From Candidatus Omnitrophota bacterium (GTDB taxonomy: Bacteria > Omnitrophota > Gorgyraeia > Zapsychrales > Fredricksoniimonadaceae), in contig JADFWS010000002.1 of NCBI GenBank assembly GCA_015234065.1, positions 1-39,817 on the forward strand: a stretch of DNA of 39,817 nucleotides, in the 5' to 3' direction. Both the position numbers and the translations under genes were made by a program. The first letter of the stretch is position 1. Every line of letters starts with the position of its first letter. The notes under the pieces are model-generated. The model searched no databases and was not told where the DNA came from. It saw only the letters and a list, made by a program, of their open reading frames with translations. This document shows, piece after piece, positions 1 to 39,817 of this stretch.

Positions 1-145
1 CGCTCACCAGGCCTTTTTTAATAATGGCCTCGTCAAACGAGATCCCCTGCGCATGCTGGAACGCGACCACGGCGTCGATATCCGCCTGGGCCACATCCGG
101 CAGTTGCAACAGCGCGTTAATGATCCTCTCGCGTACAGTTAACAT
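1..145 (-). CDS. N-terminal fragment of a protein opening with a GspE-N/MshEN-like helical module; the gene runs off the window edge
   Basis: Hand translation of the reverse complement: ATG at 143-145, then MLTVRERIINALLQLPDVAQADIDAVVAFQHAQGISFDEAIIKKGLVS. It starts 2 nt after the pilB-like stop (148-150). It is too short to appear in the ORF track. Confidence 0.4.
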   Translation of the reverse strand, partial: MLTVRERIINALLQLPDVAQADIDAVVAFQHAQGISFDEAIIKKGLVS

Positions 146-147
146 AT

Positions 148-1872
148 TTATTTTTCGTCCTGCGCGGTCACGCGCACTACTTCTTCAAGCGACGTCAGCC
201 CCTGGGCCGCCTTGACAACCGCATCCTCACGCATCGTCCGCATCCCTTCCGCACGCGCCATGGCCTTGATCTGAAGCTCCCCGGCCTGCGAAAGCACAAG
301 TTTTCGGATCGACGGTGACAGAACCAGGACTTCCGTGATCCCGATGCGCCCGCCGTAACCGCTGCCCATGCAATTCGGGCAACCTTTTCCGCGATAGAAT
401 AAAAGATCCTTCCCGGGCATGATCCTGCCGATCGCAAGCTTATCGTAGAGCGTCTGCGTGATCCGGACCTCTTCCTTGCAATGCCCGCATATTTTACGCA
501 ACAGCCGCTGCGCCACAAAACAGTTCACCGCCGAGCAGATCAAGAACGGCTCGATGCCCATATTCGCCATGCGCACAACAGAACCGGCGGCCGTCGTTGT
601 ATGCAGGGAACTCAACACCAGATGCCCGGTCAGCGCCGCCTTGACCCCGATATCCAGCGTTTCGGAATCGCGGATCTCGCCGATCATGATGACATCCGGA
701 TCCTGGCGCAAGATCGAGCGCAGGGTGGCTGTGAACGTGAGGCCGACTTCAAAACGGATATTCACCTGGTTCAAGCCCTTCATCTGGTATTCGACCGGAT
801 CTTCGACCGTCACGATATTCTTGCCCGGCGAATCAATATGTTTCAACACCGAATACAGCGTCGTTGTCTTGCCGCTTCCCGTCGGGCCGCAGACCAGGAT
901 CATGCCGTGAGGGCGACTCGCGCATTCCTTGAGCCGCGCCAAGGGCTCAGGCTCGAATCCCAGTTTTTCAATATCCACCTTGCCCTGATTCTTGTCGAGC
1001 ACGCGCAAGACCACTTTCTCCCCGTATGCCGTGGGCAGCACATTCACGCGAAAATCCACTTCCTTCCCGCCCTCGAGCACGGTCTTGAAACGTCCGTCCT
1101 GCGGCAGGCGATGCTCGGAAATATCCAGATTGGAAACAACCTTGATGCGCGACACGATGGGAAAATGCAGGGCCTTGGACATGCGGTCGATCTCGCGCAG
1201 GATGCCATCGACACGATAGCGGATGCGCAGCATCTTCTCGAGAGGCTCGATGAACACATCGCTCGCCTTGGCCAGGACCGCCTGGCGCACGATCGTATTC
1301 GTCAGGCGAATGATCGGGGCCTCCTGCGTCAGATGCTCGATATCTTTCGTATCGAGCTTGTCTGCACCCTCACTCACAAGCTCGACTTCTTCAGCTTCTT
1401 TGATATCCCGGACGATCTTCTTGAATGAGTCTTCGGTCTGCGGCGCAGAATATTGTTCGATGGCATCACGAATATCGCGCGGCCGGCCGATGATCGGCGT
1501 GATCGTAAGCCCTGTGAGCGCCTTCACATTGTCGATCACAAGCACATTCAACGGATCCGCCATCGCCAGCGCCAGATTATCACCGAGGCGGGACACCGGA
1601 AGGATCTGATATTTTTTCAAGACATCCGCCGGAAGCATGGCCGCGACGGCGGGATCAACCTTCAGCCGGGAAATGTTAATCACCGGAAGGTTCAGGCCCT
1701 CGCTTAAAATGAACGCCAGTTGCTCTTCCTGAAGAAGGCCCATCCGGATCAGAATACGCGAGAGCTCTCCGCCGGACTTTTCCTGCTCTTCAAGGGCGCG
1801 CGCCAGGTCCTCGGGCCTGAGGATCTTCTCGCGCAAAAGAATATCTTTAATACGCTCTTTTAATGTTGCCAT
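148..1872 (-). CDS. pilB: Type IV pilus assembly / type II secretion ATPase (GspE/PilB family)
   Basis: 574-aa ORF with Walker A GPTGSGKTTT, the tetracysteine pair CGHC...CPNC and an N-terminal GspE-N module (LALAMADPLN). It shares a 1-nt stop/start overlap (TGATG) with the upstream gene. Confidence 0.9.
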   Translation of the reverse strand: MATLKERIKDILLREKILRPEDLARALEEQEKSGGELSRILIRMGLLQEEQLAFILSEGLNLPVINISRLKVDPAVAAMLPADVLKKYQILPVSRLGDNLALAMADPLNVLVIDNVKALTGLTITPIIGRPRDIRDAIEQYSAPQTEDSFKKIVRDIKEAEEVELVSEGADKLDTKDIEHLTQEAPIIRLTNTIVRQAVLAKASDVFIEPLEKMLRIRYRVDGILREIDRMSKALHFPIVSRIKVVSNLDISEHRLPQDGRFKTVLEGGKEVDFRVNVLPTAYGEKVVLRVLDKNQGKVDIEKLGFEPEPLARLKECASRPHGMILVCGPTGSGKTTTLYSVLKHIDSPGKNIVTVEDPVEYQMKGLNQVNIRFEVGLTFTATLRSILRQDPDVIMIGEIRDSETLDIGVKAALTGHLVLSSLHTTTAAGSVVRMANMGIEPFLICSAVNCFVAQRLLRKICGHCKEEVRITQTLYDKLAIGRIMPGKDLLFYRGKGCPNCMGSGYGGRIGITEVLVLSPSIRKLVLSQAGELQIKAMARAEGMRTMREDAVVKAAQGLTSLEEVVRVTAQDEK

Positions 1873-2321
1873 CAGGAAGAATGATAATATTTTTGAATGG
1901 CCGCGCGGACATCCCGCGTGGTGCTAACAAACGCCTGGACCGAACAACCGGATAAAAGCTCAACATCTTCGACCGCCTTGACATTAAGCGGATTCGCCAT
2001 GGCCAAGGTCAAACTGCGGCCGATCTTATCAACGGGGATCAAACAAAACTGCGCGCAGATATTCGCCGGAACAAGCCGCAAGACTTCCTGGTCGATCTCA
2101 TAGGCAGCAAGCGGCAGATACGGAAAGCCGTATTGACAGGTGAGCGCCTGGGCGATGTCTTCTTCGCTGGCATACTTCATCTGTACCAGCGCCTCGCCGA
2201 ACAGAAGTCCAGGCCGGCCTTTTTGATACAGGAGAGCCTCGTTCAGCTGGGCCGTATTAATGACCCCGCGCTCGATAAGAAGTTCACCCAACTGCTTTTT
2301 GGACGTACGTTCAAAATGCAT
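1872..2321 (-). CDS. Stand-alone GspE-N (T2SSE_N / MshEN-type) domain protein
   Basis: 149-aa ORF made only of this domain. It contains QLGELLIERGVINTAQLNEALLYQ and LFGEALVQMKYASEEDIAQALTCQ, followed by LTLAMANPLN, as in PilB N-domains. Confidence 0.75.
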   Translation of the reverse strand: MHFERTSKKQLGELLIERGVINTAQLNEALLYQKGRPGLLFGEALVQMKYASEEDIAQALTCQYGFPYLPLAAYEIDQEVLRLVPANICAQFCLIPVDKIGRSLTLAMANPLNVKAVEDVELLSGCSVQAFVSTTRDVRAAIQKYYHSS

Positions 2322-2346
2322 AAATGTATTACTATTAGTTTATTTT

Positions 2347-2375
2347 AATATAACGAGCGTTCGAAGGTTTGTCAA
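2347..2375 (-). promoter_or_regulatory. Sigma70-like promoter for the MshEN-pilB operon
   Basis: On the minus strand: TTGACA (2370-2375), an exact 17-nt spacer, then TATATT (2347-2352). It lies about 25 nt upstream of the ATG at 2321 and downstream of the rodA hairpin. Confidence 0.55.
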
Positions 2376-2502
2376 CGTGAGGGAATAATTACTCTGCACT
2401 GCTTTGTCTAATGAATCCCGAGAAGTTCCGGCACTTTTAAATATAATTTGCCACCCACGAAACAATCACCCAAACGCCTCCCTGAAGAACTTGATGAAAG
2501 AT

Positions 2503-2541
2503 CAACAACCGCCATAACCCCGGAGGTTATGGCGGTTGTTG
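2503..2541 (-). terminator. 39-nt perfect palindromic hairpin (17-bp stem, 5-nt loop) just after the rodA stop; putative terminator and member of a repeat pair
   Basis: caacaaccgccataacc-ccgga-ggttatggcggttgttg. There is no clean U-tract. A near-identical copy lies at 22683-22721. Confidence 0.5.
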
Positions 2542-2546
2542 CGCTG

Positions 2547-3653
2547 TTATAACGAGCGCTTTTGGCTGATATTCAGAAGAAATCCCATCATGATCATAAA
2601 GACGAGAAAAGACGTGCGGCCGTAGCTGATGAGAGGCAGCGTGATACCAACCACCGGGCTCAGGCCCATGGTCATGGACATATTGATCACAACCTGCAGT
2701 GCCAGGATCGAGACGATCCCGGCCACCACAAGATACCCGAATTTATCTTTAAGCTTACCCGCGATCTCGATCGCAGTATAGATCAACACAAAATAACACA
2801 CAAGCAGCGCCATCGCGCCCAGGAATCCCCACTCTTCCCCGATCACGGAAAAAATAAAATCTGTATGCCGTTCAGGAAGAAAATTCAGCTGATTCTGCGT
2901 TCCGGCAAGCCAGCCTTTGCCCCATAACTGCCCGGACCCGATCGCGATCTTCGATTGAATGATCGTATATCCTGCGCCTAAAGGATCAATATTCGGATTC
3001 ATGAATACCAGCAGGCGGTCTTTCTGATAATCCTTTAAAAGATGCCAGCCCACCGGCACAAAGGCCAGGCACGTTCCGACAAAGATCAGGAACGGCTTGC
3101 GGTCGATCCCGCTCGCATAAAGCATCACGACAAAAATACCAAACACCAGAATGCCGCTGCCCAAGTCCGGCTGTTTAAAGATCAGCACAAACGACAACAG
3201 CATTAAAAAGAACGGATAGACCAAGTCCCGGCAAAGGGCATAAAATGAACTGCGAAAATTAAACGAAAGTTTGGGGTTGCGCGTGCTGAAATAACGCCCG
3301 AGCATGAGGATGACCGCGATCTTGGACAACTCCGACGGTTGGAAGCTGAACCCGAAAATATTGAACCAGCGCGTGGCGCCAAGAGCCGAACGCCCGACCA
3401 GCAAAACCGCCAGCAAAAAAAAGAGGTTTATGCCGTAAAAGACATATGCCCCTTCAAAGAAATGCCGGTAATTCATCCGGCCCAGAAAATACATGATCGC
3501 AATACCGGCACCCGCACAATAAAGCTGATCATAAAAAACCTGGTGCGACACGCGGACATTGTCGTACGACGCGCTATAAAGCGTTATCAGCCCTGCCCCG
3601 ATGATCAGGAGCGTGAATGTCCAAATAGTGCGCGGGTAGGACGGCTGGGTCAT
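2547..3653 (-). CDS. rodA: SEDS-family peptidoglycan glycosyltransferase (RodA/FtsW family), probably RodA
   Basis: 368-aa polytopic membrane ORF with family-typical motifs FQPSELSKIA, DLGSGIL, SGQLWGKG and PERHTDFIFSVIGEEWGF. Confidence 0.85.
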   Translation of the reverse strand: MTQPSYPRTIWTFTLLIIGAGLITLYSASYDNVRVSHQVFYDQLYCAGAGIAIMYFLGRMNYRHFFEGAYVFYGINLFFLLAVLLVGRSALGATRWFNIFGFSFQPSELSKIAVILMLGRYFSTRNPKLSFNFRSSFYALCRDLVYPFFLMLLSFVLIFKQPDLGSGILVFGIFVVMLYASGIDRKPFLIFVGTCLAFVPVGWHLLKDYQKDRLLVFMNPNIDPLGAGYTIIQSKIAIGSGQLWGKGWLAGTQNQLNFLPERHTDFIFSVIGEEWGFLGAMALLVCYFVLIYTAIEIAGKLKDKFGYLVVAGIVSILALQVVINMSMTMGLSPVVGITLPLISYGRTSFLVFMIMMGFLLNISQKRSL

Positions 3654-3659
3654 GCGGGG

Positions 3660-3881
3660 TCACTGTTTTTCCCAGGGCCAGGGGCATTGATATTTGCACG
3701 CGATCTCGGGATACGGCGTCTTCACACGCTTCAGGCAGGCCGCCTTGCAGCGAAAATTCTCCACAATCGGAACAAGCACAAACATAAGAACGATCACAAC
3801 CAAAAGGACTTTTCTCTGCCGATCCGATAAGAACGGCTTTTTTTGGTCTTTATTCTTCTTATCTTCTTTTTTTCTTTTCAT
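3660..3881 (-). CDS. Small single-pass membrane protein with a Lys-rich N-terminus and a twin-CX3C C-terminal tail
   Basis: 73-aa ORF that fills the gap between the Memo-AMMECR1 stop (3891) and the rodA start (3653). It has a TM segment VLLVVIVLMFVLVPIV and a tail with CKAAC...12 aa...CKYQC. No clear SD is present. Confidence 0.5.
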   Translation of the reverse strand: MKRKKEDKKNKDQKKPFLSDRQRKVLLVVIVLMFVLVPIVENFRCKAACLKRVKTPYPEIACKYQCPWPWEKQ

Positions 3882-3890
3882 CCCGAATAC

Positions 3891-5363
3891 CTATTCCTTT
3901 TCCCCGAACACGTCGGCTGTAAATATCTCGATCGTTGTGAGCGGATCCTTCCAGCACTCCGGCGGAAGCCCTGCTTTCTGCGCGCAGAGTTCACTCATGA
4001 ACCGCTCTTTGGACCAACCTGTTTCTGTCGCAACCTGCGGCAAGAACACCCCGCCTTTGCGGCCCTGACGAACAATAACGCCATGTGTCCCAAGCACGAT
4101 CTCATCCGCCCGCGCCAATCGCGGCCTGGACAGGACTGAAACTTCCACGTCAATATCGTTAAGCTCATCCGCGGTCACCGGATTAAACCGCGGATCCTCA
4201 CTCGCCGCCGCCACAGCCATAGCACGCACCGTTTTAAACAACGGGCCCTGGCCCATAATATTCCCGATGCACCCGCGCAACTGCCCCTGTTTGGTGAGCG
4301 TCACGAACGCGCCCTCTTCGACGGACAGCCGCGCGTCGTCCTCATCCACGGCCGGCGCCTTGCCTGTCCGCACAAACGCATCAAGCGCCGTGCGCGCAAT
4401 ATGTACCAGGCGTTTTCTCTGCGCCATACTAAGAGGCTGGATCCCGGGAACCGTTCGGTCGCGATACATCATGATCGACGCATACCCGACCACACTGGAA
4501 AGGTCTTTGGTCACATCCGCCGAGGTCGCATGCCGCAAAACCTTCGCCTTATTAAATCCGCGCGCCTTGGCATACATCATGGCCGTCGCCACCACATGAA
4601 ACCCGTCCACTTCCATGCGTCCGTCCTGATGCCCCTGCCACAGCGCATCAATATCCATGGCCTCGATCGCATTCAGGCCAACCTGATCGATCGCGCGCGC
4701 TTCCTTATCCGAATGAAAATGCGACTGGTCCACGCTTACATCAACAAGCACATCATCACGGTCACCAACCGCCAGCGCCAGCGCTTGCGCCATGGACTTA
4801 AGCACATCCGGCTCCGGCGGAAATCCCAAAATGACCGGAACGATCTTTGCCTCCGGAAAAACTTTCTGGATAAGCGGGATCTGGGTCTCGACCGAATTCT
4901 CTGCGCGGCCCGGGATCCCCGTAAACACATCCTGACGGAACGAAAATCGCTTGTCCGCGGCCAGGATCTTTTGCGCCAGGGCCGTGTCGACGGCCGCCAC
5001 ACCCAGCGGCGTTTCAAACCCGCCCTCACTCCACACCGCGGCGCCTTTAAACGAAATATGATGCGACGGCGCCAGAATAATGACCGTCGAAACCTTCTTG
5101 TTCGCCGCCGCGGCCTTAAAGCCATACGCCGCGACCGGGGCCGAGAACACATAGCCGGCATGCGGAGACACAATGACCGCGATATCCGCGTTCACCGGAA
5201 CATCCTTGACGGCCGCCAGATCCTGATCCAGCATGGACGACAATTCAGCCTGGCTCCCCGGATACCAGCTCCCGGCAAGCCCGGCGGATTTAATATTATT
5301 GTCGCCGCGCGCAAACGCTGTCATCGCCATAAGAATTATTAAACCGGACCAGAAGCTTTTCAT
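3891..5363 (-). CDS. Memo-like (AmmeMemoRadiSam protein B) / AMMECR1 (protein A) fusion with a predicted N-terminal signal peptide
   Basis: 490-aa ORF. N-terminus is MKSFWSGLIILMAMTAFA|RG. Memo motifs are AGSWYPG, SPHAGY, APSHH and DQSHFH. The AMMECR1 motif is LRGCIGN. The start shares 1 nt (TAATG) with the upstream stop. Confidence 0.85.
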   Translation of the reverse strand: MKSFWSGLIILMAMTAFARGDNNIKSAGLAGSWYPGSQAELSSMLDQDLAAVKDVPVNADIAVIVSPHAGYVFSAPVAAYGFKAAAANKKVSTVIILAPSHHISFKGAAVWSEGGFETPLGVAAVDTALAQKILAADKRFSFRQDVFTGIPGRAENSVETQIPLIQKVFPEAKIVPVILGFPPEPDVLKSMAQALALAVGDRDDVLVDVSVDQSHFHSDKEARAIDQVGLNAIEAMDIDALWQGHQDGRMEVDGFHVVATAMMYAKARGFNKAKVLRHATSADVTKDLSSVVGYASIMMYRDRTVPGIQPLSMAQRKRLVHIARTALDAFVRTGKAPAVDEDDARLSVEEGAFVTLTKQGQLRGCIGNIMGQGPLFKTVRAMAVAAASEDPRFNPVTADELNDIDVEVSVLSRPRLARADEIVLGTHGVIVRQGRKGGVFLPQVATETGWSKERFMSELCAQKAGLPPECWKDPLTTIEIFTADVFGEKE

Positions 5364-5812
5364 TAATTTTTACCATACAACATATCCAGGCTCCACGCAG
5401 ACGCCTTTGTCCTGTTCTTCAAACATAAAAACGCCGTCAGAAACATCGCCAGATCGAGAAAGAATACGCCCTGAAGCGGCCAATGGACCAGATTGCCGAA
5501 ACACCCGCAATCATTGATCGGCAGTTTGCGGATGATCGCCTGCCCCACCACGATCATCAGCGCGCCATTAAGAAGCATCGACGCGCGCAGCACCCAAACG
5601 AGCCACAACCCGGTTATCATAAAAATACCGGTTAAAAGTTCAAACCAGGGAAAAGCCGCAGCTATAAAAGCTTCGCTGCCGGAAGGGACTATTTTGTACG
5701 CCTGAAGGACATAGATAAAGTTCTCGACCGGGGAGGCGGCCTTCTCAACCCCGGAAACAATAAAGATCCCGCCAAGAATAATCCTGAGGATCAAAAAAAC
5801 ATTAATGGACAT
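5363..5812 (-). CDS. MauE/DoxX-family redox-associated membrane protein
   Basis: 149-aa ORF with four hydrophobic segments and a CGC motif (NDCGCFGN). It overlaps the DsbA-like gene by 11 nt. Confidence 0.7.
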   Translation of the reverse strand: MSINVFLILRIILGGIFIVSGVEKAASPVENFIYVLQAYKIVPSGSEAFIAAAFPWFELLTGIFMITGLWLVWVLRASMLLNGALMIVVGQAIIRKLPINDCGCFGNLVHWPLQGVFFLDLAMFLTAFLCLKNRTKASAWSLDMLYGKN

Positions 5813-6422
5813 GGCCTTCCACCACCTCTGTCAGCAACTTGCGGAAATTTTCGCCGCCAACCGCCATCTTGCCGTTCACCACAAAAGACGGCGTCGCACT
5901 GATCCCAATATCTTTTCCCTCTTCCATATTGCGAAGGATATGACCTTCGGTCAAAGGATTCTTCAGGCAGAATTCGAGGCGCTTGCCGTCCATGCCGAGC
6001 GACGCGGCCAGGCCGGTCAAATATTCATCCGGCGACCCAAGCGTACCCCAGCTTGTCTGGGTCTTGAACAGGACATCATGCATGGGCCAGAATTTCCCCT
6101 GCTCGGACGCGCACTCCGCGAACGCGGCGGCCCGGCGGGCATTCTTATGCATGGGCAACGGAAAATACTTCATTTCAAAATGGACCTTGTTGCCGTACTT
6201 CTTTAGCTCTTCGTCAACAACGCCCGATGCCTTGGCACAGGCAGGGCATTGAAAATCCGTATATTCGATGATCTCAACCTTGGATTTCGGATCTCCTTTT
6301 AAATGATTGAGATCATGCGTCACCTTTTTCGTCGGCGGCGCGACATGCCCTTTGGCAACCGCCATCACAACCGCGGCAACCGCCAGGATCAATGCAGTCA
6401 GAAGAATCTTTGAAACTTTCAC
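5802..6422 (-). CDS. DsbA-family thiol:disulfide oxidoreductase (thioredoxin fold, membrane-anchored or exported)
   Basis: 206-aa ORF with a GTG start preceded by GGGAGG, an N-terminal hydrophobic anchor and a CPAC active site (YTDFQCPACAKA). Confidence 0.85.
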   Translation of the reverse strand: MKVSKILLTALILAVAAVVMAVAKGHVAPPTKKVTHDLNHLKGDPKSKVEIIEYTDFQCPACAKASGVVDEELKKYGNKVHFEMKYFPLPMHKNARRAAAFAECASEQGKFWPMHDVLFKTQTSWGTLGSPDEYLTGLAASLGMDGKRLEFCLKNPLTEGHILRNMEEGKDIGISATPSFVVNGKMAVGGENFRKLLTEVVEGHVH

Positions 6423-6434
6423 AAAACCTCCCTG

Positions 6435-8048
6435 TTACACCGTCGGCCCGAACGCCACCAGCCGCTTGGCAGCCGGATCATCTTCAAACTTCTTGAAGTT
6501 CTTCACGAACATGGCTCCCAAATTACGGCAAGCCGTGTCATATTCCGCCTTATCCGCCCAACAATTCCGCGGATTAAGAAGTTTGCTGTCCACGCCTGTC
6601 ACTTTTTTAGGCAGTTCCACATTAAAGATCGGCATGATCTCGTGCTCCGCCCGATCAAGTTCGCCGTTAAGGATCGCGTCAATGATCGCGCGCGTCTGGA
6701 CAATGTCCATGCGATACCCGACGCCATATTTCCCGGCAACCCATCCGGTGTTGACCGCGTACGCCGTGGCCCCATGCTCCGCCATCTTTGCGGCCAGGAT
6801 CTTGGCATAATGGATCGGGTGCAGCGCTAAAAACGCCTGCCCGAAACACGACGAAAATGTTGCCTGCGGTTCGGTCACGCCAAGCTCGGTGCCGGCAAGT
6901 TTGGCCGTATACCCGCTTAGAAAATGATACATCGCCTGTTCCTTGCTCAACCTGGCCACCGGAGGCAAGACGCCGTAAGCATCACAGGAGAGAAAAATGA
7001 TCTTGGTCGGATGCCCGCCGCGGGACACCGGCGTCACAATATTCTGGATATGATCGATCGGATACGACGCGCGCGTATTTTCGGTCTTTTTCTCGGATTC
7101 GAAATCAATGCGCCCTTTGTCGTCGAGCATTAAATTCTCGAGGATAGCATTGCGCTTGATCGCATGATAAATATCCGGCTCTTTTTCCTTCGAGAGGTTG
7201 ATACACTTGGCGTAACACCCGCCTTCGAAATTGAACACGCCGGCATTGTCCCAGCCATGCTCGTCATCGCCAATCAGCTTGCGCTTGGGGTCCGCGGAAA
7301 GCGTCGTCTTACCAGTGCCGGAAAGCCCGAAGAACAGCGCGGTATCGCCCTTATCCCCCATGTTCGCCGAACAATGGAACGACCCTACGCCTTTTAACGG
7401 CAGGAAATAATTCATCATCGTGAATATTCCCTTCTTGATCTCACCACCGTACCACGTGCCGCCAATACAGGTCATACGCTCGGCAATGTTAAATGCGCCG
7501 AACACTTCTGTCCGCAGGCCGTACTTTTGAAAATCCTTGCAGGATGTTTTACAGGCATTCAGGACGACCCAATCCGGCTTGAAATTCTTGAGCTCAGCAT
7601 CCGTCGGGCGGATGAACATATTCTTAAAGAAATGCGCCATCCAGGCGATCTCGGTCACAAGGCGCACCGCGATGCGCGTATCCGCATTCGTGCCGCAAAA
7701 ACCGTCCATCACATACAATTTCTTGCCCGAAAGCTGCGCGACCGAAAGCCCCTTCACATGCTGCCACGCCTCAGGCGTCATGCGCCGGTTATCCGACCCA
7801 TTATCCGAAGCCGCCCACCAGACATTCTTATTCGATGACGGCTCATCCACGAAATACTTGTCCTTGGGAGAACGTCCGGTATATTTCCCGGTATCCACAT
7901 TGACCGCGCCAAGCTCGGTCACAACCCCGCGGGCATTGCCCTCGAGTGACGGATCGGTCTCGTGCTTGAAGAATTCATCGTACGAAAGATTGTACTGAAT
8001 GTCCGTAACGCCGGTGATGCCGAGCTGTGCGAGATACCCCTTAAGCAT
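6435..8048 (-). CDS. pckA: Phosphoenolpyruvate carboxykinase (ATP)
   Basis: 537-aa ORF with [13 protein letters not shown], the kinase-1a motif [11 protein letters not shown] and [18 protein letters not shown] precedes the ATG. Confidence 0.95.
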
Positions 8049-8061
8049 GTACTCCCCCTGA

Positions 8062-8427
8062 TTAATACGGTTTAACGTATTGATGCACCTTTAACAAAAG
8101 ATCCTTATGCGTGATGGGCTTGACAATATAATCCTGCACGCCTTCCGCCCGGAATATCTCTTCCATGGAATCGCGCGACGTAAGGACAATGATCGGCACA
8201 TGCGCGCCGTGGCCGTGCTTTTTCAATTCGAAAATGAACGAATAGCCGCTCATCTTTGGCATCTGAATATCCAGGATGATCAGATCCGGCCGTTCGCGCT
8301 CAATGTGGGCGAGCGCTTCATCCCCGTCATAGGCCTGAAGGACGCGAAAGCCGCCGTCCTGAAGGAATTTTGTGACCCCGTGCACGAGCGTACGGTCATC
8401 ATCAGCGACGAGAATAGTCTTTGTCAT
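8062..8427 (-). CDS. Stand-alone response-regulator receiver (CheY-like)
   Basis: 121-aa ORF with the acidic pocket DDD, phospho-acceptor ILDIQMP, VLTSR and VKP all present. It has no output domain. Confidence 0.9.
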
Positions 8428-8447
8428 AACGGCTCCCGGTTAAACCC

Positions 8448-9032
8448 TTAATACCTGGGCACATACCCCATCGCCAGTTCGGTCACGATCCGCTTCTCGC
8501 CTTTAATATAGAATTCAGTCTCATACTTGGTCGCCTGATCACTCGGAAATTCGACACCATCGACCGCGGTATTGATATAACTTTCAAAATGCGACATCTC
8601 CAGATGAACATATCCCATATCCATCATTTCCTTGACGAAATACCCGGCCACAAGATTCGCCACCGTGCCGCATGCGTCGAGAACCATCATGTCGTCTTCC
8701 TCGTCGATCCTGGGATACTCCATCTGCCACAGCAATTTTGAAATATAATTCACAGGGATAAAGATCGTAAAACTGCCCACCGCCGCATGACGTTCCAAAT
8801 GCTCCTTATCCCGGCAAAAGAACACCGTCGAGAACGCGGTCCGGTCGCCGAATTTCTCAAGGCCGTCCACGCGCATCCTTTTCTCGAACTGAACGATATT
8901 CTTTTCTTTGGGTTCCGGATCGGCAGAAAGATAGATGCCGCCCTTTACCTGAAGCATTTTCTTCACCGCGATCGACAGGATGAGCGCGCATTGAAAAAGC
9001 TCCTGATGATGGGCGTCCCGAAAGTCAGGCAT
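8448..9032 (-). CDS. Hypothetical protein, possibly CheX/CheC-like fold
   Basis: 194-aa ORF. The segment EEDDMMVLDACGTVANLVAGYF resembles the CheX helix (..AIGELGNMTAG..), but the catalytic Glu position is Thr. The start shares 1 nt (TAATG) with the upstream receiver stop. Confidence 0.4.
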   Translation of the reverse strand: MPDFRDAHHQELFQCALILSIAVKKMLQVKGGIYLSADPEPKEKNIVQFEKRMRVDGLEKFGDRTAFSTVFFCRDKEHLERHAAVGSFTIFIPVNYISKLLWQMEYPRIDEEDDMMVLDACGTVANLVAGYFVKEMMDMGYVHLEMSHFESYINTAVDGVEFPSDQATKYETEFYIKGEKRIVTELAMGYVPRY

Positions 9033-9412
9033 TAGAATTGAACGTACGGTTTGATCGTGGCTAAAAGAATATCCAGCTTGAACGGCTTTAGGACATACCC
9101 GGCGAGCTTCGGATTGATCTTGTACGCCGCAAGCTTGCTCTCGTCGGAGGCCGAGGCCGTGACCATGACCATCGGGATACCGGCCGTAGCCGGGATCTTG
9201 ACCAACCCGTCCATGAGCTCAATGCCCGACATGTTGGGCATCTGGTAATCAAGAAAAATAAGCGCAAGGTCTCCCATATGCTGGGCAATAATGCCCAGCG
9301 CCGCTTCGCCGTTCTCCGCCTGGACGATCTCATTCTTCACCCCGGCATTCACCAGCGTCCTGGAAAGCAGCTTCCGATCGAGCAGGGAATCATCAACAAT
9401 AAGAATTTTCAT
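9032..9412 (-). CDS. Stand-alone response-regulator receiver (CheY-like)
   Basis: 126-aa ORF with DD, FLDYQMP, MVTAS and LKP. It has no output domain. Confidence 0.9.
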   Translation of the reverse strand: MKILIVDDSLLDRKLLSRTLVNAGVKNEIVQAENGEAALGIIAQHMGDLALIFLDYQMPNMSGIELMDGLVKIPATAGIPMVMVTASASDESKLAAYKINPKLAGYVLKPFKLDILLATIKPYVQF

Positions 9413-9427
9413 AGCGCTCTCTAAAAA

Positions 9428-9652
9428 CTATTTATCTTTCTTTTCCTGATCCATCTCATGTCCGGCCAAAGCCCCGCCGCCTGCGCCAACCGCGCCGCCT
9501 ATAAGCGCCCCTTCAGCGGCATGGCCGCTCTGATAACCGATAATAGCCCCAAGGCCAGCCCCTGCGATAGCGCCGATCCCAGCGCCTTTTTCCGTTCCTG
9601 TACAACCCATCAATGCCACGGATGCCAGCACAATAAACATAAGCTTTTTCAT
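9428..9652 (-). CDS. Glycine-zipper lipoprotein
   Basis: Start trimmed to MKKLMFIVLASVALMGC (lipobox). An AAGGAG SD lies 6 nt upstream of the ATG at 9652. The mature part is a GxxxG-rich glycine zipper (GIGAIAGAGLGAIIG...GGAVGAGGGALAG). Confidence 0.75.
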   Translation of the reverse strand: MKKLMFIVLASVALMGCTGTEKGAGIGAIAGAGLGAIIGYQSGHAAEGALIGGAVGAGGGALAGHEMDQEKKDK

Positions 9653-9703
9653 GAATAACTCCTTATACACGATGTACAATAAATTTATTCTTAATTAATC
9701 TGC

Positions 9704-9738
9704 ATTATAAACAAACCCTGTTTCAAAGAAAAGGCTTT
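9704..9738 (-). promoter_or_regulatory. Possible promoter for the lipoprotein/receiver operon
   Basis: A perfect TATAAT lies on the minus strand (9704-9709), about 50 nt upstream of the ATG at 9652. The -35 at 17-nt spacing is weak (TTTTCT). Confidence 0.3.
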
Positions 9739-9770
9739 TTACGATTTCGTTACACTTTTGCACTCTTTGC

Positions 9771-9822
9771 CGTCATCCTGAGCCCGAGGGCGAAGGATCT
9801 CCTGCATTAATTATTGTGCACA
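9771..9822 (+). repeat. Dispersed intergenic repeat, copy A (GTCATCCTGAG...GAAGGATCTCCTGCATTAATTATTGTGCACA)
   Basis: The head GTCATCCTGA, an internal GC hairpin, GAAGGATC and an AT-rich tail all recur in inverted orientation at 26264-26322. The head alone recurs at 28513-28551. Confidence 0.7.
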
Positions 9823-9869
9823 GTCTTTGTGCCCATTAAAAACCTTGGAGATTTTTCAGCCTGTTGGCC

Positions 9870-12059
9870 TCAAAATGACGGCGTCGCGGCTGTCAGAGAA
9901 ACCGTGATCGTCGTCCCCTGTTTATACACCGACTCAAAGCGGATCTTGCCTTCATGATTCTCTTCGACGATCTTCTTGATGACGTACAAGCCCAGGCCCG
10001 TGCCCTTTTTGCTCGTGGCTTTCGTTGTAAAAAAAGGCGTAAAAAGCTTTTTGGCATCCGCTTCCTTGACCCCGATGCCATTATCAATAAAAATAATGTT
10101 CAAACACCCGTCGCGCTGTTCCACCTGCACCCGCAACAACGGCTGATACCCCTCTTCCTGAAGTTCGGCCTTGCGTTGCATCATGGCATCATAGCCATTA
10201 TCGATCATATTAAAAAATACTTCCTGAAGCTGGGTGAAATTCCCTTTCACCTTCGGGATCGTGGCCGTATCGTATTCCTTGGCGATCTTCATCACGCCCT
10301 GCTTGATCTTGAACTGCGCCATTTCCCACGCTGAATTAAAGATCTGATCAATATCATTCGCGGTAAAGCCTTCCTCGCCTTTACGCGTATACTTCATCAG
10401 CCCCTGCACGATCTCACGCCCGCGCACCACATTCTCTTCCAGGCGGCTTAATCCGAAATCAAATTCTTTCGAGATCTCCTGAAGCTTTTCGCTCGCCTGA
10501 AAATGGTCCTGGCTTAATTTCAACGTGTCACGCATATCGCCCGCGATAAACCCCATGGCATGCAACCGGTTATTGATCTGATGCGACAGCCCGTCCGCCA
10601 TGGTGCCGATCGTGGCCATTTTCTCCGCATCAAACAACTGTTGTTGCGTCCGCTTCACATCTTCATAGAACTGGGCATTCTCGATCGCCAGTGCCGATTG
10701 ATTCGCGAGGATCGTAAACACCGAAATATCATCTGCGCTATACGGCGCACCCTGCGGCTTGACCCCGAGAACAAGGAACGCGGCCATGCGCCCGTCGATC
10801 ACACTCGGCACCAGCATCGCCGCCTTAAGCCAGGAAAGCTCAAGCGCAATGGCCGACAACCCGATCTTTGACGCGCGGGACGCCTGATGCCTCAGCTCGT
10901 CCGGAAGGACCGGAACGCCCTGCTCACGGATATATTGAATAAAGGAGGTCTTTTCCGGGATCGCGGGCGGGAAAGATACGCCCTTATCCCTCGACAGCGC
11001 AGACCCGAGGATATACTTCCCTGAAGACTTGTCCAGCACATAAACCACGCAGTGCTCGGGCTTGACCGCACGCATGACGATACGGGCGATCAGCTTGATG
11101 AGCTTTTCCAGATCCTTGATATGCCCCATGCCGGACGAGGCCTGGATCAGGGTCTTCTGATACCGCCGCTGTTCCGCGAGCAGGCGGTCTTCTGTCCGCC
11201 GCTGGATAAAATAATACACGAACGGCCCGGCGGTCGCGAACACCACCGCCAGTGTGATCGGCACAAAAACCCATGCCTCACCAAAATGTGCCTGCAACGT
11301 CGTGCGCCATACTGCGGCCAGCCAATACGGCCCTCCGAGCACGATCGCATAAACAACAAGCAACAGTGCGGCGCGCGACATGGCCAAACGCACATCCAAA
11401 AGCCGGTGACGAATGACCGCGTACGCGATAAGCAGGCTGTACGCCACGACCAGAATATCGTGCGACACCACTTCACGAAATCCAAATGCCGTCGAAAAAT
11501 GGATCAGGCCGCTGATGAACGCCAGCGCAAAGGCGATCCCGATATAACGCAACTGATTGCGCTGTTGTCCGGTAGCCACCCAGTACTGCTGTAAAAGCTT
11601 TTTGGAAGCGTACATGTATGAGAACGCAAAATACATGATGAAGAAAAGATACCACGGCCCGGGAACCAGGCTGTACCCATAATGGTTGGGCCGCAGGTCC
11701 GCAATAAACCCGCTGGTCATCGCCTGCATGCCAAGCCCTGTCGACACCGCAAGAGCCGCCCAGAAAACACGGCGCGTCATGGGCCGCTCGATCAACCCCA
11801 GCAGATTAGCCATGAAGAAAATGAACGCGGCCGGCACATACAGCGCCGGAAAATAAATAAGGCGCAACCAGAAAATCATCGGGTCTTTCGCAATAGCCAG
11901 GGAGGAAACGAACGGAAAAAACGACCATATCCCGATAAGGGCGGTGACCAGGGCAAAAGAACGCTGTACCGCCGCCTGAAGCCCCCGGGTCAGAATAAAG
12001 ACCGCGAGCGTCCAGCAGAAGATCCCGGCGAACAGCGAAAGGAAAGGAAACCACTTCAT
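9870..12059 (-). CDS. Sensor histidine kinase with a multi-TM N-terminal domain, GAF-like domain, HisKA and HATPase_c
   Basis: 729-aa ORF with about 7-8 hydrophobic segments in the first ~300 aa. The H-box is MADGLSHQINNRL, and N/G boxes are present (MIDNGYDAM, DNGIGV, GTGLGL). ATGA overlap with the upstream reductase-like gene. Confidence 0.9.
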   Translation of the reverse strand: MKWFPFLSLFAGIFCWTLAVFILTRGLQAAVQRSFALVTALIGIWSFFPFVSSLAIAKDPMIFWLRLIYFPALYVPAAFIFFMANLLGLIERPMTRRVFWAALAVSTGLGMQAMTSGFIADLRPNHYGYSLVPGPWYLFFIMYFAFSYMYASKKLLQQYWVATGQQRNQLRYIGIAFALAFISGLIHFSTAFGFREVVSHDILVVAYSLLIAYAVIRHRLLDVRLAMSRAALLLVVYAIVLGGPYWLAAVWRTTLQAHFGEAWVFVPITLAVVFATAGPFVYYFIQRRTEDRLLAEQRRYQKTLIQASSGMGHIKDLEKLIKLIARIVMRAVKPEHCVVYVLDKSSGKYILGSALSRDKGVSFPPAIPEKTSFIQYIREQGVPVLPDELRHQASRASKIGLSAIALELSWLKAAMLVPSVIDGRMAAFLVLGVKPQGAPYSADDISVFTILANQSALAIENAQFYEDVKRTQQQLFDAEKMATIGTMADGLSHQINNRLHAMGFIAGDMRDTLKLSQDHFQASEKLQEISKEFDFGLSRLEENVVRGREIVQGLMKYTRKGEEGFTANDIDQIFNSAWEMAQFKIKQGVMKIAKEYDTATIPKVKGNFTQLQEVFFNMIDNGYDAMMQRKAELQEEGYQPLLRVQVEQRDGCLNIIFIDNGIGVKEADAKKLFTPFFTTKATSKKGTGLGLYVIKKIVEENHEGKIRFESVYKQGTTITVSLTAATPSF

Positions 12060-13252
12060 GCGGCGGCTGTCATACCAAAGAATTGTTTTTTCGCAAAATC
12101 CATCAGCAGATCAAAGTTCTTTTGATCGATCGGCGGACATACGATCCCGGCCTTCTTCATCACATGATCATAATTCGACGTGTCAAAAAGGATCGGCTCT
12201 CCGTCGACGTAAGGCGTGAAGATCTTGCCGACCGTACGATAATAAAAATTCTCCAGGTCATTCTTGTCGGTCGGAACATAGTCCACATGCTTGATGCCGG
12301 TGATATTGAGCGCCGCGATCATGCGGTCCAGATAGAACCGGTGCTGGGATTCTTTCGGGCTGACCAGATGGAACCGGGTCCCCGCCACATGTTCTGTGCA
12401 AATGTGATACATCGCCTTCACCACATAATCCACCGGAACAATATTCAGCCCGCCACGGGGGTGCGAAAAAATACGCGCATTAAACGGCACGGACACATCA
12501 AATACTTTATCCGCCCCCCCCAGATGCTTTAATTTCAGCGCCAGGAAGAACGCACCCCAGCCATAAAACACATCGAACTTGTTAATAGCCCCGAGCGGCT
12601 TCTCCATCAGGCGCCCGCATACGGACGACGGGCGGAAAATACGGCAACGGATCCCGCCCGCTTTGCAGGCCGCTTCGACCACTGTTTCTGCTTTTAATTT
12701 GGCGAACTCGTACGGGTTGCGGAACTCATGCTCAAAATTCACATAATCCGGGTCAATACGGCCATATGTTTTCCCATTGGCATACGCCGTGCTGACATAA
12801 CAAAACTCATCCACCTTCAATTCCTTAACAAGCGCCAGCAGTAATTCTGTGCCCTGAATGTTGGTCTTTTCGATCTGATGCTGGATCGCCGCAGAAGTGC
12901 GCAGGTCTGTCGACGCCGCGCTGTGAAAAACAAAATCGAAACGCACCGTGCGCAATGTCAACAGGTCTTCCCGGGAAATGCCCAGCCCTTTTTTCGAAAG
13001 GTCGAATTCAATACAATGAAGGCCCTTGTCGATAAAAGCTTTCAGCATGGGCGAGTCCGGAGAAATGTCGCAATACTCTGCGCCCTCGGTTAACAGCGTC
13101 CGAAGGACCCGGTCACGAAAGGAAACTTCGCCTTGCCCGCGGCCGAACAAAAAGATCTGAAGCTGTGCAAGGTCTGCGCTGTGGCGCTTGATCAGCTCAC
13201 ACAGCAAATTTCTGCCGATAAACCCTGTAACCCCTGTAATAGCGACGATCAT
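12056..13252 (-). CDS. SDR-family NAD(P)-dependent reductase, thioester/fatty-acyl reductase-like (NAD_binding_4 type)
   Basis: 398-aa ORF with a Rossmann motif ITGVTGFIGRNL, VSTAY and a YxxxK motif (YEFAKLK). Confidence 0.7.
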   Translation of the reverse strand: MIVAITGVTGFIGRNLLCELIKRHSADLAQLQIFLFGRGQGEVSFRDRVLRTLLTEGAEYCDISPDSPMLKAFIDKGLHCIEFDLSKKGLGISREDLLTLRTVRFDFVFHSAASTDLRTSAAIQHQIEKTNIQGTELLLALVKELKVDEFCYVSTAYANGKTYGRIDPDYVNFEHEFRNPYEFAKLKAETVVEAACKAGGIRCRIFRPSSVCGRLMEKPLGAINKFDVFYGWGAFFLALKLKHLGGADKVFDVSVPFNARIFSHPRGGLNIVPVDYVVKAMYHICTEHVAGTRFHLVSPKESQHRFYLDRMIAALNITGIKHVDYVPTDKNDLENFYYRTVGKIFTPYVDGEPILFDTSNYDHVMKKAGIVCPPIDQKNFDLLMDFAKKQFFGMTAAA

Positions 13253-13266
13253 ACGTGCCTTCCTTA

Positions 13267-14865
13267 CTACCCTTTATATTTATTCACGATCGGCAAACGC
13301 CAGTCTTTTCCAAATGCGCGGGAAGATATCTTCACGCCCGGGGGCGACTGGCGCCGTTTATATTCATTCCTGTCGACCAAAGAAACAACACGGCTGACCA
13401 TCTCCGCCTGAAAACCCTTTTTCACGATCGCCTCTTTGGAAAAGTGGTCTTCAATATACAGCGTTAGGATCGCATCAAGCTCCGAATACGGCGGCAAAGA
13501 ATCCTGATCTTTTTGATCATGCCGCAACTCGGCCGACGGCGCTCTTTTGATGATCGAACGCGGGATCACGTCCTTCCCGGCCCGGTCATTATAAAAATCC
13601 GACAGTGCATACACCTGCGTCTTTAATATATCCTTGATGACCGCAAATCCGCCCGACATGTCCCCGTACAGCGTGCAATACCCCGTCGCCATCTCGCTTT
13701 TATTGCCCGTCGTCAAAACCAGCCAGCCAAACTTGTTCGAGAATGCCATCAACAGATTCCCGCGTATTCTGGCCTGAAGATTTTCTTCGGCAAGGCCAAA
13801 CGGCTCTTTCGAAAAATGCTCTGACAACAAACCAAGATTTTCCTTAAATACCTTTTCGATCGGCAATTCCAGGAAGCGGATGCCAAGATTCCGGGCCAGC
13901 CTTCTGGCATCATTTTTCGTGGCTTCGGCATTGAACCGGGTCGGCATGGAAATGCCGGTAACATTCTCTTTCCCGATCGCCTCCACGGCGACTGCGGCCA
14001 CAAACGCGGAATCAATGCCCCCCGATATACCAATGAGCACTTTTTTAAAACCGCTCTTTTGAATATAATCTTTTGTACCAAGAACAACGGCGGCAAATAT
14101 CTCTTCGAGCGGGCTCAATGTTTTAGCCACGCCGCCGCCGATAGCAAGGTCACACACGACAAGCTCTTCCTTGAACTGCGCGCCCATGGCCAGGACCTTG
14201 CCCTTCGGCGACACCAGCATACTGGCCCCGTCAAATACAAGCTCATCCTGCCCCCCGACCAGATTCACATAGACGACAGGCGCCCCGGCCGCGCGCGCCC
14301 GGCGCTGTAAAAGCTTCTGGCGCACCTGCAATTTATTATGCTCATACGGAGAGCACGATATATTAATGATCAGCTCCGCGCCCTGGCGGGCCTGCGTTGC
14401 GCAGGCGCCATCGTCCTCCCACATGTCCTCACAAATATTAATACCGACTTTATAGCCGCAGATCTTAACCAGCCCGGCCTGATCACCCGGCGTGAAATAT
14501 CTTTTCTCATCAAAAACGCTATAATTCGGCAAGGCCTGCTTGTGATACACCTGCCTGATCGCCCCCTGCGCAATAACTGCGGCGGCATTATAGAGCTTGC
14601 CGCTTTTATCGCGGTCCACGAACCCGATCACCGCGACAATGCCCTTAACCGCAGGCAAAAACGCGCGCAATGCCTCAAGGTTTCGGTCAATGAAATGGGC
14701 TTTTAATACGAGATCTTCCGGCGGGTATCCTGTGAGGGTCAATTCCGGAAAAACGACCAGATCCGCTTTTTTCAAGGCCGCTTCCTTCAGGAACAGAAGC
14801 GCCTTCTGCGCATTTCCGTCGACATCTCCGACGATGGTATTGATCTGGGCCAACGCTATCTTCAC
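13267..14865 (-). CDS. nadE: Glutamine-dependent NAD+ synthetase
   Basis: 532-aa ORF with a GTG start. It has an N-terminal CN-hydrolase domain (ICEDMW) and a C-terminal NAD synthase domain with the SGGIDS P-loop. Confidence 0.92.
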   Translation of the reverse strand: MKIALAQINTIVGDVDGNAQKALLFLKEAALKKADLVVFPELTLTGYPPEDLVLKAHFIDRNLEALRAFLPAVKGIVAVIGFVDRDKSGKLYNAAAVIAQGAIRQVYHKQALPNYSVFDEKRYFTPGDQAGLVKICGYKVGINICEDMWEDDGACATQARQGAELIINISCSPYEHNKLQVRQKLLQRRARAAGAPVVYVNLVGGQDELVFDGASMLVSPKGKVLAMGAQFKEELVVCDLAIGGGVAKTLSPLEEIFAAVVLGTKDYIQKSGFKKVLIGISGGIDSAFVAAVAVEAIGKENVTGISMPTRFNAEATKNDARRLARNLGIRFLELPIEKVFKENLGLLSEHFSKEPFGLAEENLQARIRGNLLMAFSNKFGWLVLTTGNKSEMATGYCTLYGDMSGGFAVIKDILKTQVYALSDFYNDRAGKDVIPRSIIKRAPSAELRHDQKDQDSLPPYSELDAILTLYIEDHFSKEAIVKKGFQAEMVSRVVSLVDRNEYKRRQSPPGVKISSRAFGKDWRLPIVNKYKG

Positions 14866-14898
14866 AACAAACCATCCCGCTTTACCAGCAACCGAAAA

Positions 14899-16197
14899 TT
14901 AGAACTTATACGACATTGTGGCATGCAACAAATTGACATACTGCCTGTACGTTCCATCGATCTGCTGCCCGGCCAAAGGATCGGCCACATTATTATTCAC
15001 CTTGCGCGGCTGATAGAACAAGGACGTCCAGCCCATGTCAAGCGTCATATTCTTGGTCACATCATACCCGAAACCTGTGCACAGCCCTAAACGATTGGCA
15101 TCCGGGATACTCGGATCCCAGTTGACTGTCGGGATCGGCGTCTGATGAAAATAAGAACCACCACGCAAACGCAAGCGGTCTGACATGGCATATTCAGCGC
15201 CGAGAGAAAGCCCGAACGCGCTGTGCCAATCCTGGGAAATGGGATAGCCTGACTTTAAAGCACCTAACTTGGTAGGATTGGTCTCTGCGAACTGCGGATC
15301 GATCTTCTGTGTTGAACTCCAATCTGTCCACTCCACATCCGCATTAAGCGTCCATTTCTGGTTCGGCTTATAACTATACCCAATGACGATCGCCTGCGGA
15401 AGCGTCGATTTAAGTGTTACATCTGATTGATATGAAGCCGCTCCAAAAGTACCGCCAGCGCCTAAAACACCCGGCTGTAAATTATCTAAATGCACTTTGC
15501 CTTTATAGTTATGATGAATAGCACTGCGGTACATCACACCCACCTGATGTTGTTCATTGATCTTGTACATCGCGGCGACCCTAAACCCCGGCGCTGTATC
15601 TTTCCCGAGAAGGCGCATATTCGCATCATATGTACCACCAATAAGAGACTGCGGGAGCTTCTTGCTCTGATCGAGAGTAGACTGATCAATATCCAATCCT
15701 GTCGCGAATGACCATTGCTCATTCAACTTATACGCCAACGCAAAATAATAATCATGATTCGTCATGGCTGTCCGCGTAGCATTATACTGCGCGAAACTGC
15801 CGACATTCCATTCTGTGGTCAGCCCAAACGCCGTCGTGGTGCCAATACCCAATGCGATCTTTTCTGTCAACTTTGTTACATAGAAAAAACTCGGGATCGG
15901 AATATCCCCGCGCTTCATCTGAACCGCCGTCGATGCCTGCGGCCCTTTATATGTCTCATGCGGCTCAATGACCGACACGTTCATGGAAATCGCCTGGCCC
16001 ACCATCTGGGTCATGCCCGCCGGATTGTAATACACCGCCGCCGGTGTATTCGCCTGGCCCGCGAACGCGGAGCCCATGCTCACCGCGGCCGCATCCGGCA
16101 CTTCGATGCGATACGCCCCAGACCCGCCGGCGAAAACCTGAACAACCCCGACGGAAAGAAACAACATGACTAAACCTGTTCTCAATAAATGACGCAT
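14899..16197 (-). CDS. Outer-membrane transport protein, OMPP1/FadL/TodX family
   Basis: 432-aa ORF with a signal peptide, an N-terminal hatch-like motif (GSAFAGQANTPAAVYYNPAGM), alternating beta-strand pattern and a C-terminal YKF. Confidence 0.85.
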   Translation of the reverse strand: MRHLLRTGLVMLFLSVGVVQVFAGGSGAYRIEVPDAAAVSMGSAFAGQANTPAAVYYNPAGMTQMVGQAISMNVSVIEPHETYKGPQASTAVQMKRGDIPIPSFFYVTKLTEKIALGIGTTTAFGLTTEWNVGSFAQYNATRTAMTNHDYYFALAYKLNEQWSFATGLDIDQSTLDQSKKLPQSLIGGTYDANMRLLGKDTAPGFRVAAMYKINEQHQVGVMYRSAIHHNYKGKVHLDNLQPGVLGAGGTFGAASYQSDVTLKSTLPQAIVIGYSYKPNQKWTLNADVEWTDWSSTQKIDPQFAETNPTKLGALKSGYPISQDWHSAFGLSLGAEYAMSDRLRLRGGSYFHQTPIPTVNWDPSIPDANRLGLCTGFGYDVTKNMTLDMGWTSLFYQPRKVNNNVADPLAGQQIDGTYRQYVNLLHATMSYKF

Positions 16198-16364
16198 AGC
16201 GCCTCCCGATATATGATTTGTAGATATAACAACAAAATTATTGTACAGGGAAAGCGCACCGCCGGAAGAAGAATTTTGATTTTTTTACTAATGTTTAAAA
16301 ACGCGGCTTTTACAGGAAAAAGTTCCTATCACGTATGAAGCGGCACAGTGCGCAAACAATAATT

Positions 16365-17735
16365 TTATCGCAACGCCGTGCGGGTGATAACAAAGCGGAT
16401 CTCGCCGGCATTGAGATTGACATCGCCGAGGTCTTTGGAAGGCGCGGCAGTGCTGTTCAGGCGCAGGTGGTACGCCCCGGGATCAAGCACAAGCCGGGAC
16501 ACGCGGATCTGCCCGGGCAAGGCCTGCCAGCTGCGCAGGTCGGCCTGTTCGGAATACACGTTATACAAATTGCCGACAACGCCGAAAAGATCAGCGGCCA
16601 GCTTGCCGTAATGCTTTTCTATGTTTTCTTTCTGCTTGCGCAGGATCAAATATTTCAGTGCGGGCCTTACCACGGATTTCCCGAGAACAGATACCCGGCG
16701 GGCATCCAGGTCACGGACAGCAATATCTTCAATATCTGCGCCAAGCTCGCTGTCTTTTGATGCCCGCGGAATACCATTTTGCTCAGCCACAAATCGCGAC
16801 GCCGGATTCATCGCAGCCCTGCGCACAAATTTCGGAAATTCCATTTTTACAATAAATTCCCCATCGATCGGCAGCGGCACCATCTCCCCAACTTTCACCG
16901 GCGCAACGCCTGTTAGCTCGATCAGGATCACTTCCGATTTTTTCCGGCGCTCCCGCAGCGGCTCCGGATGAACGCCGGCAACGGCTTTTTGCTCCTCGCC
17001 CGGCATAGCATTGCCCAGATAATCCGCAAGCGCCATATAATTCTCTTTTAACATCTGCGGCGTATATGCCCCGGCATAATACCCTTCATACAACGCAAGC
17101 GCCTCTTTATAAGAAAGCAACGCATCCTGAAGGTCTGCCGGGGTCCCCTCGGCTTCATACAAAATCCCCATCAGGAACCGTGCAAACCCGTTATCCGCAA
17201 AATACGCCCGCTTGGCATTACGCGCTGCGCTGTCGATCACCTGATATTTAGCATCAAGATCTCGCGCCTCGACGAGCGCTTCCGCGATATTCCCCTGCGC
17301 CACATAATTGAGCGCCTGAATGACATTGATGAGCACATACTCATAATCCGATCCGCAATACGGGATCGTATGATCATTAATGAGCCAGCTCTCGGCCTCT
17401 GCCGTTATAGATTTGGTATACAGCTCCGTGAAACGCTGTTTCGCTTTTTCAAAACTCTTCTCACTATCCGCGTATTTGCCGGCGTAATGCTCGATCATGC
17501 CGCGGTCGAGATAATACAGCAGGTAATTCCCAGGCCCGTAATCCGCAGACTCGGCGCTGATCTTTTGAACGGCCTCATCCACATGGCCCGTCACAAGGAG
17601 TTTATTCACATCCGGCTGAAGCGCAGGCATGGGAGAAAGGCTTGCGCATCCGGACACAAGCACGATCGCGCTGAAAAGAAAAAGGGAACGCCTCACAGCG
17701 TCCCCTGAAAAACCGTCATGATGCATACATCTCAC
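16365..17735 (-). CDS. Helical-repeat (TPR-like) lipoprotein of unknown function
   Basis: 456-aa ORF with lipobox LVSGC. The GTG start forms a GTGA overlap with the upstream stop; an ATG 3 codons downstream is an alternative. I recall this architecture as the uncharacterised partner often found next to LpoB-like genes, but this is unverified. Confidence 0.6.
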   Translation of the reverse strand: MRCMHHDGFSGDAVRRSLFLFSAIVLVSGCASLSPMPALQPDVNKLLVTGHVDEAVQKISAESADYGPGNYLLYYLDRGMIEHYAGKYADSEKSFEKAKQRFTELYTKSITAEAESWLINDHTIPYCGSDYEYVLINVIQALNYVAQGNIAEALVEARDLDAKYQVIDSAARNAKRAYFADNGFARFLMGILYEAEGTPADLQDALLSYKEALALYEGYYAGAYTPQMLKENYMALADYLGNAMPGEEQKAVAGVHPEPLRERRKKSEVILIELTGVAPVKVGEMVPLPIDGEFIVKMEFPKFVRRAAMNPASRFVAEQNGIPRASKDSELGADIEDIAVRDLDARRVSVLGKSVVRPALKYLILRKQKENIEKHYGKLAADLFGVVGNLYNVYSEQADLRSWQALPGQIRVSRLVLDPGAYHLRLNSTAAPSKDLGDVNLNAGEIRFVITRTALR

Positions 17736-18328
17736 ATGGAATATTGAGGGTGTTTAACGAGCTTCTTGACCTTCTTCTGCCCGATCCAGACCTTTTCGTT
17801 CGTGGTCATATCGACGAGCTCAAGATTGACCTGGAACATGACCGCGTACTGATCTTTCACTTCATCGACGATCGAATTGATCGTGCCTTTCAGCATAAAA
17901 TCCGCGCCTGTTTCCTGTTTCAGCGCCGCACGCGTTGCCGCGCGGGCATTATCCTGCTGGTCCTGGCGCTCATCACGCACTTCATCGCGCTCGACTTTCG
18001 CGGCCACGAACTTCACCTTGCCGGAATTAACCAGTGCCTGCGACAGGTCTTCGACCATCACATCCGCATTAATATGTTCATGGCTCTTGTTCGCGATCGT
18101 CCCGACGATCACCACCGGGTCGCGGCCCTGGGCCTTGTTGAAATTCGACAGCCAACCACTCTCGACGCAGGACTTGATCATTTCTTCCGACGTCAAACGC
18201 GCATCCGTATCATTCCAGCGGCCGGACAGATCGACCACATCCTGCGGCTGTTGACGGATCACTTCCGTCGCGCAACCGGCGCCAAACATCACGGCCAATA
18301 TCATTAAACCAGTCAATTTCTTACGCAT
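17732..18328 (-). CDS. LpoB-like lipoprotein (penicillin-binding protein activator family, COG3417-like)
   Basis: Start trimmed to MRKKLTGLMILAVMFGAGC (lipobox), with GAAGGTG upstream. The core pattern is VIVGTIANKSHEHI...LVNSGKVKFV...GADFMLKGTI...VWIG. Confidence 0.7.
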   Translation of the reverse strand: MRKKLTGLMILAVMFGAGCATEVIRQQPQDVVDLSGRWNDTDARLTSEEMIKSCVESGWLSNFNKAQGRDPVVIVGTIANKSHEHINADVMVEDLSQALVNSGKVKFVAAKVERDEVRDERQDQQDNARAATRAALKQETGADFMLKGTINSIVDEVKDQYAVMFQVNLELVDMTTNEKVWIGQKKVKKLVKHPQYSM

Positions 18329-18340
18329 ACACACCTTCAG

Positions 18341-18841
18341 TTATTCCGTGACAACAATGCCGCTCTTGAAATCCTGACGGATCACCTCAAGGACCCGGCG
18401 GGCATCCTCTTCATTACCGTAGGTACCCACACGCACACGATACCAGATCCCGCGCGCACCGAGGTCGCTCACCATAATATACGCCGTGAAGCCCTTTTGC
18501 TTCAGGACCTGAAGCTGGGTATCTGCCCGATTCTTGTCTTTAAAAGAATAAACCTGTACCGCAAAAACCTCTCTGGACGGAATTACCTTCAATGGCTCAA
18601 CAATGCCCTCTTTGGGCTTGGTGGCCGCAATATCCTTCATGGCCGCGTCTGTATGAGACGGCTTGATCGTTCCCGTCGGAACTGTCACGGACTTGACGGC
18701 CGCAGGCGCTGCCATGGAAACAGGCGCAGGAACGACTGCCTCTTTGGCTTTTTCTTTGGAGAACGCCATGACCGTGAACACCACCGCGACGACGCCGAGA
18801 AGCCAAATAAGCCAAGTGTCTTTAAACGAGCCGGAAGCCAT
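18341..18841 (-). CDS. SPOR domain-containing membrane protein
   Basis: 166-aa ORF with an AGGAGG SD, one N-terminal TM segment and a C-terminal SPOR-like module (FAVQVYSFKDKNRAD...GIWYRVRVGTYGNEEDARRV). Confidence 0.8.
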   Translation of the reverse strand: MASGSFKDTWLIWLLGVVAVVFTVMAFSKEKAKEAVVPAPVSMAAPAAVKSVTVPTGTIKPSHTDAAMKDIAATKPKEGIVEPLKVIPSREVFAVQVYSFKDKNRADTQLQVLKQKGFTAYIMVSDLGARGIWYRVRVGTYGNEEDARRVLEVIRQDFKSGIVVTE

Positions 18842-18920
18842 ATCAAACCCTCCTTGTTGTGGGAAACTGATCTAAAATGATTCTATCGCGTTTAAAGCGA
18901 CACCTCAACTAAAATATTAC

Positions 18921-19709
18921 TTACAATGGCTTTGCTTCTTCAAACTTCGGGAATTGGCCTTTCAAAGCATTCTCGACAAGAGCCTTCACTTCTTCACCAA
19001 AATCCTTGCCCAGCATCCACTCCAGATAGCCGGGATCTTTTTTCGCGATCTCCTTCAGCGGCTCCTTGCGGGCATATTTTCCGAACATCATGTACAGCTC
19101 ACCGTTCCACCAGCGGAATTTCTTTTCTGAATCATAAAATTCACTGCGTTCCTTGTACACAAATCGGGACAGCGTATCGACCGAATCGTCGCCCTCGCCG
19201 TAACGCTTTACCTGCGCTTCAAGGACTTCCAGCGTAGCTTCCGTATCTGCCAGTGCGGAATGCGCGCCCTGCAGGGGCTTGCCGCAATAGAGCGTATACG
19301 CCGCCGTCAAGTCGCGTTTTTCATTCAGGTGATAGACTTTCTGTCCGTCGTAGATCATGCGATTGGCCATGGAAAACTGGGCTCCGGCCTCACTTAATTC
19401 CCGCGACAACAACGGAATATCAAATTTCTCCACATTAAATCCGCCGATATCCGCATGGCCGATGAAAGCCACGATATCTTTGGCAACAGCCTTAAAAACC
19501 GGCATGTCCTTCACATCTTCGTTCTTAATGCCTGTCAACTCCTGAACCACGAGCGGGATCGGCATCTGGGGATTAACCCGCTGATGGTACACCTCACGCA
19601 CACCCGACGGAAGGCATTTGATCATCGCGATCTCGATCACGCGGTCTTTTTCTATCCATGTGCCGGTCGTTTCAAGGTCTAAAACAACAAGGGGCCTGAT
19701 CAGTTTCAT
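18921..19709 (-). CDS. DEDDh 3'-5' exonuclease (DnaQ/ExoX-like) with a C-terminal extension
   Basis: 262-aa ORF with Exo I VVLDLETTG, Exo II GHADIGGFNVEKFDIPLL and Exo III HSALADTEAT. The C-terminal MFGKYARKEPLKEIAKKDPGYLEWML resembles ExoX-like C-terminal modules. Confidence 0.8.
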   Translation of the reverse strand: MKLIRPLVVLDLETTGTWIEKDRVIEIAMIKCLPSGVREVYHQRVNPQMPIPLVVQELTGIKNEDVKDMPVFKAVAKDIVAFIGHADIGGFNVEKFDIPLLSRELSEAGAQFSMANRMIYDGQKVYHLNEKRDLTAAYTLYCGKPLQGAHSALADTEATLEVLEAQVKRYGEGDDSVDTLSRFVYKERSEFYDSEKKFRWWNGELYMMFGKYARKEPLKEIAKKDPGYLEWMLGKDFGEEVKALVENALKGQFPKFEEAKPL

Positions 19710-19721
19710 GCATGTCCTGTC

Positions 19722-20375
19722 TTATTCAACTTCTGCTTCGAGCTCTCTGAACAATTCTTCAGCCTTTTTCATGATCGTCACCTTGACGAGCTTGAGCGTT
19801 TCTGCGTCTTTCTTAAATGAACGGATCGCATTCAAAAAACGCCGTACCGCGGCAGCTGACCGCTCGGCGCGCGCCTCATCCGGATCCACCTGCCTGCGCT
19901 CTTTCATGAGCGCGGTCAAGTCCTTGCGTACAAGCCCGACGGGACGGCCCTTGTCGAGCACCTGTTTGCGAATTTCCTGATAATCCTGTTTTGTGAGTTC
20001 TTTTTTGTTCCGCGCGAGGCGCAGAAGGCTCACGGCGTCGAGTTCCGGCAGGGCATTGGCTTCACGGCCTTCAACATAACTATCCTGCAGCATGGCCGGT
20101 TCCTGCTGTTCGACGAACGCATACGTCTTAACCAATTTAAGCGCCATGGATTTTTTGATCCCAAGCTCTCGCTCGCTGTACTGGTCAAATTTCTCATAGC
20201 CCCAATATTGATACAGCTTGTCGCGCGAGATCGCGTACAGCGTCTGAGCGAGCTCCAGCCACGACGTCTTAAACCCCTTGGCACCTTCGGCCGCACGGGC
20301 GCGAAGCTCCTTGCTCGTCACATTGTCATGCTTCTTTAAACGGCTGATGCGTTCTTCTTCGTCGATGATGGACAT
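19722..20375 (-). CDS. Hypothetical protein, possible HTH/ParB-like helical N-domain plus a charged coiled-coil tail
   Basis: 217-aa ORF lying 12 nt from the exonuclease gene. The only hint is the pattern WLELAQTLYAISRDKLYQYWGYEKFDQYSERELGIKKS. Confidence 0.55.
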   Translation of the reverse strand: MSIIDEEERISRLKKHDNVTSKELRARAAEGAKGFKTSWLELAQTLYAISRDKLYQYWGYEKFDQYSERELGIKKSMALKLVKTYAFVEQQEPAMLQDSYVEGREANALPELDAVSLLRLARNKKELTKQDYQEIRKQVLDKGRPVGLVRKDLTALMKERRQVDPDEARAERSAAAVRRFLNAIRSFKKDAETLKLVKVTIMKKAEELFRELEAEVE

Positions 20376-20384
20376 AATGGCCCC

Positions 20385-21254
20385 CTACACTCGATTAATG
20401 CGTATCTGTTTCATAAACTTTAAAACAACCTTTGTATCCACCGCGCCGGGCATTTTGGCCCCGACGTTGGCAGCCCCGCACGCGACAGCCAGGCGCAGGC
20501 AATCTTCGAACGCGTCCCCTTTAAAATATCCGGCGAGAAACCCTGCCAGCGCAGCATCGCCACAGCCGACCGTAAGGCCTTTTGAAATCACAGGCCCGCG
20601 CGCTTTAAAGATCCGGCTGCCGTCAAAACCGACTAAACCGCTTTCTCCCAATGATAAGAGAACTATGTTCTTACCACGCCCTGTAAAATATTGCAAAGCC
20701 TTCTTTACAGCCGCGTCAGACGACAACGAAAAACCGCAAATTGCCTCGGCCTCGTCGCGGTTCGGCTTGACGATGAACGGCCCGGCTTTAAGCCCTTTCG
20801 TCAGCGCCGCACCACTGGTATCCAGCACGGTCATGACATGACGCTTTTGCGCTTCCTTCATGATCCGTGCATAAAAATCAGACGGCATGCCCGGCGGTAA
20901 ACTGCCCGACAGGACGATGGCGTTCACATCCTGGAGCGCGCCCTTCAAAAAAGCCTCAAACTTTTGCACTTGCGCCCGATCAAGCAAGGGCCCAGGCTCT
21001 AGAACGCGCGTGCTCACGCCTTTCGCATCCATGATCGTCGTATTCATCCGCGGCAGGACAGGCAACGCATCGCAAAGCGTCAGGGCATGCACCGATACTC
21101 CAAGCGCCTGAAGGCCTCGAGCGACATTAACACCTTTTCCGCCGGGAACCATTCGCCATTCACGCACACGCATTTCCGTGCCGGGCTTAAAAATATCGAC
21201 CAGGAGAGTTTTATCGAACGAAGGATTGCATGTCACAGCCAGGATCTTGGACAT
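20385..21254 (-). CDS. PfkB-family sugar kinase (1-phosphofructokinase / tagatose-6-phosphate kinase-like)
   Basis: 289-aa ORF with an N-terminal NPSFDKT, GGKGVNVAR and a C-terminal GCGDAALAGF anion-hole motif. Confidence 0.85.
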   Translation of the reverse strand: MSKILAVTCNPSFDKTLLVDIFKPGTEMRVREWRMVPGGKGVNVARGLQALGVSVHALTLCDALPVLPRMNTTIMDAKGVSTRVLEPGPLLDRAQVQKFEAFLKGALQDVNAIVLSGSLPPGMPSDFYARIMKEAQKRHVMTVLDTSGAALTKGLKAGPFIVKPNRDEAEAICGFSLSSDAAVKKALQYFTGRGKNIVLLSLGESGLVGFDGSRIFKARGPVISKGLTVGCGDAALAGFLAGYFKGDAFEDCLRLAVACGAANVGAKMPGAVDTKVVLKFMKQIRINRV

Positions 21255-21291
21255 AAGAAAAAAATAGCCACGACGTTACCGCCGTGGCTAT
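21255..21291 (-). terminator. Rho-independent terminator after the PG-binding lipoprotein gene
   Basis: On the minus strand: a 9-bp stem AUAGCCACG/CGUGGCUAU with a 10-nt loop, then U7CUU running directly into the pfkB-family ATG (21252-21254). Confidence 0.7.
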
Positions 21292-21314
21292 CTCAGATCA
21301 ACATGTGTTCTTAA

Positions 21315-21857
21315 TTACTGCTGTTCTGCCGCCGCCGGAGCTGCCGGAGCCGCCGCCTGCTTAAGCTCACTCCAGGTCTTCTGGCCTACGACGCCGTCCG
21401 CCTTCAAACCCTTTTGCTTCTGGAATTCAATGATCGCGGCTTTGGTCCTGGAACCGATCTTGCCGTCGACTTTACCTTCATACACGCCAGCCGCTTTGAG
21501 CGCCTTCTGGATCTCGGACGGAGCCACCGCCACTTTGATCAGATCCTGCGTATCAGACGATGACCTGGCCTCAACCTTGGGGGCCGCCGCCTTCGGCTTT
21601 GCCTCTTCGGATGACTGCTCGGTCACGACCTTGCCGGAAACTTCCTTCACTTCATATTTCAGGTCCACGATCTCTTTTTCCTGGTCCTGAACACGCTGTT
21701 CCAGGTCCCCGACCTGTGTTTGAAGTTGCGTGATCGGCGACGGCTTCTGTGCGCCTGTTGTTGCACAGCCCGACACAAGCGCCGCTAAAGCTAATACCAT
21801 CAATGCACGGATACCCACGTTACTGCCTCCTGTTATAAAATTAAACTGATTCCTCAT
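21315..21857 (-). CDS. Lipoprotein with a coiled-coil and a C-terminal peptidoglycan-binding (PG_binding_1) domain
   Basis: The ORF-track start is TTG; I trimmed it to the ATG at 21857 (MRNQ...). It has lipobox LVSGC and the C-terminal segment ALKAAGVYEGKVDGKIGSRTKAAIIEFQKQKGLKADGVVGQKTW. Confidence 0.75.
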   Translation of the reverse strand: MRNQFNFITGGSNVGIRALMVLALAALVSGCATTGAQKPSPITQLQTQVGDLEQRVQDQEKEIVDLKYEVKEVSGKVVTEQSSEEAKPKAAAPKVEARSSSDTQDLIKVAVAPSEIQKALKAAGVYEGKVDGKIGSRTKAAIIEFQKQKGLKADGVVGQKTWSELKQAAAPAAPAAAEQQ

Positions 21858-21903
21858 TGTAGCGAACAACGAAAGGTGCGCAACACAAAAAAAGAGTTTT
21901 TAA

Positions 21904-22593
21904 TTACGGCCTGACCGCTTTGGGGACCAGCAAACGCCTGGGATCTGCGGCCAAAAAAAGGCCTTTCTGCAAACCAGGGCTTTCAGTAGTTCTAAACGAC
22001 GGCCAGGTAGACTGGGCCGCTGTCCATTCATCCAGGATATTCAACACATATTCAAATCCTGGGCGAATAAGCGGCACGCCGCCGAATTTGACTTTTTCTT
22101 TCGTGCCATCCATATCCAGTGTGCCGACATATGTGGCCACATTGGCTGCGACCTTAAAATCCAGTTCCAGTGTTTCTTCAGCCTTCGTCGAGCCAACCGG
22201 GATCGCGATAGTCGTGACCTTATACTCCCCGACGGGCAAAGACAGCCCAAAATACCCCGGCTCGATCACCCGGCCCTCGCCCCAAGGCACCACACTTAAA
22301 TTAGCATGGCTCCCGACAAAGAAATAATACTGCTTCGCCGGGTCTTTACGATCCACGATCGTAAGCCGAACATACGCCGCTTTAAGAAGCCCTTTAAAAT
22401 CTGTTTTTCCGAAGATCGTGCCGGTCACCACGGCCTCGGCCACCGGCTTACTCACCACAATGGGCGTGATCGTGGCCTCAACCGCAGGCACGCGCTTGCC
22501 CAAGGACGGCACAACAACCCCGCTTTGCCGCGGCAAAGACGCGCACCCGGCGCAAAACAAAAAACAAATGGTGATCAGGATTTTTTCTGCCAT
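21904..22593 (-). CDS. Hypothetical lipoprotein
   Basis: Start trimmed to MAEKILITICFLFCAGC (lipobox), because the longer ORF start would lie inside the terminator U-tract. I recognise no motif. Confidence 0.6.
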   Translation of the reverse strand: MAEKILITICFLFCAGCASLPRQSGVVVPSLGKRVPAVEATITPIVVSKPVAEAVVTGTIFGKTDFKGLLKAAYVRLTIVDRKDPAKQYYFFVGSHANLSVVPWGEGRVIEPGYFGLSLPVGEYKVTTIAIPVGSTKAEETLELDFKVAANVATYVGTLDMDGTKEKVKFGGVPLIRPGFEYVLNILDEWTAAQSTWPSFRTTESPGLQKGLFLAADPRRLLVPKAVRP

Positions 22594-22621
22594 AGGTAAT
22601 GGCAGTTTAACGTGCATTTCG

Positions 22622-22652
22622 AAAAAAAACAAGCGGGGTCTCCTAGCCCCGC
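22622..22652 (-). terminator. Rho-independent terminator of the 921-aa gene
   Basis: On the minus strand: GCGGGG-CUAGGAGA-CCCCGC followed by UUGUUUUUUUU. The hairpin is 21/22 identical to the one at 25727-25748. Confidence 0.8.
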
Positions 22653-22682
22653 CTGATAAATATTATTTATTTGACATTTCAT

Positions 22683-22721
22683 CAACAACCGCCATAACCT
22701 CCGGGGTTATGTCGGTTCGTG
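22683..22721 (-). repeat. Second copy of the 39-nt palindrome, 37/39 identical to the reverse complement of 2503-2541
   Basis: caacaaccgccataacctccggggttatgTcggttCgtg. It sits immediately after the stop at 22723. The loop asymmetry shows inverted orientation relative to copy 1, and the right arm carries two mismatches. Confidence 0.7.
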
Positions 22722-22722
22722 C

Positions 22723-25488
22723 TTACGCCGAGGAACCTGCCATGGCTGCCTGGCTAAAAAGCGGCAGCGTGGTCGCGGGCTTGATATCCAGGATCACGGG
22801 TACCAGTCCGTCGATTTGAATATTGTCCAGATTCTGCTGACTGATCGGAAGCGGCATGCCCTTGCCATCCCGTTTGATCTGCATATTCAAGGTGGAAGAA
22901 TTAAGGTCGATACCACCATAGGGTACATTAGGCTGATTCATCGCGTTTTCGCCTTGATCCATCAACGCTTGTTTAGCAACTACAAAACCCCTGACATCAG
23001 CAATAAAATAGAGGCCTTGAGTCTTAGCCGTATTCATATCAGCTTCCCGCTTATCCCCGGCATCAATCTTCCAATTTGTAATAAAATCATTCAGCCTATC
23101 ACTCGATATCTTAATATTGTTAAGCGCAGCCCTCACAGCCATCTTATCTTGTCCATCTTCCGCTGATTGGAAGGCCTGCAAATTTTTTATCATGTTTTTC
23201 ATTTCTTGGTGAATCATTGCGTCAGACCACATAACTTTTTCAAAATTGACCAACGCCTTATAAGCCTGATGAACAATTTCCTCCGTCGTCATCGCGTTGT
23301 TGGCATAATAGTCAATCATTTGTTGAACGAACAAACCCGCCGTGCCTGCCATGAAAATGGCAACAGCAATTTCCCAAAGATTTCCCTTAACGGTGGGCCA
23401 CACATGTATCTTAAGCGCTTCACGCCATGTTATATCTTTAGGCGCCATTCTGGCCGTCTTCAACGCGTCAACCTGACTCAACAGATTATCAACCGCGTTA
23501 ATAGCTCGGCTGTATTCTTTACGCAATTCCTCTTCAATTCTCGCTTTAACTTTCTCCACATTAACAGCATCCTTAACAACATTATTAACAACGTCCTTAA
23601 AAAGACTATTAAAACCATCATTAACATCATCATTAAAACCATCATCAGCCACATTATAATTATATTTATATTCCGTAAGTGCTATCTCAACAGCCTGCCC
23701 TGCCGTAAGTAAGCCATCTAGCTGTCCATTCTTAATTTTCTCTAACTGATTCTGTAAAACCACTAATGTCAGCGCAAAAATTCTGCCTTTCGCCCGTGGA
23801 AGTGCTCTTAAATTTATTTCATTTCTCCGGGCACCGCCTTTACCTGCAAAACCCCTCACCGCATAGTGAAGATCTCCCCGCTCTATCTGGTATGCTGCCT
23901 CTGCCGCCAAGCTCCTCTCACGCAAATAACCCGTCGCACCAGAAAGAAGGCCGTTGCCGGATATCATCGCGGCATTGCCTTCAATTGTGGCCCTGAAAAT
24001 AACAAATGGGATTCCCGGAGCGTCAGGGCCGTTTTCTTGATATACATCTAATACAGGGATAGCCCATACACCGGCGGCTCTCGCTTCTTTTTCCGCTGCT
24101 AAAAGTTGCACCTGCAATAATTGCCGCTGGTCTCTTACAAATTCATTCCACGTATCAGCAGTAACCTGCATACCTGGCGGGGCAAGAATTTTAACCCCAA
24201 CCTCATAATGCCCACCCTTTGCATTTTTCGCATGCTCAGCCACGGATGAAATAAAAACATCATTTGCCGTTACCTGACCTGTTGTCGAATTTGATGGCGC
24301 TATGATCGTCATCGCGGATTCATTCGTATTATTCCTCTTGCCCGGCGTATGCTGATTAAAAACAGTCGGAACAAGATCAGACCCTGATGCCACCGTATCA
24401 GCTACGTTAGGAGGTACTACGCCCTGAGCACCCCGCATTGCCACCACCATATTCGGTATTGCCATCGCATTGTCATACCCACCCGAAAAATACTTGCGCG
24501 GGATCACTTCCTGGGTAAAACGGTCCGTATCTTCCTTGATCATACTGAACACGCCTTTTTTAAACGCCTGCGTGTATTTTTCGAAGATCTCGACATTATT
24601 CTTCGGATCCTGATCAACGCCCTTGATCTTGGACCGGTCGCCATATACTTTGGTAAGGATCGATTCCTTGAGTGCCAGCTTGTACCAGGTAGCCAGAAGC
24701 ATTCCACTATATATCTGACGCAAGGGTGCAAAATTCTGGCCTTCGTTCACTTCTTTCTCGATCGCCGGAATAATGACCTCGCGCATGACCGACAGGGAAA
24801 TCTTGCCAACATCTTTCTGCGCCGACTCATCGTCAGCCACGTTGTTCTTCATGGCCAAATAATCCGTTTCCGTCATCACCTTGAGGCTGCTCTCGAGCAC
24901 ATAGACCACATTATCCTTCTGATACAACTTGACCGTGCTCGGCACGATCCAGACCTTGCTGAACGTATCCGTCGGAACATCTGTGGTGCCGAACTTTTCA
25001 TACGCCTTCTGATACACACCGTCCCAAAACTTCTTGCCGAGGTCTGTGTCGGGATTGGTTAACGACGCGGAGATCTGTTTTAAAATATAGTCCTGCGCCA
25101 GAAGGTCGCGGCCCATTTCGGTCTGGCCGAAATTATCCGCCACAATGCGGTCTTTTTCATACGGGGACAAGTTCACCCACTGGTCTGTTTCCGGGATCGC
25201 CAGCGCCGCGAGAAAATACTTGATGAGCTTGGTATATTCTTCCTGCTTCTGATCCGCGGCCAGGGTTTCATTTCCGCGATGAATGATAAAATCAAACTTG
25301 AAGGGGTTCTGCGGATCGATCACCATGCCCCGCAGATGCGCCGGCGTATACGCCGCACTCATGCCCATCTGAACGCCAGGCTCCGGCATCATGCCGACCG
25401 CGCTCATGACCTGCGCATATCCAGCCGGCGGCATAATGCCATTCAAAATAAACGCCGCAAGCACGAGCCATAACATTGTCTTTTTCAT
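22723..25488 (-). CDS. Large secreted/envelope protein of unknown function, compositionally mosaic
   Basis: Start trimmed to MKKTMLWLVLAAFILNGIMPPAGYAQV (signal peptide), with AAGGGGG upstream. The ORF is uninterrupted. It has a GC-rich N-terminal module, an AT-rich centre and a C-terminal GGIDLN...IDGLVPVILDIKP module. I recognise no catalytic motif. Confidence 0.8.
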   Translation of the reverse strand: MKKTMLWLVLAAFILNGIMPPAGYAQVMSAVGMMPEPGVQMGMSAAYTPAHLRGMVIDPQNPFKFDFIIHRGNETLAADQKQEEYTKLIKYFLAALAIPETDQWVNLSPYEKDRIVADNFGQTEMGRDLLAQDYILKQISASLTNPDTDLGKKFWDGVYQKAYEKFGTTDVPTDTFSKVWIVPSTVKLYQKDNVVYVLESSLKVMTETDYLAMKNNVADDESAQKDVGKISLSVMREVIIPAIEKEVNEGQNFAPLRQIYSGMLLATWYKLALKESILTKVYGDRSKIKGVDQDPKNNVEIFEKYTQAFKKGVFSMIKEDTDRFTQEVIPRKYFSGGYDNAMAIPNMVVAMRGAQGVVPPNVADTVASGSDLVPTVFNQHTPGKRNNTNESAMTIIAPSNSTTGQVTANDVFISSVAEHAKNAKGGHYEVGVKILAPPGMQVTADTWNEFVRDQRQLLQVQLLAAEKEARAAGVWAIPVLDVYQENGPDAPGIPFVIFRATIEGNAAMISGNGLLSGATGYLRERSLAAEAAYQIERGDLHYAVRGFAGKGGARRNEINLRALPRAKGRIFALTLVVLQNQLEKIKNGQLDGLLTAGQAVEIALTEYKYNYNVADDGFNDDVNDGFNSLFKDVVNNVVKDAVNVEKVKARIEEELRKEYSRAINAVDNLLSQVDALKTARMAPKDITWREALKIHVWPTVKGNLWEIAVAIFMAGTAGLFVQQMIDYYANNAMTTEEIVHQAYKALVNFEKVMWSDAMIHQEMKNMIKNLQAFQSAEDGQDKMAVRAALNNIKISSDRLNDFITNWKIDAGDKREADMNTAKTQGLYFIADVRGFVVAKQALMDQGENAMNQPNVPYGGIDLNSSTLNMQIKRDGKGMPLPISQQNLDNIQIDGLVPVILDIKPATTLPLFSQAAMAGSSA

Positions 25489-25530
25489 AAAGACCCCCTT
25501 GAAACTTATTTTAGAAAGTACGAACTCCAC

Positions 25531-25560
25531 TATATAAAGGATGGCTTATTCCAGAGGCAA
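25531..25560 (-). promoter_or_regulatory. Possible promoter of the 921-aa gene
   Basis: On the minus strand: TTGCCT, an 18-nt spacer, then TATATA, about 45 nt upstream of the ATG. A 7-bp inverted repeat CCAGGAA-n5-TTCCTGG lies just upstream (25583-25601). Confidence 0.3.
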
Positions 25561-25713
25561 AAACAAGAGCAGGGGCAGACTTCCAGGAAAACGCTTCCTG
25601 GCAAAGCCTTTAAAATCCGGCGCTAAAGTGCTGTGCCATAAAAGGGTTACAAAACATGATCCGACAGGTGAAGAAATGATAAGAAATTATTTTTGAATGG
25701 TACAAATAATACT

Positions 25714-25752
25714 GCAAAACAAAACGAGCGGGGTCTCCTTGCCCCGCCCGTT
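25714..25752 (-). terminator. Rho-independent terminator of the 117-aa orphan gene
   Basis: On the minus strand: GCGGGG-CAAGGAGA-CCCCGC followed by UCGUUUUGUUUUG. Confidence 0.75.
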
Positions 25753-25788
25753 CGTTAGGAAATGCCTCTCCCAAAATACAGCCAAGCT

Positions 25789-26142
25789 CTAGGCAAGCGC
25801 GGCCGGATCTTTCGAGGAGAGAACATGGGTTTTCCAATGCATTTGAACCGTCAAACTATGACAATAATCAACTTTATAAATGAAGCGCCCTTTGGTCGTG
25901 TAGATAATACCCTTCACTTTCAGGAAAAACGCTTCATCCTGGCCTTCATTCATAATACGCTTCGTCACATGGATCTCGGGCACCGGAATATCTTTCGGCA
26001 CCGCATCCGCCCGTGACAGGATATACACATAATTCTTCATACTGCGCGAATCACATTCCTGGTCGCTCAAGGCCTCACGCACAGAGACCACCCGACCACG
26101 ATTTTCCGGAAGACTTCTTTTTTTATAGGTCACATTCTTCAT
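25789..26142 (-). CDS. Hypothetical 117-aa protein (orphan)
   Basis: Start trimmed to MKNVTYKK because GGAGG lies 5 nt upstream of the ATG at 26142. The gene is AT-rich, has its own terminator, and carries no motif I recognise. Confidence 0.55.
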   Translation of the reverse strand: MKNVTYKKRSLPENRGRVVSVREALSDQECDSRSMKNYVYILSRADAVPKDIPVPEIHVTKRIMNEGQDEAFFLKVKGIIYTTKGRFIYKVDYCHSLTVQMHWKTHVLSSKDPAALA

Positions 26143-26263
26143 ATTGTCCTCCACCGCCTTCATATTCGAAGGATAACATCTGTTCACCAGGCAAAACAAG
26201 ATGTGCGGAGGGTTTTCGGGAAAACGTTATCTTACGACGGGAATACAGATCAGGCTGGTAATT

Positions 26264-26340
26264 GTGCGCACAAAATAATGCAGGGGATCCTTCGCCCGCC
26301 TTCGGGGGGACTCAGGATGACGGGGTTCGCTTCAGGATGG
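26264..26340 (-). repeat. Dispersed intergenic repeat, copy B, plus a partial extra head
   Basis: The minus strand reads CGTCATCCTGAGTCCCCCCGAAGGCGGGCGAAGGATCCCCTGCATTATTTTGTGCGCACA, which aligns head to tail with copy A. A second partial head (CCATCCTGAAGCGAACC) at 26324-26340 overlaps the plsY 3' end. Confidence 0.7.
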
Positions 26341-26994
26341 CTTTTTGGAAGCCCACGGCATCGGGACTTTGGGCTCCTGGCCGATCAGAAGCCGGTGGAT
26401 ATTGGGGCGGTGCTTCAGGACGATAAAGACACAAAACAGAAGGCTTAAAAGGATCACCAAAAACGGCGCGCCGAAAACGATCATCAGGATCGGCAAAAAG
26501 ATCCCTGCCACGATGGATGATACCGACACATACGCCGTGATCACAAAACATGTAAGCCAGCTTAAAACACACAACAGGACCGCAGGCCGCGCCGCCGGGA
26601 TCGCCACGGTCAGCCCGATCAAAACGCCAAGGCTGGTCGCAATACCCTTGCCGCCTTTGAAATTCAGAAAACATGTCCAGTTATGCCCGCACACGGCGCC
26701 CATACCCGCCACAATGCAGCCGAGTGGGTCCGGCGTCAAAATACCTGCAAAGACAACGACAGGGACAATACCTTTAATAATATCGAGCAGTAAAACCACC
26801 GTGCCCGTCCCTTTGCCAAGAACACGAAACGCATTCGTGGCGCCCACATTCCCGGAACCATGCTGACGGATGTCGATCCCTTTGAGGATCTTTCCGAATA
26901 AAAATGCCGTCGGGATCGAGCCCATGAGATAACTCAAGCCCAACACGAGCGCGAGTTTTCCTGCGATCCATGAAATATTAACGATGTCCGTCAT
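26332..26994 (-). CDS. plsY: Glycerol-3-phosphate acyltransferase PlsY
   Basis: 220-aa membrane ORF with GSIPTAFLFGK, HGSGNVGATNAFR and NFKGGKGIAT. Confidence 0.93.
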   Translation of the reverse strand: MTDIVNISWIAGKLALVLGLSYLMGSIPTAFLFGKILKGIDIRQHGSGNVGATNAFRVLGKGTGTVVLLLDIIKGIVPVVVFAGILTPDPLGCIVAGMGAVCGHNWTCFLNFKGGKGIATSLGVLIGLTVAIPAARPAVLLCVLSWLTCFVITAYVSVSSIVAGIFLPILMIVFGAPFLVILLSLLFCVFIVLKHRPNIHRLLIGQEPKVPMPWASKKPS

Positions 26995-27541
26995 TGAGTT
27001 TTTTAACCCCTTCTGTCATATAAATGATGCCCGACACGGCGGCAACCGCAAGAACGCCCCACCACATCCAGGCGAACACCCTGATCTGCAAAAAAACCGC
27101 CGCAACACAAGCAAACTGCAAGAACGCCGTCATTTTACCCAAAATATTGGGGCGGATCTCAACCCCGCCCGTGCGGATCTCCAGCAGCAAACTCCCGGCG
27201 ATCAAAATCACATCTCGCCCTATAAATACAACAACAAGCCACAACGGAAAATGGACCGGCCAGGCATGATCCATGCCTACCTTATATAGAGCGATCAAAA
27301 CGCCCATGAATAAAAGCTTATCCGCCAAAGGGTCCAGGATCGAACCCGCGCGCGTTTTCTGCCTGAAATGGCGCGCAATATACCCATCGACCACATCCGA
27401 TATTTCGGCCAGAAGATAACCGCCGAAAGCCGCCCAGCGCAGCCACTCCCGATGAGGCGAAATATACAGGATCGCCGCGATCAGAAACGGAATGGACATG
27501 ATACGGATGATCGTGATCTTATTCGCGAGTGTTAGGGTCAT
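26978..27541 (-). CDS. pgsA: CDP-alcohol phosphatidyltransferase, probably CDP-diacylglycerol--glycerol-3-phosphate 3-phosphatidyltransferase
   Basis: 187-aa ORF with the motif DVVDGYIARHF...G..LDPLADKL. It overlaps plsY by 17 nt. Confidence 0.85.
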   Translation of the reverse strand: MTLTLANKITIIRIMSIPFLIAAILYISPHREWLRWAAFGGYLLAEISDVVDGYIARHFRQKTRAGSILDPLADKLLFMGVLIALYKVGMDHAWPVHFPLWLVVVFIGRDVILIAGSLLLEIRTGGVEIRPNILGKMTAFLQFACVAAVFLQIRVFAWMWWGVLAVAAVSGIIYMTEGVKKLNDGHR

Positions 27542-27543
27542 AT

Positions 27544-27894
27544 TTATTCCGGAAGCGGCAACAATTTCGCCCCTGTTTCCGGATCAACATCAAGTTCACC
27601 GCTGTAATGCTTGCCGGTCACAGGTGAATATTTAACCACCGGCCTGACCGGCGCATTGGCGCCCACGATCGCACGGACCGCGGTACGCGCTTCCCCGCCT
27701 TGTTGAACATCCGTCACAACGCGTTTCATTTCTTTATCGGAAACTTCACGGCCGGCCATGGCGCCCATGACCTTCTGCGCCGCCGTCAACTGCTCAGTGA
27801 CGGTTTCCGGCGATCTTCCCGAAAGCGGCTTCGGCGTCGTCGCACAACCCGCCATCAATATCAGCAACAAAAACCCGATTAAACGATTCATCAT
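27544..27894 (-). CDS. Hypothetical lipoprotein
   Basis: Start trimmed to MMNRLIGFLLLILMAGC (lipobox). This ATG forms an ATGA overlap with the lepB stop. Confidence 0.6.
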   Translation of the reverse strand: MMNRLIGFLLLILMAGCATTPKPLSGRSPETVTEQLTAAQKVMGAMAGREVSDKEMKRVVTDVQQGGEARTAVRAIVGANAPVRPVVKYSPVTGKHYSGELDVDPETGAKLLPLPE

Positions 27895-28487
27895 TTGATC
27901 CAGCGAATTCGATCGAGCGGCCAAAACAAGATCTCGGCCTTGCCGATCACATAATCTTCCGGCACAAAACCCCAATACCGGCTATCGTGGCTCGACACAC
28001 TATTATCGCCCATCACAAAATAATTCCCCACCGGGACTGTGATCTTCTTTCCGGCTTCCGCATTCGGCCCCATGTTGTAATAATGCACTTTACCGATGCC
28101 GCCATCCGTCACGGGCTTGTCATTAATAAGCACTCGCCCGTCTTTGATCTCGACAGTCTCACCACCGAACGCGATCAGTCGCTTGATAAAATCCTTATCC
28201 TTGGTCACCGGATATTTAAACACGATCACATCCCCGCGCTTAGGCGACGTAAACCCGTGAATGCGGTATGTTGTAAACGGGATCATAGGGCCGTAATCGA
28301 GCTTGTTCACAAACAGCCGGTCACCCTCGATCAGGGTCATGCGCATAGACCCCGACGGGATCACGAACGGCTGAAATAAAAACGTGCGGATCGCCATGGC
28401 CAGCACAAACGCCACAATGATCGACTCTGCCCATTCCCAGGCAACGGCTTTCCAATTTTCTGAACTCTGTTTCTCTGGCATATTCAT
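27891..28487 (-). CDS. lepB: Signal peptidase I
   Basis: 198-aa ORF with the catalytic Ser box PSGSMRMTL, the Lys box KRLIAFGGE and GDNSVSSHDSRYWGFV. Confidence 0.93.
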   Translation of the reverse strand: MNMPEKQSSENWKAVAWEWAESIIVAFVLAMAIRTFLFQPFVIPSGSMRMTLIEGDRLFVNKLDYGPMIPFTTYRIHGFTSPKRGDVIVFKYPVTKDKDFIKRLIAFGGETVEIKDGRVLINDKPVTDGGIGKVHYYNMGPNAEAGKKITVPVGNYFVMGDNSVSSHDSRYWGFVPEDYVIGKAEILFWPLDRIRWIK

Positions 28488-28512
28488 TCCTTGAAAGTTA
28501 AATGCAATTATA

Positions 28513-28551
28513 GAATCCGGGGTCCCTTCGGCTTCGCTTCAGGATGACGCG
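28513..28551 (-). repeat. Dispersed intergenic repeat, copy C (head only)
   Basis: The minus strand reads CGCGTCATCCTGAAGCGAAGCCGAAGGGACCCCGGATTC. It lies between the lepA stop and the lepB start. Confidence 0.6.
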
Positions 28552-28557
28552 CCAGAA

Positions 28558-30348
28558 TTAAATCTTCAGCGCGGCGAGGAAGGCCGCTTGCGGCACTTCG
28601 ACCTGGCCGATCTGCTTCATCTTCTTCTTGCCTTCTTTTTGCTTCTCCCAGAGCTTGCGCTTGCGGGAAATGTCGCCACCATAACACTTGGCCGTCACAT
28701 TTTTGCCCATGGACTTGATGCGCGACGACGCAATGATCCGCCCGTCGCACGACGCCTGGATGCGGATCTCAAATAACTGCGCCGGAATGAGCTCTTTTAG
28801 TTTCTCACACAACGCCGCGCCTTTTTCGTAGGCGCGGTCCTTATGCACCAGGCATGAGAACGCGTCACACTCATCGTCGTTGATCAGGATCTCAAGCTTG
28901 GCGATCGGGGCCGCTTTGTAACCGCAGAACTCATAGTCGATCGAGCCGTACCCGCGCGTCGCAGATTTCACCATGTCATTAAAATCCACGATCACTTCCG
29001 CCAGTGGGATCTCATAAATAACGCGCATGCGGTCCGACACAAACTCGCTCTTCAGATAAATACCGCGCTTACGCTTGGTCAGCTCCATGACCGCGTCCAT
29101 GCAATTGACCGGCGTCAGGACCGACACCTTCAAATACGGCTCTTCCACGGATTTAACATCGCTCGGGCTCGGGAGATCCGACGGATTCTCAATATCCATC
29201 ATGACACCCAGCTTGGTCTCGTAACGATACCCGACGTTCGGTGTGGTAAGGACCAGATTCAGATTATATTCCCGCTCCAGGCGCTCCTGCACCACTTCCA
29301 TATGAAGCAGCCCTAAAAAGCCACAACGAAAGCCGTGGCCGAACGATTGCGACGTTTCCGGCTCATACGTAAAACTCGGATCGCTCAAACGCAACTTGTC
29401 GATCGCCACGCGCAGTTCCATATATTCATCGGCGGTCACTGGATAAACACCGCAAAACACCAGCGGTTTCAGGATGCGGTACCCTTCGAGCGGCGCCGCG
29501 CACGGATTCAGCGCATCCGTCACCGTATCGCCGACGTGCACTTCTTTGGGGTCGCGCACATTGCAGGTAATGTATCCGACCTCACCCGCCGACAGCTCTT
29601 TCGTCTTCGCTTCAAAAGGCGTGTAATACCCCATGCCTTCGACCGTATATTCTTTTTGCATATGCATGAGGCGGATCTTGGTGCCGATCGCGATCCTGCC
29701 ATCGATCACGCGGATAAAAATAACCACGCCCTTGTACACATCGTATTTCATGTCGAACATGAGCGCCTTGAGCGGCTTGTCCGGGTCGCCGTACGGCGCG
29801 GGAATAAATTCCACGATCTTCTCAAACAGCTTGTCGATATTCAGGCCCTCTTTAGCCGAGACTTTCTGAATATCCTCCTCGCGGAACTTAAGCACCTCTT
29901 TGAACTGGCGTGTCGCCTCATTGGGGTCGATGTTCGCGATATCGATCTTGTTAATGACCGGCAATATTTCAAGGTTGTTGTTGATCGCCAGATAATAATT
30001 CGCGACTGTCTGGGATTCAACGCCCTGCGACGCGTCGATGATCAAAAGCGCGCCTTCGCAGGCCTTGAGCGACTTCTCGACCTCATAGGTAAAATCAACG
30101 TGGCCGGGCGTGTCGATCAGGTTAAAAAGGTACTCCTGGCCGTCTTTGGCCTTGTAATGCAAACGCACCGCAGACGCCTTGATCGTAATGCCGCGCTCGC
30201 GCTCAAGGTCCATGTCGTCGAGAAGCTGATTCTTGAAACTGCGCTCATCGATCGCGCCGCAAAAAAGCATGAGGCGGTCGGCCAGCGTGGATTTACCGTG
30301 GTCAATGTGCGCGATGATAGAAAAATTGCGGATTAAAGACTGATCCAT
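28558..30348 (-). CDS. lepA: Translation elongation factor 4 (LepA)
   Basis: 596-aa ORF with IRNFSIIAHIDHGKSTLADR, DTPGHVDF, NKID and the LepA-specific C-terminal region. Confidence 0.96.
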   Translation of the reverse strand: MDQSLIRNFSIIAHIDHGKSTLADRLMLFCGAIDERSFKNQLLDDMDLERERGITIKASAVRLHYKAKDGQEYLFNLIDTPGHVDFTYEVEKSLKACEGALLIIDASQGVESQTVANYYLAINNNLEILPVINKIDIANIDPNEATRQFKEVLKFREEDIQKVSAKEGLNIDKLFEKIVEFIPAPYGDPDKPLKALMFDMKYDVYKGVVIFIRVIDGRIAIGTKIRLMHMQKEYTVEGMGYYTPFEAKTKELSAGEVGYITCNVRDPKEVHVGDTVTDALNPCAAPLEGYRILKPLVFCGVYPVTADEYMELRVAIDKLRLSDPSFTYEPETSQSFGHGFRCGFLGLLHMEVVQERLEREYNLNLVLTTPNVGYRYETKLGVMMDIENPSDLPSPSDVKSVEEPYLKVSVLTPVNCMDAVMELTKRKRGIYLKSEFVSDRMRVIYEIPLAEVIVDFNDMVKSATRGYGSIDYEFCGYKAAPIAKLEILINDDECDAFSCLVHKDRAYEKGAALCEKLKELIPAQLFEIRIQASCDGRIIASSRIKSMGKNVTAKCYGGDISRKRKLWEKQKEGKKKMKQIGQVEVPQAAFLAALKI

Positions 30349-30393
30349 AGCTCTTCAGGCGAACGCAAGGTCCGCCCCTATACCTTTTATGTT

Positions 30394-31065
30394 TTATGTG
30401 TTTCGAATTCTTCCGGCAAGAAATTCAACAACCTGCGCAACCGTCATGCCTGTGGAATCTACCAAAATCGCGTCATCGGCTTTTTTCAAAGGCCCGACTT
30501 TACGAGTAAAATCATGCTCATCGCGCTCGGCGAGGTCTTTCTTAAGCGCCTCTTCGTCGACCTGCTGGCCTTTGGCCTTGAGCTCATCAATACGCCGCTG
30601 ACAGCGCACATTAAAATCCGCATCCAGATAGAATTTATACGTCGCGTTGGGGAACACCACGGTCCCCAGATCGCGGCCATCGCCGACCATGGAACGCCGC
30701 GCGCCCATCGTGCGCTGCCACTCGACCATCACATGCCGCACGCCGGGTGTGCGCGCGATATAAAATGTATTATTCGTCACTTCAATACTGCGGATCGCTT
30801 CGGACACATCTGCGCCGTCAAGCAAGACCTGAAGCGCCTTCCCGGGCTCATTCACCAGATCAATATGCGTCCTTTGTGCCAGAGCCACCAGTGCGGCTTC
30901 ATCCTCGAGATCCACTTTTTCGCGCAACGCTTTGACCGTGAGCGCGCGATACATGGCCCCGGTATCCATAAACGCAACGCCGAGCTTCCTGGCCAGCAGT
31001 TTGGCGATCGTGCTTTTGCCAGCGCCGGCAGGCCCGTCGATCACGACCACAAGGGATTCAGGCAT
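30394..31065 (-). CDS. cmk: Cytidylate kinase
   Basis: Start trimmed to MPESLVVVIDGPAGAGKSTIAK, because the longer ORF-track start is an Arg-rich extension overlapping tyrA. It overlaps the tyrA stop by 8 nt. Confidence 0.9.
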   Translation of the reverse strand: MPESLVVVIDGPAGAGKSTIAKLLARKLGVAFMDTGAMYRALTVKALREKVDLEDEAALVALAQRTHIDLVNEPGKALQVLLDGADVSEAIRSIEVTNNTFYIARTPGVRHVMVEWQRTMGARRSMVGDGRDLGTVVFPNATYKFYLDADFNVRCQRRIDELKAKGQQVDEEALKKDLAERDEHDFTRKVGPLKKADDAILVDSTGMTVAQVVEFLAGRIRNT

Positions 31066-31927
31066 GGGACTTTTTCTCCAAAAGATCGCGCTTTGCCTTG
31101 GCTTGCGTAAAATACTGCGCCAACGCGGTTTCATCCTTATCCACGATCGCTTTGCGGATCTCGGAAAGGGATTTGACCGACTCATCCAGCGCCTTCAGCA
31201 CATGGCGATAATTGGACAGGCAAATATCCGTCCACATCTTTGCCGACGATCCTGCCAGGCGCGTTGTATCGCGCAGGCCTGCCCCGGCATAACCCAAATT
31301 CTCATCCGCGATCACGCGCATGAGGCCAAACGCCATCAAATGCGGCAAATGGCTCACAAACGACATGGCCTCGTCATGTTGGGCCGGCGTTAAGGATTTC
31401 ACATCCATGCCGATCGCGGTCCAAAGATGCTTGACCTTTTCTTTCGCCAGCTTGTTCGTCTTATCCGTCGGCGTCATCACGCATATCGCGCCCTTAAACA
31501 GCTCCCCGTTCGCATGCGACACGCCGCTCTTTTCAGACCCGGCCATAGGATGCGACCCCACAAAAAGCACATGCGGCGGAAATAATTTCTCTGCGGCCTC
31601 CACGATCGCAAGCTTGGTGCTGCCGACATCCGTCACAATGCAATTCCGGCGCAGATGCTTGCAAATATCTTCAATATTCTCGAGGATCACTTTCACGGGC
31701 GCCGCCAGGATCACGCAATCCGCGTTCTGGATCGCCTTCTTGACATCCTGGTCCGCCTCGTCGATAACGCCCATGGTGATCGCCGTGCGCAGGGATACTT
31801 CCTGGCGCGACACACCCACGATCTTGGCGGCCAGCCCGGCCTTCTTCATGGCCAGCGCCACAGACCCGCCGATCATCCCGGTCCCGAGGATCACCACTTT
31901 GTTGAATAAATGCCTGCGAAATACCAT
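31058..31927 (-). CDS. tyrA: Prephenate dehydrogenase
   Basis: 289-aa ORF with the Rossmann motif ILGTGMIGGS, GSHPMAG and SHLPH. Confidence 0.88.
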   Translation of the reverse strand: MVFRRHLFNKVVILGTGMIGGSVALAMKKAGLAAKIVGVSRQEVSLRTAITMGVIDEADQDVKKAIQNADCVILAAPVKVILENIEDICKHLRRNCIVTDVGSTKLAIVEAAEKLFPPHVLFVGSHPMAGSEKSGVSHANGELFKGAICVMTPTDKTNKLAKEKVKHLWTAIGMDVKSLTPAQHDEAMSFVSHLPHLMAFGLMRVIADENLGYAGAGLRDTTRLAGSSAKMWTDICLSNYRHVLKALDESVKSLSEIRKAIVDKDETALAQYFTQAKAKRDLLEKKSHA

Positions 31928-32943
31928 CAGATCTCTCTTTCCACAGCCTGCGCCACACGCGCCAGCTCTTTCATCAATTGATCAAAATTATCCGGCGCGA
32001 GCGACTGCGCCCCGTCCGACCACGCTTCTTCGGGATTGTCATGCACTTCGATCAGAAGCCCGTCCGCACCAGCCGCGATCCCGGCCTTCGCGATACTTCC
32101 CACAAGGCCCCAGCGGCCTGTGCCATGGCTCGGGTCCACAATGATCGGCAAATGTGTTTTCTGTTTGACGACGGGGACCGCGTTAATGTCGAGCGTATTG
32201 CGCGTTTCCGTCTCAAATGTCCGAATGCCGCGCTCACACAAGACCACATCAAAATTACCCTGCGCCAGAATATATTCCGCCGACATGAGCCACTCTTTGA
32301 TCGTCGAGCTGATCCCGCGCTTGAGCAGCACCGGCTTTTTGATCTTGCCGACCTCTTTCAGCAGCGAAAAATTCTGCATGTTACGCGCGCCAAGCTGCAG
32401 CATATCCACATAACCGGCCACAAGCTCAACATCACGCGGATCCATGACTTCCGTCACAGTCGCGAGCCCGACTTCTTTCGATACGGCTTTAAGGATCCGC
32501 AAACCTTCTTCGCCAAGGCCCTGAAAATCATACGGCGATGTGCGCGGCTTGAACGCTCCGGCGCGAAGTAATGTCGCACCTGCGGCCTTGACCCGCTTCG
32601 CCACCGCGAGCAGCGGCTCGTAGCCCTCGACGGCACACGGGCCGGCCATGATCACGACTTTTTTCCCGCCGATCACAACATTCTGGCCGACCTTAATGAG
32701 CGAAGGCTCACTTTTAAATTCCTTGGAGACCAGCTTGTACGGCGCCAGGACCGGCATGACTTTTTCAACACCGGGAAATACTTCAAGCGGGACGATCTGA
32801 AGTTTATCCTCAGGCCCGATAAGCCCGATCACTGTGCGCTCTGCTCCACGCGACACGTTCGCCTTGAGCCCCATCTTTCCGGCCTTATCAAGGATATGCT
32901 GGATATTTTCTTCCGTAGCATTAGGTCTTAGGACAACAATCAT
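31927..32943 (-). CDS. aroF: 3-deoxy-7-phosphoheptulonate (DAHP) synthase, type I-beta, with an N-terminal ferredoxin-like regulatory domain
   Basis: Start trimmed to MIVVLRPNATEENI, which forms an ATGA overlap with the hisC stop. It is collinear with the Thermotoga-type enzyme as I recall it (AGPCAVEG, RGGAFKPRTSPY-like, LCERGIRTFE, DPSH). Confidence 0.9.
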   Translation of the reverse strand: MIVVLRPNATEENIQHILDKAGKMGLKANVSRGAERTVIGLIGPEDKLQIVPLEVFPGVEKVMPVLAPYKLVSKEFKSEPSLIKVGQNVVIGGKKVVIMAGPCAVEGYEPLLAVAKRVKAAGATLLRAGAFKPRTSPYDFQGLGEEGLRILKAVSKEVGLATVTEVMDPRDVELVAGYVDMLQLGARNMQNFSLLKEVGKIKKPVLLKRGISSTIKEWLMSAEYILAQGNFDVVLCERGIRTFETETRNTLDINAVPVVKQKTHLPIIVDPSHGTGRWGLVGSIAKAGIAAGADGLLIEVHDNPEEAWSDGAQSLAPDNFDQLMKELARVAQAVEREI

Positions 32944-34025
32944 AAAATACTCCGCAATGCCTTTAAAAATTTCTTGTTTTCCGCCGGGGCGCCGATCGTG
33001 ACCCGGATATAGTTCGCCAGGCCCCACGCGCTCATATCTCGTACGATCACGCCTTTTTTAATAAGCGCGAGCGTCACTTCCTGGCTGCTCCTGGGCAAAC
33101 ACACCTGAATAAAATTCGTAGCGCCCTTGCTGTACGCAACGCCCATCTTTTGAAGCGCCGCGCACATCTCATCGCGTTCACGCACCAGGATCTTGCGCAC
33201 CTTCGCGTAATACGGCTGATCCTTAAGCGCGGCCACCGCCGCATCCTGGGCAACCGACGTCACATTGAACGGCTCGCGCGCGCGATTCAAGAGATCCGCA
33301 ACCTCGGCATCCATAATGCCATATCCCACCCGAAGGCCTGCGAGCCCGTATATCTTGGAAAATGTCCGTGCCACGATCACATTCTTGCGCGTTTTCAGGA
33401 GCGCCAATGTATCCGGATAATCTTTCGCATCCACAAATTCAAAATACGCTTCGTCAAAGAACACCAGAACGTCTTCCGGGAAATCTTTCAAGAACTCGGC
33501 GATCTCTTTTTTCGTGACATACTGGCCCGACGGATTATCCGGGTTCCCGATAAACACGATCTTGGTGCGGCCGTTCACCGCTTTTTTCATGGCCGCAAGG
33601 TCATACCGCAAGCCCTGCAGCGGCACCTCGACCAACATCGCCCCGGCGGCCGCCGACGCGATCGAATACACCAGAAAAGAAGGTTTTGCGAGCACCACTT
33701 CATCACCCGGCTCAATGAATGCCCGAAGCGCCAGCACGATGACTTCATCCGACCCGCAGCCGAACACCAGCTGTTCGGGCTTCACCTTTAATGTACGGCT
33801 AATGGCCTGACGCAATTCAAAACATCCGGCATCCGGATAACGGTTCACTTCTGTGGCCGCTTTGGCTATAGCCTTCAGCACTTTGGGCGACGGCGGAAAT
33901 GGATTCTCGTTCGACGCCAGCTTAATGACATGCTTAAGCCCGAATTCCCGCTTCACCTCGCTGATCGGCTTCCCGGGAACATACGGCTTCACTTTTAAGA
34001 TATTTTTATTCGCCCTGATCTTCAT
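32940..34025 (-). CDS. hisC: Histidinol-phosphate / aromatic aminotransferase (class II)
   Basis: The ORF-track start is TTG; I trimmed it to the ATG at 34025 (MKIRANKNILKVKPYVPGKP), 1 nt after the pheA stop. The PLP-Lys motif is RTFSKIYGLAGLRVGY. Confidence 0.88.
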   Translation of the reverse strand: MKIRANKNILKVKPYVPGKPISEVKREFGLKHVIKLASNENPFPPSPKVLKAIAKAATEVNRYPDAGCFELRQAISRTLKVKPEQLVFGCGSDEVIVLALRAFIEPGDEVVLAKPSFLVYSIASAAAGAMLVEVPLQGLRYDLAAMKKAVNGRTKIVFIGNPDNPSGQYVTKKEIAEFLKDFPEDVLVFFDEAYFEFVDAKDYPDTLALLKTRKNVIVARTFSKIYGLAGLRVGYGIMDAEVADLLNRAREPFNVTSVAQDAAVAALKDQPYYAKVRKILVRERDEMCAALQKMGVAYSKGATNFIQVCLPRSSQEVTLALIKKGVIVRDMSAWGLANYIRVTIGAPAENKKFLKALRSIL

Positions 34026-34026
34026 A

Positions 34027-35088
34027 TCACTCCGGATACGATCCAAGTATTTTTAAGAATTTACACATGCCTTCGAGCTTCGACAATGCCTTGCGGACTT
34101 TTGTATCGTCCTTATGGCCCTCGAGATCGACGAAGAAATAATATTCCCAGGCCTTTTTCTTCATGGGCCGGGACTCGATCTTCGTTAAATTGATCTTTTC
34201 TTTCGCAAAGGGTGCCAGCATCGCGTGCAACGCGCCCACCCGATCCTTGATCGCAAACACCAAAGACGTACGGTCACGCCCCGTGGCATGCACGTCCTGG
34301 CGCCCGATCACAAAGAACCGCGTCATGTTATGCGCGATATCCTGAATATTTTCTTTTAACGCCGGCACTTTATAGATCGCGGCGCACTCAGGCGACGTGA
34401 TCGCGCCCGCATATTGTTCTTTCGCGGCCAAACGCGCCGCATCCGTCGTCGCGCCAACGCTGATCTGTTGAACCCTCGACGGATGTAAATTCGCCAACAA
34501 CCAATTACGGCACTGTGCCAGGACCTGCGGATTCGAGTAGACCTTGCGGATCTTGGCCAGCGGGCATTTCGCGAGCAGCGTATGCGTAATGCGATGCATG
34601 AGCTGGGCGCAGATCAGCAGATCAGAATCCACCAGCATGTCCGCTGTATGCGTAACCGCGCCTTCGACCGAATTCTCGATCGGCACAACCCCGTAATCAC
34701 AATCATTGGCCTCAACGCGCTGGAACACTTCCGGGATACTGCTCACCCCGACATAAACGACCTGGGACCCAAACTTCCGGCGGGCCGCAATATGGGAATT
34801 AGAACCTTCGCTCCCGAGGTACGCGATGCGCAACGGCTTCTCGAGCGATAAAGACGACGACATGATCTCGCGGTATACCGCTTCAAAACCGCTGTCCGTC
34901 ATCGGGCCTTTATTCAAACTTTTCACCCGGTCAAACACCTCGCGCTCACGCTCCGGCGCATAAATCGCCTTTTGCGCGGCGAGCTTGGACCGCCCCACCT
35001 CGACCGAGATCTTGGCCCGTTCATTCACAAGGCCGACGATCCTGGAATCAAGCGCGTCAATTTTACTGCGAAGGATTTTCAGATCCAT
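34027..35088 (-). CDS. pheA: Bifunctional chorismate mutase / prephenate dehydratase
   Basis: 353-aa ORF with an N-terminal CM helix (LRSKIDALDSRIVGLVNERA), a PDT core (ENSVEGAV, TRF) and a C-terminal ACT domain (ESRP). Confidence 0.92.
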   Translation of the reverse strand: MDLKILRSKIDALDSRIVGLVNERAKISVEVGRSKLAAQKAIYAPEREREVFDRVKSLNKGPMTDSGFEAVYREIMSSSLSLEKPLRIAYLGSEGSNSHIAARRKFGSQVVYVGVSSIPEVFQRVEANDCDYGVVPIENSVEGAVTHTADMLVDSDLLICAQLMHRITHTLLAKCPLAKIRKVYSNPQVLAQCRNWLLANLHPSRVQQISVGATTDAARLAAKEQYAGAITSPECAAIYKVPALKENIQDIAHNMTRFFVIGRQDVHATGRDRTSLVFAIKDRVGALHAMLAPFAKEKINLTKIESRPMKKKAWEYYFFVDLEGHKDDTKVRKALSKLEGMCKFLKILGSYPE

Positions 35089-35935
35089 AATCTACCCCTT
35101 CATTAGCCAGGTCGTCCGGCATATCCGCATCCGCCGGGCTCTCAGCCTCGGCCGCGTCGGCCATGGCACGCGCCTGGCCGCTGGATTCTCCCTGAGGCGC
35201 TTCATCCATGAAGCCCGGTGTCACTTCCACGCGGCGCTCAAGCTCCTCAATTTCCAAACGTGTCCGCGCTTCTGCCAGCGCCTCTTCCACAGACCCTGTA
35301 TCTTCAGGCTCTGCAGGCGCCTCAACGGACGGCAACACCGACGGCATTTCCGCCACAGCCGCCTGCGGATTAGGCGTTGCGCTGGCTTCATTGACCTGCG
35401 CCATGAGCGCCGGGAATTCCTCCAAACGCGGCAGGTCCTCAAGCGCGCGCAACCCGAAATATTCCAGGAACTGATCGGTCGTGCCGTAGACGTACGGCCG
35501 GCCCGGCACTTCTTTGCGACCCACGATCTTGATCAAATTCTTGTTCAGCAAATGCATGACAACGCCGTCGGAATTAACCCCGCGGATCACTTCCGTATCC
35601 GCGCGCGACACCGGCTGTTTATACGCGATGATCGCCAGCACTTCCAGCGCCGGGCGGGACAGCTTTTCTTTTTGTTTGGTCTTGTAAAATTCACGGACAT
35701 ACGCCGCAAACGAGGGGCTGGACAGCATCTGCCAGCCGCCCGCGATCTCGCTTATCGTCACGCCGCCGGCACGCGTTTCATATTCATCCTTGAGGGCCTG
35801 CAGCGCTTCCTTGATGTCTGGCGCGCCAATACCCGGCACCGCGACCTTGATCTGGTCCATGGTCACCGGCTTGTCGCTCACGAACAACAGCGCCTCGACA
35901 GCCCCTTTTAAATGGCCTAATTGTGACGGCTCCAT
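35063..35935 (-). CDS. scpB: Segregation and condensation protein B with a long acidic C-terminal tail
   Basis: 290-aa ORF with VEALLFVSDKPVT, two winged-helix modules (PRLEEFP near their end) and then about 110 aa of Ala/Glu/Asp/Pro-rich sequence. It overlaps pheA by 26 nt. Confidence 0.88.
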   Translation of the reverse strand: MEPSQLGHLKGAVEALLFVSDKPVTMDQIKVAVPGIGAPDIKEALQALKDEYETRAGGVTISEIAGGWQMLSSPSFAAYVREFYKTKQKEKLSRPALEVLAIIAYKQPVSRADTEVIRGVNSDGVVMHLLNKNLIKIVGRKEVPGRPYVYGTTDQFLEYFGLRALEDLPRLEEFPALMAQVNEASATPNPQAAVAEMPSVLPSVEAPAEPEDTGSVEEALAEARTRLEIEELERRVEVTPGFMDEAPQGESSGQARAMADAAEAESPADADMPDDLANEGVDYGSENPSQ

Positions 35936-35936
35936 A

Positions 35937-36563
35937 TCAGCCCCGCACCTTTTGTTTATATAATTCGTTCAAGAGCTCTTCGACCGACCGGATACTTTTA
36001 TTGCGCTCGAGCGCTTTTTTGATCATCTCTTCCGCTTCTGCTTTTTTATACTGCAACTGCAACAGGACCGACAACGCTTCGGCTTCAAACGGACGCGCGT
36101 CATGACGCTCTTCCCGCACCCCGCCGTCCTGAATAAGGCCAAAACGACTGACCTTGCTCTGCAGTTTAGCCACGATCTCCTTGGCTTTCTGCGGGCCAAT
36201 ACCCGGAAGCTCTTTCAGCGCCGCAGCATCGCCTTCGCCAATGGCACGCGCAATTTCCGCGATCGAACGATCCAGCGCCCGGACAGCGGCCTTGGGGCCG
36301 ATACCCGACACCGAAATGAACTGCAAAAAGAAATCGCGCTCAACCTCATTTAAAAATCCGACCAAAACCGGCACGCCGCTCGATGGCCCGATCTGGAAAT
36401 AAAAATGCGTGACCAGTGTGACATCCCCGGATGCATCCACCGCCGCATCGATACGGCTGAGCACAGACGCCGGCACCATCACTTCATAGAAAATGCCGCC
36501 CTGTTCCAACACGACGGCATGTTCTTTCTTTTCTACCAGTTTTCCTTTGAGGCGGGCGATCAT
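35937..36563 (-). CDS. ruvA: Holliday junction branch migration complex subunit RuvA
   Basis: 208-aa ORF with MIARLKGKL, HhH motifs (VSGIGPKAA, LPGIGPKKA-like) and a C-terminal domain III. Confidence 0.93.
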   Translation of the reverse strand: MIARLKGKLVEKKEHAVVLEQGGIFYEVMVPASVLSRIDAAVDASGDVTLVTHFYFQIGPSSGVPVLVGFLNEVERDFFLQFISVSGIGPKAAVRALDRSIAEIARAIGEGDAAALKELPGIGPQKAKEIVAKLQSKVSRFGLIQDGGVREERHDARPFEAEALSVLLQLQYKKAEAEEMIKKALERNKSIRSVEELLNELYKQKVRG

Positions 36564-36566
36564 GGA

Positions 36567-37064
36567 TTATTTCCCTGCCATAAGATCAACGCGTTTCATC
36601 GAAGAGTACCCGAGGGCGAGGGCCAGTGCGTCGGACGCATCGAGGGTCAGCTTTAACGGATCCACCTTCAGGATCCCGGCGACCACCCGGCGGGTCTGCT
36701 CTTTGGAAGCATTACCGTTTCCCACCACCGCCTTGCGGATCCGCTTCGGCGACTCTTCCATGACCGGCACATTATGTTGGGCACAGGCGAGATAAATAAC
36801 GCCCCGCGCATGCCCCATGATCGATGCCGTCATAGGATGGGCACTGTGTGAATATAACTTTTCAAGAACAACAACATCCGGCTTCTGCCGTTGAATGATC
36901 TCACCAACAAGGGCATGGATCTTAAGAAGCTTTTCCGAAAAAGCCGCCCTGGCTTTCGGTTCGATCGACCCGACCTCCAGAGGCCTGGGCCGCCCGCTGA
37001 CCCCGGACTCCACTACGCCATAACCCGTGGCTTTAAGCCCAGGGTCAATGCCCATTATTTTCAT
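36567..37064 (-). CDS. ruvC: Crossover junction endodeoxyribonuclease RuvC
   Basis: 165-aa ORF with IMGIDPGLKATGYGV, VVLEKLY and the C-terminal DASDALALAL. Confidence 0.93.
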   Translation of the reverse strand: MKIMGIDPGLKATGYGVVESGVSGRPRPLEVGSIEPKARAAFSEKLLKIHALVGEIIQRQKPDVVVLEKLYSHSAHPMTASIMGHARGVIYLACAQHNVPVMEESPKRIRKAVVGNGNASKEQTRRVVAGILKVDPLKLTLDASDALALALGYSSMKRVDLMAGK

Positions 37065-37073
37065 AGCGTTGTA

Positions 37074-37826
37074 TTACTCGGCCGTAAGCAGTGCCATATC
37101 TTCATCGGAAATATCAAAATTCGCATACACGTTCTGAACATCCTCGTTCTCTTCCAGCGCTTCAATAAGAGCGAGCACGTTCTTGGCTTCACTACCCGTA
37201 ACCTTCTTGGTGGTCGTCGGGATCATGGTGACTTCTGCGGAGCGCATCGGGATCTTCTTCGCTTCAAGCGCCGAACGCACGGGTTCCAGGGATAAAGGAT
37301 CCGTTGTCACTTCATATACATCACCTTCAACGGTCATATCTTCGGCACCGGCTTCAAGCACGATCTCCATGAGCGCATCTTCACCGATAGCCTTGGTTTC
37401 AACCGCGATCAGCCCGCGCTTGTTGAATAAAAACGCCGTGGAGCCGGGAGACGCTAAAGCACTGTTCTTGCGCGTCAGAATATTACGGACTTCCGCTGTT
37501 GTACGGTTCTTGTTATCCGTCAACCCGTCAATAAAGAGCGCCACACCACCCGGCGCATACGCGTCGAATGTAAAACTTTCATACGTCACACCTTCAAGCT
37601 CGCCGGTCCCTTTTTTGATCGCGTTCTCGACGTTGCTTAACGGCATGCCAATGGAACGGGCACGCAGGATCGCCGTACGCAAACGCGGATTCATGTTCGG
37701 ATCCCCGCCGCTTTCTTTACAGACCATGGTGATCTCACGCGTCACCTTTGTAAAAGCCGCACCGCGCTTGGCATCGGTCGCGCCTTTTTTATGCTTGATT
37801 TTTGCCCACTTTGAGTGACCTGACAT
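37074..37826 (-). CDS. yebC: YebC/PmpR-family DNA-binding transcriptional regulator
   Basis: 250-aa ORF starting MSGHSKWAKIKHKKG. A GGAGG SD is present. Confidence 0.93.
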   Translation of the reverse strand: MSGHSKWAKIKHKKGATDAKRGAAFTKVTREITMVCKESGGDPNMNPRLRTAILRARSIGMPLSNVENAIKKGTGELEGVTYESFTFDAYAPGGVALFIDGLTDNKNRTTAEVRNILTRKNSALASPGSTAFLFNKRGLIAVETKAIGEDALMEIVLEAGAEDMTVEGDVYEVTTDPLSLEPVRSALEAKKIPMRSAEVTMIPTTTKKVTGSEAKNVLALIEALEENEDVQNVYANFDISDEDMALLTAE

Positions 37827-37864
37827 TGTGTTGCCTCCGTTTACCTTCGATTAATGAAATATGA

Positions 37865-38297
37865 AAAGCAGGCCATAAGCCGAGTTCTGTATCTCCTTGA
37901 AGACCACCGGTATAACCCGGCAATACATCAACAAGAGATGGCCATCTGACTGACTCCCTCCGTTGCCGGAAGGACTCTTGCGGCCTACCCGAGGATCCAA
38001 GCGGCGCGGATCACGCCGTGTCCTGACATATTTCGTCAGGGCCAGGGGCGTTTAAACTTACCCGCCCCTGATGACATATATCAGGAACTCTCCTCTTATT
38101 TGGCCTTGCTCCGTGCAGAGATTGCCCGTTTCACTCCGGCCGTTAAAACGACCGGCATCGTCACTGTGGCTCTTTTCATCCGCCGGGGGGCCTGTGCCCG
38201 ACCGACGCTTCCAGCATTACCTGGATGCACTACCCTTTGGAGCTCGGACTTTCCTCTCCGACGATAAATTCATCGGAGCGACCATCCTGGCCTGCTT
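37865..38297 (-). ncRNA. rnpB: RNase P RNA, bacterial type A (ends approximate, about +/-10 nt)
   Basis: The minus strand reads AGCAGGCCA...GAGGAAAGUCCGAGCUCC (P4 5' strand)...GGAGCAAGGCCAAAUA...GGGUAGGCCGCAAGAG...ACAGAACUCGGCUUAUGGCCUGCU (P4 3' strand and P1 closing). The P1 and P3 pairings check by hand. Confidence 0.93.
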
Positions 38298-38697
38298 TTT
38301 TATCTTTAAGAGCGCTTGTTGCCGCGCGATCCGCCTCGGCATTCTCTGCCCGGGGGATCGCCTTACATTCCACTTTTTTAAAACCTTTAAGCAATATCGA
38401 CGCTTCCTGATGAAGCGGAATAATATTCGGGTGTTTAACTTTATACGTCCCCTTAAGCTGAAAGAAAACCAGCTCGCTGTCCATGCGCAGGCGGATATGC
38501 TCAGCGCCAAGCGCCTTAACCTCTTTAAGCCCGCGGATCAGGGCCGAATATTCCGCGATATTATTCGTGGCCGACCCGATCGCCTCGGAAACAGTATGGA
38601 CCGTAACCCCGCCCTGCTTGATCACAACCCCGATCGCCGCCGGCCCGGGATTCCCGCTGCAGGCACCGTCCGTAAACACGTCGTAGATCGCGCTCAA
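38230..38697 (-). CDS. rnhA: Ribonuclease HI
   Basis: 155-aa ORF with a TTG start (TTGA overlap with the upstream stop). The DEDD residues are in context: FTDGAC, NNIAEYSAL, RMDSELV, AEADRAA. The last ~22 codons run into rnpB. Confidence 0.85.
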   Translation of the reverse strand: MSAIYDVFTDGACSGNPGPAAIGVVIKQGGVTVHTVSEAIGSATNNIAEYSALIRGLKEVKALGAEHIRLRMDSELVFFQLKGTYKVKHPNIIPLHQEASILLKGFKKVECKAIPRAENAEADRAATSALKDKKAGQDGRSDEFIVGEESPSSKG

Positions 38698-39410
38698 AGC
38701 TCATCCTCAATATACAAAAACCGCGTGCACATATCACAGCGCACCACTTCGGTATACATCCGGATCTTGTTCAAGACCTGCGGCGGCTGAAGCATGAAAC
38801 ATCCCCCGCACGTATTGTTCACGAGCGGCACAACCGCCGACCCGTCACGGTTCTCGACCACTTTTTCATATACCGACAGCGTATGCGCATCCATGCCAGC
38901 CATGGCCTCTTTACGCCTGACATCAACAACCGCGACTTTATCCTTAAGGCCGTTGATCACGCCATCGACCTTATTCTTCTCGGCAAGATATTTCTGTTCT
39001 TCGGCGTCAACAATCGCCTTTTCCTTCGCAATATCCTGGATATTCTTTTCCGACTCATCCATGAATTTAAGGACTTCTTCCTCAAATTTGGATTTATCCG
39101 CCTTCATGTTCTCGATCTCAAAAAGCCGTGCCTGATATTCCTTGTTGGTCTTAAGCAACATAAGGCCGTTATTCGCCTTGAGGATATCCTCTTCTTTACT
39201 TTTAAGATCAAGCTCTTTGGCCTTACGGGCACGCTCCAGGTCCTGAGCTTTTTTCTCCAGCGTATGGAACCGTGCTTTCTTCGCATCAAAAACAGCCTTG
39301 ATCTCGTCGAGAAGAATGGGCGTTTCCCGCAATTCACGCTTGTACTCATAAAGCTCAACATCGATCTTCTGCAGTGCAACAAGCTTCCTGATCAGGTCCT
39401 TCACATCCAT
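38694..39410 (-). CDS. Coiled-coil protein with a C-terminal C4 zinc ribbon (COG1579/DUF164-like)
   Basis: Start trimmed to MDVKDLIRKL (ATG at 39410), because the longer ORF overlaps tRNA-Val. It has a long heptad-rich region and then CGGC...17 aa...CDMC. Confidence 0.8.
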   Translation of the reverse strand: MDVKDLIRKLVALQKIDVELYEYKRELRETPILLDEIKAVFDAKKARFHTLEKKAQDLERARKAKELDLKSKEEDILKANNGLMLLKTNKEYQARLFEIENMKADKSKFEEEVLKFMDESEKNIQDIAKEKAIVDAEEQKYLAEKNKVDGVINGLKDKVAVVDVRRKEAMAGMDAHTLSVYEKVVENRDGSAVVPLVNNTCGGCFMLQPPQVLNKIRMYTEVVRCDMCTRFLYIEDEL

Positions 39411-39460
39411 TCCGGCCACGAGTCCCCTTCTTTCAACTTGAACAACGGATAAACTAAAAA

Positions 39461-39537
39461 TGGTGGACACAGTAGGAATCGAACCTACGACCTCTGCCAT
39501 GTGAGGGCAACGCTCTAACCAACTGAGCTATGTGTCC
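39461..39537 (-). tRNA. tRNA-Val (anticodon CAC), 3' CCA encoded
   Basis: The cloverleaf folds by hand: acceptor GGACACA/UGUGUCC, anticodon arm UUGCC-CUCACAU-GGCAG, T arm GUAGG-UUCGAUU-CCUAC, then ACCA. Confidence 0.93.
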
Positions 39538-39559
39538 AAATTGATCAAACAATAATCAC

Positions 39560-39633
39560 TGGGCCCACCTGGACTCGAACCAGGGACCAAGAGATTATGA
39601 GTCTCCTGCTCTAACCGACTGAGCTATAGGCCC
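39560..39633 (-). tRNA. tRNA with anticodon CAU, probably the lysidine-type tRNA-Ile2 rather than elongator Met; CCA not encoded
   Basis: The cloverleaf is GGGCCUA...GGAGA-CUCAUAA-UCUCU-UGGUC-CCUGG-UUCGAGU-CCAGG-UGGGCCC-A. The anticodon arm, variable loop and C4/C5 acceptor pairs resemble E. coli tRNA-Ile2 as I recall it. It is not initiator-like. Confidence 0.85.
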
Positions 39634-39670
39634 GAAATCTCTCAATAAAGCCCAAAATTTTAATTGAAAG

Positions 39671-39699
39671 AGCATAGCACAGCCCTTTTTTATTTGCAA
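39671..39699 (-). promoter_or_regulatory. Possible sigma70-like promoter for the tRNA genes
   Basis: On the minus strand: TTGCAA (39694-39699), a 17-nt spacer, then TATGCT (39671-39676), about 35 nt upstream of the tRNA(CAU) 5' end. Confidence 0.35.
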
Positions 39700-39728
39700 C
39701 TGGAAACCGCCGGTGCATTATAAGTAAA

Positions 39729-39817
39729 TTATTTATAAGACCCGGCCACGGTCACGGTCGTATGATCAGACGGCTTAACTCCTTTAAACACCATGCCGTA
39801 GGAACAATCTATGTCGA
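39729..39817 (-). CDS. 3' end of an unidentified CDS entering from the right edge
   Basis: Hand translation gives only one open frame: ...DIDCSYGMVFKGVKPSDHTTVTVAGSYK followed by TAA at 39729-39731. It is too short to identify. Confidence 0.25.
   Translation of the reverse strand, partial: DIDCSYGMVFKGVKPSDHTTVTVAGSYK

Follow-up and report, generated by a model that had tools for sequence, protein, structure and literature searches.

Does a Memo-AMMECR1 fusion that is predicted to be exported and is encoded beside a DsbA-like/MauE-like redox pair, as found in a Candidatus Omnitrophota bacterium (GCA_015234065.1, JADFWS010000002.1:1-39817), belong to an undescribed module, or is it a variant of a system that already has a name? 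From archaea to humans, Memo and AMMECR1 have been conserved; MEMO1 is a subject of research on cancer and metal homeostasis, an X-linked syndrome has been connected with AMMECR1, and we know of no established chemistry or biochemical function for either protein. The key comparative paper, by Burroughs et al. (2019, J Biol Chem 294:10211), whose abstract reportedly ties Memo to nucleotide-base and isoprenoid modification, lay outside our literature search, which found no paper characterising the bacterial AmmeMemoRadiSam system. An earlier, sequence-only reading of this DNA had presented the locus as its top candidate for an undescribed module, i.e., a periplasmic variant of that system whose partners are thiol-disulfide proteins. 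We find instead that it is a lineage-specific variant of the already named system and not a new kind of system: the arrangement is indeed real and confined to a lineage, but secreted fusions are common and usually keep their radical-SAM partner.

Gene arrangement

The window, i.e., the whole 39.8-kb stretch of DNA that was analysed, carries four closely coupled genes at positions 3660-6422, all on the minus strand. An ORF check recovered all four with the coordinates that the sequence-only reading had given them, together with the overlaps of 11 nt between the first two genes and of 1 nt (TAATG) between the second and third. They encode a DsbA-like thioredoxin-fold protein that is predicted to be periplasmic (5802..6422; 206 aa, GTG start), a MauE/DoxX-family membrane protein (5363..5812; 149 aa), the Memo-AMMECR1 fusion (3891..5363; 490 aa), and a microprotein with four cysteines (3660..3881; 73 aa). 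The start of rodA (2547..3653, minus strand), coding for a SEDS peptidoglycan polymerase (TIGR02210 rodA_shape, 384.6 bits versus a cutoff of 336.7), lies 7 nt past the microprotein stop. From the dsbA-like gene through the mauE-like, memo-ammecr1, and microprotein genes to rodA, neighbours thus overlap or lie no more than 12 nt apart, and rodA as the last gene of the unit is directly followed by a strong, terminator-like hairpin (2503..2541, minus strand; 18-bp stem with 9 G-C pairs). Upstream, a gene for ATP-dependent PEP carboxykinase (PEPCK; 6435..8048, minus strand; TIGR00224, 789.6 bits) ends 12 nt ahead of the dsbA-like gene, with which it may be co-transcribed. The closeness of this housekeeping gene indicates that unrelated genes share the unit. 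We further note a promoter-like site (2375..2347, score 11/12) ahead of the gene that follows the rodA hairpin, and a signal peptidase I gene elsewhere in the window.

Domains and metal site of the fusion

The fusion comprises a Memo domain (PF01875, residues 28-297, 4473..5282 on the minus strand; E 3.6e-55) and an AMMECR1 domain (PF01871, residues 320-486, 3906..4406 on the minus strand; E 1.7e-52), and every motif quoted for it in the sequence-only reading is present in the translation. Scoring with the NCBIfam models, as that reading had proposed, placed both halves above the curated cutoffs of AmmeMemoRadiSam protein B (TIGR04336, residues 27-298; 219.8 bits versus 26) and protein A (TIGR04335, residues 318-486; 176.6 bits versus 99). 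More than 7000 homologues were found, and pipelines already annotate homologues of the fusion as AmmeMemoRadiSam system protein B or B/A.

Human MEMO1 binds Fe or Cu via H49, H81, and C244 (PMC11081632). Relatives invariably share His68 and His101 of the fusion, the region of which is spanned by the MEMO1 profile alignment; Asp253 (codon 4605..4607, minus strand, within GRMEVDGFHVV) aligns with MEMO1 C244 in profile alignments with structures 7KQ8 and 3BCZ. The window fusion therefore keeps both histidines of a MEMO1-type His-His-Cys site with Asp253 replacing the cysteine. This metal-ligand column holds Cys in 94% of the fusions aligned and in 48/48 of the nearest relatives, whereas all 71 of the 71 members of the window's own clade, hereafter Asp-type, carry Asp. 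His68, His101, and Asp253 are thus predicted to be a 2-His-1-carboxylate set. LigB-type extradiol dioxygenases have Glu there, comparable to the Asp of the fusion. The AMMECR1 domain, which matches archaeal PH0010 (1VAJ) at E 3e-31, has kept Cys365 of its LRGCIGN motif (codon 4269..4271, minus strand), a residue that is invariant in 78/78 fusions aligned.

Export signal

By inspection, the fusion begins with MKSFWSGLIILMAMTAFA followed by RG, with A-F-A at positions -3 to -1. This matches what is expected of a Sec signal, namely a positively charged n-region (MK), a hydrophobic core of 7-15 residues (SFWSGLIILMAMT), and small residues at -3 and -1 (AFA before RG), and residues 1-18 (5310..5363, minus strand) are accordingly a predicted signal peptide with n/h/c organisation and a conserved N-terminus. 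The signal-peptide-like N-terminus described earlier therefore holds at the level of sequence: M1 is coupled to the mauE stop (TAATG) in the window and in orthologous loci, and a hydrophobic N-terminus with a small-x-small site around 10 residues ahead of Memo recurs in most of the 120 closest homologues. We reject an internal start at M12 or M14, which would make the fusion cytoplasmic, because M1 overlaps the mauE stop and because protein-level conservation of the hydrophobic stretch upstream of these methionines extends to dozens of relatives. A number of public gene calls without the stretch have truncated starts; the Elusimicrobia fusion (L081), for example, truly begins with MRQLALFSALILMTATSC.

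Signal-like N-termini were seen in ca. 64 of 81 fusions across many phyla, and signal or lipoprotein peptides occur on around 80% of related fusions from 80 genomes of many phyla. The assumption that Memo and AMMECR1 usually exist as two separate proteins in the cytoplasm thus fails for bacteria, where the fused, signal-bearing form is common. The fusion copies of Smithellaceae have lost the hydrophobic signal region, suggesting that the enzyme is apparently able to work without periplasmic partners.

Radical-SAM partner

ORF searches and Pfam scans confirmed that the 39.8-kb window has no CxxxCxxC radical-SAM-type ORF. The conclusion drawn from this in the sequence-only reading, that an exported fusion cannot cooperate with a radical-SAM enzyme, did not survive comparison with other genomes. 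Cognate TIGR04337 genes, the very neighbours that it had named as speaking against its model, adjoin 33 fusions with signal-peptide-like N-termini elsewhere (33 of the 34 radical-SAM-adjacent fusions). Their products often bear Tat-like or hydrophobic signals of their own, so that export does not preclude radical-SAM cooperation. TIGR04337 genes beside related fusions score 360-390 bits versus a cutoff of 220. A family search with the CxxCH insert found in some of these radical-SAM enzymes gave nothing significant.

The window lineage nevertheless differs from other loci: its 13 contexts are all free of radical-SAM genes to a distance of 10 kb, whereas 22 of the 37 other loci that could be evaluated have one within 3 kb (Fisher p = 1.6e-4, without phylogenetic correction). 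Since the gene is absent beside the fusion in the other 15 of these 37 loci, an unlinked gene appears to be common. A tie between the Cys-to-Asp switch and the lost adjacency is unsupported, as the Cys-type loci L003, L088, and L089 have the same arrangement and likewise no radical-SAM gene.

Redox pair and microprotein

The dsbA-like gene has a GGGAGG ribosome-binding site before its GTG start, and its product combines a hydrophobic N-terminus ending in AVA before KG with a CPAC site within FQCPACAKA. Pfam matches to Thioredoxin_4 (E 1.4e-25) and DSBA (E 1.7e-14) are both above cutoff, so that the thioredoxin fold, CxxC site, and export signal expected of a DsbA-type protein are all predicted for it. 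Among NCBIfam models, the one for the Rcas_1661 thioredoxin-like lipoprotein family comes closest, with a score below its cutoff, and the NCBIfam DsbA equivalog gives 20 bits versus a cutoff of 290. The MauE-like protein matches PF07291 MauE (E 3.3e-19, 69.9 bits versus a cutoff of 27) and PF07681 DoxX (E 2.5e-6), shows four hydrophobic segments by inspection, and contains NDCGCFG. If the positive-inside rule holds, the helix 3-helix 4 loop that carries this CGC motif is predicted to be periplasmic. The MauE family is generic, and NCBI calls members "redox-associated membrane protein".

The microprotein starts with a Lys-rich segment, probably on the cytoplasmic side, which is followed by a single hydrophobic helix predicted to span the membrane and a predicted periplasmic CX3C...CX3C-PWPW tail (CKAAC...CKYQC). 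It matched no family in Pfam, NCBIfam, or a further family search. Its own family counts 83 clusters among 5.8e9 proteins, with identities of 55-82%; most carry an Omnitrophica label and one an Elusimicrobia label, and the C-terminal motif is nearly invariant among relatives. In the contexts examined, it always sits between an Asp-type fusion and rodA and was seen only there, with its gene overlapping rodA in L001, L084, and L085. A transmembrane anchor without leader and the nearly invariant tail do not fit a RiPP precursor, and we found no recognised maturase in the window block.

Conservation of the neighbourhood

The survey of neighbourhoods that the sequence-only reading had called for gave a divided answer. 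DsbA, MauE, and fusion adjoin one another in 13 of the 14 contexts sampled from one Omnitrophota lineage, with fusion identities of 46-100%; elsewhere the association was not found, an outcome that the sequence-only reading had likewise named as speaking against its model. Neither gene was found beside other fusions of the 80-genome survey, the Omnitrophota relative L004 has no DsbA/MauE beside its fusion, and neither DsbA/MauE nor the microprotein nor any shared neighbour accompanies the fusion orthologues of 62-67% identity from Elusimicrobia (L081) and Smithellaceae (L082, L002). The two Smithellaceae loci share no neighbours either, and the idea that Asp-type fusions generally lie beside peptidoglycan genes is therefore rejected.

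Within the lineage, the flanks of the three-gene core vary. PEPCK may be present upstream (the order PEPCK-DsbA-MauE-fusion is also found in L003, L088, and L089) or absent, and downstream come either microprotein-rodA or other, unrelated genes, among them HTTM/DCC1-like or PPK2. In a sister Omnitrophota lineage, a radical-SAM gene is followed by the fusion gene and then by a DsbD_2 gene, the last two overlapping; this coupling is an independent link of the fusion to a thiol-redox membrane protein.

Proposed function and alternatives

We consider it about an even bet (probability around 0.5) that the locus is a lineage-specific envelope operon built around an exported AmmeMemoRadiSam B-A fusion together with a redox pair, the microprotein, and RodA. 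Following Sec export and cleavage after AFA18, the fusion would work on the periplasmic side of the inner membrane. Its substrate there would be extracytoplasmic, most probably part of the envelope rather than a nucleic acid. The DsbA-like protein with its CPAC site and the MauE-like protein with its periplasmic CGC could form a MauD/MauE-type thiol-disulfide relay, which would set the redox state of the periplasmic cysteines of the operon, i.e., the four of the microprotein as well as Cys365 and Cys460/Cys470 of the fusion. An unlinked gene may supply the radical-SAM step, or the window lineage may have come to do without it, and the data fit either. Export, cleavage, and topology as well as all redox interactions are predictions at the sequence level.

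Against the envelope-operon reading, the linkage is seen in one lineage with largely conserved long-range synteny, so that shared descent explains part of the linkage between DsbA, MauE, and fusion. Fusions without DsbA/MauE in Elusimicrobia, Smithellaceae, and L004, the missing signal region of the Smithellaceae copies, and PEPCK as an unrelated member of the unit speak against it as well. A possible though rather doubtful account is that the synteny is coincidental and that the DsbA/MauE pair is the lineage's general periplasmic disulfide system, lying beside an unrelated enzyme and rodA. The adjacency is confined to one Omnitrophota lineage in which gene order is conserved over 10-20 kb (SPOR, LpoB, and response regulators, then RodA, MshEN, and T2SSE), is missing from close orthologues in other phyla and from L004, and includes PEPCK within the same tight array; that the MauE family is a generic one fits as well. 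Yet the three genes of the core remain adjacent and start/stop-coupled even where the flanks change (L083, L003, L088, L089), another Omnitrophota lineage shows translational coupling of the fusion to DsbD_2, and the four-Cys microprotein of the block would need a thiol-redox system.

The original model of a radical-SAM-independent periplasmic variant, in which thiol-disulfide proteins replace the radical-SAM enzyme as partners, now seems unlikely. The difference in radical-SAM adjacency (0/13 versus 22/37), the ligand change from Cys to Asp in the window clade, and the conserved association with thiol-redox genes all point its way, but its logic fails on the signal-peptide-like N-termini of 33/34 radical-SAM-adjacent fusions and on the Tat-like or hydrophobic signals of the radical-SAM proteins themselves, while 15 of 37 other evaluable loci lack the adjacent gene just the same and the Cys-type L003, L088, and L089 dissociate its loss from the Asp switch. 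Similarly improbable in our view is that the fusion is independent of radical SAM (with no TIGR04337 in the genome), uses a dioxygenase-like 2-His-1-Asp centre, and makes up, with a dedicated DsbA/MauE relay and the microprotein, a periplasmic envelope module beside RodA. Very improbable, and drawn by analogy, is a modification module in which the microprotein with its four Cys and two Trp is the substrate, DsbA/MauE makes its disulfides, the fusion modifies it, and the product acts with RodA. The microprotein occurs only beside Asp-type fusions in the contexts examined, its gene overlaps rodA in three loci, its periplasmic tail is nearly invariant, and the MauE family owes its name to quinoprotein maturation. 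The idea builds on co-location. Asp-type fusions of Elusimicrobia and Smithellaceae as well as Cys-type relatives with the DsbA-MauE-fusion core do without the microprotein, and we know of no precedent for Memo or AMMECR1 acting on peptides. A loose parallel to such a module is methylamine dehydrogenase, whose Cys-rich quinoprotein subunit depends on MauD/MauE for its maturation.

Implications

Bacterial Memo-AMMECR1 fusions usually carry an export signal and often lie beside a radical-SAM partner that bears a signal as well. If the fusion signals are functional, the substrate is extracytoplasmic in the bacteria concerned, which argues against nucleic-acid targets there and points toward the envelope. 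New here are the Asp-type clade (71/71), a microprotein family seen only in the block, and the DsbD_2-coupled second Omnitrophota lineage. The window clade offers three experimental handles in the Cys-to-Asp ligand switch, the conserved thiol-redox operon, and a dedicated microprotein beside rodA, and a lineage truly without the radical-SAM enzyme would be a natural minimal system for finding the role of Memo-AMMECR1.

Comparison with known systems

Human MEMO1 (3BCZ, 7KQ8) belongs to the same fold family as the fusion (profile alignment over residues 26-290, E 1e-32), and in this alignment SPHAGY and APSHH of the fusion match the corresponding MEMO1 motifs that we take to hold ligands H49 and H81. 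The fusion differs from it by Asp at the position of C244, by its predicted export, and by being joined to AMMECR1. The archaeal AMMECR1 proteins PH0010, MM0484, and ST0229 (1VAJ, 1ZQ7, 1WSC) align end to end including LRGCIG (E 3e-31 to 3e-21), as does the CAQKAGLPPECW region, both cysteines of which are matched in PH0010 and ST0229. Given these matches and a variable position 470 among signal-peptide fusions, we reject Cys460/Cys470 as a disulfide gained on export. The archaeal proteins are stand-alone, with 207-230 residues, and the profile aligns from their first residues, leaving no room for a signal peptide, whereas the fusion is a two-domain protein with a predicted signal peptide.

In the sister Omnitrophota lineage, the role of a thiol-redox membrane partner beside an exported fusion falls to CcdA/DsbD-type transporters (DsbD_2), which are of another family, lie downstream of the fusion with a radical-SAM gene adjacent, and are absent from the window. 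The MauD/MauE pair of methylamine dehydrogenase clusters likewise comprises a thioredoxin-fold CxxC protein and a MauE-family protein encoded by adjacent, overlapping genes. Those clusters contain methylamine dehydrogenase genes and mauG, neither of which was seen in Pfam scans of the window ORFs; the pair instead neighbours PEPCK, fusion, and rodA and so does not belong to a mau cluster, and no curated MauD model is as close to the partner of the MauE-like protein as DsbA/Thioredoxin_4 is. To the AmmeMemoRadiSam system (TIGR04335 for A, TIGR04336 for B, TIGR04337 for the radical-SAM enzyme) the window contributes a fusion that is both B and A. It differs from that system in having no nearby radical-SAM gene, in the window as in 13 lineage relatives, and Asp in place of Cys, and its fusion carries a predicted signal peptide and sits in a dsbA-mauE...microprotein-rodA unit.

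Organization of the gene block and its surroundings

The four genes picked out by the sequence-only reading exist exactly where it had placed them, all on the reverse strand. They encode a DsbA-like protein of 206 aa (6422..5802; Thioredoxin_4/DSBA) whose N-terminus is hydrophobic and whose active site reads CPAC, a MauE/DoxX-family protein of 149 aa with an NDCGCFG motif (5812..5363; 11-nt overlap with the dsbA-like gene), the Memo-AMMECR1 fusion of 490 aa (5363..3891) that starts within a TAATG overlap, and a 73-aa microprotein (3881..3660) without a family match, in which a single hydrophobic helix separates a Lys-rich N-terminus from a CKAAC...CKYQC tail. Scored with NCBIfam models of the AmmeMemoRadiSam system, the fusion reaches 219.8 bits for protein B (TIGR04336) and 176.6 bits for protein A (TIGR04335), both above the curated cutoffs and in agreement with its initial domain assignment. 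We also confirmed by a motif scan and by Pfam scans of the remaining ORFs that a radical-SAM gene is absent from the window. Since gaps of only 7 nt and 12 nt separate the microprotein gene from rodA and the PEPCK gene's end from the dsbA-like gene, respectively, and rodA is directly followed by a terminator-like hairpin whose stem has 18 bp, the unit begins with the dsbA-like gene (or pckA) and closes with rodA; a promoter-like site precedes the next gene.

The remaining window is ordinary chromosome that encodes PilB/MshE ATPases, response regulators, a 7TM histidine kinase, NAD synthase, FadL, LpoB, SPOR, PlsY, LepB, LepA and aromatic amino-acid genes, and the nearest relatives of its proteins carry the Omnitrophota label. 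A 935-aa ORF that matches no Pfam family (22723-25530, reverse strand) sits in its lowest G+C stretch (0.43-0.49 vs about 0.52-0.55 elsewhere). No confident family was found for a 456-aa protein with weak lipoprotein and TPR signals (16365-17735, reverse strand) or for a 194-aa protein with a weak CheX-like match that is encoded between two response-regulator genes (8448-9032, reverse strand), and the positions of both genes are kept in related loci. At the window end lie genes for tRNA-Val(CAC) (39461-39537) and tRNA-Met(CAT) (39560-39633), both on the reverse strand, and the start of a 268-aa ORF at 38694..39500 is probably over-extended because the tRNA-Val gene overlaps this ORF's end.

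Export signal and metal site of the fusion

Translation of the fusion from its first methionine is coupled to mauE, both in the window and in orthologous loci, where the overlap is 1 nt or 4 nt. Most of its 120 closest homologues start with basic residues, continue with a 10-15-residue hydrophobic core and a small-x-small site, and then enter a conserved mature N-terminus, [DE][DN]N[IV]K. The signal peptide predicted early on is well supported by this coupling and the conserved hydrophobic N-terminus, and the same two features rule out an internal start. Many homologue entries lacking a hydrophobic N-terminus start partway through that region and appear to be truncated predictions, as we confirmed on DNA for homologue P0023 (9965-11467 in the Elusimicrobia locus L081). 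Public gene calls for P0008, P0018, P0023, P0024, P0068, P0075 and other homologous proteins start at an internal Met that cuts off the signal peptide, so automated localisation surveys would undercount exported fusions. In a set of 80 GTDB genomes that covers many phyla, about 64/81 fusions have a signal-type N-terminus, and lipoboxes are present in many. In Smithellaceae, orthologues of 61-64% identity are preceded by a good ribosome-binding site and lack the hydrophobic region; all that remains is SFADD, a vestige of the cleavage site, and export looks to have been lost secondarily.

One column of the aligned fusions is Cys in 94% and Asp in the window, and Cys365 of the AMMECR1 domain is invariant. 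In a profile alignment to MEMO1, Asp253 of the window protein falls on C244, which together with H49 and H81 constitutes the crystallographic Fe/Cu ligands of MEMO1 and whose position is occupied by Glu in LigB-type dioxygenases (PMC11081632). The 120 closest homologues split cleanly at this column (Asp in 71/71, Cys in 48/48), and only two further positions tell the groups apart. With Asp253 aligned to C244 and fixed in the clade, the window enzyme carries a 2-His-1-carboxylate site by sequence. The Smithellaceae copies are likewise of the Asp type (L002 10001-11458, L082 10001-11449 and proteins P0043-P0060) and are singleton genes without conserved neighbours.

Radical-SAM partners of exported fusions

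When the neighbours of 80 fusions were clustered, a 385-aa CxxxCxxC family was found to adjoin the fusion in 33-35 loci, and three representatives score 362-391 bits on the model of the system's radical SAM enzyme (TIGR04337; cutoff 220). Among fusions in the tree with a radical-SAM gene in their locus, 33/34 bear signal-peptide-like N-termini, which refutes the earlier argument that export excludes a radical-SAM partner. The radical-SAM proteins themselves have N-terminal extensions outside the coverage of TIGR04337; next to fusions, about 16 show a Tat-like RRxFL (RRxFLK) motif with a hydrophobic stretch, about 8 a plain hydrophobic N-terminus and about 7 neither (export types at L012 8808-9920, L036 969-2087, L041, L042, L046, L051 and L059). 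For an Omnitrophota example, 119/120 homologues (P0121-P0240) start hydrophobic, with a lipobox-like L-x-[AG]-C in many of those examined. Such export-type N-termini on fusions and radical-SAM proteins alike make the whole AmmeMemoRadiSam system appear extracytoplasmic or membrane-associated in many bacteria.

Radical-SAM chemistry in the periplasm would be out of the ordinary, since the enzyme would have to be supplied there with SAM and a low-potential reductant. The Nitrospirota loci L023 and L029 pair a lipoprotein-type fusion with a signal-less radical-SAM protein. Four partners from Acidobacteriota, Desulfobacterota and Latescibacterota (L064 11552-12775, L067 459-1763, L072 4942-6234 and L079 8651-9928) carry, behind a Tat signal and before the radical-SAM domain, a conserved insert, A[RK][YF][WY]x[ST]...CxxCH, that matches no Pfam family significantly (DUF1924, E 0.05) and contains the haem-c attachment motif CxxCH. 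Outside Omnitrophota, the second commonest neighbour of the fusion/radical-SAM pair is a spermidine-synthase-like, multi-pass membrane protein of 700-850 aa, the NF037959 fused MFS/spermidine synthase (PF01564), which occurs in 26 loci (e.g., L014 11393-13648, L024, L046, L051, L064 and L072).

Linkage to thiol-redox genes

Our first survey detected the DsbA/MauE pair beside the fusion only in the window, L001 and L003. Targeted look-ups revealed a contiguous DsbA-MauE-fusion arrangement in 13/14 contexts from a single Omnitrophota lineage, with fusion identities of 46-100% (the window, L001, L003, L083-L089 and the contexts of proteins P0009 and P0069, with L004 as the exception). Assemblies behind these loci include JBAXRK01 for L001, GCA_964438075.1 for L083, GCA_012514595.1 for L087 and GCA_040960315.1 for L088. 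On the upstream side, PEPCK occurs in some contexts only, and L083 carries unrelated genes there; downstream come microprotein-rodA, PPK2, or unrelated genes, among them one of HTTM/DCC1-like type. With flanks changing on both sides, the core is steadier than its surroundings. Conservation of this neighbourhood across relatives holds within one lineage and fails beyond it: neither the Elusimicrobia orthologue (L081, 67% identical) nor the Smithellaceae orthologues (L082, L002) have DsbA/MauE neighbours, and the latter two have none in common. These loci count against a general functional link between DsbA/MauE and the fusion. Relatives with the Cys-type ligand (L088 12136-13389, L089 14606-15904) carry genes for HTTM, a vitamin-K-carboxylase-like membrane domain, and/or a DCC1-like thiol-disulfide oxidoreductase downstream of the fusion, which are further redox-type envelope genes of the same region.

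A second Omnitrophota lineage (L008, L010, L011, L015, L018, L022) has the gene order radical SAM, fusion, DsbD_2 (the latter at L008 11463-12179, L010 4177-4815, L015 11383-12108 and L018 11383-12144), and the DsbD_2 gene (PF13386, E 1e-20) overlaps the fusion gene's end in L008 and L010. DsbD_2 proteins are membrane thiol-disulfide proteins of the CcdA-like type, and the unit is followed by RsmE and a MiaB-like gene. As an exported fusion is coupled to one thiol-redox membrane protein in the first lineage and to a different one in the second, we regard a functional relationship as probable and as specific to the phylum.

Candidate mechanism and relation to known systems

Building on the established operon structure, domain identities, conserved export signal, altered metal ligand and within-lineage linkage, we give a probability of about 0.5 to a dedicated relay. 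The fusion would be exported by Sec and cleaved after AFA18 to a mature form beginning RGDNNIK, the CGC loop of the MauE-like protein would be periplasmic according to the positive-inside rule, and a MauD/MauE-like relay would control the periplasmic cysteines of microprotein and fusion, the substrate of the latter being located in the envelope. Coincidental synteny, with DsbA/MauE as a general folding system, would suit the Elusimicrobia and Smithellaceae loci better than it suits the steady core and the DsbD_2 linkage, and we consider it possible though doubtful.

The radical-SAM-independent module of the sequence-only reading is consistent with the lack of a radical-SAM gene within 10 kb in all DsbA-MauE-fusion contexts (0/13, vs 22/37 other evaluable loci with one within 3 kb; p = 1.6e-4, with no phylogenetic correction); it seems improbable next to the many signal-bearing fusions that do have this partner. 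The microprotein family comprises only 83 clusters among 5.8 billion proteins, and for at least 21 of these the contig has the same length as one that carries an Asp-type fusion. Its gene lies between Asp-type fusion and rodA in 9/9 contexts examined and encodes a nearly invariant tail, NFRCKAACLKR[VI]KTPYPEIAC[KQ][YF][QE]CPWPW. A module for microprotein modification would match this position and tail, but other genes follow the fusion elsewhere in the lineage, and we regard such a module as very unlikely. The dedicated relay is our preferred reading.

In the open literature, with Burroughs et al. 2019 outside the search, we found no account of exported forms, the Asp clade, the microprotein, or links to DsbA/MauE or DsbD_2. 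The most valuable by-product of our analysis is that export signals are often present on the system, its radical-SAM enzyme included. The window fusion belongs to the named A and B families and carries that annotation in public data but, unlike canonical AmmeMemoRadiSam, has neither a linked radical-SAM gene nor the Memo Cys ligand; it is a variant of a known but functionally uncharacterised system.

Follow-up and report, generated by a model that had tools for sequence, protein, structure and literature searches.

The whole stretch of DNA that was analysed, 39,817 nucleotides from an Omnitrophota bacterium, is called the window in the following. On its minus strand, a single unbroken reading frame runs from the ATG at 25488 to the stop codon at 22723-22725 and encodes a cysteine-free protein of 921 residues. 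The gene, the segments of its product and the flanking signals are:

25722..25753, minus strand: terminator-like hairpin upstream of the gene, after a conserved 136-aa ORF
25494..25500, minus strand: ribosome-binding site AAGGGGG, 5 nt 5' of the ATG, read from the sequence
22723..25488, minus strand: complete coding sequence, 921 aa plus stop; member of an Omnitrophota family with conserved N- and C-modules
25411..25488, minus strand: Sec-type signal peptide, aa 1-26 (MKK, hydrophobic core, PPAGYA|Q), from sequence features
24478..25410, minus strand: conserved N-module, aa 27-337, by homology (48-71% identity to homologues)
22918..24477, minus strand: variable centre (putative payload), aa 338-857, an ORFan by exhaustive phmmer, with a linker and long helices predicted by AlphaFold2
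22900..24432, minus strand: block of low GC3, codons 353-863, with GC3 of 0.40 inside and 0.67 outside, from a two-breakpoint likelihood model
23560..23655, no strand assigned: imperfect tandem repeat, 12-nt period, about 8 units
23311..23382, minus strand: hydrophobic helix, aa 703-726 (LWEIAVAIFMAGTAGLFVQQMI), Kyte-Doolittle maximum 1.78 over 19 aa
22750..22917, minus strand: conserved C-module, aa 858-913, by homology; always in the same gene as the N-module
22723..22749, minus strand: variable C-terminal tail, aa 914-921, plus stop codon; length and sequence differ among homologues
22630..22655, minus strand: hairpin resembling an intrinsic terminator, with a T run behind it; downstream of the gene

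A preliminary description of this DNA had proposed one uninterrupted reading frame with a signal peptide, and both were confirmed: 517 AT-rich codons of the centre are read through without a stop, and the leader combines a basic n-region and a hydrophobic core (Kyte-Doolittle 1.68) with a cleavage site predicted from sequence features. Given the AAGGGGG at 25494-25500, the ATG at 25488 is favoured as start over an upstream GTG at 25530. Across the family, the consensus of the leader is M-(R/K)-K, a hydrophobic stretch and MPPxGFAQ. A lipobox-like cysteine is found in 42 of 93 homologues at a site where the 921-residue protein has a glycine (ILNG); with this exchange and no cysteine at all, it was not considered a bacterial lipoprotein. 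The two hairpins are near-identical (26 of 28 bases) and have no further copy in the window or in 87 other loci. As read from the sequence, the gene is a single transcription unit bracketed by them.

The gene lies within a conserved housekeeping block reaching from LepA, LepB, PgsA and PlsY to PfkB. The earlier view of this region as the most accessory-like part of the window could not be upheld: the upstream 136-aa ORF, then taken for an orphan, is conserved in syntenic loci, and the downstream lipoprotein gene has 33 Omnitrophota homologues and a host-like GC content at third codon positions (GC3). At L006, a fully syntenic orthologous locus in another genome, the lipoprotein gene is replaced by an unrelated HEPN/nucleotidyltransferase pair. 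The window holds no paralogue of the 921-aa gene, and no neighbouring gene family is conserved across loci, the best one occurring in 9 of 81; partner machinery did not emerge from this comparison.

Homology searches showed that the protein consists of three parts, a conserved N-module, a variable centre and a conserved C-module. Among the matches listed, all 119 homologues contain the N-module and at least 109 carry the C-module at their very C-terminus; HMMs built from the two modules match one and the same ORF. Pairing of the modules is obligatory, as the ORFs containing only a C-module are each cut by the edge of the locus or follow a split N-module ORF. The N-module is characterized by the invariant motifs QWVNLSP.E, T.MG..L..DY.LK, G..FW, K.W and YF.GG and by 41-49 invariant residues, varying with the alignment, many of which are aromatic or charged. 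The consensus of the C-module (GGID(F/L)...L..QIKRDG.GVPLP.SQQNL.NI.IDGLVPVIL.I.PA.) ends before the variable tail, and every invariant column of both modules is found in the 921-residue protein. The four N-terminal motifs and the C-terminal motif quoted in the preliminary description turned out to be conserved family motifs. With at least 3,994 protein clusters (E≤0.001) and at least 564 loci in species-representative genomes, nearly all of them Omnitrophota MAGs, the family is very large and essentially restricted to this phylum; it is also undescribed, as our literature search did not find it. The 80 loci examined gave 2-5 full N-modules per genome, and tandem arrays are frequent. A phage origin was dismissed, since members occur on only 3 of 2.9 million viral contigs.

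The modules resemble no known domain in the collections searched. Pfam and NCBIfam scans of the whole protein gave nothing at E≤1. With PHROGs and PADLOC included, a Cas1 match (E 0.013), taken as noise, was the only one, and neither the protein nor an N-module profile matched a sequence in the PDB. With Foldseek (full-length model against PDB and BFVD, N-only model against PDB), the best E-values were 0.06-0.7; a ClyA/NheA/CagA-type helical resemblance was discarded, the matches being helical look-alikes with TM-scores below 0.2. In the AlphaFold2 model of the full-length protein, the end modules are well predicted and the centre poorly. The N-module is predicted to adopt an alpha/beta fold with pLDDT values of 85-96 over most of aa 35-280, falling to about 60 at aa 101-120, and the C-module has two strands with values of 64-94; a predicted terminal helix (aa 909-920) lies mostly within the variable tail. 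Modelled alone with a shallow alignment of 28 sequences, the N-module reached a pLDDT of only 52, a quality that does not suffice for comparing folds.

For the centre, an exhaustive phmmer search of 1.84 billion representative proteins returned the protein itself and no relative, and a DNA-pattern search in metagenome contigs gave no confirmed match. None of the homologue centres aligns to it, and the stretch of about aa 465-745 is aligned by none of the 119 homologues among the matches listed. The 117 homologue centres fall into 103 unrelated clusters, with lengths from 158 to 1,203 aa. AlphaFold2 proposes a low-confidence linker (about aa 338-565) followed by long helices (aa 567-846) of low to moderate confidence. 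The centre had been called Asn/Asp/Lys/Val-rich, which holds for about aa 600-660 only; overall it is rich in Ala, Val and Asn (13, 9 and 8%). The one hydrophobic stretch noticed earlier is indeed present (aa 703-726), but a hydrophobic window above 1.6 occurs in just 41 of 117 homologue centres, and the helix is thus no constant of the family. The 12-nt repeat spans the most AT-rich spot of the window and yields a four-residue periodicity (DDGF NDDV NDGF NSLF KDVV NNVV KDAV). As the centre contains no recognisable domain, its role is a guess.

Across the family, a Pfam domain of any kind was found in about 15-20% of the centres. The domains comprise Methyltransferase, HD, GT2, MBL, cNMP-binding, LMW phosphatase and AvrB_AvrC, and further NmrA, NUDIX, a receiver domain, the RNA polymerase alpha CTD, GH26 and HEAT; eight tabulated proteins exceed the Pfam cut-offs, whereas the further families were assigned by E-value only. 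Some centres bear adhesion-type domains (fn3, LysM, TPR, HEAT). Cysteine is avoided across the family: after aa 35, the median number in 120 members is 0, as compared to 1.08% Cys in the other proteins of the window, and even enzyme-bearing members of 950-1,500 aa are free of cysteine. The member with the LMW phosphatase domain has kept the catalytic cysteine of its CX5R motif. The organism is a diderm with a DsbA-like oxidoreductase, its genes including those for a FadL-type outer-membrane protein, LpoB and DsbA.

We therefore propose, with a probability of roughly 0.55, that the protein is a Sec-exported, cysteine-free member of a family in which constant handling modules flank a variable payload. 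The two end modules, the N-terminal one of about 310 aa and the C-terminal one of about 55 aa, would serve a step following Sec export that is common to all members. This step could consist in crossing the outer membrane, in becoming attached to it or in docking to a delivery apparatus that the members share. Both modules may fold together, which would make the centre effectively an insertion. The payload would be an adhesion-type domain, a cytoplasm-type enzyme or, as in the 921-residue protein, an ORFan helical segment. Judged by architecture alone, such a handling role of the ends, i.e. targeting or anchoring, is plausible. We infer that export leads beyond the periplasm and that the payload serves interaction or acts as an effector in the lifestyle proposed for these bacteria, which would depend on hosts or prey.

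A more specific version of this idea is that the ends are a translocation handle which brings the payloads into prey or host cells, so that the family would be an Omnitrophota-specific class of translocated effectors. The combination of a Sec leader and cysteine avoidance with payloads that need cytoplasmic cofactors or partners argues for it. These are the SAM methyltransferase, GT2, NUDIX, cNMP-binding, receiver, RNA polymerase alpha CTD and NmrA domains, to which the LMW phosphatase with its intact CX5R motif and AvrB_AvrC, an effector family, can be added. A predatory or host-dependent lifestyle, as proposed for Omnitrophota (PMC10066038; bioRxiv 10.1101/2023.11.21.568195), would be in line with this function. 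However, most centres are devoid of a Pfam domain, some of the domains found are of the adhesion type, and the centre of the 921-residue protein has no enzyme domain. Moreover, the loci compared yielded neither a release protease nor a pore-forming repeat nor an immunity gene. For these reasons, we regard effector delivery as possible but somewhat doubtful.

Alternatively, the function might reside in the ends: N- and C-module would together make up a single conserved domain, enzymatic or ligand-binding, with the centre as a tolerated, weakly constrained insertion or spacer. In two orthologue pairs, the ends are under strong purifying selection, with ω values of 0.024 and 0.09 for the N-module and of 0.04 and 0.27 for the C-module, and the constraint on the centres (0.17 and 0.46) is weaker by a factor of 4-7. 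As dS is not raised in the centre, local hypermutation was ruled out there. A low ω and numerous invariant positions, aromatic and charged ones among them, are likewise compatible with an N-module whose main function is that of an enzyme or a specific binding domain. In the full-length model, the C-module reaches a pLDDT of 94 beside a confident N-module, and a weak covariation signal (MI/APC; best z 5.1, rank 59 of 31,375 pairs) links the last strand of the N-module with the last strand of the C-module. The predominance of centres without a domain and the poor prediction for the one studied here point in the same direction. On the other hand, ω values of 0.17-0.46 signal net purifying selection on the centres, whose long ORFs are kept in AT-rich sequence, several centres contain intact enzyme domains above the Pfam cut-offs, and at 158-1,203 aa they are uncommonly long for a spacer. 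We regard a function residing in the ends as unlikely.

The base composition of the gene led to a further explanation. Hand counts over 60 nt had suggested a strongly AT-rich centre between GC-rich ends, with about 67% GC at 25321-25380 and 63% at 22741-22800 as against about 25% at 23581-23640 and 38-42% at three further places in the centre. When recomputed, the GC content was 0.667 (25321-25380) and 0.617 (22741-22800) for the ends and 0.25 (23581-23640), 0.417 (23041-23100), 0.433 (24241-24300) and 0.383 (24541-24600) for the centre; the counts held overall, the value for 24241-24300 being slightly above the 38-42% given. Among the 663 60-nt bins of the window, 23581-23640 ranks as the most AT-rich, and the eight 600-nt windows of lowest GC all fall within 22801-24100. 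The N-module has a GC3 of 0.67, which equals the host level; for the C-module the value is 0.66, for the centre 0.40-0.43. As the 32 other genes of the window have a GC3 of 0.64±0.04, the centre is about 6 SD lower. The GC content expected from the amino acids of the centre is not lowered, and with the codon usage of the window they predict a GC3 of 0.64; amino-acid composition is consequently no explanation. The two-breakpoint model gained 34 nats in log-likelihood, and the edges of its block are near the homology borders at aa 337 and 858.

The centre could be a recently imported cassette from a donor of lower GC content, recombined in via the conserved ends. Besides the sharp breakpoints at the module borders, cases of outright replacement are in agreement with such an exchange: the paralogues L027 and L031, which belong to the same genome, differ entirely in their centres while the DNA of their N-modules is 92% identical, the pairs P0096/P0101 and P0092/P0118 have unrelated centres at N-module identities above 92%, and replacements were seen altogether at N-module identities of 92-96%. 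At L006, an unrelated centre of 1,090 aa occupies the orthologous gene. General concerted evolution of the ends was rejected, since 45 of 61 genes have their nearest N-module relative outside their own genome. Outright replacement of centres does occur, but the horizontal exchange that the preliminary description had held possible is at most weakly supported as the source of the AT-rich centre. No donor-like relative exists in the 1.84 billion representatives or in the metagenome contigs. The AT shift is a property of the whole family: GC3 of the centre is below that of its own N-module in 49 of 49 genes and, in 47 of 49, also below the background of the host. The shift follows the GC3 of the host with a slope of 0.69 (r 0.80) and is limited to codon position 3, positions 1 and 2 differing by -0.012 and -0.006. 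This argues against a one-off import. In addition, centres diverge gradually in place, N-module identities of 95%, 93%, 91% and 90% corresponding to centre identities of 85%, 77%, 63% and 30%, and the 12-nt tandem repeat points to growth in place. A recent import is therefore quite improbable. An assembly artefact, i.e. a chimeric contig for which the assembler switched between paralogues within the repeated modules, was considered because these are multi-copy with up to 92% identical DNA within one genome, but it is extremely improbable: L006 is syntenic on either side and has a member of the family at the same place, so that a chimera would need two switches, the GC3 pattern was seen in all 49 genes compared, some of them on contigs (L029, L042 and L033) with isolate or contig names that suggest long-read or hybrid assembly, and the frame is intact over both junctions.

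These results substantiate the core of the preliminary description, an exported protein with conserved end modules and a variable middle: 119 homologues share the N-module, the centre is an ORFan, and a syntenic locus contains an unrelated centre. Neither a conserved centre nor a GC dip explained by composition nor a match to a characterised family, which that description had set against its own proposal, was found.

For the reading with handling modules and payload, several known systems offer partial precedents. Cargo proteins of the type IX secretion system (T9SS) likewise have a Sec leader, a variable payload and a conserved beta-rich module, which many proteins of one genome, unrelated in other respects, bear at their extreme C-terminus. 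However, the C-module with its about 55 aa is shorter, the phylum is another one, and T9SS cargo lacks a conserved N-module, which has 310 aa here; no T9SS sorting domain (Por secretion tail, type A or B) was matched in NCBIfam and Pfam, and no T9SS component is among the scanned genes of the 39.8-kb window. Proteins of two-partner secretion (TpsA/CdiA) are large, variable, cysteine-poor and exported, and they possess a signal peptide and a conserved N-terminal domain of about 250-300 aa. In contrast to the beta-helix of this TPS domain, the N-module is predicted to be mixed alpha/beta with long helices, and in the Omnitrophota family the variable part is central and the C-terminus conserved. 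Pfam did not detect a TPS domain (Haemagg_act) in the 921-residue protein, and no TpsB-like (Omp85-type) neighbour is conserved across 81 loci, the neighbours in the window being housekeeping genes. In MARTX toxins, conserved N- and C-regions bracket a mosaic centre of effector domains that act in the cytoplasm and vary between strains through recombination. The arrangement of conserved ends around a variable centre is the same, but MARTX toxins have glycine-rich repeat ends, type I secretion without a Sec leader and a cysteine protease domain for release; the 921-residue protein has no MARTX or RTX feature according to Pfam and NCBIfam, and a Sec-type leader instead.

Flagellin is cysteine-free, too, and has conserved termini that fold together and a hypervariable, often compositionally atypical centre exposed at the surface. 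Unlike flagellin, the 921-residue protein begins with a Sec leader and has an N-module six times as long as its C-module, and some centres of the family contain enzymes; Flagellin_N and Flagellin_C gave no Pfam match, and the PDB gave no sequence or fold match. Polymorphic toxins (Rhs, CDI) also combine a constant trafficking part with a variable part exchanged among paralogues or strains, and show lineage-specific expansion, but their toxin is C-terminal with an immunity gene next to it; in the Omnitrophota family the variable part lies inside the protein, and a downstream gene that varies along with it was not observed. The beta-barrel anchor of autotransporters or YadA was not matched by Pfam, and the C-module has about 55 aa, two predicted strands and a non-aromatic last residue. 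A PEP-CTERM- or LPXTG-type signal is not apparent either: the C-terminal 64 aa contain no hydrophobic helix or basic cluster, and NCBIfam gave no match. Against this background we suggest, tentatively, that the two modules might belong to an unrecognised sorting or effector-delivery system of Omnitrophota, comparable to the C-terminal domain of T9SS cargo or to the TPS domain.

Omnitrophota are widespread, uncultivated and ultra-small bacteria, presumed to be dependent on other cells or to be predators of them. Published work on the phylum centres on giant genes and on type II or Tad-like secretion loci. What is new here is a multi-copy family with thousands of members, in which two new conserved modules surround an open-ended set of payloads; this makes it a candidate for the surface or effector repertoire of the phylum and for a new sorting signal. 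Independently of function, an AT shift that is confined to position 3 and bounded at module borders is a clean natural case for studying how GC content is maintained at synonymous sites, and, if the proposal is true, it would mark a distinct evolutionary regime of the payload segments. In that case, each lineage of these ultra-small bacteria, dependent on hosts or predatory, would use the N- and C-modules to export different payloads by the hundreds, among them enzymes that are able to work only within the cytoplasm of another cell.

The preliminary description had reported a single uninterrupted ORF with a leader, and this proved correct: the 921-aa window protein is encoded on the minus strand from ATG 25488 to the stop codon at 22723-22725, and its leader combines a basic start with a hydrophobic core and the sequence PPAGYA|Q. 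The features of the gene and its surroundings are:

25789-26199, minus strand: upstream ORF of 136 aa, no Pfam domain
~25721-25753, minus strand: terminator-like hairpin 1, upstream of the family gene
5 nt 5' of ATG 25488, minus strand: ribosome-binding site AAGGGGG
22723-25488, minus strand: gene of the window protein
23560-23655, within this gene: imperfect tandem repeat with a 12-nt period, inside the window's most AT-rich spot
~22626-22655, minus strand: terminator-like hairpin 2, downstream of the family gene
21904-22632, minus strand: downstream lipoprotein (called as 229 aa in the protein collection; likely start ATG 22593; lipobox FCAGC)
5802-6422: DsbA-like gene

The two hairpins agree in 26 of 28 bases, and no further copy occurs in the rest of the 39.8-kb window or in 87 other loci. 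Being near-identical, on both sides of the gene and the sole copies in the window, they make it look like a single transcription unit; they may have arisen by terminator duplication or mark the site of a past insertion or duplication. The downstream lipoprotein belongs to a small Omnitrophota family (33 homologues, no Pfam domain).

Searches of Pfam, NCBIfam, PHROGs and PDB sequences with the window protein gave no match. The protein database, in contrast, holds at least 3,994 related clusters, and the named ones are nearly all "Candidatus Omnitrophota/Omnitrophica". Among the matches listed, aa 1-337 are common to 119 of 119 homologues (48-71% identity in local alignment) and aa 858-913 to at least 109 of the 119 (55-79%), where they always form the homologue's own C-terminus; none of the 119 aligns to about aa 465-745. 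We call aa 27-337 the N-module, aa 338-857 the centre and aa 858-913 the C-module. The end modules contain dozens of invariant residues, with the motifs QWVNLSP.E, T.MG..L..DY.LK, G..FW, K.W and YF.GG in the N-module and GGID(F/L), RDG.G.PLP..QQ and GL.P.I..I.P in the C-module. HMMs of both modules were run on all ORFs of 80 loci. Each ORF carrying only the C-module was either truncated by the locus edge or located directly behind a split N-module ORF, which indicates that the two modules always travel together. Such split genes (in loci L012, L014, L017, L030 and L039) may represent pseudogenes, sequencing errors or a programmed arrangement.

At least 564 family loci turned up when one genome per species was scanned, with Omnitrophota as the label of most records, "uncultured Planctomycetales" of many others, and Ca. 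Elulimicrobium, Elusimicrobia or Bacteroidales of a few. There are several copies per genome, and tandem arrays are common. No conserved neighbour gene family emerged, the most frequent one occurring in 9 of 81 loci. Viral contigs almost never carry the family (3 of 2.9 million). These three IMG/VR loci, L085-L087, encode members with an N-module about 50% identical and may be proviral, misclassified or genuine cases of phage carriage. We found no description of the family in the searchable literature, where papers on Omnitrophota treat giant genes, secretion loci and lifestyle. New are the family itself, which is very large, its two conserved modules and, as detailed below, a family-wide composition signature confined to third codon positions.

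The GC contents of 60-nt lines counted by hand in the preliminary description were right to within a few points on recount; no other 60-nt bin of the window is as AT-rich as 23581-23640 (0.25). The GC content of third codon positions (GC3) is 0.67 for the N-terminal 340 codons and 0.66 for the last 64, compared with 0.64±0.04 for the 32 other window genes; the three sub-blocks of the centre have values of 0.40-0.43, whereas its amino acids and local codon usage predict 0.64. Amino-acid composition therefore does not account for the GC dip. In a two-breakpoint model the low-GC3 block spans codons 353-863 (gain 34 nats), about 15 and 5 codons from the independently found homology borders at aa 337 and 858. 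The claim of an Asn/Asp/Lys/Val-rich centre holds for about aa 600-660, where the 12-nt repeat encodes a four-residue periodic Asn/Asp/Val-rich tract, but not for the centre overall, which is Ala/Val/Asn-rich. This repeat suggests that the centre has grown in part by local repeat expansion. The hydrophobic stretch noticed earlier lies at aa 703-726 (Kyte-Doolittle 1.78).

An exhaustive phmmer search of 1.84 billion representative proteins with aa 341-857 retrieved only the protein itself, which a word-index search with the centre, giving no hit at all, had missed; peptide patterns of the centre, sought in 241 million metagenome records, gave no match that could be confirmed. In the window protein the putative payload is an ORFan segment, predicted to be helical, that includes one hydrophobic helix and a short tract of tandem repeats. 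Clustering the centres of 117 listed homologues, which are 158-1,203 aa long, gave 103 unrelated groups. A Pfam domain of any kind is present in only about one in six, and the types are strikingly mixed: adhesion or repeat types (fn3, LysM, HEAT, hexapeptide repeats and a protein named WD40 repeat by its source), hydrolases (GH26, MBL, metallophosphoesterase), typically cytoplasmic domains (SAM methyltransferase, GT2, HD, NUDIX, NmrA, cNMP-binding, receiver, RNA polymerase alpha CTD, PP-binding) and effector-like ones (LMW phosphatase, AvrB_AvrC).

For 49 family genes from 45 loci (L001-L075 and the window), each compared with its own flanking genes, the mean GC3 was 0.531 for the flanking background, 0.525 for the N-module, 0.544 for the C-module and 0.406 for the centre. 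Hence, the end modules match the host composition; the centre lies below the background in 47 of the 49 genes and below its own N-module in all 49 (p = 2×10⁻⁹ and 9×10⁻¹⁴ in two scripts). The shift is restricted to codon position 3 (-0.124, versus -0.012 and -0.006 at positions 1 and 2) and present over host GC3 values of 0.23-0.78 (slope 0.69, r 0.80). Only three of the genes are more extreme than the window gene. Assembly chimeras are argued against by the family-wide occurrence, which includes L029 and L042, two loci whose contig names suggest long-read assemblies. A single recent import is opposed by the same breadth. The closest N-module relative of the window protein among the matches listed is 71% identical, so that an unalignable centre is expected from divergence alone and no import need be invoked. 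Two candidate causes of the shift are a weaker GC-favouring force (biased gene conversion or synonymous-site selection) where alleles are too diverged to recombine, and repeated replacement of centres from an AT-rich accessory pool.

How centres change can be seen in two orthologous pairs for which DNA is available. For P0114/P0115, ω is 0.024 in the N-module, 0.04 in the C-module and 0.17 in the centre (dS 1.12 in the N-module, 0.66 in the centre); for P0071/P0080, the values are 0.09, 0.27 and 0.46 (dS 0.46 and 0.27). In both pairs the centre is far less constrained than the ends, yet under net purifying selection, and its dS is not raised; it is therefore not hypermutated. N-module protein identities of 95, 93, 91 and 90% go with centre identities of 85, 77, 63 and 30%. 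Outright replacement also occurs: the paralogues L027 and L031 of one genome are 92.4% identical in N-module DNA over 1,077 nt and share nothing beyond it up to the 170-nt C-module (81%). For 45 of 61 genes the nearest N-module relative is in another genome; most paralogues are therefore old, and the ends are kept by selection rather than by general gene conversion.

The gene had been placed in the most accessory-like part of the window. Its neighbours, however, share its strand and are of the ordinary chromosomal kind: LepA, signal peptidase I, a small lipoprotein, a CDP-alcohol phosphatidyltransferase, PlsY and the 136-aa ORF on the upstream side, and the lipoprotein, a peptidoglycan-binding lipoprotein and a PfkB kinase on the downstream side. 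Full synteny with the window is seen at locus L006 (LepA 87%, LepB 70%, PgsA 59%, PlsY 69% identity before the family gene; peptidoglycan-binding lipoprotein 57%, PfkB 49% after it). The 136-aa ORF, taken for an orphan, occupies the same position there (52%) and, more weakly conserved, in L048 (29%). The L006 family gene has an N-module 64% identical to that of the window and an unrelated centre of 1,090 aa. The observation of conserved ends around a variable middle was confirmed and the architecture drawn from it is supported; horizontal exchange and the accessory character of the region are not. In L006, the slot behind the family gene, which holds the lipoprotein in the window, contains two overlapping ORFs (10496-11229) that by eye look like a HEPN/nucleotidyltransferase toxin-antitoxin pair; this downstream spot seems to accept accessory genes. 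Within the centre of the L006 family protein (6001-10452), about 190 residues are duplicated almost exactly, so large tandem duplications are another way in which centres can grow.

Family members share a conserved leader, with a lipobox-like Cys in 42 of 93 of them where the window protein has Gly. Cys is otherwise avoided: it is absent from all 921 aa of the window protein, its median after aa 35 is 0 in 120 members (against 1.08% for the other proteins of the window), members of 950-1,500 aa that carry enzyme domains also have none, and the sole Cys of the LMW phosphatase member is the catalytic one of CX5R. Cys avoidance is known from flagellins, autotransporter passengers, RTX proteins and S-layer proteins, which cross the envelope without disulfides. 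More distant window genes, likewise ordinary chromosomal genes of this strand, encode a GspE/PilB-type ATPase, RodA, the DsbA-like protein, a FadL-type outer-membrane protein and LpoB, and this gene content indicates a diderm; in such an organism with a DsbA-like protein, the avoidance fits the pattern of envelope-crossing proteins without disulfides.

The overall design resembles that of T9SS cargo, where a variable region lies between the leader and a conserved C-terminal domain; of TpsA proteins, whose leader is followed by a conserved secretion domain of about 300 aa at the N-terminus; of MARTX toxins, in which a mosaic effector centre is flanked by conserved ends; and of flagellin, with its hypervariable centre between conserved termini. 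As the family fails the defining features of all four, as far as tested, it should be assigned to none of these systems. AlphaFold2 modelling of the full-length protein with 70 homologues gave a confident alpha/beta domain for the N-module (pLDDT 85-96 over most of aa 35-280), moderate to high confidence for the C-module (pLDDT up to 94) and a poorly defined, largely helical centre; Foldseek detected no analogue of this model in PDB or BFVD. The N-module modelled alone from a shallow alignment reached a pLDDT of 52, and a fold search of that poor model was empty. Covariation hints weakly at the pairs N68-C44 (z 5.1) and N299-C47 (z 4.6). The N- and C-modules may fold together, which would make the centre an insertion.

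The main rival explanation is that the ends themselves constitute a functional enzyme or binding domain, which tolerates the centre as an insertion. The best-supported reading treats the ends as constant modules with a handling role and the centre as a payload that varies. An effector-delivery version, in which the end modules deliver the payloads, is attractive but unproven; it is favoured by cytoplasm-type enzymes inside Sec-led, Cys-free proteins, by the AvrB_AvrC domain and the intact phosphatase motif, and by the belief that the phylum lives on other cells. For the handling modules in general, the ends may serve to take the protein out beyond the periplasm, to attach it to the surface or to dock it to a shared apparatus.
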